A stretch of 64,000 bases of DNA. Origin: Schmidtea polychroa. Its lineage: Eukaryota. The translations under genes and the position numbers were made by a program. Positions 1-64,000 of this stretch are shown one piece after another. Below the pieces are notes generated by a model. The model was not told where the DNA came from, did not search any database, and was given only the letters and a program-made list of their open reading frames with translations. The stretch spans positions 52,762,001 through 52,826,000 of the forward strand of contig CM097888.1 of NCBI GenBank assembly GCA_044892525.1, given 5' to 3'. How positions within the stretch are numbered: the first letter of the stretch is position 1; each line of letters starts with the position of its first letter.

Positions 1-401
1 AGGAAAATCGATAGTAAAGAAAAATGAACAACAACAACTAAGATTTTATTTACTTTCATTGTTTGCGTGTCGCCATTAATTTTAATGTAAATAATCACGG
101 AACAATAATAATTTATTATCGCTCAAGCAAAATTTCAATATTTGGATCGTACAGGGTCTATTGCCGAAGTCCGAAGTTTCCGAAGTGTTTGAACTTTGGT
201 CCGAATCGAAGTTCAAATCAAAGTTCGGCAGGCCACTAATAACAACAAGTGACGTGTATATATTAAGTGAATTGGGATTTTTTTTATATTAACCGTACTG
301 TGGTATTAAACACTGTATTAATAAACATAGAAATTGTATTAAAATAATAATAAATGGATCATGATTTCTTGATTTCGTAATAACCATTGGATTGCATTAT
401 G

Positions 402-1596
402 CTATGTTAAATACTGATTTAAATACTGATCATTTACTTCAGATTCTGACGTGAGATCATTCTCAAGGTCTTCATACGAATAAGTCAGATTTCCTAAATT
501 ATTTTCTTCTTGAATACAGTGAATTCTTCTTGTATTATTACTCCTTAATAGAGGGCAGTTAGTAAAAAAATGATCATTTTTACCGCCTATTAAACAACAC
601 TTGCTTAAAGGGCAATTGTTCCGAATATGACCTGATTCACCACAACAGTAACATTGACCGGGTTGTAAAGGTCGCAATTCTGGTTCCGGTAATCCTTTCG
701 CTTTGTTGTAAACTCGTCTTGCAATATGTTTCAAAGAAACCGTAGGCCTATTGTATCTCTCATTAACCAATAAACTTTCTGAGCTTCGTCTTCTTTCGGT
801 ACCATATCGTCTATTGTCATAATTTTCGTAACTTCTATTTTTACTGACATACCGGTTAGTCTCAGGATGGTCTAATCAATGGTTGAACATTCTGCCTTAC
901 TGGAATTTTATTTCTTGTTACCGATGCATACGACGATTTTTTCCTATCATCTGCCAATACAAATACCTCTCTGGTGTCTTCTGTATGTAAAATATTTTCA
1001 AAATTTACATTCAATTTCTCTATTTCTGTAAGAGATACTTCTGGGTTCATTGCAATTGCATCCTTAACTTTTTCTGAATACATACGTCTTGTTACAATAT
1101 CCTTGACAATCATGTCTTCTGTTTGATTTGCGGAAAGTACTTCGCGCACTAATTTCCTCACTCTGATTACAAAATTTGCAAACCTTTCTTTCGATCTCTG
1201 CTTTATCAGACTCATGTCTTCGATGTTTTGCAAAAAACTTTTGAATTTTACATATTTTAAAATAAAACAACTTTTTATCTCTTGATCTGAGGCCGGAGTC
1301 TTTTGTGCTTCCTTAAAGGCCATCCAAAAATCTTTTGCGTCTCCATGCAATAACAAATCGAATGTTGCTCCTAAATTGAGCGAATTTATCGTCACAAATT
1401 CTTCAATAGATACAAGCCAGTCCTTTGCATTTTCTTCTTTTCCTCCGAAAAACTTCTTTATCACTGGATAAATTGAATCTTGAATATTCTTTGGCGAAGA
1501 TTCCACAATTTTCTGCCTTTGCTGTGATCTCGTCAGAGCTGAGATTTCGGCCTGGTCGCCAGTAACATTTTTATTAAAAGTCATTAAAACTAACAC
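402..1596 (-). mobile_element. Ty3/gypsy-like gag remnant (capsid-like region plus zinc knuckles), split by one frameshift near 870-880
   Basis: ORF 862-1596 (gag-like helical region) continues in a shifted frame (TNRYVSKNRSYENYDNRR...) into ORF 402-770, which has a CX2CX4HX4C knuckle CYCCGESGHIRNNC and a degenerate second one (CLIGGKNDHFFTNC). No pol follows within 1-401. Confidence 0.75.
1551..1561 (-). promoter_or_regulatory. Putative tRNA primer-binding site (TGGCGACCAGG) of the gag remnant
   Basis: Minus strand reads ...AATAAAAATGTTAC-TGGCGACCAGG at the 5' end of the gag ORF. TGG start is typical of an LTR-element PBS; the same TGGCGACCA occurs at 41398 ahead of a gypsy pol remnant. Confidence 0.5.
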
Positions 1597-1882
1597 GTTA
1601 TTTTCAAATATATATATTTATTATAAAATCTGAATATTTAAACAATATATCAATTTAAATATCATCACTTATTATTATTATTATTTTGAATAAATTATAC
1701 ATCATTCGATAGGGAAATCGATTTTCAGATAAAATGTGAATAAAAATTAAAAGTTATTGTAAATTTTTGTTAATTATACAATGCTAATTGCATAACGTAA
1801 TCAATACCAAAAATTAGAAATAAATTTACATTTTTTTACAATTTTCTTTATTTAGATCAGTTTTTATATTTCCTAATTTTAG

Positions 1883-2158
1883 TTTATCGAAGATCATTTT
1901 TATAAGACTGTTCATCTCACTATTGTCGCAGCAGGGGTAATGGGTCTGTTGTTATGTCTGTGTTGGATCAAAAATTTGAAAATTATCGCCAGGGTGGCTA
2001 TATTCGCAAATATAAGTGCGATTTTAGGAATCATTATGATAATGGTTTATAGCATCATGGGTATTCAGGATTTCACCACATTTCCAGCTTTCACTCCATT
2101 TAATGATGTTCTTGTCGCGTTTGGAATTGTGATATTTGCTTTTGAAGCTATTAATTTG
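1883..2158 (+). CDS. SLC36A: SLC36 transporter exon (TM segments, ends FAFEAINL)
   Basis: Acceptor ttttag at 1877-1882, donor GTAATT at 2159; overlaps ORF 1940-2188. Confidence 0.9.
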
Positions 2159-2574
2159 GTAATTTATCATTCATTTGATGGATTTTAATGTAATTATGGA
2201 TTTATTATTATTATTAATTTTTATATATTAATTTTTTATTTTTTATTATTTTTATTATTATTATGATCAAAATTACTTGAAAAAGGCAGTGCCAAAATGC
2301 ATGAATATCAAAAAAACATCGATATATTTACTGATTCATAGTCAAGCTTTTTATTAATATACTGTCGATTGAAAAGAAATTAGTGGTGAAATTTGAAAAA
2401 GTTTTTATTATTGTAATTGTAATTATTATTATTATTGTAATGGATTAAAATATTTTTTTACGGATTTCTAACAATAAAATAATATAAACATTACAGGCTT
2501 TGTGATACCCAGTGCAAATCCCAATAGTAGACTAGTTTCGAGCATTTGCACTGGGTATCACAAAGCTTGTAATG

Positions 2575-2663
<89 letters not shown>

Positions 2664-5600
2664 ACCTGATGAGGTTAAGCATATTATATTGCACTCCCAA
2701 TACCGTATATCAAGGTGTATCAATGATACAAATTCTATTCTATCACCATCAAATATTCATGTTATTTAATGATAATATTCAATGTTAAATTTTCATATTT
2801 ATATTGAAATAAAAAATTAATTGAATTGAATTTATTCATTAGTAATTTCAATTATTTTAAATGCCAAATATCAATTTAATTAATAATCAATATAATTGAA
2901 GTGAAATCATAATTAATTATAAATTATTCCAAAATTAATTTCGACCAATAAATAATTATAATTGAATAAATTTTATATAAATATTTATCTTTTCAATTGT
3001 ATTTATATTTCGCATTTCATATAGAACATTTTTTATTGTTTTGATAAAGATAATTAGTTTTCTATTTATGATTGCTAAAAATAAATATTAAAAATTCTAT
3101 TTTTCCTTGTGTTTGATTATGTTATAGTAGTGATAGTATTTCAATATTATCAACTGGCATATTAAAATCAGCCATTTTCGAGACTGAGAAAACTGGGCTT
3201 GAAAATGCCATAAAAATATTAAAAATATTTTAATAACCAACCCACTTTTCCGATATTCAAAAACAATATTTTCCCATTTCCGTAAAGGGTAAAGTGACCA
3301 TTCGGTATTGTTTCTTGTGTATTTCATCTGGTGGACTTCGATACGATTTGTATATGCTGAAAGCGATTGTGTGAATTTACATGGCAAATGATAAGATAGT
3401 TTTTTTTAATATTTATTAGTTTATTTATTTGATAATTGTATTATTTGATATGAATTTGTTCAGGTTCTTCCAATTCAAAATAAGATGAAATACCCTGAAA
3501 GGTATGTTACAAGGGCTGGCGTTATAAATACGGCAATGGTGTTTGTCGTATGTTTATATGCTGCCATGGGATTTTATGGGTTCCTGAAATTTGGAAATGA
3601 TACCCAGGGATCTATCACATTAAATCTTAAACATGCTCCTAAGTGACGCTTTGGAATTTCTTTTATTTTATCGACTTTTATTTTTTTAGTTGGCTTATTC
3701 CTATTCAACCGCTTTTTGTATTTTCTATTCTGGTATCATATCTCCTTCAAATCTACATTCCTGTGTTCATATGCTCAAAATTAATTCAAAAACTCGAGTG
3801 CCATAAGAACACGTCACCTCTGCGCCAGAAGATTCACCTGAAGATTATTCCACCACTGATTGTTATATTCTCATGTAGGAATAATTTCTTTGATACTTGA
3901 TTATTTTAATTGTCGGTTAAATTATCGGTTCTCACGTTTTTGGTAATTTTATTATTATTGAGGTTTCCAATAAGCGCATGAGATAGGTTTATTATTTTAT
4001 TTTCATAACCTCGCCTCATTTCAGTTCACATTTTGAAATTTTATTCTGATTTGAACCGAGTAAAAATTTACCGAAAATATAATATAATATTGTCAAAAAT
4101 AGAATAAAATTTAATGAGTTCAAGTTATATAGTAAGTGATTATATCTATGTGATTAAAATTTATAATAATACCAAATATTATTATTACNNNNNNNNNNNN
4201 NNNNNNNNNNNNNNNNNNNNNNNNNNNNNNNNNNNNNNNNNNNNNNNNNNNNNNNNNNNNNNNNNNNNNNNNNNNNNNNNNNNNNNNNNNNNNNNNNNNN
4301 NNNNNNNNNNNNNNNNNNNNNNNNNNNNNNNNNNNNNNNNNNNNNNNNNNNNNNNNNNNNNNNNNNNNNNNNNNNNNNNNNNNNNNNNNNNNNNNNNNNN
4401 NNNNNNNNNNNNNNNNNNNNNNATCTTCTTCTACATCAATTTCCACTGCTTCCGATTTATTTTCTTTCTCAAAACCCCATCATCATAGAACTCGTCGACT
4501 AAATCAGCAATAACATTTTCCTCAACTATCTCATCAAATTCCACGATCTCCTCTTCAATCAGTAGTTCATTTTTATCTATACCCATTTCAGATGCAACAA
4601 TTTCCAGATAATCAATTTCTTTCTCCATCTTCTCCGTATAATCCCATATCATTACCATATTTCAAAAAAACATTTTGTCATGGTTTCCATTTTTATGAAT
4701 TCTCAGCCCTTTAAAATAATCTTGATAGAATCAAAAATTCCCATACCTGAACTCGTATTTCAATCATTGAAAGTAAATGTAAAATTTGTAATATTCGTAT
4801 AGGTGCTTTAAAACTTCGTATCATACCAGCGTCTATATTTTCAAATATTTTGGATTCTTGGTTTTCCTATTATCATCGGTGGTATTTTTTCTCCTAAAGA
4901 AAAACGTCAATAAAATTGTTATGCGATCTTTTGCCATTTTTCCTCCTTTACACTCCTTTCCTTTTTGGTTTAAAATTCGTTTCAGTAATTCCCTATAAAA
5001 ATAGCCGGTTTCGTCGGTATTGAATATATTTGCTGTATACTAACCTTCCGTCAATACATCCAATTTCAATCTCCATTTATCAGCTGATTCAAGATTTAAT
5101 ATTGTTCTTAGATTTCCATTTCGGCCGCCAGCCCTCTGACGCTGTAAAATTCTGCTTATCGGTTCCCAAACTGGCAGCTATGCAAATAGCTTAAAATGGG
5201 TCTACTTATCGGATATCCATATGCCATTGCTATTATAGAATTATATTTACATCAGACTGCTTAACAATTCTACATCTATTCAATGATCTATTGTTTTTAG
5301 GAATTTTAAGATTCTATGCGATTTTTCTTATACTAGTTCCCGCATCCGATTGTTTGATAATTTCTTTTTTTGTTTCCAGAAGAATTTTTTTCTGCTCGCC
5401 ATTTATGAGGAGTATTTTTTTTTAAATGTCTTTCATAAATTGATAGATTTATTATAATTTTTTCTCCATTTTCTACCATATACGAAGATGTATATTATGA
5501 AGTGTACTTTATAGAGAGGTTTTAATGTATTTACATCTTAATTCTTTTCAGTTTCAAATATTTATTTTTTTCTATTTACATTTTCAAAATTTAAAGGTTA

Positions 5601-8600
5601 AGTAATAATTCATTACATGAAATTATTCGTTAATTATTCATTAAATATTAACCTTATTCTTTATTTTAAACGAATTAAATGGTAAATGAAGTTACATTTC
5701 ACCCTTTGTTTGCTTATGCAATTTTGTTGCAGTAATTTTCAGCGTTCGTGTATCATCTGTAGCTTTTTTCTTTTATTTACTGCTTTTATTGTTACCTTAT
5801 GTAATATAGACATGCCATACTTTCTTCTGGTTACAAATTATAGAATTTGAACGAGAAGGTCAGGTTTAAGTGATCTAATACTTTTCAGTTAAAAATTCTG
5901 CATTTTCTTGTCTTTGTAAGGCCCATCTTTACTAAAACTCAACAAATTTATTCCACCAACAGCAATTACAATTTTCACATTTGATAAGTCGTCTTAAGGC
6001 AGGCCCGTTGCAAGGGACATTTTCAGAAACAATAGTACCAGTAAAAACAGAGTTGGTCAAGGGTAAAATATTCAAAGTTTTGAACCAAATCAAAAGCTAG
6101 TGGAACATTGTACAGTTGTCGAAGTTCAAAATGTTATGATGGACATCGATAAGACTGTCAGCCGAGTGCAGGAGAGTCCTTGATGTAATGGATTATATTC
6201 TAAAATCCGGCCATGCAGAGATTTTTACGAATGTGGTGGTCGCTTTGAGAATAATCCATTCAATGCCTGTGAGCGTCGCAATCGGAGAGCGCAGTTTCTC
6301 TAAATTGAAGCTCATCAAGTCATATCTTTGTTCAACTAGAGCACAGGACAGGATTTGTGGATTAAGTTCTGAGCTTGACTATTCTCAATTGGACGACTCT
6401 TTCGTAAGGCACAAAATGCACCGAATTCTTCTTTGATTGAAACATTAAATAACATGAAAAATGACACTTTTTTCATTTTTATTTGTTTTAGCTTTTAAAT
6501 AAACATTGACTATAAACAATACAATGCCGACAAGTGGCAGGGGCCTCCAAAAGTCACGTGATGCTTAATTTAAGGAAAACCTAAATTAAATTCAATTGAA
6601 ATTTCATTTCCAATAAACTATTTTATATCTGAACACCAAATGTTGGCCAAACAGTCAATTGGAAAATAATTAGAAACATTTATATCCGATAGTCCCTCAT
6701 CAAGCGTAACAAAATATTTTCTTTTCCTCGGATTCTCTAATGGAAACAAAATCATAAATTTATTCACCTTAATTCCCTGAAGTAGTAGTTTCAACTGTTA
6801 TATTTATACTTCTATATGAACTTCTCTTCAGATAGAAATTATTTGAAGTGTATTTATTTTTTTATAATTATCATCTGTTCCAGGGTTAACTTCTATGTTA
6901 ATTTTTCTTTACTTGCAATTCTTTTAATGGGGACAGCTTTTATGTAACCCTTTAATTTTGATTAATTTACACAGTTTTTATGTAGTGAGGTATAAATTAT
7001 GGAATCAGCATTTCATGTCTAGAATCTTGTCACGACTTATTAATAATACGTAGGTTAATTATTGCAACCCAATTCAACTCAGATTATCCACATTTTTAAC
7101 AATCAACTCATCCAAAACCAAATTCGAACCAGTAAATAAGAGTGCAATTCATTCTGCTTCATGGTTTCGTTGATTACATAACTGAGGGAGCCCATTAAAT
7201 ATAAAGTTCATTTCCATGAGTCTTTGTACATTCTTTATCCATTCTCCATAATCTAACGTCATTTGACACTTGCATTATTATAAGCACTTATTCAGATGTA
7301 TGACAAAATATGCACTTAATTTATAATTTCAAGTGTGTAATTTGCACATCACAAATCAATAACGGATTTCACTATTTATTCACTAAAAACATGTTGGTAA
7401 AAATCTCAAGAATTCATGGAGCATCATATAGACCTATTAAAAGTGATGATCATTAACCCTCTTGAAATGTGCAATTAACACCAAGATATCAAGGCTGCTT
7501 GGTGATTGGATGCAAGGTGTGAAATCATATTCTTATCAAAGTGACTAATGAAATATTTTCGATAGCAGCATTTATGATTGTTAGTATTCAGAGGAAATGT
7601 AGGATATACTAATAAAGGGTAAAATAACTCATTTACATTTGTACTACTGGTCAATTCTGAGGGGTTTGAAAATTAATTATGGGGGAAATAAATATTGAAA
7701 CTGGTGAGTCATTTATTTACAAATAACAGATCTACAAAACGAAAAAATAATAAATATCGCACAAAAAGAACTTTATTTACTTGTTACACTATGTCATGGA
7801 ATCAAATAACTCATTTCAGCCTCGACATTGTCGTTGAAATTGGCATAAGTTGCTGTTGGACCGCATAAGAATTCAATTATATGGTAGTCGCTATAGAACT
7901 TCAAGTGACATTCAATTCAACACCATATAGTAAATTAAGGTTAAAAATTAAAAACTTGAAATGAATTTATTTTCGTGGATGAGGGGTTGCTTAGGTGTAA
8001 TACGATGTTATCATCCAAAGATTGGCTCTTTAGGATTCCGGGGTCTGGTCGTAAAGTCATTGGAGTTGGGTTTCTTATATAGAGCTGATGATAATCAAAT
8101 AAGCTCGAAACCAATCTGCTATTAAAAATCTGTATGAATCATATTTGATTCATACTACATTTGTACTCTGTGCTGAGTGAATCAAACTTGCTTTGCACGA
8201 GACTTTTTCGTTTATGTCGTGTCATTACCCATGATACGCGTCTGTATAAAAGGCTTAAAGGAAAAGGAACAGTACAGTCTGTCAAACATTTTTTTAATTT
8301 TTCTTATTGTGAGGGTTTTATATTTTTGATTTTCAAGGTAAATATTGTTGGACTTCGGATATTATATCTTATGTGCTCCGTATCCAAATTCTGAATTCTT
8401 TAACTTTTTATTTAGTACTTGCCTATACACGCACCCCACAAAAAATTGTAATTTTTAGATTTTATGCAAATTTTAATAATTTTTGCATTCACATTTTGAT
8501 TTTCCTTCTTTTGAGTTTTAAGTTTTCGAATTTTAAATGATTATAAATTTTTAAATTTTATTTTTGCTAGATTTTGTTTCTATTAATCTAGATTCTAGAT

Positions 8601-9596
8601 CAGGGATGGGGAACCTTTTTATTTCCATAGGCCACATTGAAATTTGTCGCCTCCAAATGGGGCCGCAGTCAAAAAGTATGTTAACATTAATTAATTTCAT
8701 TTTAAATCTTTTGTTTAGACACAGTTTAAAACAATGTTTATTATTAGTCTTCAGATTTGAAAAATGCAACTGTACGCAATATTTTGGAAAATTTTTATTA
8801 TTTATGAATCGAAAACTTGATGCAAATAAGTCATCATTTTACAAATGAGTGCTCAATAATCTTATTTATTCGTCTACATACGTTTTGTATTTATGGGTGT
8901 GAATGATTCACTTTTATATTTCGTTCTTTGTAAATCCTCAAAATTCAAGGTTTTTTATATAAATTAAAATTTATTTCGATGAAGCTCTGGGAGGCCTTAG
9001 GTTCCCACCCCTGTTCTAAAGAGATTGATAGATTTATATATTGACAGNNNNNNNNNNNNNNNNNNNNNNNNNNNNNNNNNNNNNNNNNNNNNNNNNNNNN
9101 NNNNNNNNNNNNNNNNNNNNNNNNNNNNNNNNNNNNNNNNNNNNNNNNNNNNNNNNNNNNNNNNNNNNNNNNNNNNNNNNNNNNNNNNNNNNNNNNNNNN
9201 NNNNGATTGATTGATTTGTATATTACTAGATTAATAAAGTGATTGATATATTGATATTCTAATACCAAGGGATGTTTATGACTTTTATTAAATGCTTTAT
9301 AACATTTTGATACATGACTGATTCCTATAATAAGTGATCTGTTGTTTACAGATGCAATGGCCGTATCGATTCCTCATTTGGATTTAATGTTGTCATTACT
9401 CGGTGCCGTTAGTAGTTCATATTTAGCTCTAATTCTGCCTCCAATTATCAACGTCGTTTCTCGTTATTCAGAGAATGACAAAAGGGATTGGAGGTTCCAC
9501 TTGGGAGTGCTTTCAGATGTTCTGATATTTTTATTTGGATTGATAGGTTTTATTGGTGGCACAGCTAGTTCAATATATGCATTGATTAAGGCATAA
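1883..9596 (+). CDS. SLC36A: Proton-coupled amino acid transporter (SLC36/PAT, AAAP family), 3' part; exons 1883-2158, 3464-3642, 3690-3874, 9352-9596
   Basis: Spliced frame is continuous with matching phases (0,2,1): ...FAFEAINL|VLPIQNKMKYPE...GFYGFLKFGNDTQGSITLNL...N|WLIPIQPL...FSY|AMAVSIPHLDLMLSLLGAVSSSYLALILPP...; these match SLC36 motifs FAFEGIGVVLPLEN, GYLxFG, IPxLDLxISLVGSVSSSxLALIxPP. 5' exons lie outside the window. Confidence 0.9.
2270..2345 (+). repeat. Dispersed repeat, related copies at ~61845-61911 and ~62120-62165
   Basis: TTGAAAAAGGCAGT(G/T)CCAAAAT...TATCAAAAA(AA)CATCGATATAT(T)TACTGATT shared between the loci. Confidence 0.75.
2484..2579. repeat. Inverted repeat: ~36-bp arms, 24-nt loop
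   Basis: ATAAACATTACAGGCTTTGTGATACCCAGTGCAAAT (2484-2519) vs ATTTGCACTGGGTATCACAAAGCTTGTAATGTTTAT (2544-2579); one mismatch (G-U as RNA). Confidence 0.95.
2578..2660. repeat. (ATT)n microsatellite
   Basis: About 27 uninterrupted ATT units. Confidence 0.98.
3464..3874 (+). CDS. SLC36A: SLC36 transporter exons 3464-3642 and 3690-3874 (47-nt intron)
   Basis: Acceptors ttcag(3463) and tttag(3689); donors GT at 3643 and 3875; phases consistent. Confidence 0.85.
4431..5470 (-). mobile_element. Decayed pogo/Tigger-type (Tc1/mariner superfamily) transposase
   Basis: Minus strand ~5040-4900 translates NIFNTDETGYFYRELLKRILNQKGKECKGGKMAKDRITILL, the pogo/Tigger FNxDETGL...GxKxxKxRxT motif; acidic C-terminal remnant in ORF 4431-4658; many stops/frameshifts; ends approximate. 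Confidence 0.8.
6188..6436 (+). mobile_element. hAT transposase C-terminal dimerization domain remnant (ZMYM1-like)
   Basis: VVVALRIIHSMPVSVAIGERSFSKLKLIKSYLCSTRAQDRICGL matches the hAT motif PVSxAxxERSFSKLKLIKxYLRSTxxQxRLxGL. Confidence 0.8.
8601..9013. mobile_element. hAT-type MITE
   Basis: Termini CAGGGATGGGGAACC ... GGTTCCCACCCCTG (imperfect TIR); flanks TTCTAGAT / TTCTAAAG (6/8, decayed 8-bp TSD). Confidence 0.7.
9352..9596 (+). CDS. SLC36A: SLC36 transporter last coding exon
   Basis: Acceptor tttacag(9351); IPHLDLMLSLLGAVSSSYLALILPP motif; stop TAA at 9594-9596. Confidence 0.9.
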
Positions 9597-10088
9597 TTTG
9601 TGCATGGTTCACTGATTATGATATAGATATAAACTTGTAAGATAATATTTTGTCAATTGTCATGATTTGCATATGTTTTTTCAATAAATTTATTTTCTAA
9701 TCTTGACTTGCTGAATTATTGGTATGGTAAATATTGTCAATATAAGCTGTGTAAATAGGATAAATAGCGCATTAATTAAACATCCCAAATATGATATTAA
9801 AATATCTACACAGCAATAATAAATGTTTAATATTTCCAATTTATCAATAATGCACATTTTTAATCGATGATAAAGATGAATTCACACATTTCTTGTGATA
9901 TTGGTCTTGGTTTTGCTGTAAACACTTGTCTTCGGATGTACTTAGAGTAAAATGTCGAACGGGAATAAATAATTCTAAATTCTGTTTGTCCGATCATTTC
10001 CGGGGAAATTTTTTGTCCAAAACTTTCTTTACTTGATATGCCTATTGGGCAAGTGTTCCATTTTGGTGGATTATCGTTTGCGTCAGAT

Positions 10089-10219
10089 GGGGATGAAGTT
10101 CAAAATCTCGCAGTTTACACCACTTAAGCTTCCCCGGCCGTAAAGTAAGTCGTCTACAAACGATTTAATGCCAACACGTAAATCATTAAAAATGATTCAA
10201 ACATCCAAACTATATTCAT
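10089..10219 (-). rRNA. 28S rRNA 3'-terminal fragment (dispersed pseudogene, distal part)
   Basis: Minus strand TAAATCGTTTGTAGACGACTTACTTTACGGCCGGGG...CTGCGAGATTTTGAACTTCATCCCC resembles the conserved eukaryotic LSU 3' end (TAAA..TT.GTAGACGAC.T..TT..GG.CGGGG...CTGCGATC..TTGA..TCAGCCC). Confidence 0.75.
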
Positions 10220-13200
10220 TAGGGTGGGTCGAAAATTTTTTTTTTCTCCAAACATGCCAAAAAAGTTGTGCTTATGCTAGAAAATGAAATATCCCTGCAA
10301 AAGACTGCTGTTTAAAAGGGTTTACAGGTCCCAACTTTTGTTTGTATGTATTAGTACTATCCCAGTAAAAATGCTCGCACACGTGCCATTGTAAATTCAT
10401 CCTGCAAGCAGTCACACGCTTGCAGAAAGACCATTTTTGACATGCTCTATTCACAAGTCCAAGCTAACGCGTGCATGTATAGAGAGGTTAATTCACGGAA
10501 GCACCTTCACACAAGCACTCACAAAGACAATTTCTTCTGAACAATACTAACACACACACTACAGTCAACACATAATCCACATGGATACTACTAGTCAGTC
10601 TAAACTCAGATAATTTAATTTGTTTCGATTGGATGTCAAGTGTTTGCTGGACCTAATTAAAAAAGTTAACTTAATGATTCACTTTTATTTTGCCAGAGCT
10701 TAGTACAGAAGAGCAGTTATGAAGGGACAGAGAAATAAGCAATTTCGCAAAACAAGAAGTAAATCACGTCATTGTCTGTTTGGTCAAACTTGTGAACTAC
10801 CCAGAAACCAATTACCTACTTGTGAAGATGTGTTTCGTGATTACTGTTACAATGAGAAATGTACGCAATTTCATACTGGCTTTAACGAACAAGCAACTCT
10901 TCTCGCAAATAAGGTGAAGGAAATTTATATGAAGGCAAGTATCCCAACTGTTGAGTTCAGTAGTATTGTGGTTCGTGTCAAGCGACTAATATCAAAAGTG
11001 CGTGAATTAGAGAAGTATCCAGAATGCAAGAGGTCATCTGCCAAATTTCAAGATAAGTTAAGCTCGTTTTCCAAATTGTTTGACATATGTTGCTGCAAAT
11101 GTTTTAATGATGGTGCTCGTGGAAGAAGTCAGTGTACATGCCGATTGGCCTTGAAAATTCCTACCTTAGAGTGGGAGTTCTGGATTGACCAACAAACTAC
11201 CAGAAACATGAAAATCGGAAATACGGACAGACAGGAAATCTCAAAATTGAAGAGAAAACAAACGAAAAGCAGCCCTACAGGAAAAGGAAAACAAATGAAA
11301 AATGAAATAATGGACACTGAAGTTAACGATCTACATCCGACCTCAAGAAGTGACACGGAGAATGAAGCCGCTAGTGATGAAAGTAAAGATAAGTTAGACA
11401 ATTCAACAGAAAGCTCAGAGTCAAGCGTAGAAGAATGTGATGAATTTCAAAATAGAAGACATTATCCTGAATTAAGTAAAGCTGTTGACAGATGTGGTGT
11501 GAGCAACAGAGACACGTGTTTGCTAGTAAACGCTTTTCTGAAAGATATGGAACTGTTATCCTCTCAAACAATCATCGATCCCGCAAAATTACGGTGTCAG
11601 AGAAAGTACTGGAGGGAGAGAGAAATTGAACAGCATTCAGCAGAAGCGAAAAACTTGATTTGCCTCGGTTTCGACGGGAAACAAGATTCCACCTTACTTC
11701 ATAGAAGGATCCTAAAAGAGGAGCATTATGTGATTGTCGCCTTTCCAGGGGATACATATATCGATCATGTTGTACCTCAAAGTAGTAAAGCTGTGGATAT
11801 TGGCAAAGAAATCATGTCAATCATCGTTAGCACGCAGTCCTCACTGACCCTTCAAGCAATTGTGTGCGATGGAACCAATACAAACACCGGAAAAAATAAT
11901 GGAATAATCAGAAGACTCGAAAAAAGCCTAGGGCGACCTCTACAATGGCTGATATGCTTGTTGCATGCAAATGAATTGCCATTCAGGAAGTATTTTTCAG
12001 TCGTCGATGGTGGAGAAACAAAAGGTCCAAAAACGTCATGTGGTGAAATAGGAAGCGTTCTTGATTTTGATCCAAAAGACAAGCCCGTAGTAGCCGTTAT
12101 GTCCCTTCCTGGAAAGGTCGTAGATATTAGTGAAAATGTCAAGAAAGAATTGAACACTGATCAATTGTATTTCCTCAGAGTATGCTTGGCAGTCCAGAAA
12201 GGGTACCACAACAACAAGGATGTCCCTTTTCTACAAATGGCACAACCAGGAAATTTGAATCACAGTCGCTGGCTAACGAAAGCTAATAGAATTCTGCGAC
12301 TATATATGTCCGAAACTGCTCCATCTGAACTTCTCATGCGAATAGTGAAATTTATTGTCAATTTCTATGGACCGTCATGGTTTTATATAAAGACTCACTC
12401 GTCATGCCAAGATGGTGCAAGAGATATTTTTTATATGCTCCAACTTCTGCAGGATTTGGATCCATCAGACCAAGAAATCATCTTTCCTGTCATTCAGAAC
12501 AACAATTACTTCTCACATCCAGAAAATATACTCCTAGCTGCTGTTGGTGATGATGATGAAGAAATCAGAAAGTTTGCAACAGAAAAAATCATAACTGCAA
12601 GACAAAATTTTCTCCCTTCCGAAGTGATTCGCACTATGGACAAGAATACTGTCTTTCTTCAGTCGTCTGCTACATCATATGTTGACATGATTGACTGGAC
12701 AAAATGTAATTTGACGCCTCCCCCTCTTTTATCTCATATATTGGATCATGAATTGAAGATGAATAAGAAAATTACATTAGAACAATTTCCCTGTCATTCT
12801 CAAGCCGTCGAAAGAGCCATCAAAGATGTTTCTTCTGCCAGTTGCAAAGTGTTTGGTCACAAGTCCAGACATGGTATGGTACTACTGTGTAAAAAATCAA
12901 GGAAGGAATTGCCCAAGGTGCAAAGCAAAGCTGATTTCATGTGACTTCTTTTTATGCCCTCGCTAATACATTTCTAAACTTTTGGCTGGATGTTTTTAAT
13001 AAAAAATAATTTCGAAAGTTGATTTTTGTCTTTGAAAAGGATAATTCAAATTTGGCCCTTCCTAATCACTGACGTTGTCAGGATATATTTCAATGCGGGA
13101 TGAGGACACAGAATATACTATCTCAGCCCAAGAGAGTAAATAATATACTTATAAGCTCTTAAGAAAGCTACATCTAAATATGGACAAAGGCGCAAAACAC

Positions 13201-13391
13201 ATTACGACACTAGCCAAATTACATTGTTTTCACACTTATGTTGAACTGCATTTTCGGAGAAAAGTTGGGAGCAGTAAATGTCCATAAATCTAAGTAAAAT
13301 GGTTTGATTCGATTTTTCTATACCAAAATACAACTTTTTAACCATGTTTCCTTTCTTGAACTCAAAATTTATTAACATTCGACCCACCCTA
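10220..13391 (+). mobile_element. Apparently intact autonomous hAT-superfamily DNA transposon (hATm-like termini), 3172 bp
   Basis: Perfect 14-bp TIR TAGGGTGGGTCGAA (10220-10233) / TTCGACCCACCCTA (13378-13391); 8-bp TSD ATATTCAT (10212-10219) / ATATGCAT (13392-13399), 7/8; single long ORF inside. Confidence 0.9.
10719..12944 (+). CDS. hAT-like DDE transposase, 741 aa, uninterrupted
   Basis: Motifs in hAT order: FDGK (D1), CDGTNTNTG (D2), WLICLLH (CxxH), HSRWLT (RW), HSQAVER (E); bounded by TIRs and TSD. Confidence 0.88.
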   Translation: MKGQRNKQFRKTRSKSRHCLFGQTCELPRNQLPTCEDVFRDYCYNEKCTQFHTGFNEQATLLANKVKEIYMKASIPTVEFSSIVVRVKRLISKVRELEKYPECKRSSAKFQDKLSSFSKLFDICCCKCFNDGARGRSQCTCRLALKIPTLEWEFWIDQQTTRNMKIGNTDRQEISKLKRKQTKSSPTGKGKQMKNEIMDTEVNDLHPTSRSDTENEAASDESKDKLDNSTESSESSVEECDEFQNRRHYPELSKAVDRCGVSNRDTCLLVNAFLKDMELLSSQTIIDPAKLRCQRKYWREREIEQHSAEAKNLICLGFDGKQDSTLLHRRILKEEHYVIVAFPGDTYIDHVVPQSSKAVDIGKEIMSIIVSTQSSLTLQAIVCDGTNTNTGKNNGIIRRLEKSLGRPLQWLICLLHANELPFRKYFSVVDGGETKGPKTSCGEIGSVLDFDPKDKPVVAVMSLPGKVVDISENVKKELNTDQLYFLRVCLAVQKGYHNNKDVPFLQMAQPGNLNHSRWLTKANRILRLYMSETAPSELLMRIVKFIVNFYGPSWFYIKTHSSCQDGARDIFYMLQLLQDLDPSDQEIIFPVIQNNNYFSHPENILLAAVGDDDEEIRKFATEKIITARQNFLPSEVIRTMDKNTVFLQSSATSYVDMIDWTKCNLTPPPLLSHILDHELKMNKKITLEQFPCHSQAVERAIKDVSSASCKVFGHKSRHGMVLLCKKSRKELPKVQSKADFM

Positions 13392-13656
13392 ATATGCATA
13401 GAATGGTTAGAGTTTAAATATATGGCTAAGCCACATCCACTAACTTGCGTTAATGAATAATAATATTGCTTCATTACGAGAATGGCGCAAAATATCATGA
13501 TTTTTAGGCGAGATTCAGACTTAGAGGCGTTCAGTTTTAATCTCTCGGACAGTTGCTTCGTGCCACTGACCTTTCGATCAAGCACATTTACCAGTGATCC
13601 GAATCTGCGGTTCCTCTCGTACTGAGCAGAATTACTATTATCATGACAAATTATAT

Positions 13657-13693
<37 letters not shown>

Positions 13694-13734
13694 TCCAGCT
13701 CACGTTCCCTATTAGTTCCCTATTGATCCCAACG
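13392..13734 (-). rRNA. 28S rRNA fragment (dispersed pseudogene, includes sarcin-ricin loop)
   Basis: Minus strand has CTAATAGGGAACGTGAGCTGGATTTAGACCGTCGTGAGACAGGTTAGTTTTACCCTACT, the sarcin-ricin loop AGTACGAGAGGAAC (13610-13623) and ACTGAACGCCTCTAAGTCTGAATC; no 18S/5.8S or remaining 28S nearby. Confidence 0.93.
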
Positions 13735-15887
13735 TATATTACCAAATAATTATTACAATCTTTCTAAATGTACAATTTAATTAACACAACAAATATATAA
13801 AATAAATTATTCCGTTGATGTGATTAACTGTGCTATTGGGTAAGAAATAATATTTACCTTGTAATCATTAAGATCCAAATATCTCCGGAATCTCTTTTTA
13901 ACTAATTTATTTTGTTTTTTATAAATTTCCTTTTTACCTAATATTATTTTCTTCTTGCAGCGTAAAGCGCATTTCTGTAATTTTACTTCGCTATCTGATA
14001 TAATAATTCAGATGAAGAATGATTCGGATTCAATCTCTATTTTTATATAAACTCGCTACTTGGGCTTCCTTCGTCTTTTCCCCCAACTCCCCTTTAATCA
14101 TAATATATTAAAAATGATATAAAAAATTCAATGGGTTTACTTGCCAGACTTTTCTCCGAATTAATCAATTAACGGTTTCCTGTTATGACACGTTTTTATG
14201 CTTGAAGCATCCCCCATAAATTTTTCGATACTTTCATTTTCTCCATCGTAAAATTTTACTACCCTCACGCCTTGCGCCACGTTACAATACTTTCATGGGA
14301 CTTTATAACGTTTTAATAACTATGGGTACCTATTGAAAATTTAATTCCACTTAATTTAAATCATTTAATTAATCAACTAATTTAAATAATAGAAATTATT
14401 CGGTATCATTCAAATAAAGTAATTACAATCTTGAGTGGGAAAAAGAAATTTAACTAATTTTTTCAGCTTAATAATTTTAAAAATTAACATTAAATGTATA
14501 TGAAATGTCGTATGAAATCTTTTGTTCAAATAAGAACCTAGTCAATTGCACGAAATAAAAATTATCCTTAAATTTAAGATTTTGAAATCACTTTTTTTCG
14601 TCAATGAATACATTTTACATTTTATTTTCTTTCGACTCACTTAACATTATATAAACTACACAATAATACCTCATTTTGCATTTATAACTGCTAGTAACAT
14701 TCTTCACAGTATGAACATATGATCCATCTAGCACGGTTGCTTCTGATTGGCTGAATAATAGAATGGCTCGTTCGAGTAATGAGTTATTCGGTTGGTCATT
14801 AGTCGGAGGACATTTTGATGAGTCTTATGTGATGAGTCAATGTAGAAATATAACAAAAGCAGTGAATCATTGCAAACTTATTTTGCCTCAGTCAAAAAAG
14901 AAATTTCGCAATATTTTATCTTGGGTTTTTATTTCAGAACCGATATTATTCGAAAATTTCCTTAATACTAATAATATTATTATTCATAAACTAAGACTTT
15001 TTACTTTTACATCTTTTTATTTCCTCAGCAATAAAAATATTATAATAATATCAGCAATATGTAATATTATAATAATTAGTATAACCATAATAATAATATT
15101 AATAATAAGANNNNNNNNNNNNNNNNNNNNNNNNNNNNNNNNNNNNNNNNNNNNNNNNNNNNNNNNNNNNNNNNNNNNNNNNNNNNNNNNNNNNNNNNNN
15201 NNNNNNNNNNNNNNNNNNNNNNNNNNNNNNNNNNNNNNNNNNNNNNNNNNNNNNNNNNNNNNNNNNNNNNNNNNNNNNNNNNNNNNNNNNNNNNNNNNNN
15301 NNNNNNNNNNNNNNNNNTAATAAATAATAATTATAATAAAACAATAAAGTGATAATTTAAGCCTTTTGCTGCGAATAATGTATTTAATGAAAAAATTTTC
15401 GACTATAAGATAGTCCTTGTCAATCTCCTGGAATTTAGCAATATCCTTCCCGAAAATACATTTCCATCTTTCTTTTATTTCTTTTTTCTTAATTCTCATT
15501 GGTTATAAATATAATATATATAATGATATACTTTCTTTTTCTGGATTTTTTTTTAAAAATTTTACTTAAAATTAAAATTAAAATAAAATAAATATCATTT
15601 AAAATTCAAAATGACAAAAACTAAAACCTTTAAATTTTTCAAAGCTTCTATAATTAGCTTCTAGAAGCCCAATAAAATATTTCAAAATATTTCAAAATAT
15701 TTTAAAATAAAACCTTCAATAACCATTTATATAAGCTATTTAAATATTTCAATAAATGTGTCTATTTTGATTTTTAAATCCTATCTTTTGAAAGTATATT
15801 TCCTAAAATTTTCTATATTATTTTAATTATTACTTTTTTTAAATTCATTATGTTTTATTTTTTATATATTATCAGATATTCTCAAGG

Positions 15888-16394
15888 TCAATGACAACAG
15901 ACCAAATTCATGATTTCATTGATTTCTTCTTTAGTGTTGATTTTTGGCTGCCTGTTTATGATGAGAATTGCTTCTTTGAATCTGACATTTTTCTTTTGGA
16001 TGTTTTCCATTACCTATGATTTCGATTGAAATATTTTTTCTTTCCTCTGTTGGTTGACATTGTTGGAGATGTCTGTTTATCAAGGATATTCCACCAGGAT
16101 CTAGATGTTCTTTAACTCTTTGGTGTTACGTCCTGAGTGTACTTCCAATGTAGATTTCATTGGATACATTTCACGTGATGACGATGTCTTTTTTTCTAAA
16201 CAACATATCTTTCGGTGTCTGGCAGTTTTCCATTGTGCAATTGTTTTCTCAATTTGTATTGTTTGCCAGAGGTTTTCTCAATGTCCAAGATTTATGTGCT
16301 ATCCGAATTGGAAGACCGGTACGTTTAAGTTCTTTCAGGATCTTGAAGTCGAGTATATCACTGATGAATGGGATATTAAGAAATCATCACTTTA
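15888..16394 (-). mobile_element. Penelope-like element fragment (RT C-terminus plus GIY-YIG endonuclease)
   Basis: Minus strand: ...IYIGSTLRT*HQRVKEHL...RFKEAILIINRQPKINTKEE, the PLE GIY-YIG pattern YIGxTxRxLxxRxxEH...ExxxI...PxLN; runs into an N-gap at 16395. Confidence 0.8.
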
Positions 16395-16909
16395 NNNNNN
16401 NNNNNNNNNNNNNNNNNNNNNNNNNNNNNNNNNNNNNNNNNNNNNNNNNNNNNNNNNNNNNNNNNNNNNNNNNNNNNNNNNNNNNNNNNNNNNNNNNNNN
16501 NNNNNNNNNNNNNNNNNNNNNNNNNNNNNNNNNNNNNNNNNNNNNNNNNNNNNNNNNNNNNNNNNNNNNNNNNNNNNNNNNNNNNNNNNNNNNNNNNNNN
16601 NNNNNNNNNNNNNNNNNNNNNNNNGTAATAATTATGTTCCTCACATTACAATGACAACTCCAAAGGGAACAAATGTCATGAAATGAAAATTGCAAAACTT
16701 GACAAGCCAATAAATAATAAAATATGTTTATTGCCTGACATCAAACGATACATGTTCCTCAATTTCACTTATAAACTTCATTCACACCAGGAATATCAAC
16801 AAGTTTAATCTTAAATTTAAAACGAAAAATATCTGCATTTATTTACAGAGGTATTTGGATTAAAATGTTAATTTTTATCTTATTTACACTGTCGAGGAAA
16901 TCGAACAAC

Positions 16910-37213
<20,304 letters not shown>

Positions 37214-37577
37214 GATGATTAAATCGCAGATAAAAATTAAAAGGTTAAGTTTCAATTTTTAAAAATAAAATTTTTTAATCATAATAAAATTTAAATAATA
37301 TATGACAGAAACGGATGAGATCACATATTTAAACAAGCGTATTAAGTATATTTGGTCATATTGATTGTTAAATGTTTTGTGCTACCTTTTCGTTTTTAGT
37401 TTAAAATTTTTATACAAATTATTGTTTTATCATTTGCACTTTTTATTAGTTTATGAATAACTTTAAAAATTTTGAATTTTGACATTTAGTTGTTAGTTTT
37501 CTATTACGATAACTCCATTCTTTCTGGTTTGAAATCTGTTTGATATTGCATTCCTTTAAAATGTTTTTACTCTAAAA

Positions 37578-40356
37578 CAGTGATGGGGGAACTATGGCAC
37601 GTTTGAGCTTTCAATTTGACCCACTCTTCGTTCCAGAATATTTGATAAAAAAAGTTAAAATAAAAATTTTAATTTTTTTCTTATTTTTTAATAATGTTTT
37701 AACGTAACGAAAATTATATATTCAGTTGATCAGAAATTTGTAAATTTTGAAATTACAAAATTTTAGTTCCAAATTTTATAATTTTAATAATGTCTTAACA
37801 TGTTATTTTGCATTCATATTTAATTACTTTTTGGGTGAATTTTTATGTAAGAACTGTTTACAATTATTTTTATTTAAACTTTTGAATAATATTAATGTAC
37901 GTGCGTTTTTTTAAAAATAAATAATTGTGTGAAATCTGAAATGAGTAGTGAAGGTAAGAAAAGAAAGAAGGATTCGGAATATAAAAGCTTTAATGCGGAA
38001 TGGAAATGGAAATATTGTTTTACAATGTATAATAATAAGCCTTTGTGCTTGTTATGTAATGAAAATGTTTCCGTGCCTATAGAATATAACATTTCAAGAT
38101 ATTTTAATATAGGACATGGTTCTTCTTCTTATATGGCTCTGACTAAAATTGAAAAAGAAGTCCGAGTTAATGAGCTAATAAAGTCACTTAGTGCACAACA
38201 TAATCTATTCACTAAAACGACTGCTTCGCAAAAATCAGCTACAAAGGCAAGTTATGCTGTGGTGTTTAAAATTGCTCAAGCTAACTAGACGTTTTGTGAT
38301 GCAAATTTGTGAAAGAGTGTGTATTGGCAATGTGTGATAATATCTGTTCTGAGAAAAAAGGATTTTCAATCAGTGTCGTTGTCGCGTAGGGTTATTACCG
38401 AAAGAATAGAAAAAATAGATGAAATTTTATACTCGGGTTTGTTAAAAACATCTATTAATTTTACTTTTTTTCTATAACGATGGACGAAAGTACCGATATC
38501 AACCCTAACCGAATATTTATTAGAGGTGTTGGGTTTTATGATATCAAAATCAACCGTTGGTTACTTTGACTCCACGTGTTCCAAAATCAATAAACAAAAA
38601 CTCCCAACGTATATTTGTTTTATAACAATTCACAACTCAACAATTAATCACACTGTTGGTTAATCATAATTCTTACACAATTTCAGATCGAACTCCGCTC
38701 TGGAAGGTCTCGGCCTTGTACGATTTAAAAAAATAGGTTTCACCTTTTGTTTGATTCCGCTCTCTGATCCGAACTCTTTTAATATTCCTTTCTGACTCCT
38801 AAATTCCTCTTATAATTCCTTTTTCCCTTTATTTTTATTCCTCGAACTCCTATCGTCTGTTTCTTCGTATCCCTACCTAAGGCTATCGCCCCTTATGTGA
38901 ATTTTGAGTTTCCTTATATACTCCCATAATCGTTGTAATTGCCCCATTTTTGACCTAATTGGTTTTGACTTCTTCAGCTATCATTCCCTAATTGACTATT
39001 TTTGTTGACCCTCTTCGTAATTCCCTGTCTTTTGTTTACCCTCGTTTATCCGATTGTTTGGATAATTGCCATCTGAATTCCTCGTTTGTTTACCCTTCCA
39101 AATTGCCGTGCTCGGGTTTTCTTCATCGCTCGGGTTCTCCATTGGCTCGGGCTTCCCATTAGCTCGGGTTTCCCATTAGCCAATTAATTAATTAATTAAT
39201 ATTTTACGTTTTTCCACATTTGTCTGTTTTACGACCCTTTCTACACATTTTCTAACAATTTCTTGCTCACTGTCTTCTTCACCATCCCTTAATCTACCCC
39301 TCTCCTGTTTTCCAGCTTCAATTTCGATAACTTTTCACTTTATTCCACTTCCTCCGGTTTGCGCATTTTCCCATTTCATGTCTGATTGTACCCTTTTATA
39401 GTTCTGTTTTTATCATATCTTTCTTTGCCATTGCTTCTCTGCTTGACCGCCATTCAATTTCGGCTTTCCTTTTAATCTGAACTATATAATTTAATAATTT
39501 ATTTTCAAACCTCAACAGAGGTGTAATGAGAATTTCGATATCACAGAAGAGCTACTTTCTCTACAATCTATAAAAGGAACTACAACAGGTTTGGATATAT
39601 TCAGAGAATTCAAAAAGAGCATAACGTCCTTAAATTTAAATATTAATAAGTTAGTTAATATTACAACTGATGTTGCAACAAATATGATTGTCCAAAATAT
39701 TGGTTTCAAAGTAACTTTCAAAAAGAATATCCAGAAGATTTAGTTGTGTTTCTACATTGTATAATTCACCAAGACGCTTTATGCAATGCAGCTTTTAACG
39801 TGAAAGATTTTGGTTTTGCATGCACAAAAAATGATGGTGATGTTTGGATCATCATATATATGTGAACAAGTACTTTCGACAATGAAGCTCAGAAAAACTT
39901 CAGCCCGAAATAGACTTACTGATAGTCACCTTGGTTCAATTTATGAATAAGTTCTTCTCAGATGGAGCCTAACTTCGATGAAATTATAAAAAACCAATCA
40001 CAATTTCAATTTTCATCCTCTTCTATAAATTAAGAGCAGTATAATTATAGTGATTGTAAGATTTTTTTTAAAATAAAATAAAAATTTATTTGTATTATTT
40101 TCAGAGTATGGAATAGAACTGAACAGTATGGAACTGCCATCAAGATGAAAATATATTAATTTCTATTTTCTTTTTTATAACAAATATATGTGTAAAATAT
40201 ATTTAAAAACAAAAATGTTTCGACTTAAGTATTGTGTCATATTAAAAATATAAATTAATATCGCATGACTCATGTTTTAACAAATAATTTTTTGGCCCGC
40301 ACTCAAATCGAAATTGGACTGTATGGTCTAAACGATGAAAAATTCCCCCATCACTG
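37578..40356 (+). mobile_element. Decayed hAT (SPIN/GTF2IRD2-like) element interrupted by a solo LTR
   Basis: 14-bp TIR CAGTGATGGGGGAA; TSD CTCTAAAA/TTCTAAAA; remnants KKRKKDSEYKSFNAEWKWKYCF...KPLCLLC (37929-38288), DESTDI...IFIRG and ENFDITEELLSLQSIKGTTTGLDIF on either side of the LTR. Confidence 0.88.
38527..39517 (-). mobile_element. Solo LTR, 991 bp
   Basis: Termini TGTTGGG...CCTCAACA; 4-bp TSD GAGG; homologous core with 45212-46260; TATA-like GGAGTATATAAGG on minus (38912-38924). Confidence 0.85.
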
Positions 40357-41397
40357 TTCTAAAAGATAACTAAATATTGAAGTCAAAATTATGATGGTGT
40401 CTCATGAAAATAATAGGATCACAATGTCGGTCATTATATAACATTCATATATTTAACAAAAGATATATAAAATATTAATTATTCAACATACTATTGACTA
40501 CAGAGAAAGATGTGTCAACCAATTTGTAGGATGAAGAATGGTAACCCAAACACTTGCAATATTTGAGCTTACAATCCAAAATCCCGAATCAAAAATTAAC
40601 AAGCCTGCATATATATCGTGGACGAATTTGGTCTTGCGAAAAATGTTTGAAACACAACACAAAGAGGCTGTTGGGCAGGCGGCTGAAGCAATTAAGTCTC
40701 CCGGTTTCTAGGAAATAGTTGCTTCAAAATAGTTTACATCCCATCGCTCTATCATAAAACTAAACTCAATGTAATGATGATATAATATACAAATCATAAC
40801 ATTATCTCGTGTAAGTTAAGATGAATCAAAATGCAGTATCATGGAGGAGTTATTGCAAGATAATACTGAATTACTTTGAATATCACTGTAACCTCGCACT
40901 ACTCATTATCTTGAGGTCCACAGTCTTTAAAATATTTCCCAGCTTCTTCTTATAGGCTGGCTCAGGTGCAAAATATACAATTGTTCACTTTATTGACTGC
41001 ATTTTTGGATGGGTTTGCTTAAAATAATCAACAGTTTCTTCACTTAAGAATTGATTAAGAATTCAGATTTGTGAAAAGAGAATTTTTGAATGTAGCACTC
41101 GAATTTCCAGTGTTAACTCTCGAATTTACCTTGCAAAACTTCAACTCATTGCAAACATACAGACACTATAGAATTGTATTTATTGGACATACAGACATAC
41201 ATAATCGGATATACATTTTTGTTAATCTCCATATATACAAACATCATTCCATCAATAATTTACATACATTTGTTCAAGCAATTATCTAGATACTTTTAGC
41301 AATCTGAATATCAAATTGTTTGAGATCCTTTTCGACTAGAGTGATTCATTATTAGTGAGATATTAGTAAATAGTGTGACTGGAGACACGTCCCAATA

Positions 41398-42100
41398 TGG
41401 CGACCACAATCGGGTCAATTAATTCAAGATATAAATTCAATTATTTCAAAGTAAAAATAATGTAATGGTAGCAATAATTTGTTAATTGAGCAATATTTAT
41501 TTTGTTGTTATTATTTTTAGTGTCTTTAAGAAATATTTTAACAAATAAATAAAATAAAGTTTAATTTATTTATATAAATATGTTTTACCCAAAACCTTTA
41601 TGCTAGACAACCGGAATATAAATTACAAAGATTCTAAATCGACAACAAACAAATGAAAAGATTAGAGAAAAGCGAAAAATTGGTTATCAAGAAATTCTAA
41701 TCAACAGAATAGAAGGAATTCATATCCAAATGCTAATACTCGTCCAATAAGATACGAAAGGTGTAAGAACAGATGATAGTAAAATTGATGTCATTTGACA
41801 ATTTGAAAGACCAAAGTGCTTAAAAAGACTGAGGAGTTTTTAGAGATTCACAAATTACTATCAAAACTTTATTGAAAATAATGCAAAACTTTTAAAAGGA
41901 GTTACTAAAGTTATGTGGCAGCAATCGAGCAAATTTATTATGAAACTTTATTTCAAAGTATGAAAGAACAATTGTCAAAAGCACCAAACTGGCTTTCTAT
42001 ATTTTAGAAAGTAATCTATACTAGATACAGATATTTTGTTAGTCAACCTTTGAACAAAATGAAATTAAATTAAAAAGAACATGAATGGAAAGGACAAAAA
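41398..42100 (+). mobile_element. Highly decayed Ty3/gypsy remnant (PBS-like motif plus RT/connection fragment)
   Basis: TGGCGACCAC at 41398 after ...CCCAATA; ~41750-41900 translates EGVRTDDSKIDVI*QFERPKCLKRLRSF, homologous to EGIQTDSSKIQAIQNFGKPSCVKKL in ORF 59981-60376; end approximate. Confidence 0.6.
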
Positions 42101-42956
42101 TATCAGGCTAATTAAAGCAACGTGGCATGACTTTACTTAATTAAAAGAATTGCAGGTGAAAATCATATGGTTTGGTTATATGGCTAATATGAATTGAGCA
42201 CGCAACAACTTGAACACTGAAAAAAGAGAGTTCTCGGAGAATGTTTGTAAGTTAGAAATTACTTAGAGTTTGAAATATTCTCAAAGTGTATTATATAACA
42301 GAATAACACGATTTGAAAATTTGGTGCATGACATCTTACCATCAAAACACTTACTGTTGAGAAACCTTAAAGCTGTCGCTAAAGGTATTGTGCAACAAAA
42401 AATTGTCTCAATGAGGAGTTTCTGAAATGTAATAATTATTCGATAATATTGAGCTATAAATCCAACTCCATTTTCAAAAGAACAATAACTCAGCAAAATT
42501 ACTTTAATAATCATTGCAAATTACAAGTAGGTAACATTGAAACGAATCTGATTAACTCTACTGAAAACCGCTTTCTTCTCTTTATAAATCCTCTTTTCCT
42601 AATTTATTTATTCACTTTTTTTTATCTTTGACCAGAATGGCGATTTGGTTAAATTTTCAGTTTCTTTAAAGGAATCTCTTTCGTCGTTGGTCAAACGAAA
42701 CTTAATTATTGGGCCACAAGAAGCCGGAAAAGCTTTTCTTGATTAAATTTATTTGTTTTTTAGATATTTAATAAATTTGTATTTTCTAAATAATTTCGTG
42801 TAGGGATCCAAATCTTTTTTACATTGTTATATTCGTATTTGCCTCACTGCCGAAAAATATTAATTTTTCATCTTTTTCAATTTTTAATTGATTTTACGTT
42901 AAAATTTGTGATTAGATATGGAGAACATCATCACATCTTTCTATGACGTGTGAAAT

Positions 42957-43614
42957 CGTATTCCGACAATCCGCCAACACGACAATCCAGCAAGTACGAC
43001 AATTCGCCAAACGACAATCCGCCAAATGACAATCCGCCAACAGACAATCCGCCAACACTAAAAAATTGGCCAACGCTGACATTTATAAAAAAAAATATTT
43101 GTAAGTCATCATATTAAAATTAATTCACATGTACTTGTTTAAAAGTTACTTTTTGTCTTTTGTAGTACCGTAAGATTTGAAAACAGTTAACTACGCTAGA
43201 AAACTCAAGTCCTTTGTTGTGTATAGCTCAAAGGGAAGCGTATCATCCATCTTTTTTAAATGAAAATTTTTAAGTTTAAGTAATTTTAATATTAACTCGC
43301 AAAATGTCAATTAATTATTTTTTGCAATTAAATTGAAAATTAATATTTACCTCTCAGCCAGTTAAATTGTTTAAATATTTAATTAAAATTTTATATTAAA
43401 CAATTACTAGTTGATTCTTATCTTTCAGCGGAGAATTTATTATTAAAATTTTAAAAATATAATAAATTTAAAATGTATGTATGTTAAAACAAAAATTTAT
43501 CGACTTTTTGGCAGATTGTTGCTTTGAACTATTTGGTGGATTGTCATTTGGCGAATTGTTGTTTGGTAGATTGTCGCCAGCCTATTAATGATTTGGCGGA
43601 TTGTCGTACAACCG
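42957..43614. mobile_element. MITE with inverted subterminal tandem repeats (GACAATCCGCCA)
   Basis: About six CGACAATCCGCCA-like units at left, inverted units (TGGCGGATTGTCG) at right; flanked by direct repeat (G)TGTGAAAT (8-9 bp TSD). Confidence 0.85.
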
Positions 43615-43637
43615 TGTGAAATATTGCTATGGGATTA

Positions 43638-43835
43638 CCGTATATACTCGTGTATAAGCCGAGAAATTTTGGGCAATTTTTTAAGCTAACATGTCAAAAA
43701 CAAGATTTTGTGATTATTTAAATAATTCGTCAGATTTTAGCTATTTTTTTTACCTCGGCTTATATACGGGTACTTGATTTTGGACAAAAAAATGACTATA
43801 AAAACTCACTTCGGCTTATATACGAGTATATACGG
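43638..43835. mobile_element. Tc1/mariner-superfamily (Tc2/pogo-like) MITE, 198 bp
   Basis: 25-bp TIR CCGTATATACTCGT(G/A)TATAAGCCGA with one mismatch; TA target duplication. Confidence 0.88.
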
Positions 43836-45211
43836 TAACTTGCAGAGTTATACAGTACAAGTATGACCATTTATAGTCAATAGTCATAGCATCAAAAGGA
43901 AGTTTGAGGGAAATTACATTTTTAAATTATTTTAATAAAAATATAAATTTATTGAACATTAATTATTTTGTCGTAATTTTTTGTATTTTCATTTCTAAAT
44001 TAAAAATGCTTATAAATCAAATGATCCAATAGCTTAAATTTTTTAATATTTTTATAAAAATATAAATTTATTGAGCATTTTTTGTTGTATTTACATTTCT
44101 AAATTAAGAATAAAAATTTTAATATAAACATAAATTTAAAATCACTGTTTAAATAATTGGAAAATAATTATTATTGAATTTTTGAAATTAAATAATAATA
44201 AGTGATTCCATCTTCAGCTCCATTTTGTAATTTTGCAATGTGGCGTTCCAATGATGGTAAATTAATGTTCTATTTTTTCTATAGGGAAAATAGAAAAATT
44301 TATAATCCTATTTTTGTTCTGTTTGATAGATTTTGTTGATCTAATAGTTTTTATTATGAACTAAAACAATATGTCAATTGGTGACAAACCATTTTTAATG
44401 TGAATTGTCAAATATTTAAACTTAAATATTAATTCTTTTAATATCATTAAAGCAAAAGATTATTACAAATTTACAAGATTATTAATGATTAAGAAATGTT
44501 TTCAATATTAAATTTGAAAACATTTTATATAATGACAGGAAATCAGATAAAAGTATTCAATCAAAAATAATCTTTCCAAATCATCTCCAATGTCGGCAGC
44601 TAAATATTGGAAAAGTATAGCAAAGTCATTGCGTGTCTGTATTTAGATCGCCATTGATAATTGAATTAGTTTTATAATTCTGATACGGTAAAACAAGCAA
44701 AATATTTACAATTATTATGTGGAATTAAATCTAGAAAAACGATTTTCTAATATTCTAAAAGACTGTGTCTAAATATATCAGAGCTTGACTGATGGATGGA
44801 TCCTAGAAATTATTTAAATTATATTGTTTATAAATTATGTATCCCATGAGCAGAGGAGTTGAGAGAAATTACGGTTCCCATTGGCAATATTAAATATTTA
44901 CAGGGACCTTGATCATGAGATAATTATAAATAAAAATAGAATACAGAGGTTCTCAATTAATATAAAAACGCCGAACACCATTCACATGACAAGAAAATAC
45001 TTATTGAAATAGTATTGAAATCTTATATAAGGAGCAGAATCTATCAAATTTCTATTTATTAGAAATTATTAACTAGCTAAAAAATATTCAAGTAAATACT
45101 TAAATAAATATTTAAATAAGTAAGTAAATATATAAATTATTTTGATATATTTATTCAAAGGTTCGCTTCAATATACAGATTTTGTTTTTTATAAGAGATA
45201 TCGAGTGATAC

Positions 45212-46260
45212 TGTTGGGTCGGTTCCCTCTGACTCCTAGTGTTCTTTAAATCAAAACAATGAACGACCCAACGTATATTGAAACAACAGGTTCACAATTT
45301 ATTATCACCACTTTACAATCACTAATCAAAGTTCCGTTTGTACGATTCTCCGCTCGGCGTTGATGCTTTGCAAATAGATAATATTCACCTTTTATTCCTT
45401 TAGATTCTCTTGACCCACGTTTTCCTCGGTTTCTGTTTGATCTGATTTCTTGTTCACCTTTCCGTATTCCTAATTCTATTTCTCCTTTTCCCTACTTTCC
45501 CTAATTCGTTTTCGCCTTTTCCTAAGCTCTGTCTCTTCCAACCTTAGCTGAGGCAAAATGCCGATTTTCTCTGATTTCCCCTTGCCTTATATACTCCTCG
45601 AAATCAGGATGACAAATGGTTATTGCCGAGCCAATCTTTCATTTGACATTTGCTCCCAGGTATTTGCTTCGCCTGTCACCCATAATGGTCCAACGAATCC
45701 AGATAATTAATGGCCCTTCCGGTCTTCCTACGCGCGCTATCTTCTCCTTGCTCTTTTCCCATTAATCATTGTGTCAAGCTAATGGGCCCAAATCTTCCTT
45801 CTGTTTGCTTTTCTTCTTGTTTACCCAGCTCGGGTTTCCTTTATCTCTCGGGTTCTCCATTGGCTCGGGTTTCCCATTAGCTCGGGTTTTCCATTAGCCA
45901 ATTAATTAATTAATTAACGTTTTCTGTTTTCATACATTTGAATGCTTTTCGACCCTTCCTAACCATTTTCTGATAAATCCCTAATCATCATCTTGTTGAC
46001 CATTAGCTAATCTATACCTGTCCCGTTTTCCCCATTCGATTTCGATGATTTTACCATTTATTGATTTTTCTCGGATTTCCGGATTCTTGCCTTTCGTAAT
46101 TGCTTTTGGCATTTTCTAATACTGCTTCCATCACACTTTCCTTTACTATTGATTCAGTGCATGATCCCGCTTTTATTTGTCTTTTTTCTTCGCTTACTTG
46201 CAATTTGAATTATTAGCCTAAATTTCATTTAAATTTTATTTTAATTTACGGACCTCAACA
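45212..46260 (-). mobile_element. Solo LTR, 1049 bp (same family as 38527-39517)
   Basis: Termini TGTTGGG...CCTCAACA; perfect 4-bp TSD ATAC; shared 17-bp repeat block and CCTTATATACTCC. Confidence 0.87.
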
Positions 46261-46576
46261 ATACTGTATCAGTAATATATTCTTATTATATACTTAATTC
46301 GGTTTTTATTGTTGTGAGGGTCCCGGGCCCCAAATTATTATTGGTAGTTTCAATCATTGTTAATAAACAGATTTAAACTAAAATTTATTCGGTTTGATTT
46401 TTAATTTTCGCCTGTGCGTAAATCAGTCACTGAAAATGATCTATGTAGAGGGAAAGTAAAATTGAATACTCTGAAGTGGCTAGAATACACAAATATATAT
46501 ATAATTTCTATTAATTTTGTATATTTAATCATTAATATCCGAAATCAGTGAAAATTAAAATTTAATGAATATAAAC

Positions 46577-46900
46577 TAGTGGTTCTCTATTAATATAAAA
46601 GCGTGGACATCATTCACATGATTTTTTTTACGCGGAACACTGACAAAAAATACTTGCCAATCACAAATTACTATAAATCTGTCGTAGACGTAAACAATCC
46701 CTTCTTGTAAGCAAAGAAAAAAGCACGCGCAACAATAAAAAGCAATAAAAACACTTTTGTAAGTATATATCTGTGTAACGGCTTTCTTATTGAATCATCT
46801 TATAAAAAAATTAATTAAGGTTTTTGATGAAATTTATCTTAAATGCAAATTTAAAGATAATATATCATTTTTTTCACTGAAAAAGGGTTGAGAACCACTG
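46577..46900. mobile_element. Probable decayed hAT MITE
   Basis: Termini TAGTGGTTCTCT ... TGAGAACCACTG; no matching TSD. Confidence 0.45.
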
Positions 46901-47203
46901 CTTTAATATAATATAGATCGGAGCCATTTGGAGAGGTTTAATAAATTAAAGAAAGTTAATTTTATTTCAAAATCTGGCTCATTAAATTATTAGTAACGAT
47001 TTAATAATTCAGATTTGATGCAGTTCAACAATTAAAGAATATTTATTAAAAATTAAGGAAAAAAATCACCCAAATTTCTTAATTTAGGCTTGGATGGAAA
47101 TTATTCATAATTAAAATCTGATAATTGATTATTTGGCCGCATTTTTACACAATTTTCACGGTTGTTTTTGTTTTCATATTAAATGATTTTTAAAATATTT
47201 TAA

Positions 47204-48803
47204 TTACATTTTCTGGTGACCCTGTCGATTTGAGATTATTACTCGTCCATCATTCCCCATGGAATTTTGTAGGAAAAATTCAAAAATGCCCCCCGCCTTA
47301 ATGATTTTATTTATTACTGAAGCTTACCAATTTACAATACTCCATAAATTCATCTTTGGTAATTATTCCGTCCTTGTTCGAGTCCACGGCCTATGATAAT
47401 TATATATAAAATTATATTTTACGTATTAGTAATTTTTTTAATTGCTAGAGTTTGTAGAAATAAATAATATATTTTGACTGTCACTTTTGTTTTCATTGAA
47501 GTCATTTTGCATATATATCTGAGCGTTAAATTAAAGGTTTCATGACTTGGTTAATGTAGCGTAGTTGAATATTTGAATGCTTGATTTTGCCGTTTTCACA
47601 CAACCATATCGAAAATTAACAGTAAGAACAGCTCGTGTTTCACACGGAACCCCACATACACAACATTACGAATTTATATTCCCATTCTGAATCAAATCTT
47701 GGGACATTTGGCTCTTAAGGTGTTTCAAGGACGACGAAAGTTTAAATTGTCGGTGGTTTATCAAACCAATAAATATTGAATACAACAAATGGTTTTAACG
47801 ATTACAATAACACCAATTACTCAATGCAACTCAAAAATACTCAGGTTCTTTTAAAAACCCTTCAGGAAGAACCCCACTTTCGGAACACTTAAATTATAGG
47901 ACCAATTAACTGTTATTAGTGGCTGACACCTCGCATAATTAATTCCTGCCTTAACTTAAACAATTTCTGGTAGTTTGTTCGATTATCACTGGCTTATTGA
48001 TTTACCAATTATATTCCTTTTTCTTCTTCTATTTGGCTATTTCGTTTTATCCTTTATTGAATAGGGTTTAACTTTCACCTTTTTTCTCTTGGAATTTGAG
48101 GGTGTGGCATCACTAATTGTAGTCATTTCTCCCCGATCATTTTTTATTAATTTTGGAACATTATTTAATTTTTTTGTTATTCAGGTATGTTCACTGTATG
48201 TTTTCCTATCCAGGTATCCTCAACAAAACAAACTAGCTATAACCAGTTTTGGAATATAGGATGGCAAAATATGAAAATAATCAAGAGCCGCTAATCTACT
48301 TGCATAGAAGATAAGTAAGAAAGTTCTTGCCATTCAAGAAAAAAAGACGAATTCATAACTTACCGTATTCATTAAAAATTATTTATCCACATGCTGCTAT
48401 ACACATTTGAAAATTTGCATTTATAGAAATTGGAATTTATAATTATTATCTTACTTGAAATAAAGATTCCGCATGATGTCGCCATACATCTTCTGTAATC
48501 GGAGGCACTGTATGTTTTCCTATCATGTCATAAACTGCCCTCACAATTTTCAACATGTCAGCAAGAAAAATGACACCTTTGTTGCTTGTATCATAGAACC
48601 TAAATATCCATTCCAATTTTTCATTTATTGTACCACGCGCTAATATGGACACATTTTCCACGATATCCTATGTAATAATAAATGATAGAAATGTTAATAA
48701 AATAATACTTCAAATGAAAGGGAACCAGAATTGCCCTTATCGAATGAGCTGAATACCCATTCTGCATATCTCGATGCGTCTAAAATGAATATAATAATAA
48801 TGA

Positions 48804-48847
<44 letters not shown>

Positions 48848-50771
48848 TTAATAAGGCTCATTTTACAAGATATTAGCGTNNNNNNNNNNNNNNNNNNNNN
48901 NNNNNNNNNNNNNNNNNNNNNNNNNNNNNNNNNNNNNNNNNNNNNNNNNNNNNNNNNNNNNNNNNNNNNNNNNNNNNNNNNNNNNNNNNNNNNNNNNNNN
49001 NNNNNNNNNNNNNNNNNNNNNNNNNNNNNNNNNNNNNNNNNNNNNNNNNNNNNNNNNNNNNNNNNNNNNNNNNNNNNNNNNNNTAAATGAAATCGTATCA
49101 CAAACTTACAGTGCAACCTTTATCAAGTGTTAGTCGATCGATCAGTTTATTTATAACACATGTGAATGAAAAAATATACAATTCTGGTCCCATGATGGCA
49201 TCACTCAGAATATATTTTTAGTTTTATTGTATAAATAATTTATTTTTCACTTAATTAAAATATATAAGTCCTTAAAAAAAGAAAACCTAATAAGATTTAA
49301 ATAAAACGTTGTGGTCCAAATTATATAACTGGTAGCACTGGTAAATGTTGTAAATGGACTTAAAGTTCTGCGATTCACTTAAAATCCTCAACTGAGGCTC
49401 ATTTTACAAGATATTAGCGTNNNNNNNNNNNNNNNNNNNNNNNNNNNNNNNNNNNNNNNNNNNNNNNNNNNNNNNNNNNNNNNNNNNNNNNNNNNNNNNN
49501 NNNNNNNNNNNNNNNNNNNNNNNNNNNNNNNNNNNNNNNNNNNNNNNNNNNNNNNNNNNNNNNNNNNNNNNNNNNNNNNNNNNNNNNNNNNNNNNNNNNC
49601 TATAAACTAAAACCATAAGTTACCTCCTTGTGGGAAAAACTGGCAATAAATCAGCTTGAAAGATTCCCTGTTAATGATACCCGTAGGACATTCCTAAAAT
49701 AGCGAATGCTAATACTTTCTAACATAAAGAAGTTTAAACAGAAACTAATTGAAATTTTTGTTTTACTGTAATCAATACAGCTGTAATTACTGAGATGCAT
49801 AAAAAGGAATGAAATGCAAATATCGAGTTCTGATGGAAAATTCATCAAAATTAAAACAAAAGATGAATGGGAAAATAATCCTCGTTCATAAAGATACACA
49901 GACATAAAAATAAATTTTTTTTTGTCTTAAATAATAAGATGTTGAAATTTCGATTTTAAATTGATATTTTTCCATTTTTACTAAATAATTTATTGTTTTA
50001 ATTGCTATCATTTAAATAAAAAAACATTTTTCCTAGAGTTTTATCAGACGTAATCACATATTTCTGTTTAACATCCCGGAAAAAATTTAATAATGCACAA
50101 ATATATTATCATTATTATTAGCATTCTTAGTTTATTAGTATTATCTTTGCTAAAGGTTAATAATTTTTTTATTTATTTTTTATACAAAATAAATCAATAA
50201 ACATGAAACAAAAGAAAATAAAATATNNNNNNNNNNNNNNNNNNNNNNNNNNNNNNNNNNNNNNNNNNNNNNNNNNNNNNNNNNNNNNNNNNNNNNNNNN
50301 NNNNNNNNNNNNNNNNNNNNNNNNNNNNNNNNNNNNNNNNNNNNNNNNNNNNNNNNNNNNNNNTACCATAATTAAATTTAAAATTTTTGCTCATTTAAAT
50401 AAACAATTTTAATTCCAAATGTAGTAAAACAAAGTAATTAAATTAATTTCTAGAATTTTCCGTAATTAGTGAAAAAAATAATTAAATTAAATTTTCATTT
50501 AAAATTAATATTTAAACATTATGTTAGAAATTATCCAATGTCTCACTTGTTTGAATCCTCGATACATTATTTGAAGCTCTCTCTTACTGAAATTGACCTT
50601 CTTCACCAATTCATGCAACGAAACGGGCCGATATCTCAAAATGTTCAGATCAAGATCCTCAAAATCATTGTCTAAAATAAGAAAGAATAATAAAATATAC
50701 GCAATTACCAAATCATTGGCCCATGAATGAGTTCCAGTTGGGCTCATTACTGGGCCATCTTTAGCTAACAA
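47204..50771 (-). CDS. KCNIP: Kv channel-interacting protein / neuronal calcium sensor; core exons 50671-50547, 49693-49624, 48779-48709, 48667-48455, 47390-47328, tentative last exon 47296-47204; N-terminus uncertain
   Basis: Spliced product RYRPVSLHELVKKVNFSKRELQIMYRGFKQ|ECPTGIINRESFKLIYCQFFPQG|DASRYAEWVFSSFDKGNSGSLSFE|DIVENVSILARGTINEKLEWIFRFYD...|AVDSNKDGIITKDEFMEYC; matches KChIP motifs RELQxLYRGFK, ECPSG, FFPxGD, RGTxxEKLxWxFxLYD; all phases consistent. Confidence 0.9.
48455..48779 (-). CDS. KCNIP: KChIP-like exons 48779-48709 and 48667-48455 (41-nt intron)
   Basis: EF-hand 2-3 region; overlaps ORF 48446-48661. Confidence 0.9.
50547..50671 (-). CDS. KCNIP: KChIP-like first core exon
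   Basis: DNDFEDLDLNILRYRPVSLHELVKKVNFSKRELQIMYRGFKQ; donor GTGAGA at 50546. Confidence 0.88.
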
Positions 50772-51617
50772 ATCACAAAGACTTACTTAGGGACTTCTTC
50801 TGATTTTTAAAGACAATATTTCGTATTATCATAAACATTTTTTTGTTTATCAAGAATAAATTATTTGGAATAAATTATTATCAACAAGAATTTATCGCTA
50901 CTTGACTTAAAGTAGAACTGCTAGAAGTCGTCTGGTAATATTTATTTATAATTAGAGCGTGTTGCGAAAAATATATACAGCTGTAGCCCTCTTCCCTGGC
51001 AGTATGCGCGCCTCAACTTATTTTCTTTTCTTGAAATGATTTCAGTATTTAGAACGGAGAAAGACACATCTGCTCCATGAGATAACACATTAGAATTCTA
51101 TTCAACTGATACAGGCCAATCGGCTCTCTTCCCGATTTCAGAAAATCTCCCATGTTATTTATTTGTTGAAAATTTTCTCCAAATCGTATGGATACATCTG
51201 AATTCGGATTTCCATCCCTGCCGAGTTTCACTTCGGTTAAAAGCCGAAATATTTCAGTTTGTCAAACGACATCATTTGGTGCTATATCATGACATGTTAA
51301 TCTTATTTTTATATTTTACATTTCATTTATNNNNNNNNNNNNNNNNNNNNNNNNNNNNNNNNNNNNNNNNNNNNNNNNNNNNNNNNNNNNNNNNNNNNNN
51401 NNNNNNNNNNNNNNNNNNNNNNNNNNNNNNNNNNNNNNNNNNNNNNNNNNNNNNNNNNNNNNNNNNNNNNNNNNNNNNNNNNNNNNNNNNNNNNNNNNNN
51501 NNNNNNNNNNNNNNNNNNNNNNNNNNNNNNNNNNNNNNNNNNNNNNNNNNNNNNNNNNNNNNNNNNNNNNNNNNNNNNNNNNNNNNNNNNNNNNNNNNNN
51601 NNNNNNNNNNNNNNNNN

Positions 51618-52350
51618 ATTTTATTAATAAAAATCGATATTCTTACATCTTTTTCACTATATTTCGATAGCATCACTATCATCATCAGGTTACCTACATT
51701 CACGACGGATGAATAACTATACTATATTGATAATAAATAAATTATAAAAAAATTATAAAATCTATAAATTTTTAAATTATAAATAACAATTTTAAACAAT
51801 TATTTTTAAAATAATTTTCAACAATCAATTATTTTAAACTTTTAAAATTATTTAAAAATATTATTTTAATTATTTTTTTAATTATTTAACATAACTATTA
51901 TTAATATACATCAACATACAAAAACTTAATTAAAAATGAATTAAATTTTTTAATTAAGTTTTTGTATGTTGATGTATATTAATAATTAAAAACATTCAGC
52001 ACACACGTATTCACTGCATTCTGCACATTGATTTTAGGATTAAAAGTTCTTATCAATAATGCTTCACAAATCACACTCTCAAAACAATTATCAAAATTTT
52101 TTGATAATATTTTCAAATCCGACATTCCTAATTCTCTCATACAGACTTTATTATGATCCTTAATATTGGACACTCGTTTCGGTCAACAGTGTTCTTACAC
52201 TCTAGTACAGAGATGACAGAAAGTCTCTCCAATGTATGTGGCATTACACACATTACATGTGAATTGATAAACGAGATCCGAACACAATCCAACTGGCGTT
52301 TGAGATTTATTAACAAACATTTTACGTAATTTGCACGATTTTGAATCATT
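51618..52350 (-). mobile_element. Penelope-like element 3' fragment (GIY-YIG coding end, AT-rich 3' region, hammerhead-like motif)
   Basis: Minus strand: LVYQFTCNVCNATYIGETFCHLCTRV*EH...CEALLIRTFNPKINVQ...VLNVF; 3' region homologous to 63343-63591. Confidence 0.85.
51650..51725 (-). ncRNA. Hammerhead ribozyme-like motif in the Penelope 3' region
   Basis: Minus strand: GUAUA^GUUAUU...GGUAAC CUGAUGA U GAUAG-UGAUG-CUAUC GAAA UAUAG; same strand as and ~250 nt downstream of the GIY-YIG ORF end. Confidence 0.6.
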
Positions 52351-52456
52351 CAAAAGGACTTTTGATGATGAGTTCGAAGTTCATACCCTTGAAGGGTCCA
52401 AGGTGCAAAAATTTTAAAACCTTATAATATATACCAAACAAAAGATAATTGATAGA

Positions 52457-52618
52457 TGAGTATCATGGTCATACCCTCAAAGGTCATACTTTCAAATGGT
52501 CAAAAATCTAAAAAAAAAGTATTATTTTCAAAATATTTTTTGTTTCAATGTATTATTTTCGACCCTTTGAAGGTTATTGACCCACCATACACCTTAGAGG
52601 GTATGACCATCATACTCA
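52457..52618. mobile_element. Small MITE-like element, 162 bp
   Basis: 22-bp TIR TGAGTAT(C/G)ATGGTCATACCCTC with one mismatch; no clear TSD. Confidence 0.6.
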
Positions 52619-52623
52619 CCTCT

Positions 52624-52626
<3 letters not shown>

Positions 52627-52668
<42 letters not shown>
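52627..52668. repeat. (AT)n microsatellite
   Basis: About 21 units. Confidence 0.97.
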
Positions 52669-52671
<3 letters not shown>

Positions 52672-53210
52672 AAATTTTTTGAAATGAGTCATCGATGAGT
52701 CACCTGATGAATCATCAAATGAGTCATACCGACGAGTATTCAAAAAATTTTCTGTGTATTTCATATACCCCCTCATTTATGACTCATATGTCTTTGTTTA
52801 ACGATTAGTCATGGAGCACACTTCCTTCTACTTATTTCATTTTATATATAAAGATTGCAAATTATTTATTTGAATGACTCCGCTATTGATAAANNNNNNN
52901 NNNNNNNNNNNNNNNNNNNNNNNNNNNNNNNNNNNNNNNNNNNNNNNNNNNNNNNNNNNNNNNNNNNNNNNNNNNNNNNNNNNNNNNNNNNNNNNNNNNN
53001 NNNNNNNNNNNNNNNNNNNNNNNNNNNNNNNNNNNNNNNNNNNNNNNNNNNNNNNNNNNNNNNNNNNNNNAAATAAATAGATAAACTATTTCCGTCGTTT
53101 TTAATATTTGAACATATAAGTATTTATTTAAAAATTAAATATTAATTTTCAAAGATTAATTATAAAAAATATTTTTAAAAACTTATTCTTAAATTAACAT
53201 TTTAAGTATA

Positions 53211-53600
53211 CAGGGTGGGGCAAAAAGATCTGACGCATTTGAAATTTAAATAAAACCAAATTGAAATAAATAAATAAATAAATATTTCTATTTCCCAAAT
53301 GTACATATAATGAAATTTTATAATATTTTAATTTACAAATAACATCAATCACATGTTCGCCGTTATTGTCCACACACTGTTGAAGACGTTTGTGAAAGTT
53401 ATCCACAACTCGGGTGCGATAAATATATACCTTCAATTTTAGGTATCCCTAGAGGAAATAATCACATGGATTCAAGTCAGATAATCGGCAGGCTAACCAA
53501 AGTCACATCGGAACGAAATTAAATGACCGCAGAACATTTTTCTCGAAATTTCAATTGGACGTTTAGATGTGTTGACTGTTGCACAATCTTGTTAGAAGCA
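53211..53600 (-). mobile_element. Tc1/mariner transposase 3' remnant with one TIR
   Basis: TA-CAGGGTGGGGCAAAAAG terminus at 53211; minus strand LSDLNPCDYFL*GYLK and NFHKRLQQCVDNNGEH match mariner SPDLNPxDYxLWGYLK and RLxxCIxxxGxH; upper boundary approximate. Confidence 0.8.
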
Positions 53601-54724
53601 AAAATTGATAATAAATAAAAATACTTTTTTTTATTATTGAAACAAATAAAAATGTTAAATGTTTATAAAATTACAATAATAAATTTAGTATGTAAATGCG
53701 AATGAAATATATGATGAATGAAATCTGTTCTTCTGAAAATATCGATATTTGACACTGAAAATTCTCCTCAAATATATTAAGTGTGTTTAAATAATATTGT
53801 AGAAAAATAGTGTTGTTTTTGAAATAAATACGAAATTCATGATAGCTAATAGAACATTTTCGACTTTAGCTGATCTTCCCGAGTGAAATTTTGTTTGTTA
53901 AAAGAATGTTAAAAAACAAAAAGTTTAATTAATTAATTAATTTAAAAATTCGTTTTGAACATTAATCATTAAAATATGTTGAAAAATTGTCGTTAGACAC
54001 AGAATACATTAAAATATTGAAGAAATATTTTTCAAATAAACTGTCAGTTTCAATACAAATTATTTATTCTCATTTAATTACGATATTTTATTACATTTCA
54101 AAATTTTCCATTAAACTCATCAAATCACAAAGGGGGCTGTGGATCAAATTATTGAGATTATTCATTAGCAATGTGATATGTAAACATAANNNNNNNNNNN
54201 NNNNNNNNNNNNNNNNNNNNNNNNNNNNNNNNNNNNNNNNNNNNNNNNNNNNNNNNNNNNNNNNNNNNNNNNNNNNNNNNNNNNNNNNNNNNNNNNNNNN
54301 NNNNNNNNNNNNNNNNNNNNNNNNNNNNNNNNNNNNNNNNNNNNNNNNNNNNNNNNNNNNNNNNNNNNNNNNNNNNNNNAACCAAGTCATTAGCGCAAAA
54401 TTAATTATATAATATTTTAAAGGCTCAAACAATAAAATTAATCTAAAATTTAACAGATTTGTCTGTGAGTTATTGGAATTCTGAAAATCGATTTCCGATT
54501 GTGGGAAACAATTAGATTGCTGCCATATAGAATTGGTAGAACTGTTACAGAAATTGTTCAATTGATTTAATGGCGATTTCTACAATTGTCCTCTTATGGA
54601 GATTCATGGACAATTTATGGGGAAATTAATTCAATGGGTCTGCCAGTCATTTCTCACTGACCAAATGAAATTATTGCATAAATATAAATTATTAAAGCTT
54701 GATATTATTCCCCAATAATTGGCA

Positions 54725-54885
54725 GCGTATTCTAGGTTTATAGCGCTATGATATAGTTACATTTCACATTACTGTATAATTTGTCATAATAACAGTTACT
54801 CTACTCAGTAGTACTTGTGCCTTGAATCTGCATTTCAATGCCGCCATTCGAGGGATTGTGACTGAACGCCTTGATTTCTGAACTC
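54725..54885 (+). rRNA. Decayed 28S rRNA fragment (same segment as 13500-13734, internally deleted)
   Basis: TACTGTATAATTTGTCATAATAACAGTTACTCTACTCAGTA aligns with TACTATATAATTTGTCATGATAATAGTAATTCTGCTCAGTA of the 13.6-kb copy; GGATTGTGACTGAACGCCT follows; sarcin-ricin loop deleted. Confidence 0.75.
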
Positions 54886-56725
54886 CACCTAGGAATCATA
54901 AACCAACCGCATTACACATTAAACTATTTACAGTCTGAATATGACGTCCTATGGACACCTTTAAAAAAATCATCAAGATTGACTTCGTGTCACATGCCAC
55001 CTAATATACACGTTAGATACCAAATGCCAATCAGTGGGTATTTCTTTTCTTTCCATAGGGTTAAGGCGCTCCCTTATGAGCATTTTGGACTGTGCTTTTA
55101 ATGCCACATGTCTAACGATGACCATAATCTACATTTTAAAATATTTTGATCCATTATATAAATTTTTCAATTTTGAAACTAATAAATTTTTATTGTATAT
55201 AAATAATTTTCTGTATGCCATTTAATAAATTACATAAGCCCCCCCCCCCATCTAATCGAATTTAATAAAACTAGTTAAAGGAAATTACTTGTGCTATTCA
55301 TTTAAGACAAATCTTTTTTTTAATAAATTACTTTTGTTACCTTTATCACATATTAAGTTCCATTATTATAATTAGCTAGCTATAACCCGTCCCAAATGAA
55401 GAAACCATGTTATCAATCAAAATACATAATTCTCCATAGATTTGTATGTTCAAAAAAAAGATTTCCCATTTGGTTATTTTAATTAAGCGTTATTCCGTAA
55501 TCACTTATTAACACACTTACATAGAGAATTATGTATTTAGAATATTGTTAGAGTTGCTCTTCTTTTCACTATTACTATCATATGAAGTTTTTCATTTATT
55601 ATCCCTGTAAATACATGTGAATAATAGATGAATTTAAAATATATTTATCAACTGATATAATAAAGTTGGATTTGAATGGCCATCGTTACAATCTGAAGTA
55701 AGAACTTCTTTTCGTATTTGTTCGATTTCGATGACTGAGATTGGCAGAAGCAAGCTAGCGGCGATAACTAAGTGTAAAATCTGTGTATAGTGAAGATTTT
55801 CACGAATCAAACAACAAACTTGAAATGTGAACTAATATTTCCATTTTGAAACTTTGAACACTGATGACACATAAATATATCAAGAACAAAGAGATTGATA
55901 TCGATATAATTATAAATTGGATGTTGAAATGAAACGGTACGGTGTTCTACAAATTGTTGCAATTCCAGATTTTTGAATACATTTTTAATTTTCTTTTGAT
56001 CAGTTGAAAAAATAAGGTAGCCAGATAATGATAATATTTAAACAATGTAATTTTTATGTTTTTCATCAATAATGAATTTGTAATTTTAATTTAAATAATT
56101 TAAAAAACTTAATAAAATGAAATAAAGTTAAATATGCATTTTCTTTACCTTTACATATAACAATATTTCTTTTTCATTTAGCATTATATTTTAATTATGT
56201 TAATTTTATATTTTCCTAGTTGAAATACCTTTACACAGAAGTCAAACAAAATATTATCAATTATATAAATATAGTAGTCAACCTAGATTGATCTTGTTTT
56301 ATTTTTCCATTTCTCAATTTCAACAATCATTCAGCAATTAAACTAGCATTAAAATCTTTTAGTAATTCAACCCTCATATTTCTTGTAAGTTTCATTTTTT
56401 GAATAGATACAATATATAGAATCAATAGAAGGAGCCCTCTGAAATGCCCGAGTATAAGAAATAATGTTTAGGATATGTTGGATGAATGGTGACATTCCCA
56501 ATTCAAGTACCCTAACCCATTTAGCTAATGGTCCTATCCCTAAACACTTATTAGTTAAATTTGAATATTCTAGCTTATTCATATTAAGATATTAACTTTC
56601 AATTATAAATGAATTTTTCTACAAAATCAATTAACTCAAGCTTCAATCAAATTAAAAAACAATTTTAAGTGTCAAGGTCACACTAATAGAAGAATATTTA
56701 ATAAACTTTAAAAATAGATATAAAG

Positions 56726-57414
56726 CAGAGCCGTAGCTAGGGCGAGATTGAAATTTGGCTCCTCTGGTGCCAAAAGAATCCACCACTCCCATTAATTATA
56801 TACTTGCAGGAATGAAATTGGTCTTGAAGAGTCAAATTAAGATGCAAAGCTATACAATGCTTAACCAAACTTATATTATAACGAAAACCAATTAATTATA
56901 AATATTTATTATACATGTGTATATACATTAATATTGAAAATTTATTTACTCCGTATTTATTAAACCTAAGTTCAGAGTTTTGATCATTAAATTCCTATTA
57001 AGGTAACTATTATAATATATTTGAAAAGATCAAGTGATCAACTTTAACATTTAACATTTAATTCTAAATAAAAGAAATTAAAGATAAATTAAATTAAAGA
57101 TTATCATCAATTGTCCTTCTTTCTTTCAAACGATTTTCAAGATCTTTCCAGGCTAAATTGCATTTTCTATGCTCAAAACTGTTTTCATGATCAGCCACCT
57201 TCTGATCTAGTCGCCCGTTTGCAAAAACCTTTAGATAGACCAGCAAAACAGTTTTGTTTTAGTTTAACTTTTGAAAACAGTAAACATGGAAAGCAGAATA
57301 TAAAAATTTAATATGAAAAAAAGAAAATCAAAAAAAATTTAAATGAGCATTTCACAGTTTTGGCGCCCTTCGACTCGGCGCCCAGGGCTACACCACCCCT
57401 TAGCTACGGCTCTG
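56726..57414. mobile_element. hAT MITE, 689 bp
   Basis: Perfect 14-bp TIR CAGAGCCGTAGCTA; perfect TSD ATATAAAG; GGCGCCC subterminal motifs. Confidence 0.92.
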
Positions 57415-57704
57415 ATATAAAGTAACAATAAAATATTAAATTATATCTATTTGAAGCAAGTACAAATATAATTATTGTGGTACTAAGCTATGACCCCCCC
57501 ATTCAACCCGTCATTAAGTCTGTTAGATGCCTGGTTTAGATGTGATTTTTATTTTAAAATATTTTGACTGATATTAAACTACTCATAATTATAAGTAATT
57601 TTTATTACGAAATATTTATTATTTTGGAACCGTGAAGAATAAACAAAAATGTTCTTTGATTATTCTTTGAATGGAAATGATATATTTTATGCTTAATGTT
57701 TTGT

Positions 57705-57810
57705 TTTAGTGGATACTATAAGGCATTGATTGCATAGTTGAATTATGTTGTCATGGTCAGCAATTCATAGACATTAATGTGGATTGGGACGGAAGTAGAA
57801 ATATTAAACT
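57705..57810 (+). mobile_element. Possible PIF/Harbinger transposase remnant
   Basis: LCCHGQQFIDINVDWDGS resembles VCDxxxRFxDVxxGWPGSxHD; short, no flanking support. Confidence 0.4.
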
Positions 57811-58624
57811 AGGATAGTGACCTTATTTGTACAATAAAAAATTATTATATAGTTACAACCAGTCTTTTGCTATCTAACCAAATATATGCAAGTAGCCCTT
57901 TTTATATGTTTTAGCTGAACGTCGAAAATTGTTAGAAATTTATAAATATATCTTATATGCTAAAATAAATGATATTTATGTGTAATCATATTAACTATAA
58001 TATCTATAGGTTTTTCTATCCTACCTAATTATGAGAGGAAAACTGTTGAAATATATCGTAGAACTTGTAAAGAATAAGAATAACTTGAGAAATTCCAAAA
58101 ACTTTATTTTAGAAACTTTATTAATAGTACCCGGTGTACCGACAACAACACAATCAGCAATAACCTATTAGGAAATAATAATCAGTGACATAATTTGAGT
58201 ATCCAGACAATCAAAAATAATAAATCATACATGCAAGCATAACGTAATATAGGGTAAAGGTTAGGGAAATCAAATATTACATTATAATTACATCAGAAAA
58301 CATATGTTTGTTGTGTTTATATAATTATTTTAATTTAATTTAATGATTAATGAACACAATAAAAGTAGAGACAAAAACACACACTTAATAAAGGCCGTAC
58401 CAAAATATCATGTACCTTATGTATTATTTTGATCTATAGTCTTACAAATATCAATATGAAAATTATTGAATTATAAAAAAGATCAAACGTGAAANNNNNN
58501 NNNNNNNNNNNNNNNNNNNNNNNNNNNNNNNNNNNNNNNNNNNNNNNNNNNNNNNNNNNNNNNNNNNNNNNNNNNNNNNNNNNNNNNNNNNNNNNNNNNN
58601 NNNNNNNNNNNNNNNNNNNNNNNN

Positions 58625-60560
58625 TTAGGATTCTCATCCATTAACACATTAATATCTGTTTGCAAATCACTAAATAATTCCACAAATTTCATTTAATAAA
58701 TTATACGCTCAAAACTTATCTTTTTTTTCATTTTTCCCAGCTAATCTTTATTTCCAAAAACTATCTCTGTCGGGCTTTTTCCTGTCGTTTTTTGTTTGGT
58801 TGCATTTAATGTAAATTCGACTTCTGGTAGTATCTCTGCCCAATCCGTCTTCCTTCTGCCCCGTAAAGTAGCATTTATCAGCTCTCATATTGTCCTGAAT
58901 TGCCTTCTATCTGTCCATTTGTTTGGTGATGGTATGGACTCGAAAAACATAACTTAATATCAAGTTTCTTTGTGAATTCTCTCATCATTCCTGATTCAAA
59001 CGACTTCCCACAATCAACCCTTATCTCCTTTGGGCATCCAAATCTTAAAATCCATTTTTCTAAAATCGTTTTCTTTATTGCTTCCTCGTCTTGTCTTGCT
59101 ATAGCTATCAAGACTTGATACTTACTATACTGGTCTATTATACCAAATATATACTTCTTGTGTCCTTTTGTTTGGTGTCCTTTTTGGTCCACATATATCC
59201 ACGAATATAATTTCGAACATTCTAGTTTTTTTACTGGTTTTTTCGGTGTAATTGTTATAGCCTTGGTTTTTGACAAGTACTCACAACTTTGAATAGTTTC
59301 CTGAATCTGACTCCACAGGATTTTCCCAATATATCTATCTTCCATAAAATCAGCTATCTTCTCGACTCCAGCATGACACAATAGTCTATGGATTTCCTTA
59401 TGGTTTCATGTATCTCGTTTTGTGGTATCATCGTTTCTGTCGTAATTCTTCTTACAAATTTCCTTATTGATTGGTGCTTCTATCTTTTTCTTTGATCGAG
59501 TCTAGTAATCTAGATTTTATCTTTCCTCTCTTAGCTTCTTCGTGGGCCATTTGACATTAAACACACGTTTCACATTTAGTTCTGGACACCATGTCTGCAT
59601 TTTGGTGATTAACACATTTTCTGTATTCAAAGATTATATCCAAACTGCTCAAATAATTGATCCAGGATTGGAATTATGAAGTAATTGGCTTCCTTCCTTG
59701 TAATGCAATATCCTTTTTCATGGCTCGTCATCGAGTGTGATTCATACGCAATTACTCTCTCCTTTCCATCTTTATCTCTTTGTGAAAGCAGTGCTCCAAT
59801 TGTATCAAAACTGGCATCAGTATCTAAAATGAACTCCTTTCTCAGATCCGGAAAGCATATGATTGATGCCGTTGTTTGTGCTACTTTCAATCCCTCAAAT
59901 AATTTATTCGCTCCTTCAGTCCATTCCAGTTTTTTGTTACTGATGAATCTTCTATAATAATTGCAAATGCCTAAAAAGCTTCAAAGTTTCTTTACGCAAC
60001 TTGGCTTTCCAAAGTTTTGTATAGCCTGAATCTTAGATGAATCTGTCTGTATTCCTTCTTTACTGATTATGTGTCCTAAGAATCCGATTTCTTTCTGTAT
60101 TATTTGACACTTTTCTTGGTTAATTTTTAGTCCTGCTTCCTCGATCACTTTTAAGACTTCACTGAGTATTGTATAATGTTTTTCTTTACTACTCGAATAA
60201 ATCAAAATGTCATCCAAATACACCTTTGCTCCATTTATTTTGCCTATTACCTTTGTCATCATTTCCTGGAACGTACCTGATGCTGGAGTAATTCCAAAAG
60301 GCATTCTATTGAAATAGTATTGCCCTTTCTTTTTTGAGAATGCTGTTTTCTCTTGCGATTCTTCATCTAACTCCACTTGGTAATATGCATTACCAAATTC
60401 GATTGAGCTTTGGCAACAATCTTTCGGTTATCGCGTCGGTGTTTACCGCTGCCACCATATTAGGATTCTCATCCGTTAACACATTAATATCTGTTTGCAA
60501 ATCACTAAATAATTCCATAAATTTTATTTAATAAATTATACACTCAAAACTTATCTTTTC
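58625..60560 (-). mobile_element. Internally deleted Ty3/gypsy element: short LTR - PBS - RT(part) - RNase H - integrase - LTR
   Basis: ~100-bp direct repeats at 58625-~58728 and 60458-~60560; RT YFNRMPFG...YLDDILI (59981-60376), RNase H ILDTDASFDTIGALLSQ (59627-59890), integrase HAG...IRVDCGKSF...SSPYHHQTNGQIE (58878-59381); frameshifts; left LTR runs into an N-gap. Confidence 0.9.
60445..60457 (-). promoter_or_regulatory. Primer-binding site TGGTGGCAGCGGT (tRNA-Leu 3'-end complement)
   Basis: Immediately follows the 5' LTR end (...AATCCTAATA) on minus; complementary to the recalled eukaryotic tRNA-Leu 3' end ACCGCUGCCACCA. Confidence 0.8.
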
Positions 60561-63342
60561 TTTTGTTTCTTATTTAAAAAAATTTCAATCTTTCTTTTAA
60601 AATATTTTTCAATAAAAATATTTTTAAAATTTAACAAAATTTCTAATTAAAACTCTTAGAATCTTTCATCTTCCTCATAATATTTATTAAAAAATTGATT
60701 ATGATTCAATAAAGATATCGATGTTTTTTATGTTAAATATTAAATTTAACCCAAATGTTGCCACCGTCCTTTTAAAAGAACGCTCCTTATATATTTTTTT
60801 ATTTTGCATACGCTAGTTATTTAAAGATATCTATAATAAGAATGTGTTTAGCATATCACAATTACAAGTCTTGACCAGTTAACTTCTTTGTTTATTCTTG
60901 ATTTTGTATACACTGCGGTATTTAGTTCTATGATAGTGCAAGAAGTTTTATATTTTTTTTTGAATAAAATAGTTTTGACAACATCTGGGTTAATTAATTT
61001 GAAGCATGCAAAAAATCATTATTAGTGAAATAAATTTTATTACTGAAAAATTCGAGAGTTATTTTAAAAAATATGATAAATTTCGGTTTTCTAATTTTTT
61101 AATGGTGAACACGGCCAAGGATTTAATAAAATATCTGTTATAATATTATATGTAGAAATTGCAATAAAATAAGATATAGTAATTCCAAAAACAGCATGAA
61201 AGAAAATTATTTTTGCAATAAGTTTGGAATAATAGGCGACATGACAAATTTTGCAACGTTTGCAACACTTGCAATGGAGAAAAGACATGAGAAATAAATG
61301 TCTAAGTATCTCATTTAGAGAACATTCAAATGAAAATACCTTGAAAGAAAATCATAAACCAACAAAGATCAAGACACTTACATATAGTTAAGGGTTGCGG
61401 ATTTTACATAACTATATTTAGAATTGAACTTACAGAAAAATATAAAAAGGTATTCCAATCATTTGAGTTAAAGTTATAAATAAAAAACCCATTAAATAAA
61501 ATGAACTTCATCTTGAATAAGAAATAAGGAAATCCCACAGCAATTAAAATAAACAACTTCCAATAAATTTATTGTTGAATATTGTTACATGACGTTCTTT
61601 CCCAACAATTGACAAAACATCTACAAAATAAGTTCATAACTTCCAGAGATGAAGGAAAGTTTCCTCATTGAATGACGGATTAAGTCAAATGCTATGCCAA
61701 ATTGGGGTCGAGATTTATTTTTAAGGAATTTACACAATTTTAGGGATTTCGAAACTATCGTAAAAGAATGATTGAAACTTTTAAAAACTTTAAAAACTAT
61801 TTTCAGAAAAATATCGATGTTTTTCAAGTCAATTTCTGAAAAGTGAATTTCTTGAAAAAGGCAGTTCCAAAATTTCGTGAGTATCAAAAACATCGATATA
61901 TTACTGATTTANNNNNNNNNNNNNNNNNNNNNNNNNNNNNNNNNNNNNNNNNNNNNNNNNNNNNNNNNNNNNNNNNNNNNNNNNNNNNNNNNNNNNNNNN
62001 NNNNNNNNNNNNNNNNNNNNNNNNNNNNNNNNNNNNNNNNNNNNNNNNNNNNNNNNNNNNNNNNNNNNNNNNNNNNNNNNNNNNNNNNNNNNNNNNNNNN
62101 NNNNNNNNNNNNNNNNNNNGAATCAGTAACGATATAAAAGCATCGATATAATTACTGATTCATAATCCAGCCTTCTAATAAATACAATGTCAATTGAAAA
62201 GATATCGGATGTGAAAATTGAAAAAAGTTCTTATGATATTATTTTTTACATTAAAAACTCGGGAAAAATCATGAAAATTTATGAATGGTTCCATTTATCA
62301 AATTGTTTTATTGAAAATCAAACAATAGTTAGAAGGAATGGCGGAGGAGACATATTTATAAAATACGTATGGAACAAATCAAATTATTTATTAATATTCG
62401 AAAACTAACATTTTATTACTGGCGCTTTCTTTTTCATCTGAGGGAGCATTGACTTGAAGCGATCCCGAATTTTCAATGGCATTGATATAAATCCTGTTAA
62501 TCTCCGACAAAAAGGTTTCGCACAATCCAAATCCGGATAAAAATATATATGTATATTTATATATCTATACGTATATAAACAACACGTTAATTGCTTCACA
62601 GAAATCGGGGTTTTTGTTTTAATTCTATTAATAAACACAAAACATTTCTGTAGAAATTTTGGATAGAAAATGTTTTGAAAAAAACAGGTAGATGAATTTT
62701 TTATATGGGAAAATAAAACATACTGAATTTTTCTAGTCAGATAGGAGCAATTAAGTTTCTATGTGACTGACTTAGGGACAGAAGGCTACAGAGGGATGTA
62801 ATGTATGTAAAGAGACGCTTGCCCTGCTGTTGTGTTCGACTAAATTATGAATTTTTACAGGATTTTTTAACACCAAAATTGCTGTTTTAATTTCAGTGTA
62901 TTTCTGCTATTTTGAATATCGTATGTCAATTAGTTGGAGAAATTCCATCAACAGTGAAAACTGATGAGCAAATGATAGAATAGGAAAGGGCTTCCTTCTC
63001 TATGGCGATTCCCAATTAAATCTGTTCCTGTGTCGCTTTTGTAGTTTTGACTTGTGCAAGCAGAATTTACAATGGACATTCAGTTGCTAATTTGATTGTA
63101 TTTTTTATGTAGATTTTACTCTTCCTTTGAAGAGAAGTTTTGTAGATTTTTGCATTCACTTTAACACGTCAAACAATGTCAAATCTGCCTACAGTAATTT
63201 CTAATAAGNNNNNNNNNNNNNNNNNNNNNNNNNNNNNNNNNNNNNNNNNNNNNNNNNNNNNNNNNNNNNNNNNNNNNNNNNNNNNNNNNNNNNNNNNNNN
63301 NNNNNNNNNNNNNNNNNNNNNNNNNNNNNNNNNNNNNNNNNN

Positions 63343-63591
63343 AAAGATTTTACAGCAGATGAATAACTATACAATATTGATAATTTAAAAATATTTTTCA
63401 ACAATAAATTATTTAAACTTTTATAATTCTTAAAAATTTTATTTTAATTATTTTTTTAATTATTTAACATAACTATTATTCAATATACATCAACATACAA
63501 AAACTTAATTAAAAACATTCAACACACACGTGTTCACTGCATTCTGCATATTGATTTTAAGATTAAAAGTTCTTATCAATAATGCTTCACA
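63343..63591 (-). mobile_element. Penelope-like 3' end (second copy of the 51.7-52.07 kb family)
   Basis: Homologous to 51709-52070 (CEALLIRTFNLKINMQNAVNTCVLNVF; GATGAATAACTATAC at 63358); continues into an N-gap. Confidence 0.88.
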
Positions 63592-63594
63592 TAT

Positions 63595-64000
63595 GTGCAT
63601 TCGATCAGCAATATCTGGATACATTGTCGAACTACTATCGAAGACTGTATTTCTATATAAATCTTTACGAATATCACCAGTCTCTTCCAGCTAAATTAAT
63701 TCAAGAAATAGCATGAGATAACACACAAGTTTCAAAAATTGCCATATTGTGAGATTAGAGTCCAAAGCGATAGCCGAGGAACGACCTGAAGCGTACAAAG
63801 AAAGAACTGCTTGAATGGAAAAATACATCATTAGTGCATTTAATGTCTACAACATAATTTGAGTCATGGATCCTCTGGATCCTCTGTCAGCTTTGGGAAT
63901 ATTGAAATAACTTCTCGATCAGTTATTGAGATTGCATTGCCGGATCCAATAGATTTAAAATGAAGAAAGACATCTTTAGAGCTACTATCATTGCCAACAC
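63595..64000 (-). pseudogene. Actin pseudogene fragment with deletions
   Basis: Minus strand pieces PKADR..[79 protein letters not shown] match actin [88 protein letters not shown]; stops and a large deletion; continues past the window end. Confidence 0.88.

Follow-up and report, generated by a model that had tools for sequence, protein, structure and literature searches.

The window, a 64,000-nucleotide stretch of the Schmidtea polychroa genome assembly, contains a full-length hATm-type DNA transposon lying within a fragment of the 3' part of the 28S rRNA gene. This arrangement very probably results from a one-off insertion into an already dispersed, decaying 28S 3' fragment, made by the ordinary preference of the family for AT-rich nTnnnnAn targets. 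As found it is minor: a young transposon nested within an rRNA pseudogene, real but ordinary. It does stand as a clear negative result on an rDNA-specific hAT, which would have been notable if true.

Anatomy of the element and its host fragment

The 3,172-bp element is bounded by perfect 14-bp terminal inverted repeats (TIRs; TAGGGTGGGTCGAA and TTCGACCCACCCTA) and flanked by an 8-bp target-site duplication (TSD) whose copies are alike at 7 of 8 positions (Table 1). It differs from the family majority at 11 bases (11/3172, 0.35%) and at six transposase residues. Because four of these six substitutions strike conserved positions (residues 174, 293, 460 and 569), including residue 293, an R in all 23 homologs compared, the element may be impaired though full length. 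The earlier description of the element as intact holds for its length, TIRs and 741-aa reading frame, and needs care as to activity, given these four substitutions. A stop at 10701 was considered as gene-breaking, since it interrupts the 756-aa frame of the family majority, and was rejected as such because most homologs start near the ATG at 10719.

With the element and one TSD copy removed, the two arms were colinear to nt 3221-3685 of the genome's own 28S (3,695 nt), which was located with Rfam and used as the reference for the fragment alignments. The fragment carried 12 substitutions in 457 aligned nt (2.6%) and one 8-nt deletion, and its 3' arm stopped 10 nt before the Rfam-defined 28S end. 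The right arm matched RF02543 (eukaryotic LSU) at E 1.2e-25 when 6 kb was searched under an E-value setting; no match passed the gathering setting when the entire window was searched. The sarcin-ricin loop motif begins at 13610. These results bore out the first-pass annotation, made from the letters of the window, in placing a hAT element within a 28S 3' fragment and in joining its flanks into one colinear piece. The spacing it gave between the GAATC and TAAATC landmarks (about 170 nt) was plausible and is 164 nt exactly, in the fragment and in the array alike, while its limits of 10089 and 13734 needed correction, as the 28S match covers 10080-10219 and 13392-13716.

The fragment lies outside any array, about 480 bp beyond an exon matching an amino-acid transporter. 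This exon (9318-9596, plus strand) was identified by PF01490 (E 8.7e-11); the 3' region of the transporter gene may include the fragment and element or lie close to them. A second rDNA type was considered as the source of the fragment's differences and rejected, with none closer among the best 40 of 1,108 candidates and the site allele in no empty copy. Elsewhere in the window we observed a second, much older 28S relic (54704-54810; 72% over 108 nt, 28S nt 3210-3317) and a 251-aa open frame at 862-1617 (minus strand), Gag-like by eye as in retrotransposons.

Table 1. Coordinates of the transposon, the 28S fragment and the array inserts (window positions unless a locus or contig is given)
Feature	Position	Strand	Basis or remark
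Full-length DNA transposon of hATm type, 3,172 bp	10220..13391	+	TIRs; copy comparison; left end matched exactly 397 times in the genome
Left terminal inverted repeat, 14 bp, begins TAGGGTG	10220..10233	+	hATm termini per the available part of PMC6004678
Right terminal inverted repeat, finishes CACCCTA	13378..13391	+	
Left target-site duplication ATATTCAT	10212..10219	+	array has ATTTTCAT at same site
Right target-site duplication ATATGCAT	13392..13399	+	one mismatch vs left copy
Transposase ORF, 741 aa, ATG at 10719	10719..12944	+	putative catalytic D319, D384, E698; CxxH 413-416
5' arm of 28S fragment (TSD and 28S nt 3221-3537), holds sarcin-ricin loop	13392..13716	-	9 substitutions in 317 nt
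28S fragment, 3' arm (28S nt 3538-3685)	10080..10219	-	3 substitutions in 140 nt, one 8-nt deletion
Rearranged 5' junction of 28S fragment	13717..13735	-	10-nt duplication of fragment's first bases plus short 28S-like patch
Antisense insert at 28S nt 3094-3097	L093:6610-9876; other units in G000 C21 1-110000, C97 90001-150000	-	

The transposon family and its classification

The genome contained 397 exact matches to a 19-mer from the left end. Searches with the two ends gave 614 and 635 candidates, and the best 40 of each, which were scored, were all near-identical. Eighteen copies picked among the best-scoring matches were fetched whole, with both ends in view in 15; the other three (L103, L118, L119) were without a right end in the stretch fetched, and internal deletions were observed in several copies (L032, L044, L047, L071, L073). 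The 15 full copies measured 3,167-3,174 bp (10 of the 15 having the same length as the window element) and diverged 0.13-0.44% from the family majority. An identical 8-bp TSD was present in 13 of the 15 and a 9-bp TSD in none. Judged from these comparisons, the family has undergone a recent burst, with about 400 near-identical copies over all four large contigs, and it is already spawning non-autonomous forms. It is possibly a source of active transposase, the 741-aa frame being open in 7 of the 15 sampled full copies.

The available part of PMC6004678 describes hATm elements as having 5'-TAGGGTG...CACCCTA-3' termini and a TSD of 8 or 9 bp. The window element has these termini and its family an 8-bp TSD, and AT-repeat-like targets and a single transposase ORF are further features in common with hATm as portrayed there. 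An hATm-3 TSD is given as TATATATA in the portion of PMC8721813 consulted. The element differs from hATm-6, for which PF05699 is reported in the accessible description; this C-terminal dimerisation domain, a hAT criterion, was detected at E 0.1 in 0 of 25 aligned members, that is, the window protein and 24 homologs. The TIRs also differ in length, 14 bp here and 417 and 575 bp in two hATm-6 elements from that description. A Pfam search of the window transposase returned 0 families and a PDB sequence search no match, and the named proteins among 298 transposase homologs were uncharacterised.

A structure model built from 25 sequences (pLDDT 83) was compared with known structures by Foldseek. 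The ten best rows were all Hermes (PDB 4d1q and others; best E 8.4e-6), at about 11% identity and TM 0.32/0.44, with ISCth4 (E 3.4e-4) and the P element (E 6.9e-4) not far behind. Residues D384 and E698 were invariant in 25 of 25 aligned rows, FDG and CxxH were conserved in the alignment, and D319, D384 and E698 are likely the catalytic residues. The predicted model thus has the features of the hAT superfamily (a DDE triad of putative catalytic function, the C/DxxH motif, a helical insertion and an RNase H-like fold). Hermes, a hAT of the Ac group, follows the same target rule, T2/A7 (PMC8721813, in part), as all 57 other copies here. The element would work like a hAT with hATm ends, and its formal filing is provisional, set on termini, TSD and predicted fold. 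The first-pass label of hAT therefore stands in the broad sense, given the termini, the TSD and a predicted fold nearest Hermes; more specifically the element is of a divergent hATm type. A recently expanded hATm-type family that is missed by Pfam and has a clear target profile is useful for annotation.

Occupancy of rDNA sites, target preference and probable sequence of events

The right TIR-28S junction was found once in the genome and the left junction once, both at the window locus, using exact patterns that miss mutated junctions and one assembly; as the two TIRs are identical, these patterns would detect either insertion orientation. The uninterrupted 28S site occurred 819 times, in arrays and dispersed pieces together, with 93 of 100 listed empty sites reading ATTTTCAT. 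Occupancy was therefore 1 filled to 819 empty (95% upper bound 0.4%). For insertions at other positions, six stretches totalling 570 kb were read from the array of some 800 units; they contained 33 empty sites, no TIR, and no match to the element by blastn or tblastn. Longer array units (16-20 kb), considered as possible hosts of the element, held non-LTR retroelements and other inserts instead, and two 28S matches 3,184 bp apart on one contig (C1), a distance near the element size, were two 28S-plus-spacer pieces with no element.

Flanks were examined for 57 of the approximately 400 copies, picked by best score, and in the 1.5 kb next to the end examined, none of the 58 end loci (57 distinct other copies) matched the 13.5-kb rDNA unit. 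Insertion at the array site would give left ends that follow CAT. All 52 left ends of this class were listed: 50 map to the four large contigs, and the other 2 to small contigs that showed no rDNA in the 10 kb fetched. Another left-end class had 100 of 104 listed, all 100 on large contigs. The element itself contained no rDNA-derived sequence (best E 0.44).

The 57 other TSDs had T2 and A7 in every case and T3 or A6 in none, and ATATATAT was the TSD in 20 of them, giving a family preference for nTnnnnAn targets that are AT-repeat-like. In either orientation the array 8-mer ATTTTCAT breaks the T3/A6 rule, and its score equals or exceeds that of just 1 of the 57 TSDs, while the window TSDs score in the mid-range, at or above 24 and 25 of the 57. 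Since both window TSD copies carry the same change from the array 8-mer at position 3, in no empty 28S copy, the simplest account is that this change was already present in the fragment when the element inserted; it turned the array 8-mer into a typical target. The fragment differs from the array at 12 of 457 positions and the element from its family at 11 of 3172 (Fisher p 5e-6), making the fragment about 7-fold more diverged. Because of this difference (2.6% against 0.35%, where concerted evolution, i.e. homogenisation of the array, could inflate the 2.6%), the fragment likely predates the element insertion.

We infer from these observations an RNA origin of the fragment and the following order of events. 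A 5'-truncated 28S 3' copy, probably reverse-transcribed from rRNA, would have entered the genome about 480 bp beyond the final exon of the transporter gene. The fragment would then have accumulated substitutions, one of them creating the typical target. Transposase, in the recent burst, would have inserted the element there with duplication of the 8-mer, and one TSD copy and the element would have mutated slightly further. Counting against a one-off insertion is the rarity of a hit in so small a target: the chance of the family hitting one was estimated post hoc at about 1%, from a rough count of some 30 pieces of about 0.5 kb and about 400 copies.

The first-pass annotation had offered two readings, a chance insertion into a dispersed copy and a relic of an rDNA-targeting family, the latter to be given up if other copies had random flanks and the rDNA array yielded no junction reads. 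At the level of the assembly this is what is seen, with 0 of 57 flanks in rDNA and a single junction locus against 819 empty sites, and together with the element-free 570 kb of array it supports the chance insertion; an rDNA-targeting hAT is a most improbable reading of the window element. Random flanks alone would be insufficient against targeting, because Pokey, a 28S-specific piggyBac element of Daphnia, also occurs at many non-rDNA sites (PMC3849761, available part), but the empty site does refute it. The same text describes Pokey as recurring at one 28S site, as having dispersed targets that resemble this site and as carrying spacer-derived repeats. Like Pokey, the window family consists of DNA transposons that occur both inside 28S sequence and at dispersed sites, but it has none of these three features: its one filled 28S site is dispersed rather than in an array unit, and its wider flanks are AT repeats or unrelated DNA. 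That the family nevertheless targets, or once targeted, this 28S site as Pokey does, the window copy being a relic moved from the array, seems to us extremely unlikely. The existence of Pokey, both dispersed and rDNA-specific (PMC3849761, as above), lends this some plausibility, as do arrays that tolerate site-specific elements in this genome, but all 819 other sites and the 570 kb of array are empty. The family, at 0.13-0.44%, is too young for array copies to have been purged during its spread. The array 8-mer retains the invariant T2 and A7 and yet is among the poorest targets, and both the 7-fold greater divergence of the fragment and the lack of rDNA sequence in the element point the same way.

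A chance insertion into a true array unit, after which the 28S piece and element were copied or moved here as DNA, is also very unlikely. Movement at the DNA or precursor level does occur, as 3 of 22 rows of dispersed pieces continue into spacer, but the position-3 change common to both TSD copies is absent from every empty 28S copy, the flanks have diverged further than the element, and the fragment stops close to the mature 28S terminus, like most element-free pieces. We give hardly any credence to an assembly artefact fusing two repeats: although each part is a high-copy repeat, the two arms meet at the TSD without losing colinearity by a single base, and private substitutions, in no array copy, occur on both sides. 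Dada, cited in the first-pass annotation as an rDNA precedent, targets snRNA, tRNA and 5S genes rather than 28S according to the available parts of PMC8869645 and PMC3706591; its targets are gene-specific (PMC8869645, in part), and the window family shows no gene-specific target. A search of the openly accessible literature returned no 28S-specific hAT, and the accessible part of a 2024 review (PMC10946416) gives hAT only in a 5S spacer.

Dispersed 28S pieces and inserts in the arrays

Twenty further isolated sites picked from the empty-site list and one earlier locus yielded 22 pieces in 21 loci, with 84-100% identity. Seventeen of the pieces ended at nt 3675-3712, three ran into spacer and two were short. 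At the other end, 21 of the 22 started at or after nt 3097, with 5 at 3097-3104 and 6 at 3133-3157; the pieces were all chosen for holding the hAT site and are thus biased to the 3' end, yet the limit at 3097 is unexplained by this bias. Pieces in L002-L004, L100 and L120 started at 3098-3101 and continued into spacer. The window piece is an ordinary member of these dispersed 28S 3' pieces.

That most pieces stop close to the mature 3' end suggests that RNA served as the template. The window fragment (nt 3221-3685 of 3695) has the mature 3' end, 5' truncation and lack of spacer of a processed 28S pseudogene. It has no poly(A) or repeat tail and no flanking TSD, the longest word common to its flanks being 7 nt and away from the junctions, and because no tail or TSD was found, capture at a break appears as likely as classical retrotransposition for this fragment. 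The second cluster of 5' ends (3133-3157) lies around a U-run at nt 3149-3153, where other eukaryotes have a base-methylated uridine, and such a uridine could stop reverse transcription.

Antisense inserts of 2.2-6.2 kb were observed at 28S nt 3094-3097 (about 3095) in 9 of the 10 array 28S copies with both flanks in view, in stretches chosen for long unit spacing, such that 9 of 10 is no genome-wide rate. At least three sequence types were distinguished by their ends, and one insert encodes Peptidase_C48 (Ulp1-type protease) and RVT_1 (reverse transcriptase). This combination of protease and reverse transcriptase is the make-up of NeSL-related elements, and the inserts are probably NeSL-type. 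Some NeSL-related elements target 28S in planarians according to the available part of PMC4640811.

The dispersed 28S 3' pieces could be by-products of the NeSL-type retroelement at array nt 3094-3097, whose cut or reverse transcriptase would free and disperse the 600 nt that follow its insertion site. We put this forward tentatively and think it rather unlikely, on the grounds that 21 of the 22 pieces start at or after nt 3097 and 17 of the 22 stop near the mature 3' end. If true, the novelty would lie in the host fragment and not in the hAT. Mammalian SINE28 likewise consists of dispersed 28S-derived copies (PMC4994717 and PMC10946416, each in part), and the likeness is in 28S pieces spread outside the arrays; the pieces here differ in their ragged 5' ends, with no common tail or TSD seen and no sign of self-copying.

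Other rearrangements were observed in the array 28S copies of one contig (G000 C21, L081-L091). These included inserts near nt 2406-2553 in 4 units, where 666 bp replaced approximately 146 nt, and inserts at nt 2448-2468 and at nt 2464 (3.3 kb, with a poly-A end). The 28S 3' end (nt 3334-3695) was duplicated in three units of the same contig.

What the first reader, a model, noticed from the sequence alone, without database searches (positions are those of the whole stretch)
51650..51725. Hammerhead-ribozyme-like motif in the 3' region of a Penelope-like element
Seen: on the minus strand, ~250 nt after the GIY-YIG ORF end, AUA^GUUAUU..GGUAAC-CUGAUGA-U-GAUAG(UGAUG)CUAUC-GAAA-UAU. Helix I stays paired in the second copy (19033-19061) through different pairs (U-A vs U-G, U-G vs C-G). 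A third copy shows the start of the motif at 63358-63372 before an N-gap. Known: Penelope-like elements carry hammerheads in their pseudo-LTRs, usually minimal type I forms. Inference: this one folds best as a type III-like form (closed helix I, 3-4 bp AU-rich helix III, AUA triplet) with an extra U between A9 and G10.1, an atypical variant.
Basis: partly seen in the sequence, partly recalled or inferred. Interest (0 to 1): 0.8.

Follow-up and report, generated by a model that had tools for sequence, protein, structure and literature searches.

The report
Penelope-like element hammerhead ribozyme, ordinary type
The motif is a real hammerhead-ribozyme sequence of the small kind that Penelope-like retrotransposons normally carry where their flanking repeat meets the start of their gene; its "extra U" is typical rather than odd, and the proposed unusual (type III-like) fold is possible but unproven.

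Summary
The sequence is as described. A complete hammerhead core (CUGAUGA, one extra U, a 5-6 bp helix II, GAAA) lies about 290 nt after the stop of a decayed GIY-YIG endonuclease remnant at 51646-51722 (-). It occurs again twice at 18958-19106, as the two arms of a head-to-head palindrome; the left arm's core is 3 nt shorter.

Chance does not explain it: 0.0026 such motifs are expected per 64 kb. Seven relatives fetched through the endonuclease protein carry the same motif 73-142 nt after their stop codons. Across them, helix II is paired in 100% of cells and 4 of 5 pairs change on both sides.

All relatives are type I minimal hammerheads, as published for Penelope-like elements:
- an unpaired U at the 5' end of helix II;
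- an AU palindrome in place of helix III;
- cleavage 3' of the core;
- an open helix I.

A9, the extra U and G10.1 form an ATG in all 11 copies, the likely start codon of the element's ORF. The extra U is therefore the norm.

It has low odds by chance (about 0.6%), but no relative has it and the predicted folding ensemble gives it almost no weight. Its status stays open. I file the motif as a new member of a known kind.

The parts
51646..51696 (-). Copy 1 hammerhead domain, read as type I by homology. Helix I 5' strand ends at 51689; core C3-A9 at 51688-51682; unpaired U at 51681; helix II with its loop at 51680-51666; G12-A15.1 at 51665-51662; AU palindrome at 51662-51659; A17 at 51658; predicted type I cleavage at 51658|51657; helix I 3' strand from 51657.
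   Evidence: the covariance model built from 11 homologous motifs scores it 61 bits.
51680..51682 (-). ATG formed by A9, the 'extra' U and G10.1: the likely start codon of the element's ORF.
   Evidence: All 11 motifs have this ATG, and it opens a frame with a shared M-x4-S-K-Y beginning. In L022 the called gene 1-270 is in this frame. Same layout as PAc (PMC11167929).
51712..51722 (-).
   Evidence: Found only in this family; function unproven.
51618..51657 (-). Tail: the first codons of the ORF copied 3' of the hammerhead. It runs into the N run that begins at 51617.
   Evidence: Tails of 30-40 bp and internal initiation of reverse transcription are described for these elements (PMC11167929, PMC8557442).
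51723..51978 (-). 3' untranslated region between the endonuclease stop codon and the motif. It contains an internal inverted duplication at 51897-51986.
51979..52380 (-). GIY-YIG endonuclease remnant of the element, one reading frame. It is broken by two in-frame stop codons and is 5'-truncated: no reverse transcriptase part was recognised upstream.
   Evidence: tblastn with relatives covers 51985-52374, E 1e-47, up to 70% identity, one frame; stop count; alignment with relatives.
19031..19122 (+). Copy 2, right arm of the palindrome. Hammerhead domain at 19054-19106; core 19062-19068; unpaired U 19069; ATG 19068-19070; type I cleavage site 19094|19095; type III-like site 19032|19033.
   Evidence: 68 bits with model R1.
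18942..19030 (-). Copy 2, left arm of the palindrome. Hammerhead domain at 18958-19007, with a catalytic core three bases shorter than in the other copies, so it is not a complete hammerhead core.
   Evidence: 58 bits.
63343..63594 (-). Copy 3: a 5'-truncated copy holding the endonuclease C-terminal end, the 3' untranslated region and the upstream strand (63358-63372). It is cut by the N run that ends at 63342, so the core is not visible.

Best explanation
This is the minimal hammerhead ribozyme of a Penelope/Poseidon-type retroelement family in an AT-rich, probably insect, genome. It sits where the pseudo-LTR (5' untranslated region) meets the start of the element's ORF. A9, the unpaired U and G10.1 form the likely start codon, and helix II and GAAA lie within the first eight codons.

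It appears downstream of the endonuclease ORF because insertions of these elements end in a partial second unit (the pseudo-LTR plus a short tail).

By homology it is type I. Helix I is open, and helix III is replaced by a self-complementary AU run that can pair only with a second copy. Cleavage is predicted after the A that follows this run, at 51658|51657 on the minus strand and at 19094|19095 on the plus strand.

Like other hammerheads of these elements, it is too weak to fold alone. It would need a second copy in a tandem transcript, the element's own protein, or both. Its inferred role is to trim multi-unit transcripts.

The copies in this window are dead relics: one 5'-truncated copy with a stop-broken endonuclease remnant, one 5'-truncated copy cut by an N run, and one head-to-head pair of about 90-nt ends. 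In this family the type I helix I is reduced to G-C, then U-A or U-G, then a G.A mismatch, then A-U, so low activity is expected.

Shown: the sequence, its homology, helix II covariation, helix I covariation at the inner pairs, the ATG overlap and the position in the element. Inferred: cleavage itself, its site, and the need for a dimer or protein.
For: - Core and helices are present in two copies and are far above chance.
- Seven relatives were reached through the endonuclease C-terminal piece (phmmer, 13 hits; P0001 search). They carry the same motif 73-142 nt after their stop codons.
- Counts on alignment A2: 88% of cells paired, against 25-54% when partners are slid. Helix II is 100% paired, with 4 of 5 pairs changed on both sides. 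Type I helix I is 77% paired, with 3 pairs changed on both sides. None of 500 shuffles reaches the covariation score.
- Pair 2.2/1.2 is G-C in relatives, G.U in copy 2 and A-U in copy 1.
- L024 shares the G.A mismatch of the window copies.
- An ATG at A9-U-G10.1 and a shared reading frame occur in 11 of 11 copies.
- L022 shows two motifs 1252 nt apart flanking an endonuclease piece, i.e. a flanking-repeat layout.
- Literature: minimal hammerheads with an unpaired base at stem II, a palindromic helix III, a dimer mode and opposite-strand pairs (PMC4209133); an ORF start at stem II, protein-assisted cleavage and tails (PMC11167929); inverted 5'-truncated copies (PMC8557442).
Against: - The type I helix I in the window copies has only 2 contiguous pairs. 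Its predicted energy is not favourable (+0.1 and +1.1 kcal/mol with helix II).
- No Rfam hammerhead model matches, even at E up to 10. The same models also miss the clear type I relatives, so this weighs little.
- Only three or four related copies of this family could be seen.
- All relatives came from short metagenome contigs of unknown hosts.
- No cleavage or RNA-end data are available.
- Part of the conservation could come from coding for the first codons.
Confidence: 0.72

Rival explanations
1. Substrate-strand switch. In this family the core uses an upstream strand, GUUAUY, to close helix I. With a short AU helix III this would make a monomeric type III-like ribozyme that cuts at 51718|51717 (19032|19033 in copy 2), about 30 nt 5' of the start codon.
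For: - Helix I has 6 contiguous pairs in both diverged copies, plus a 3-4 bp helix III and a valid AUA triplet.
- Only 0.5-0.7% of random AT-rich upstream flanks give such a closure.
- The stretch between the two helix I strands is the most diverged part of the copies (5 of 17 positions), while the strands stay paired.
- The centre of the copy 2 palindrome lies 2 nt from this site. That would fit a template RNA whose 5' end is near it.
- The type I helix I is degraded here.
Against: - Neither L024, the relative whose helix I strands are most like those of the window copies, nor any of the other six has this closure.
- Both pair changes are on one side only, and the copies are not independent.
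- The fold is -2.4 and -2.6 kcal/mol against minimum free energies of -12.5 and -14.1, and its helix I has pair probability of 0.001 or less.
- Copy 2 has a competing 10-bp hairpin that uses the same upstream strand.
- The palindrome arms include U16.1 and A17, so they do not start exactly at the cut.
- L024 has the same weak type I helix I without any upstream partner.
- The motif was noticed because of this fold, so there is selection bias.
Confidence: 0.15
2. A conserved relic that does not cleave. The block would be kept because it holds the start codon, the first codons and perhaps a protein-binding hairpin. On this view the hammerhead likeness is inherited but no longer catalytic in this family.
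For: - The motif overlaps the ATG and a shared peptide start.
- Helix I is weak in both readings, and helix III is AU-only.
- Published hammerheads of these elements cleave poorly or only with protein, and cleavage was not needed for insertion in vitro (PMC4209133, PMC11167929).
- Large clades of these elements thrive without hammerheads (PMC8557442).
Against: - Every catalytic-core letter is intact in copies 1 and 2R and in 5 of 7 relatives.
- Helix II changes by paired substitutions that alter the encoded residues. This is RNA-level selection, not protein-level selection.
Confidence: 0.1
3. Chance resemblance in AT-rich repeat DNA.
For: TGA and TA runs are common here. The folds are not more stable than shuffled sequence (z = 0.34 for copy 1).
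Against: 0.0026 hits are expected per 64 kb. The same motif sits at the same place in seven relatives, with covariation.
Confidence: 0.02

Closest known systems
Minimal hammerheads (min-HHR) of metazoan Penelope-like elements (Cervera and de la Pena 2014, PMC4209133)
   Same: - Lies in the flanking repeat next to the RT/GIY-YIG ORF.
- Full CUGAUGA and GAAA core.
[quoted passage not shown]
- Helix III replaced by a short palindrome.
- Short helix I.
- Many solitary truncated copies, and pairs on opposite strands.
   Different: Helix II is 5-6 bp here, against 7-8 bp in the Schistosoma families. Helix I of the window copies has only 2 contiguous pairs, against the usual 4-5.
Hammerhead of the Anolis Poseidon element PAc (Frangieh et al. 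2024, PMC11167929)
   Same: The motif spans the pseudo-LTR to ORF junction. C3 and G8 precede the start codon, the ORF starts at stem II, the cut site lies a few codons into the ORF, and a tail follows.
   Different: A different host group and sequence. Protein-assisted cleavage was shown for PAc; nothing has been tested here.
Drosophila virilis Penelope hammerhead variant (PMC4209133)
   Same: A 2-bp helix I, a bulged base at stem II and a small palindromic helix III.
   Different: The D. virilis motif also has a bulge inside helix II and overlaps an intron end. Neither is seen here.
Type III hammerheads of viroids, plant virus satellites and plant retrozymes
   Same: If the upstream closure is real, the strand order is the same: cleavage site, closed helix I, core, closed helix II, open helix III.
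   Different: There is no match to Rfam Hammerhead_3. Helix III is 3-4 AU pairs, loop 1 is 17 nt and unconserved, and there is no evidence of loop-loop contacts. The relatives are type I.
Natural hammerheads with an extra residue between A9 and G10.1 (De la Pena and Flores 2001, as cited in PMC4209133)
   Same: One unpaired nucleotide at that position.
   Different: Here the nucleotide is always U, and it is the middle base of an ATG.

Membership tests
Hammerhead ribozyme (any type) | Catalytic core C3-U4-G5-A6-N7-G8-A9 and G12-A13-A14 | tested here: met
   Intact in copy 1 and in the right arm of copy 2. The left arm of copy 2 has a core three bases shorter. Among the relatives, L003 has one core change and L024 has A at the free position 7.
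Hammerhead ribozyme (any type) | Helix II closing the core, supported by covariation | tested here: met
   5-6 bp. Across 10 distinct sequences 100% of cells are paired, and 4 of 5 pairs change on both sides.
Hammerhead ribozyme (any type) | N-U-H triplet followed by a helix I strand that pairs next to C3 | tested here: inconclusive
   There are two candidate sites, both AUA followed by GU. The downstream site gives 2 bp, a G.A mismatch and 1 bp. The upstream site gives 6 bp.
Hammerhead ribozyme (any type) | Self-cleavage | not testable with these tools
   No biochemical data and no RNA-end data are available here.
Hammerhead ribozyme (any type) | Match to the Rfam hammerhead covariance models | tested here: not met
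   No hammerhead family matches, even at E up to 10. The control shows that the same models miss the clear type I relatives and L017, so this test has little power for minimal forms.
Minimal hammerhead of Penelope-like elements (type I) | Located in the pseudo-LTR beside an RT/GIY-YIG ORF | tested here: met
   The endonuclease remnant lies at 51979-52380 (-), about 290 nt upstream of the core. Relatives with RVT_1 and endonuclease domains carry the motif 73-142 nt after their stop codons.
Minimal hammerhead of Penelope-like elements (type I) | [quoted passage not shown] | tested here: met
   A U in all 11 aligned motifs.
Minimal hammerhead of Penelope-like elements (type I) | Helix III absent or a short palindrome, so the motif would work as a dimer | tested here: met
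   AUAU in copy 1 and AUAUAU in copy 2. Relatives have AUAUAU, AUUAAU or ACAUGU. Dimer formation itself was not tested.
Minimal hammerhead of Penelope-like elements (type I) | Open helix I of about 4-5 bp with the strand 3' of the cleavage site | tested here: inconclusive
   Relatives have 3-5 contiguous pairs, with covariation. The window copies and L024 have 2 contiguous pairs, a G.A mismatch and 1 more pair.
Type III hammerhead | Helices I and II closed, helix III open, with this architecture conserved among relatives | tested here: not met
   The closure can be drawn in the window copies. None of 7 relatives has it at helix I of 5 bp or more and helix III of 3 bp or more. Ensemble probability is 0.001 or less. 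There is no Hammerhead_3 match.

The most novel reading that the evidence does not exclude
In this one family of Penelope-like elements the hammerhead may have exchanged its substrate strand. The decayed downstream helix I partner would be replaced by an upstream strand, GUUAUY. A dimer-dependent type I minimal ribozyme would then become a self-contained type III-like one that cuts about 30 nt 5' of the start codon. The head-to-head junction 2 nt from that site would mark the 5' end of the processed template RNA. This would be a natural example of a ribozyme changing topology inside a retroelement lineage.
Probability: 0.15. Interest if true: 0.6.

Novelty: new member of a known kind. Interest (0 to 1): 0.3.

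Why it matters
Hammerheads at the pseudo-LTR to ORF junction of Penelope-like elements are already known, so the main result is a correct annotation.

The relatives give clean covariation support for this clade's ribozyme. They also show that the bulged U is the middle base of an ATG, the likely start codon. This is a simple reason for its constancy, and it agrees with the one element of this kind studied biochemically.

What remains of interest is the upstream strand found only in this family. If other copies confirm it, it would show how a minimal, dimer-dependent hammerhead can become a monomeric one by a change of pairing partner.

Tried and rejected
- **Rfam.** Searches at gathering threshold and at E up to 10 gave no hammerhead hit, only miRNA-like hits caused by the palindrome. 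The control on relatives shows that Rfam misses this class.
- **Other type I registers in the window copies.** I tried the cut directly after GAAAU-A, and a larger helix III hairpin ending in UC^G further downstream. Helix I does not pair in either, and the second is not kept in copy 2. This was by inspection.
- **Closer family members.** None found:
  - word-indexed protein search with the 67-residue C-terminal piece: no candidates;
  - metagenome DNA pattern: 13 hits, none from this family;
  - bacterial/archaeal genome collection, by DNA and by protein: nothing;
  - viral contigs: nothing.
- **Contigs without usable downstream DNA.** L001 (the closest relative, 66% identity), L019 and L021 end at or near the stop codon. 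No DNA was returned for P0007. L023 shows no core in its last 124 nt.
- **Host identity.** Not obtained. Cluster look-ups gave no names. Only insect names appear among distant relatives of a neighbouring transposon ORF.
- **Minimum-free-energy folding.** It does not recover either hammerhead fold.

Full report
**1. What is there**

In order:
- an AUA triplet followed by GUUAUU;
- a 17-nt stretch;
- GGUAAC;
- CUGAUGA;
- one U;
- GAUAG, a UGAUG loop, then CUAUC;
- GAAA;
- UAUA and GUGAAAAAG.

The same motif stands on the plus strand at 19031-19106. The 28 nt from CUGAUGA to GAAAU are identical in the two copies, where no match is expected by chance. Overall the two copies are 89% identical over 104 nt.

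The left arm is another copy, whose TGA run in the core is three bases shorter. The palindrome centre is at 19030|19031.

A further copy at 63343-63594 (-) shares the endonuclease end and the 3' untranslated region with copy 1 at 93-94% identity. It is cut by an N run just after the upstream strand. I did not try to learn what the N runs hide.

**2. More than chance**

I scanned with a descriptor that requires the core, 0-1 inserted base, and helix I, II and III of at least 5, 4 and 3 bp. It finds exactly these two sites in the window. It finds 6 sites in 149 Mb of composition-matched random sequence, which is 0.0026 per 64 kb.

**3. Context**

Upstream of copy 1 lies a GIY-YIG endonuclease remnant at 51979-52380 (-). 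It aligns in one frame to the C-terminal third of reverse transcriptase plus endonuclease proteins (tblastn E 1e-47, up to 70% identity; alignment).
- It is interrupted by two in-frame stop codons.
- It is 5'-truncated, and no reverse transcriptase part was recognised upstream.

Relatives with longer ORFs carry RVT_1 and HTH_animal domains. The element is therefore a Penelope/Poseidon-type Penelope-like element (PLE), and all its copies in this window are dead fragments.

The host is unknown. The window has about 26% G+C. The only named relatives of a neighbouring transposon ORF are from insects.

**4. Relatives**

A phmmer search of 1.84 billion representative proteins with the C-terminal endonuclease piece gave 13 hits. 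A further search with the best hit gave 11.

Contigs were fetched for twelve of these proteins. Seven contigs hold DNA downstream of the stop codon with a hammerhead motif 73-142 nt after it: L002, L003, L004, L005, L020, L022 (two motifs) and L024. All of these motifs share one layout:
- CUGAUGA (L024 has A at position 7; L003 has one core change);
- an unpaired U;
- a 4-6 bp helix II;
- GAAA;
- a six-base palindrome (AUAUAU, AUUAAU or ACAUGU);
- one non-G base;
- a strand that pairs with the bases just 5' of C3.

This is the type I minimal hammerhead described for PLEs. [quoted passage not shown]

**5. Covariation**

On the 11-sequence alignment A2 I counted pairs for the type I structure.

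| Measure | Result |
|---|---|
| Cells paired, whole structure | 88% |
| Cells paired when partners are slid by 1-3 columns | 25-54% |
| Helix II, cells paired | 100% |
| Helix II, pairs changed on both sides | 4 of 5 |
| Type I helix I, cells paired | 77% |
| Type I helix I, pairs changed on both sides | 3 of 5 |
| Shuffles reaching the covariation score | 0 of 500 |

Pair 2.2/1.2 is G-C in most relatives, G.U in copy 2 and A-U in copy 1. The window copies and L024 share a G.A mismatch at 2.3/1.3, which leaves only two contiguous pairs.

A covariance model built from A2 scores the three window copies at 68, 61 and 58 bits. It finds only one other weak site, a relic with a broken core at 58017-58061.

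**6. The 'extra U'**

In all 11 motifs, A9, the unpaired U and G10.1 spell ATG. This ATG opens a frame that begins M-x4-S-K-Y, and in most relatives the frame continues to a K-W-R a few codons later. In L022 the called gene 1-270 runs in this frame.

This matches the Anolis element PAc. [quoted passage not shown] The U is therefore the rule for this kind of ribozyme, and it is likely pinned by the start codon.

The paired substitutions in helix II change the encoded residues, so they reflect selection on the RNA.

**7. Why it lies 3' of the endonuclease ORF**

PLE insertions are partial tandems. In PAc, reverse transcription starts inside the next unit, about 110 nt into the ORF, which leaves a tail (PMC11167929; PMC8557442). 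Here 28 to at least 42 nt follow the type I site before the copies diverge or reach an N run.

Inverted 5'-truncated copies next to each other are a known PLE signature (PMC8557442). Opposite-strand pairs of minimal hammerheads have been reported (PMC4209133). PAc protein cleaves and extends both DNA strands. The copy 2 palindrome fits all of this.

**8. The type III-like reading**

For it:
- The upstream GUUAUY pairs with GGUARC over six contiguous pairs in both copies. With 3-4 AU pairs as helix III and an AUA triplet, this gives a formally valid hammerhead.
- Only 0.5-0.7% of random upstream flanks of this composition do as well.
- The 17 nt between the strands are the most diverged part of the copies.
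- The palindrome centre lies 2 nt 5' of the predicted cut.

Against it:
- None of seven relatives has such a closure, including L024, whose helix I strands are most like those of the window copies and which has the same weak type I helix I.
- The two pair changes are each on one side only, and the copies share ancestry.
- The fold is worth -2.4 and -2.6 kcal/mol, against minimum free energies of -12.5 and -14.1. Its helix I has a pair probability of 0.001 or less.
- In copy 2 the same upstream strand sits in a competing 10-bp hairpin.
- The palindrome arms include U16.1 and A17, so they do not begin exactly at the cut.
- The motif was flagged because this fold was seen, so there is selection bias.

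I put this reading at about 0.15.

**9. Rfam**

No hammerhead family matches at the gathering threshold or at E up to 10. The same search also misses the clear type I motifs of L022, L002, L005, L020, L024 and L017. The negative result therefore says little.

**10. Verdict**

This is a genuine hammerhead motif of the known PLE kind, and a new member of that kind.

Noticed in passing
window 10704-12941 (+): An uninterrupted ORF of 746 codons with no Pfam match. A 99% identical protein cluster (P0022) is seen on 15 public contigs. About 78 relatives at 30-57% identity include unnamed proteins of beetles, a psyllid and a thrips. It looks like the transposase of a multi-copy insect transposon of an undescribed family.
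   Followed up: partly
window 58881-60427 (-): Ty3/gypsy-type pol remnant in three stop-to-stop pieces: reverse transcriptase, RNase H and integrase (Pfam RVT_1, RT_RNaseH_2, rve). It is unrelated to the Penelope-like element.
   Followed up: partly
window 405-1617 (-): Two adjacent ORF pieces with weak Gag_p24_C and zinc-knuckle matches, below Pfam's cut-offs. Probably the gag of another LTR element.
   Followed up: no
window 58017-58061 (+): A weak match (16 bits, E about 0.05) to the model built from the hammerheads of these elements. Helix I and the GAAAUAUAU part are kept but the catalytic core is changed at several positions. Possibly an old decayed copy.
   Followed up: no
window 25685-25786 (-) and 25837-27529 (+): Further short fragments similar to the C-terminal part of endonucleases of these elements (up to 62% identity). 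No recognisable hammerhead lies downstream of the first.
   Followed up: partly
window 51897-51986: A 90-nt inverted duplication (93%) inside the 3' untranslated region of copy 1. It is part of the reason this region is longer (about 290 nt to the core) than in relatives (73-142 nt).
   Followed up: no
L022 277-348 (-): A tRNA gene (63 bits) lies between the two hammerhead copies of this metagenome contig, next to the first hammerhead and its tail. This suggests two separate insertions beside a tRNA gene.
   Followed up: no
L017 281-308 (+); L018 1142-1169 (-): The DNA pattern scan also picked up unrelated hammerhead-like motifs in metagenome contigs. L017 is a neat type I minimal form (helix I GUUCA/UGAAC). 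L018 has two motifs head to head around a palindromic centre.
   Followed up: no
relatives L002, L005, L024, 20-60 nt after the hammerhead: A conserved AUGGC...GCCAU stem-loop follows the hammerhead inside the first codons of the ORF. The window copies keep its 5' half (AAUGGCGA in the left arm) and then end. This would fit reverse transcription starting inside a stem-loop, as reported for PAc.
   Followed up: no
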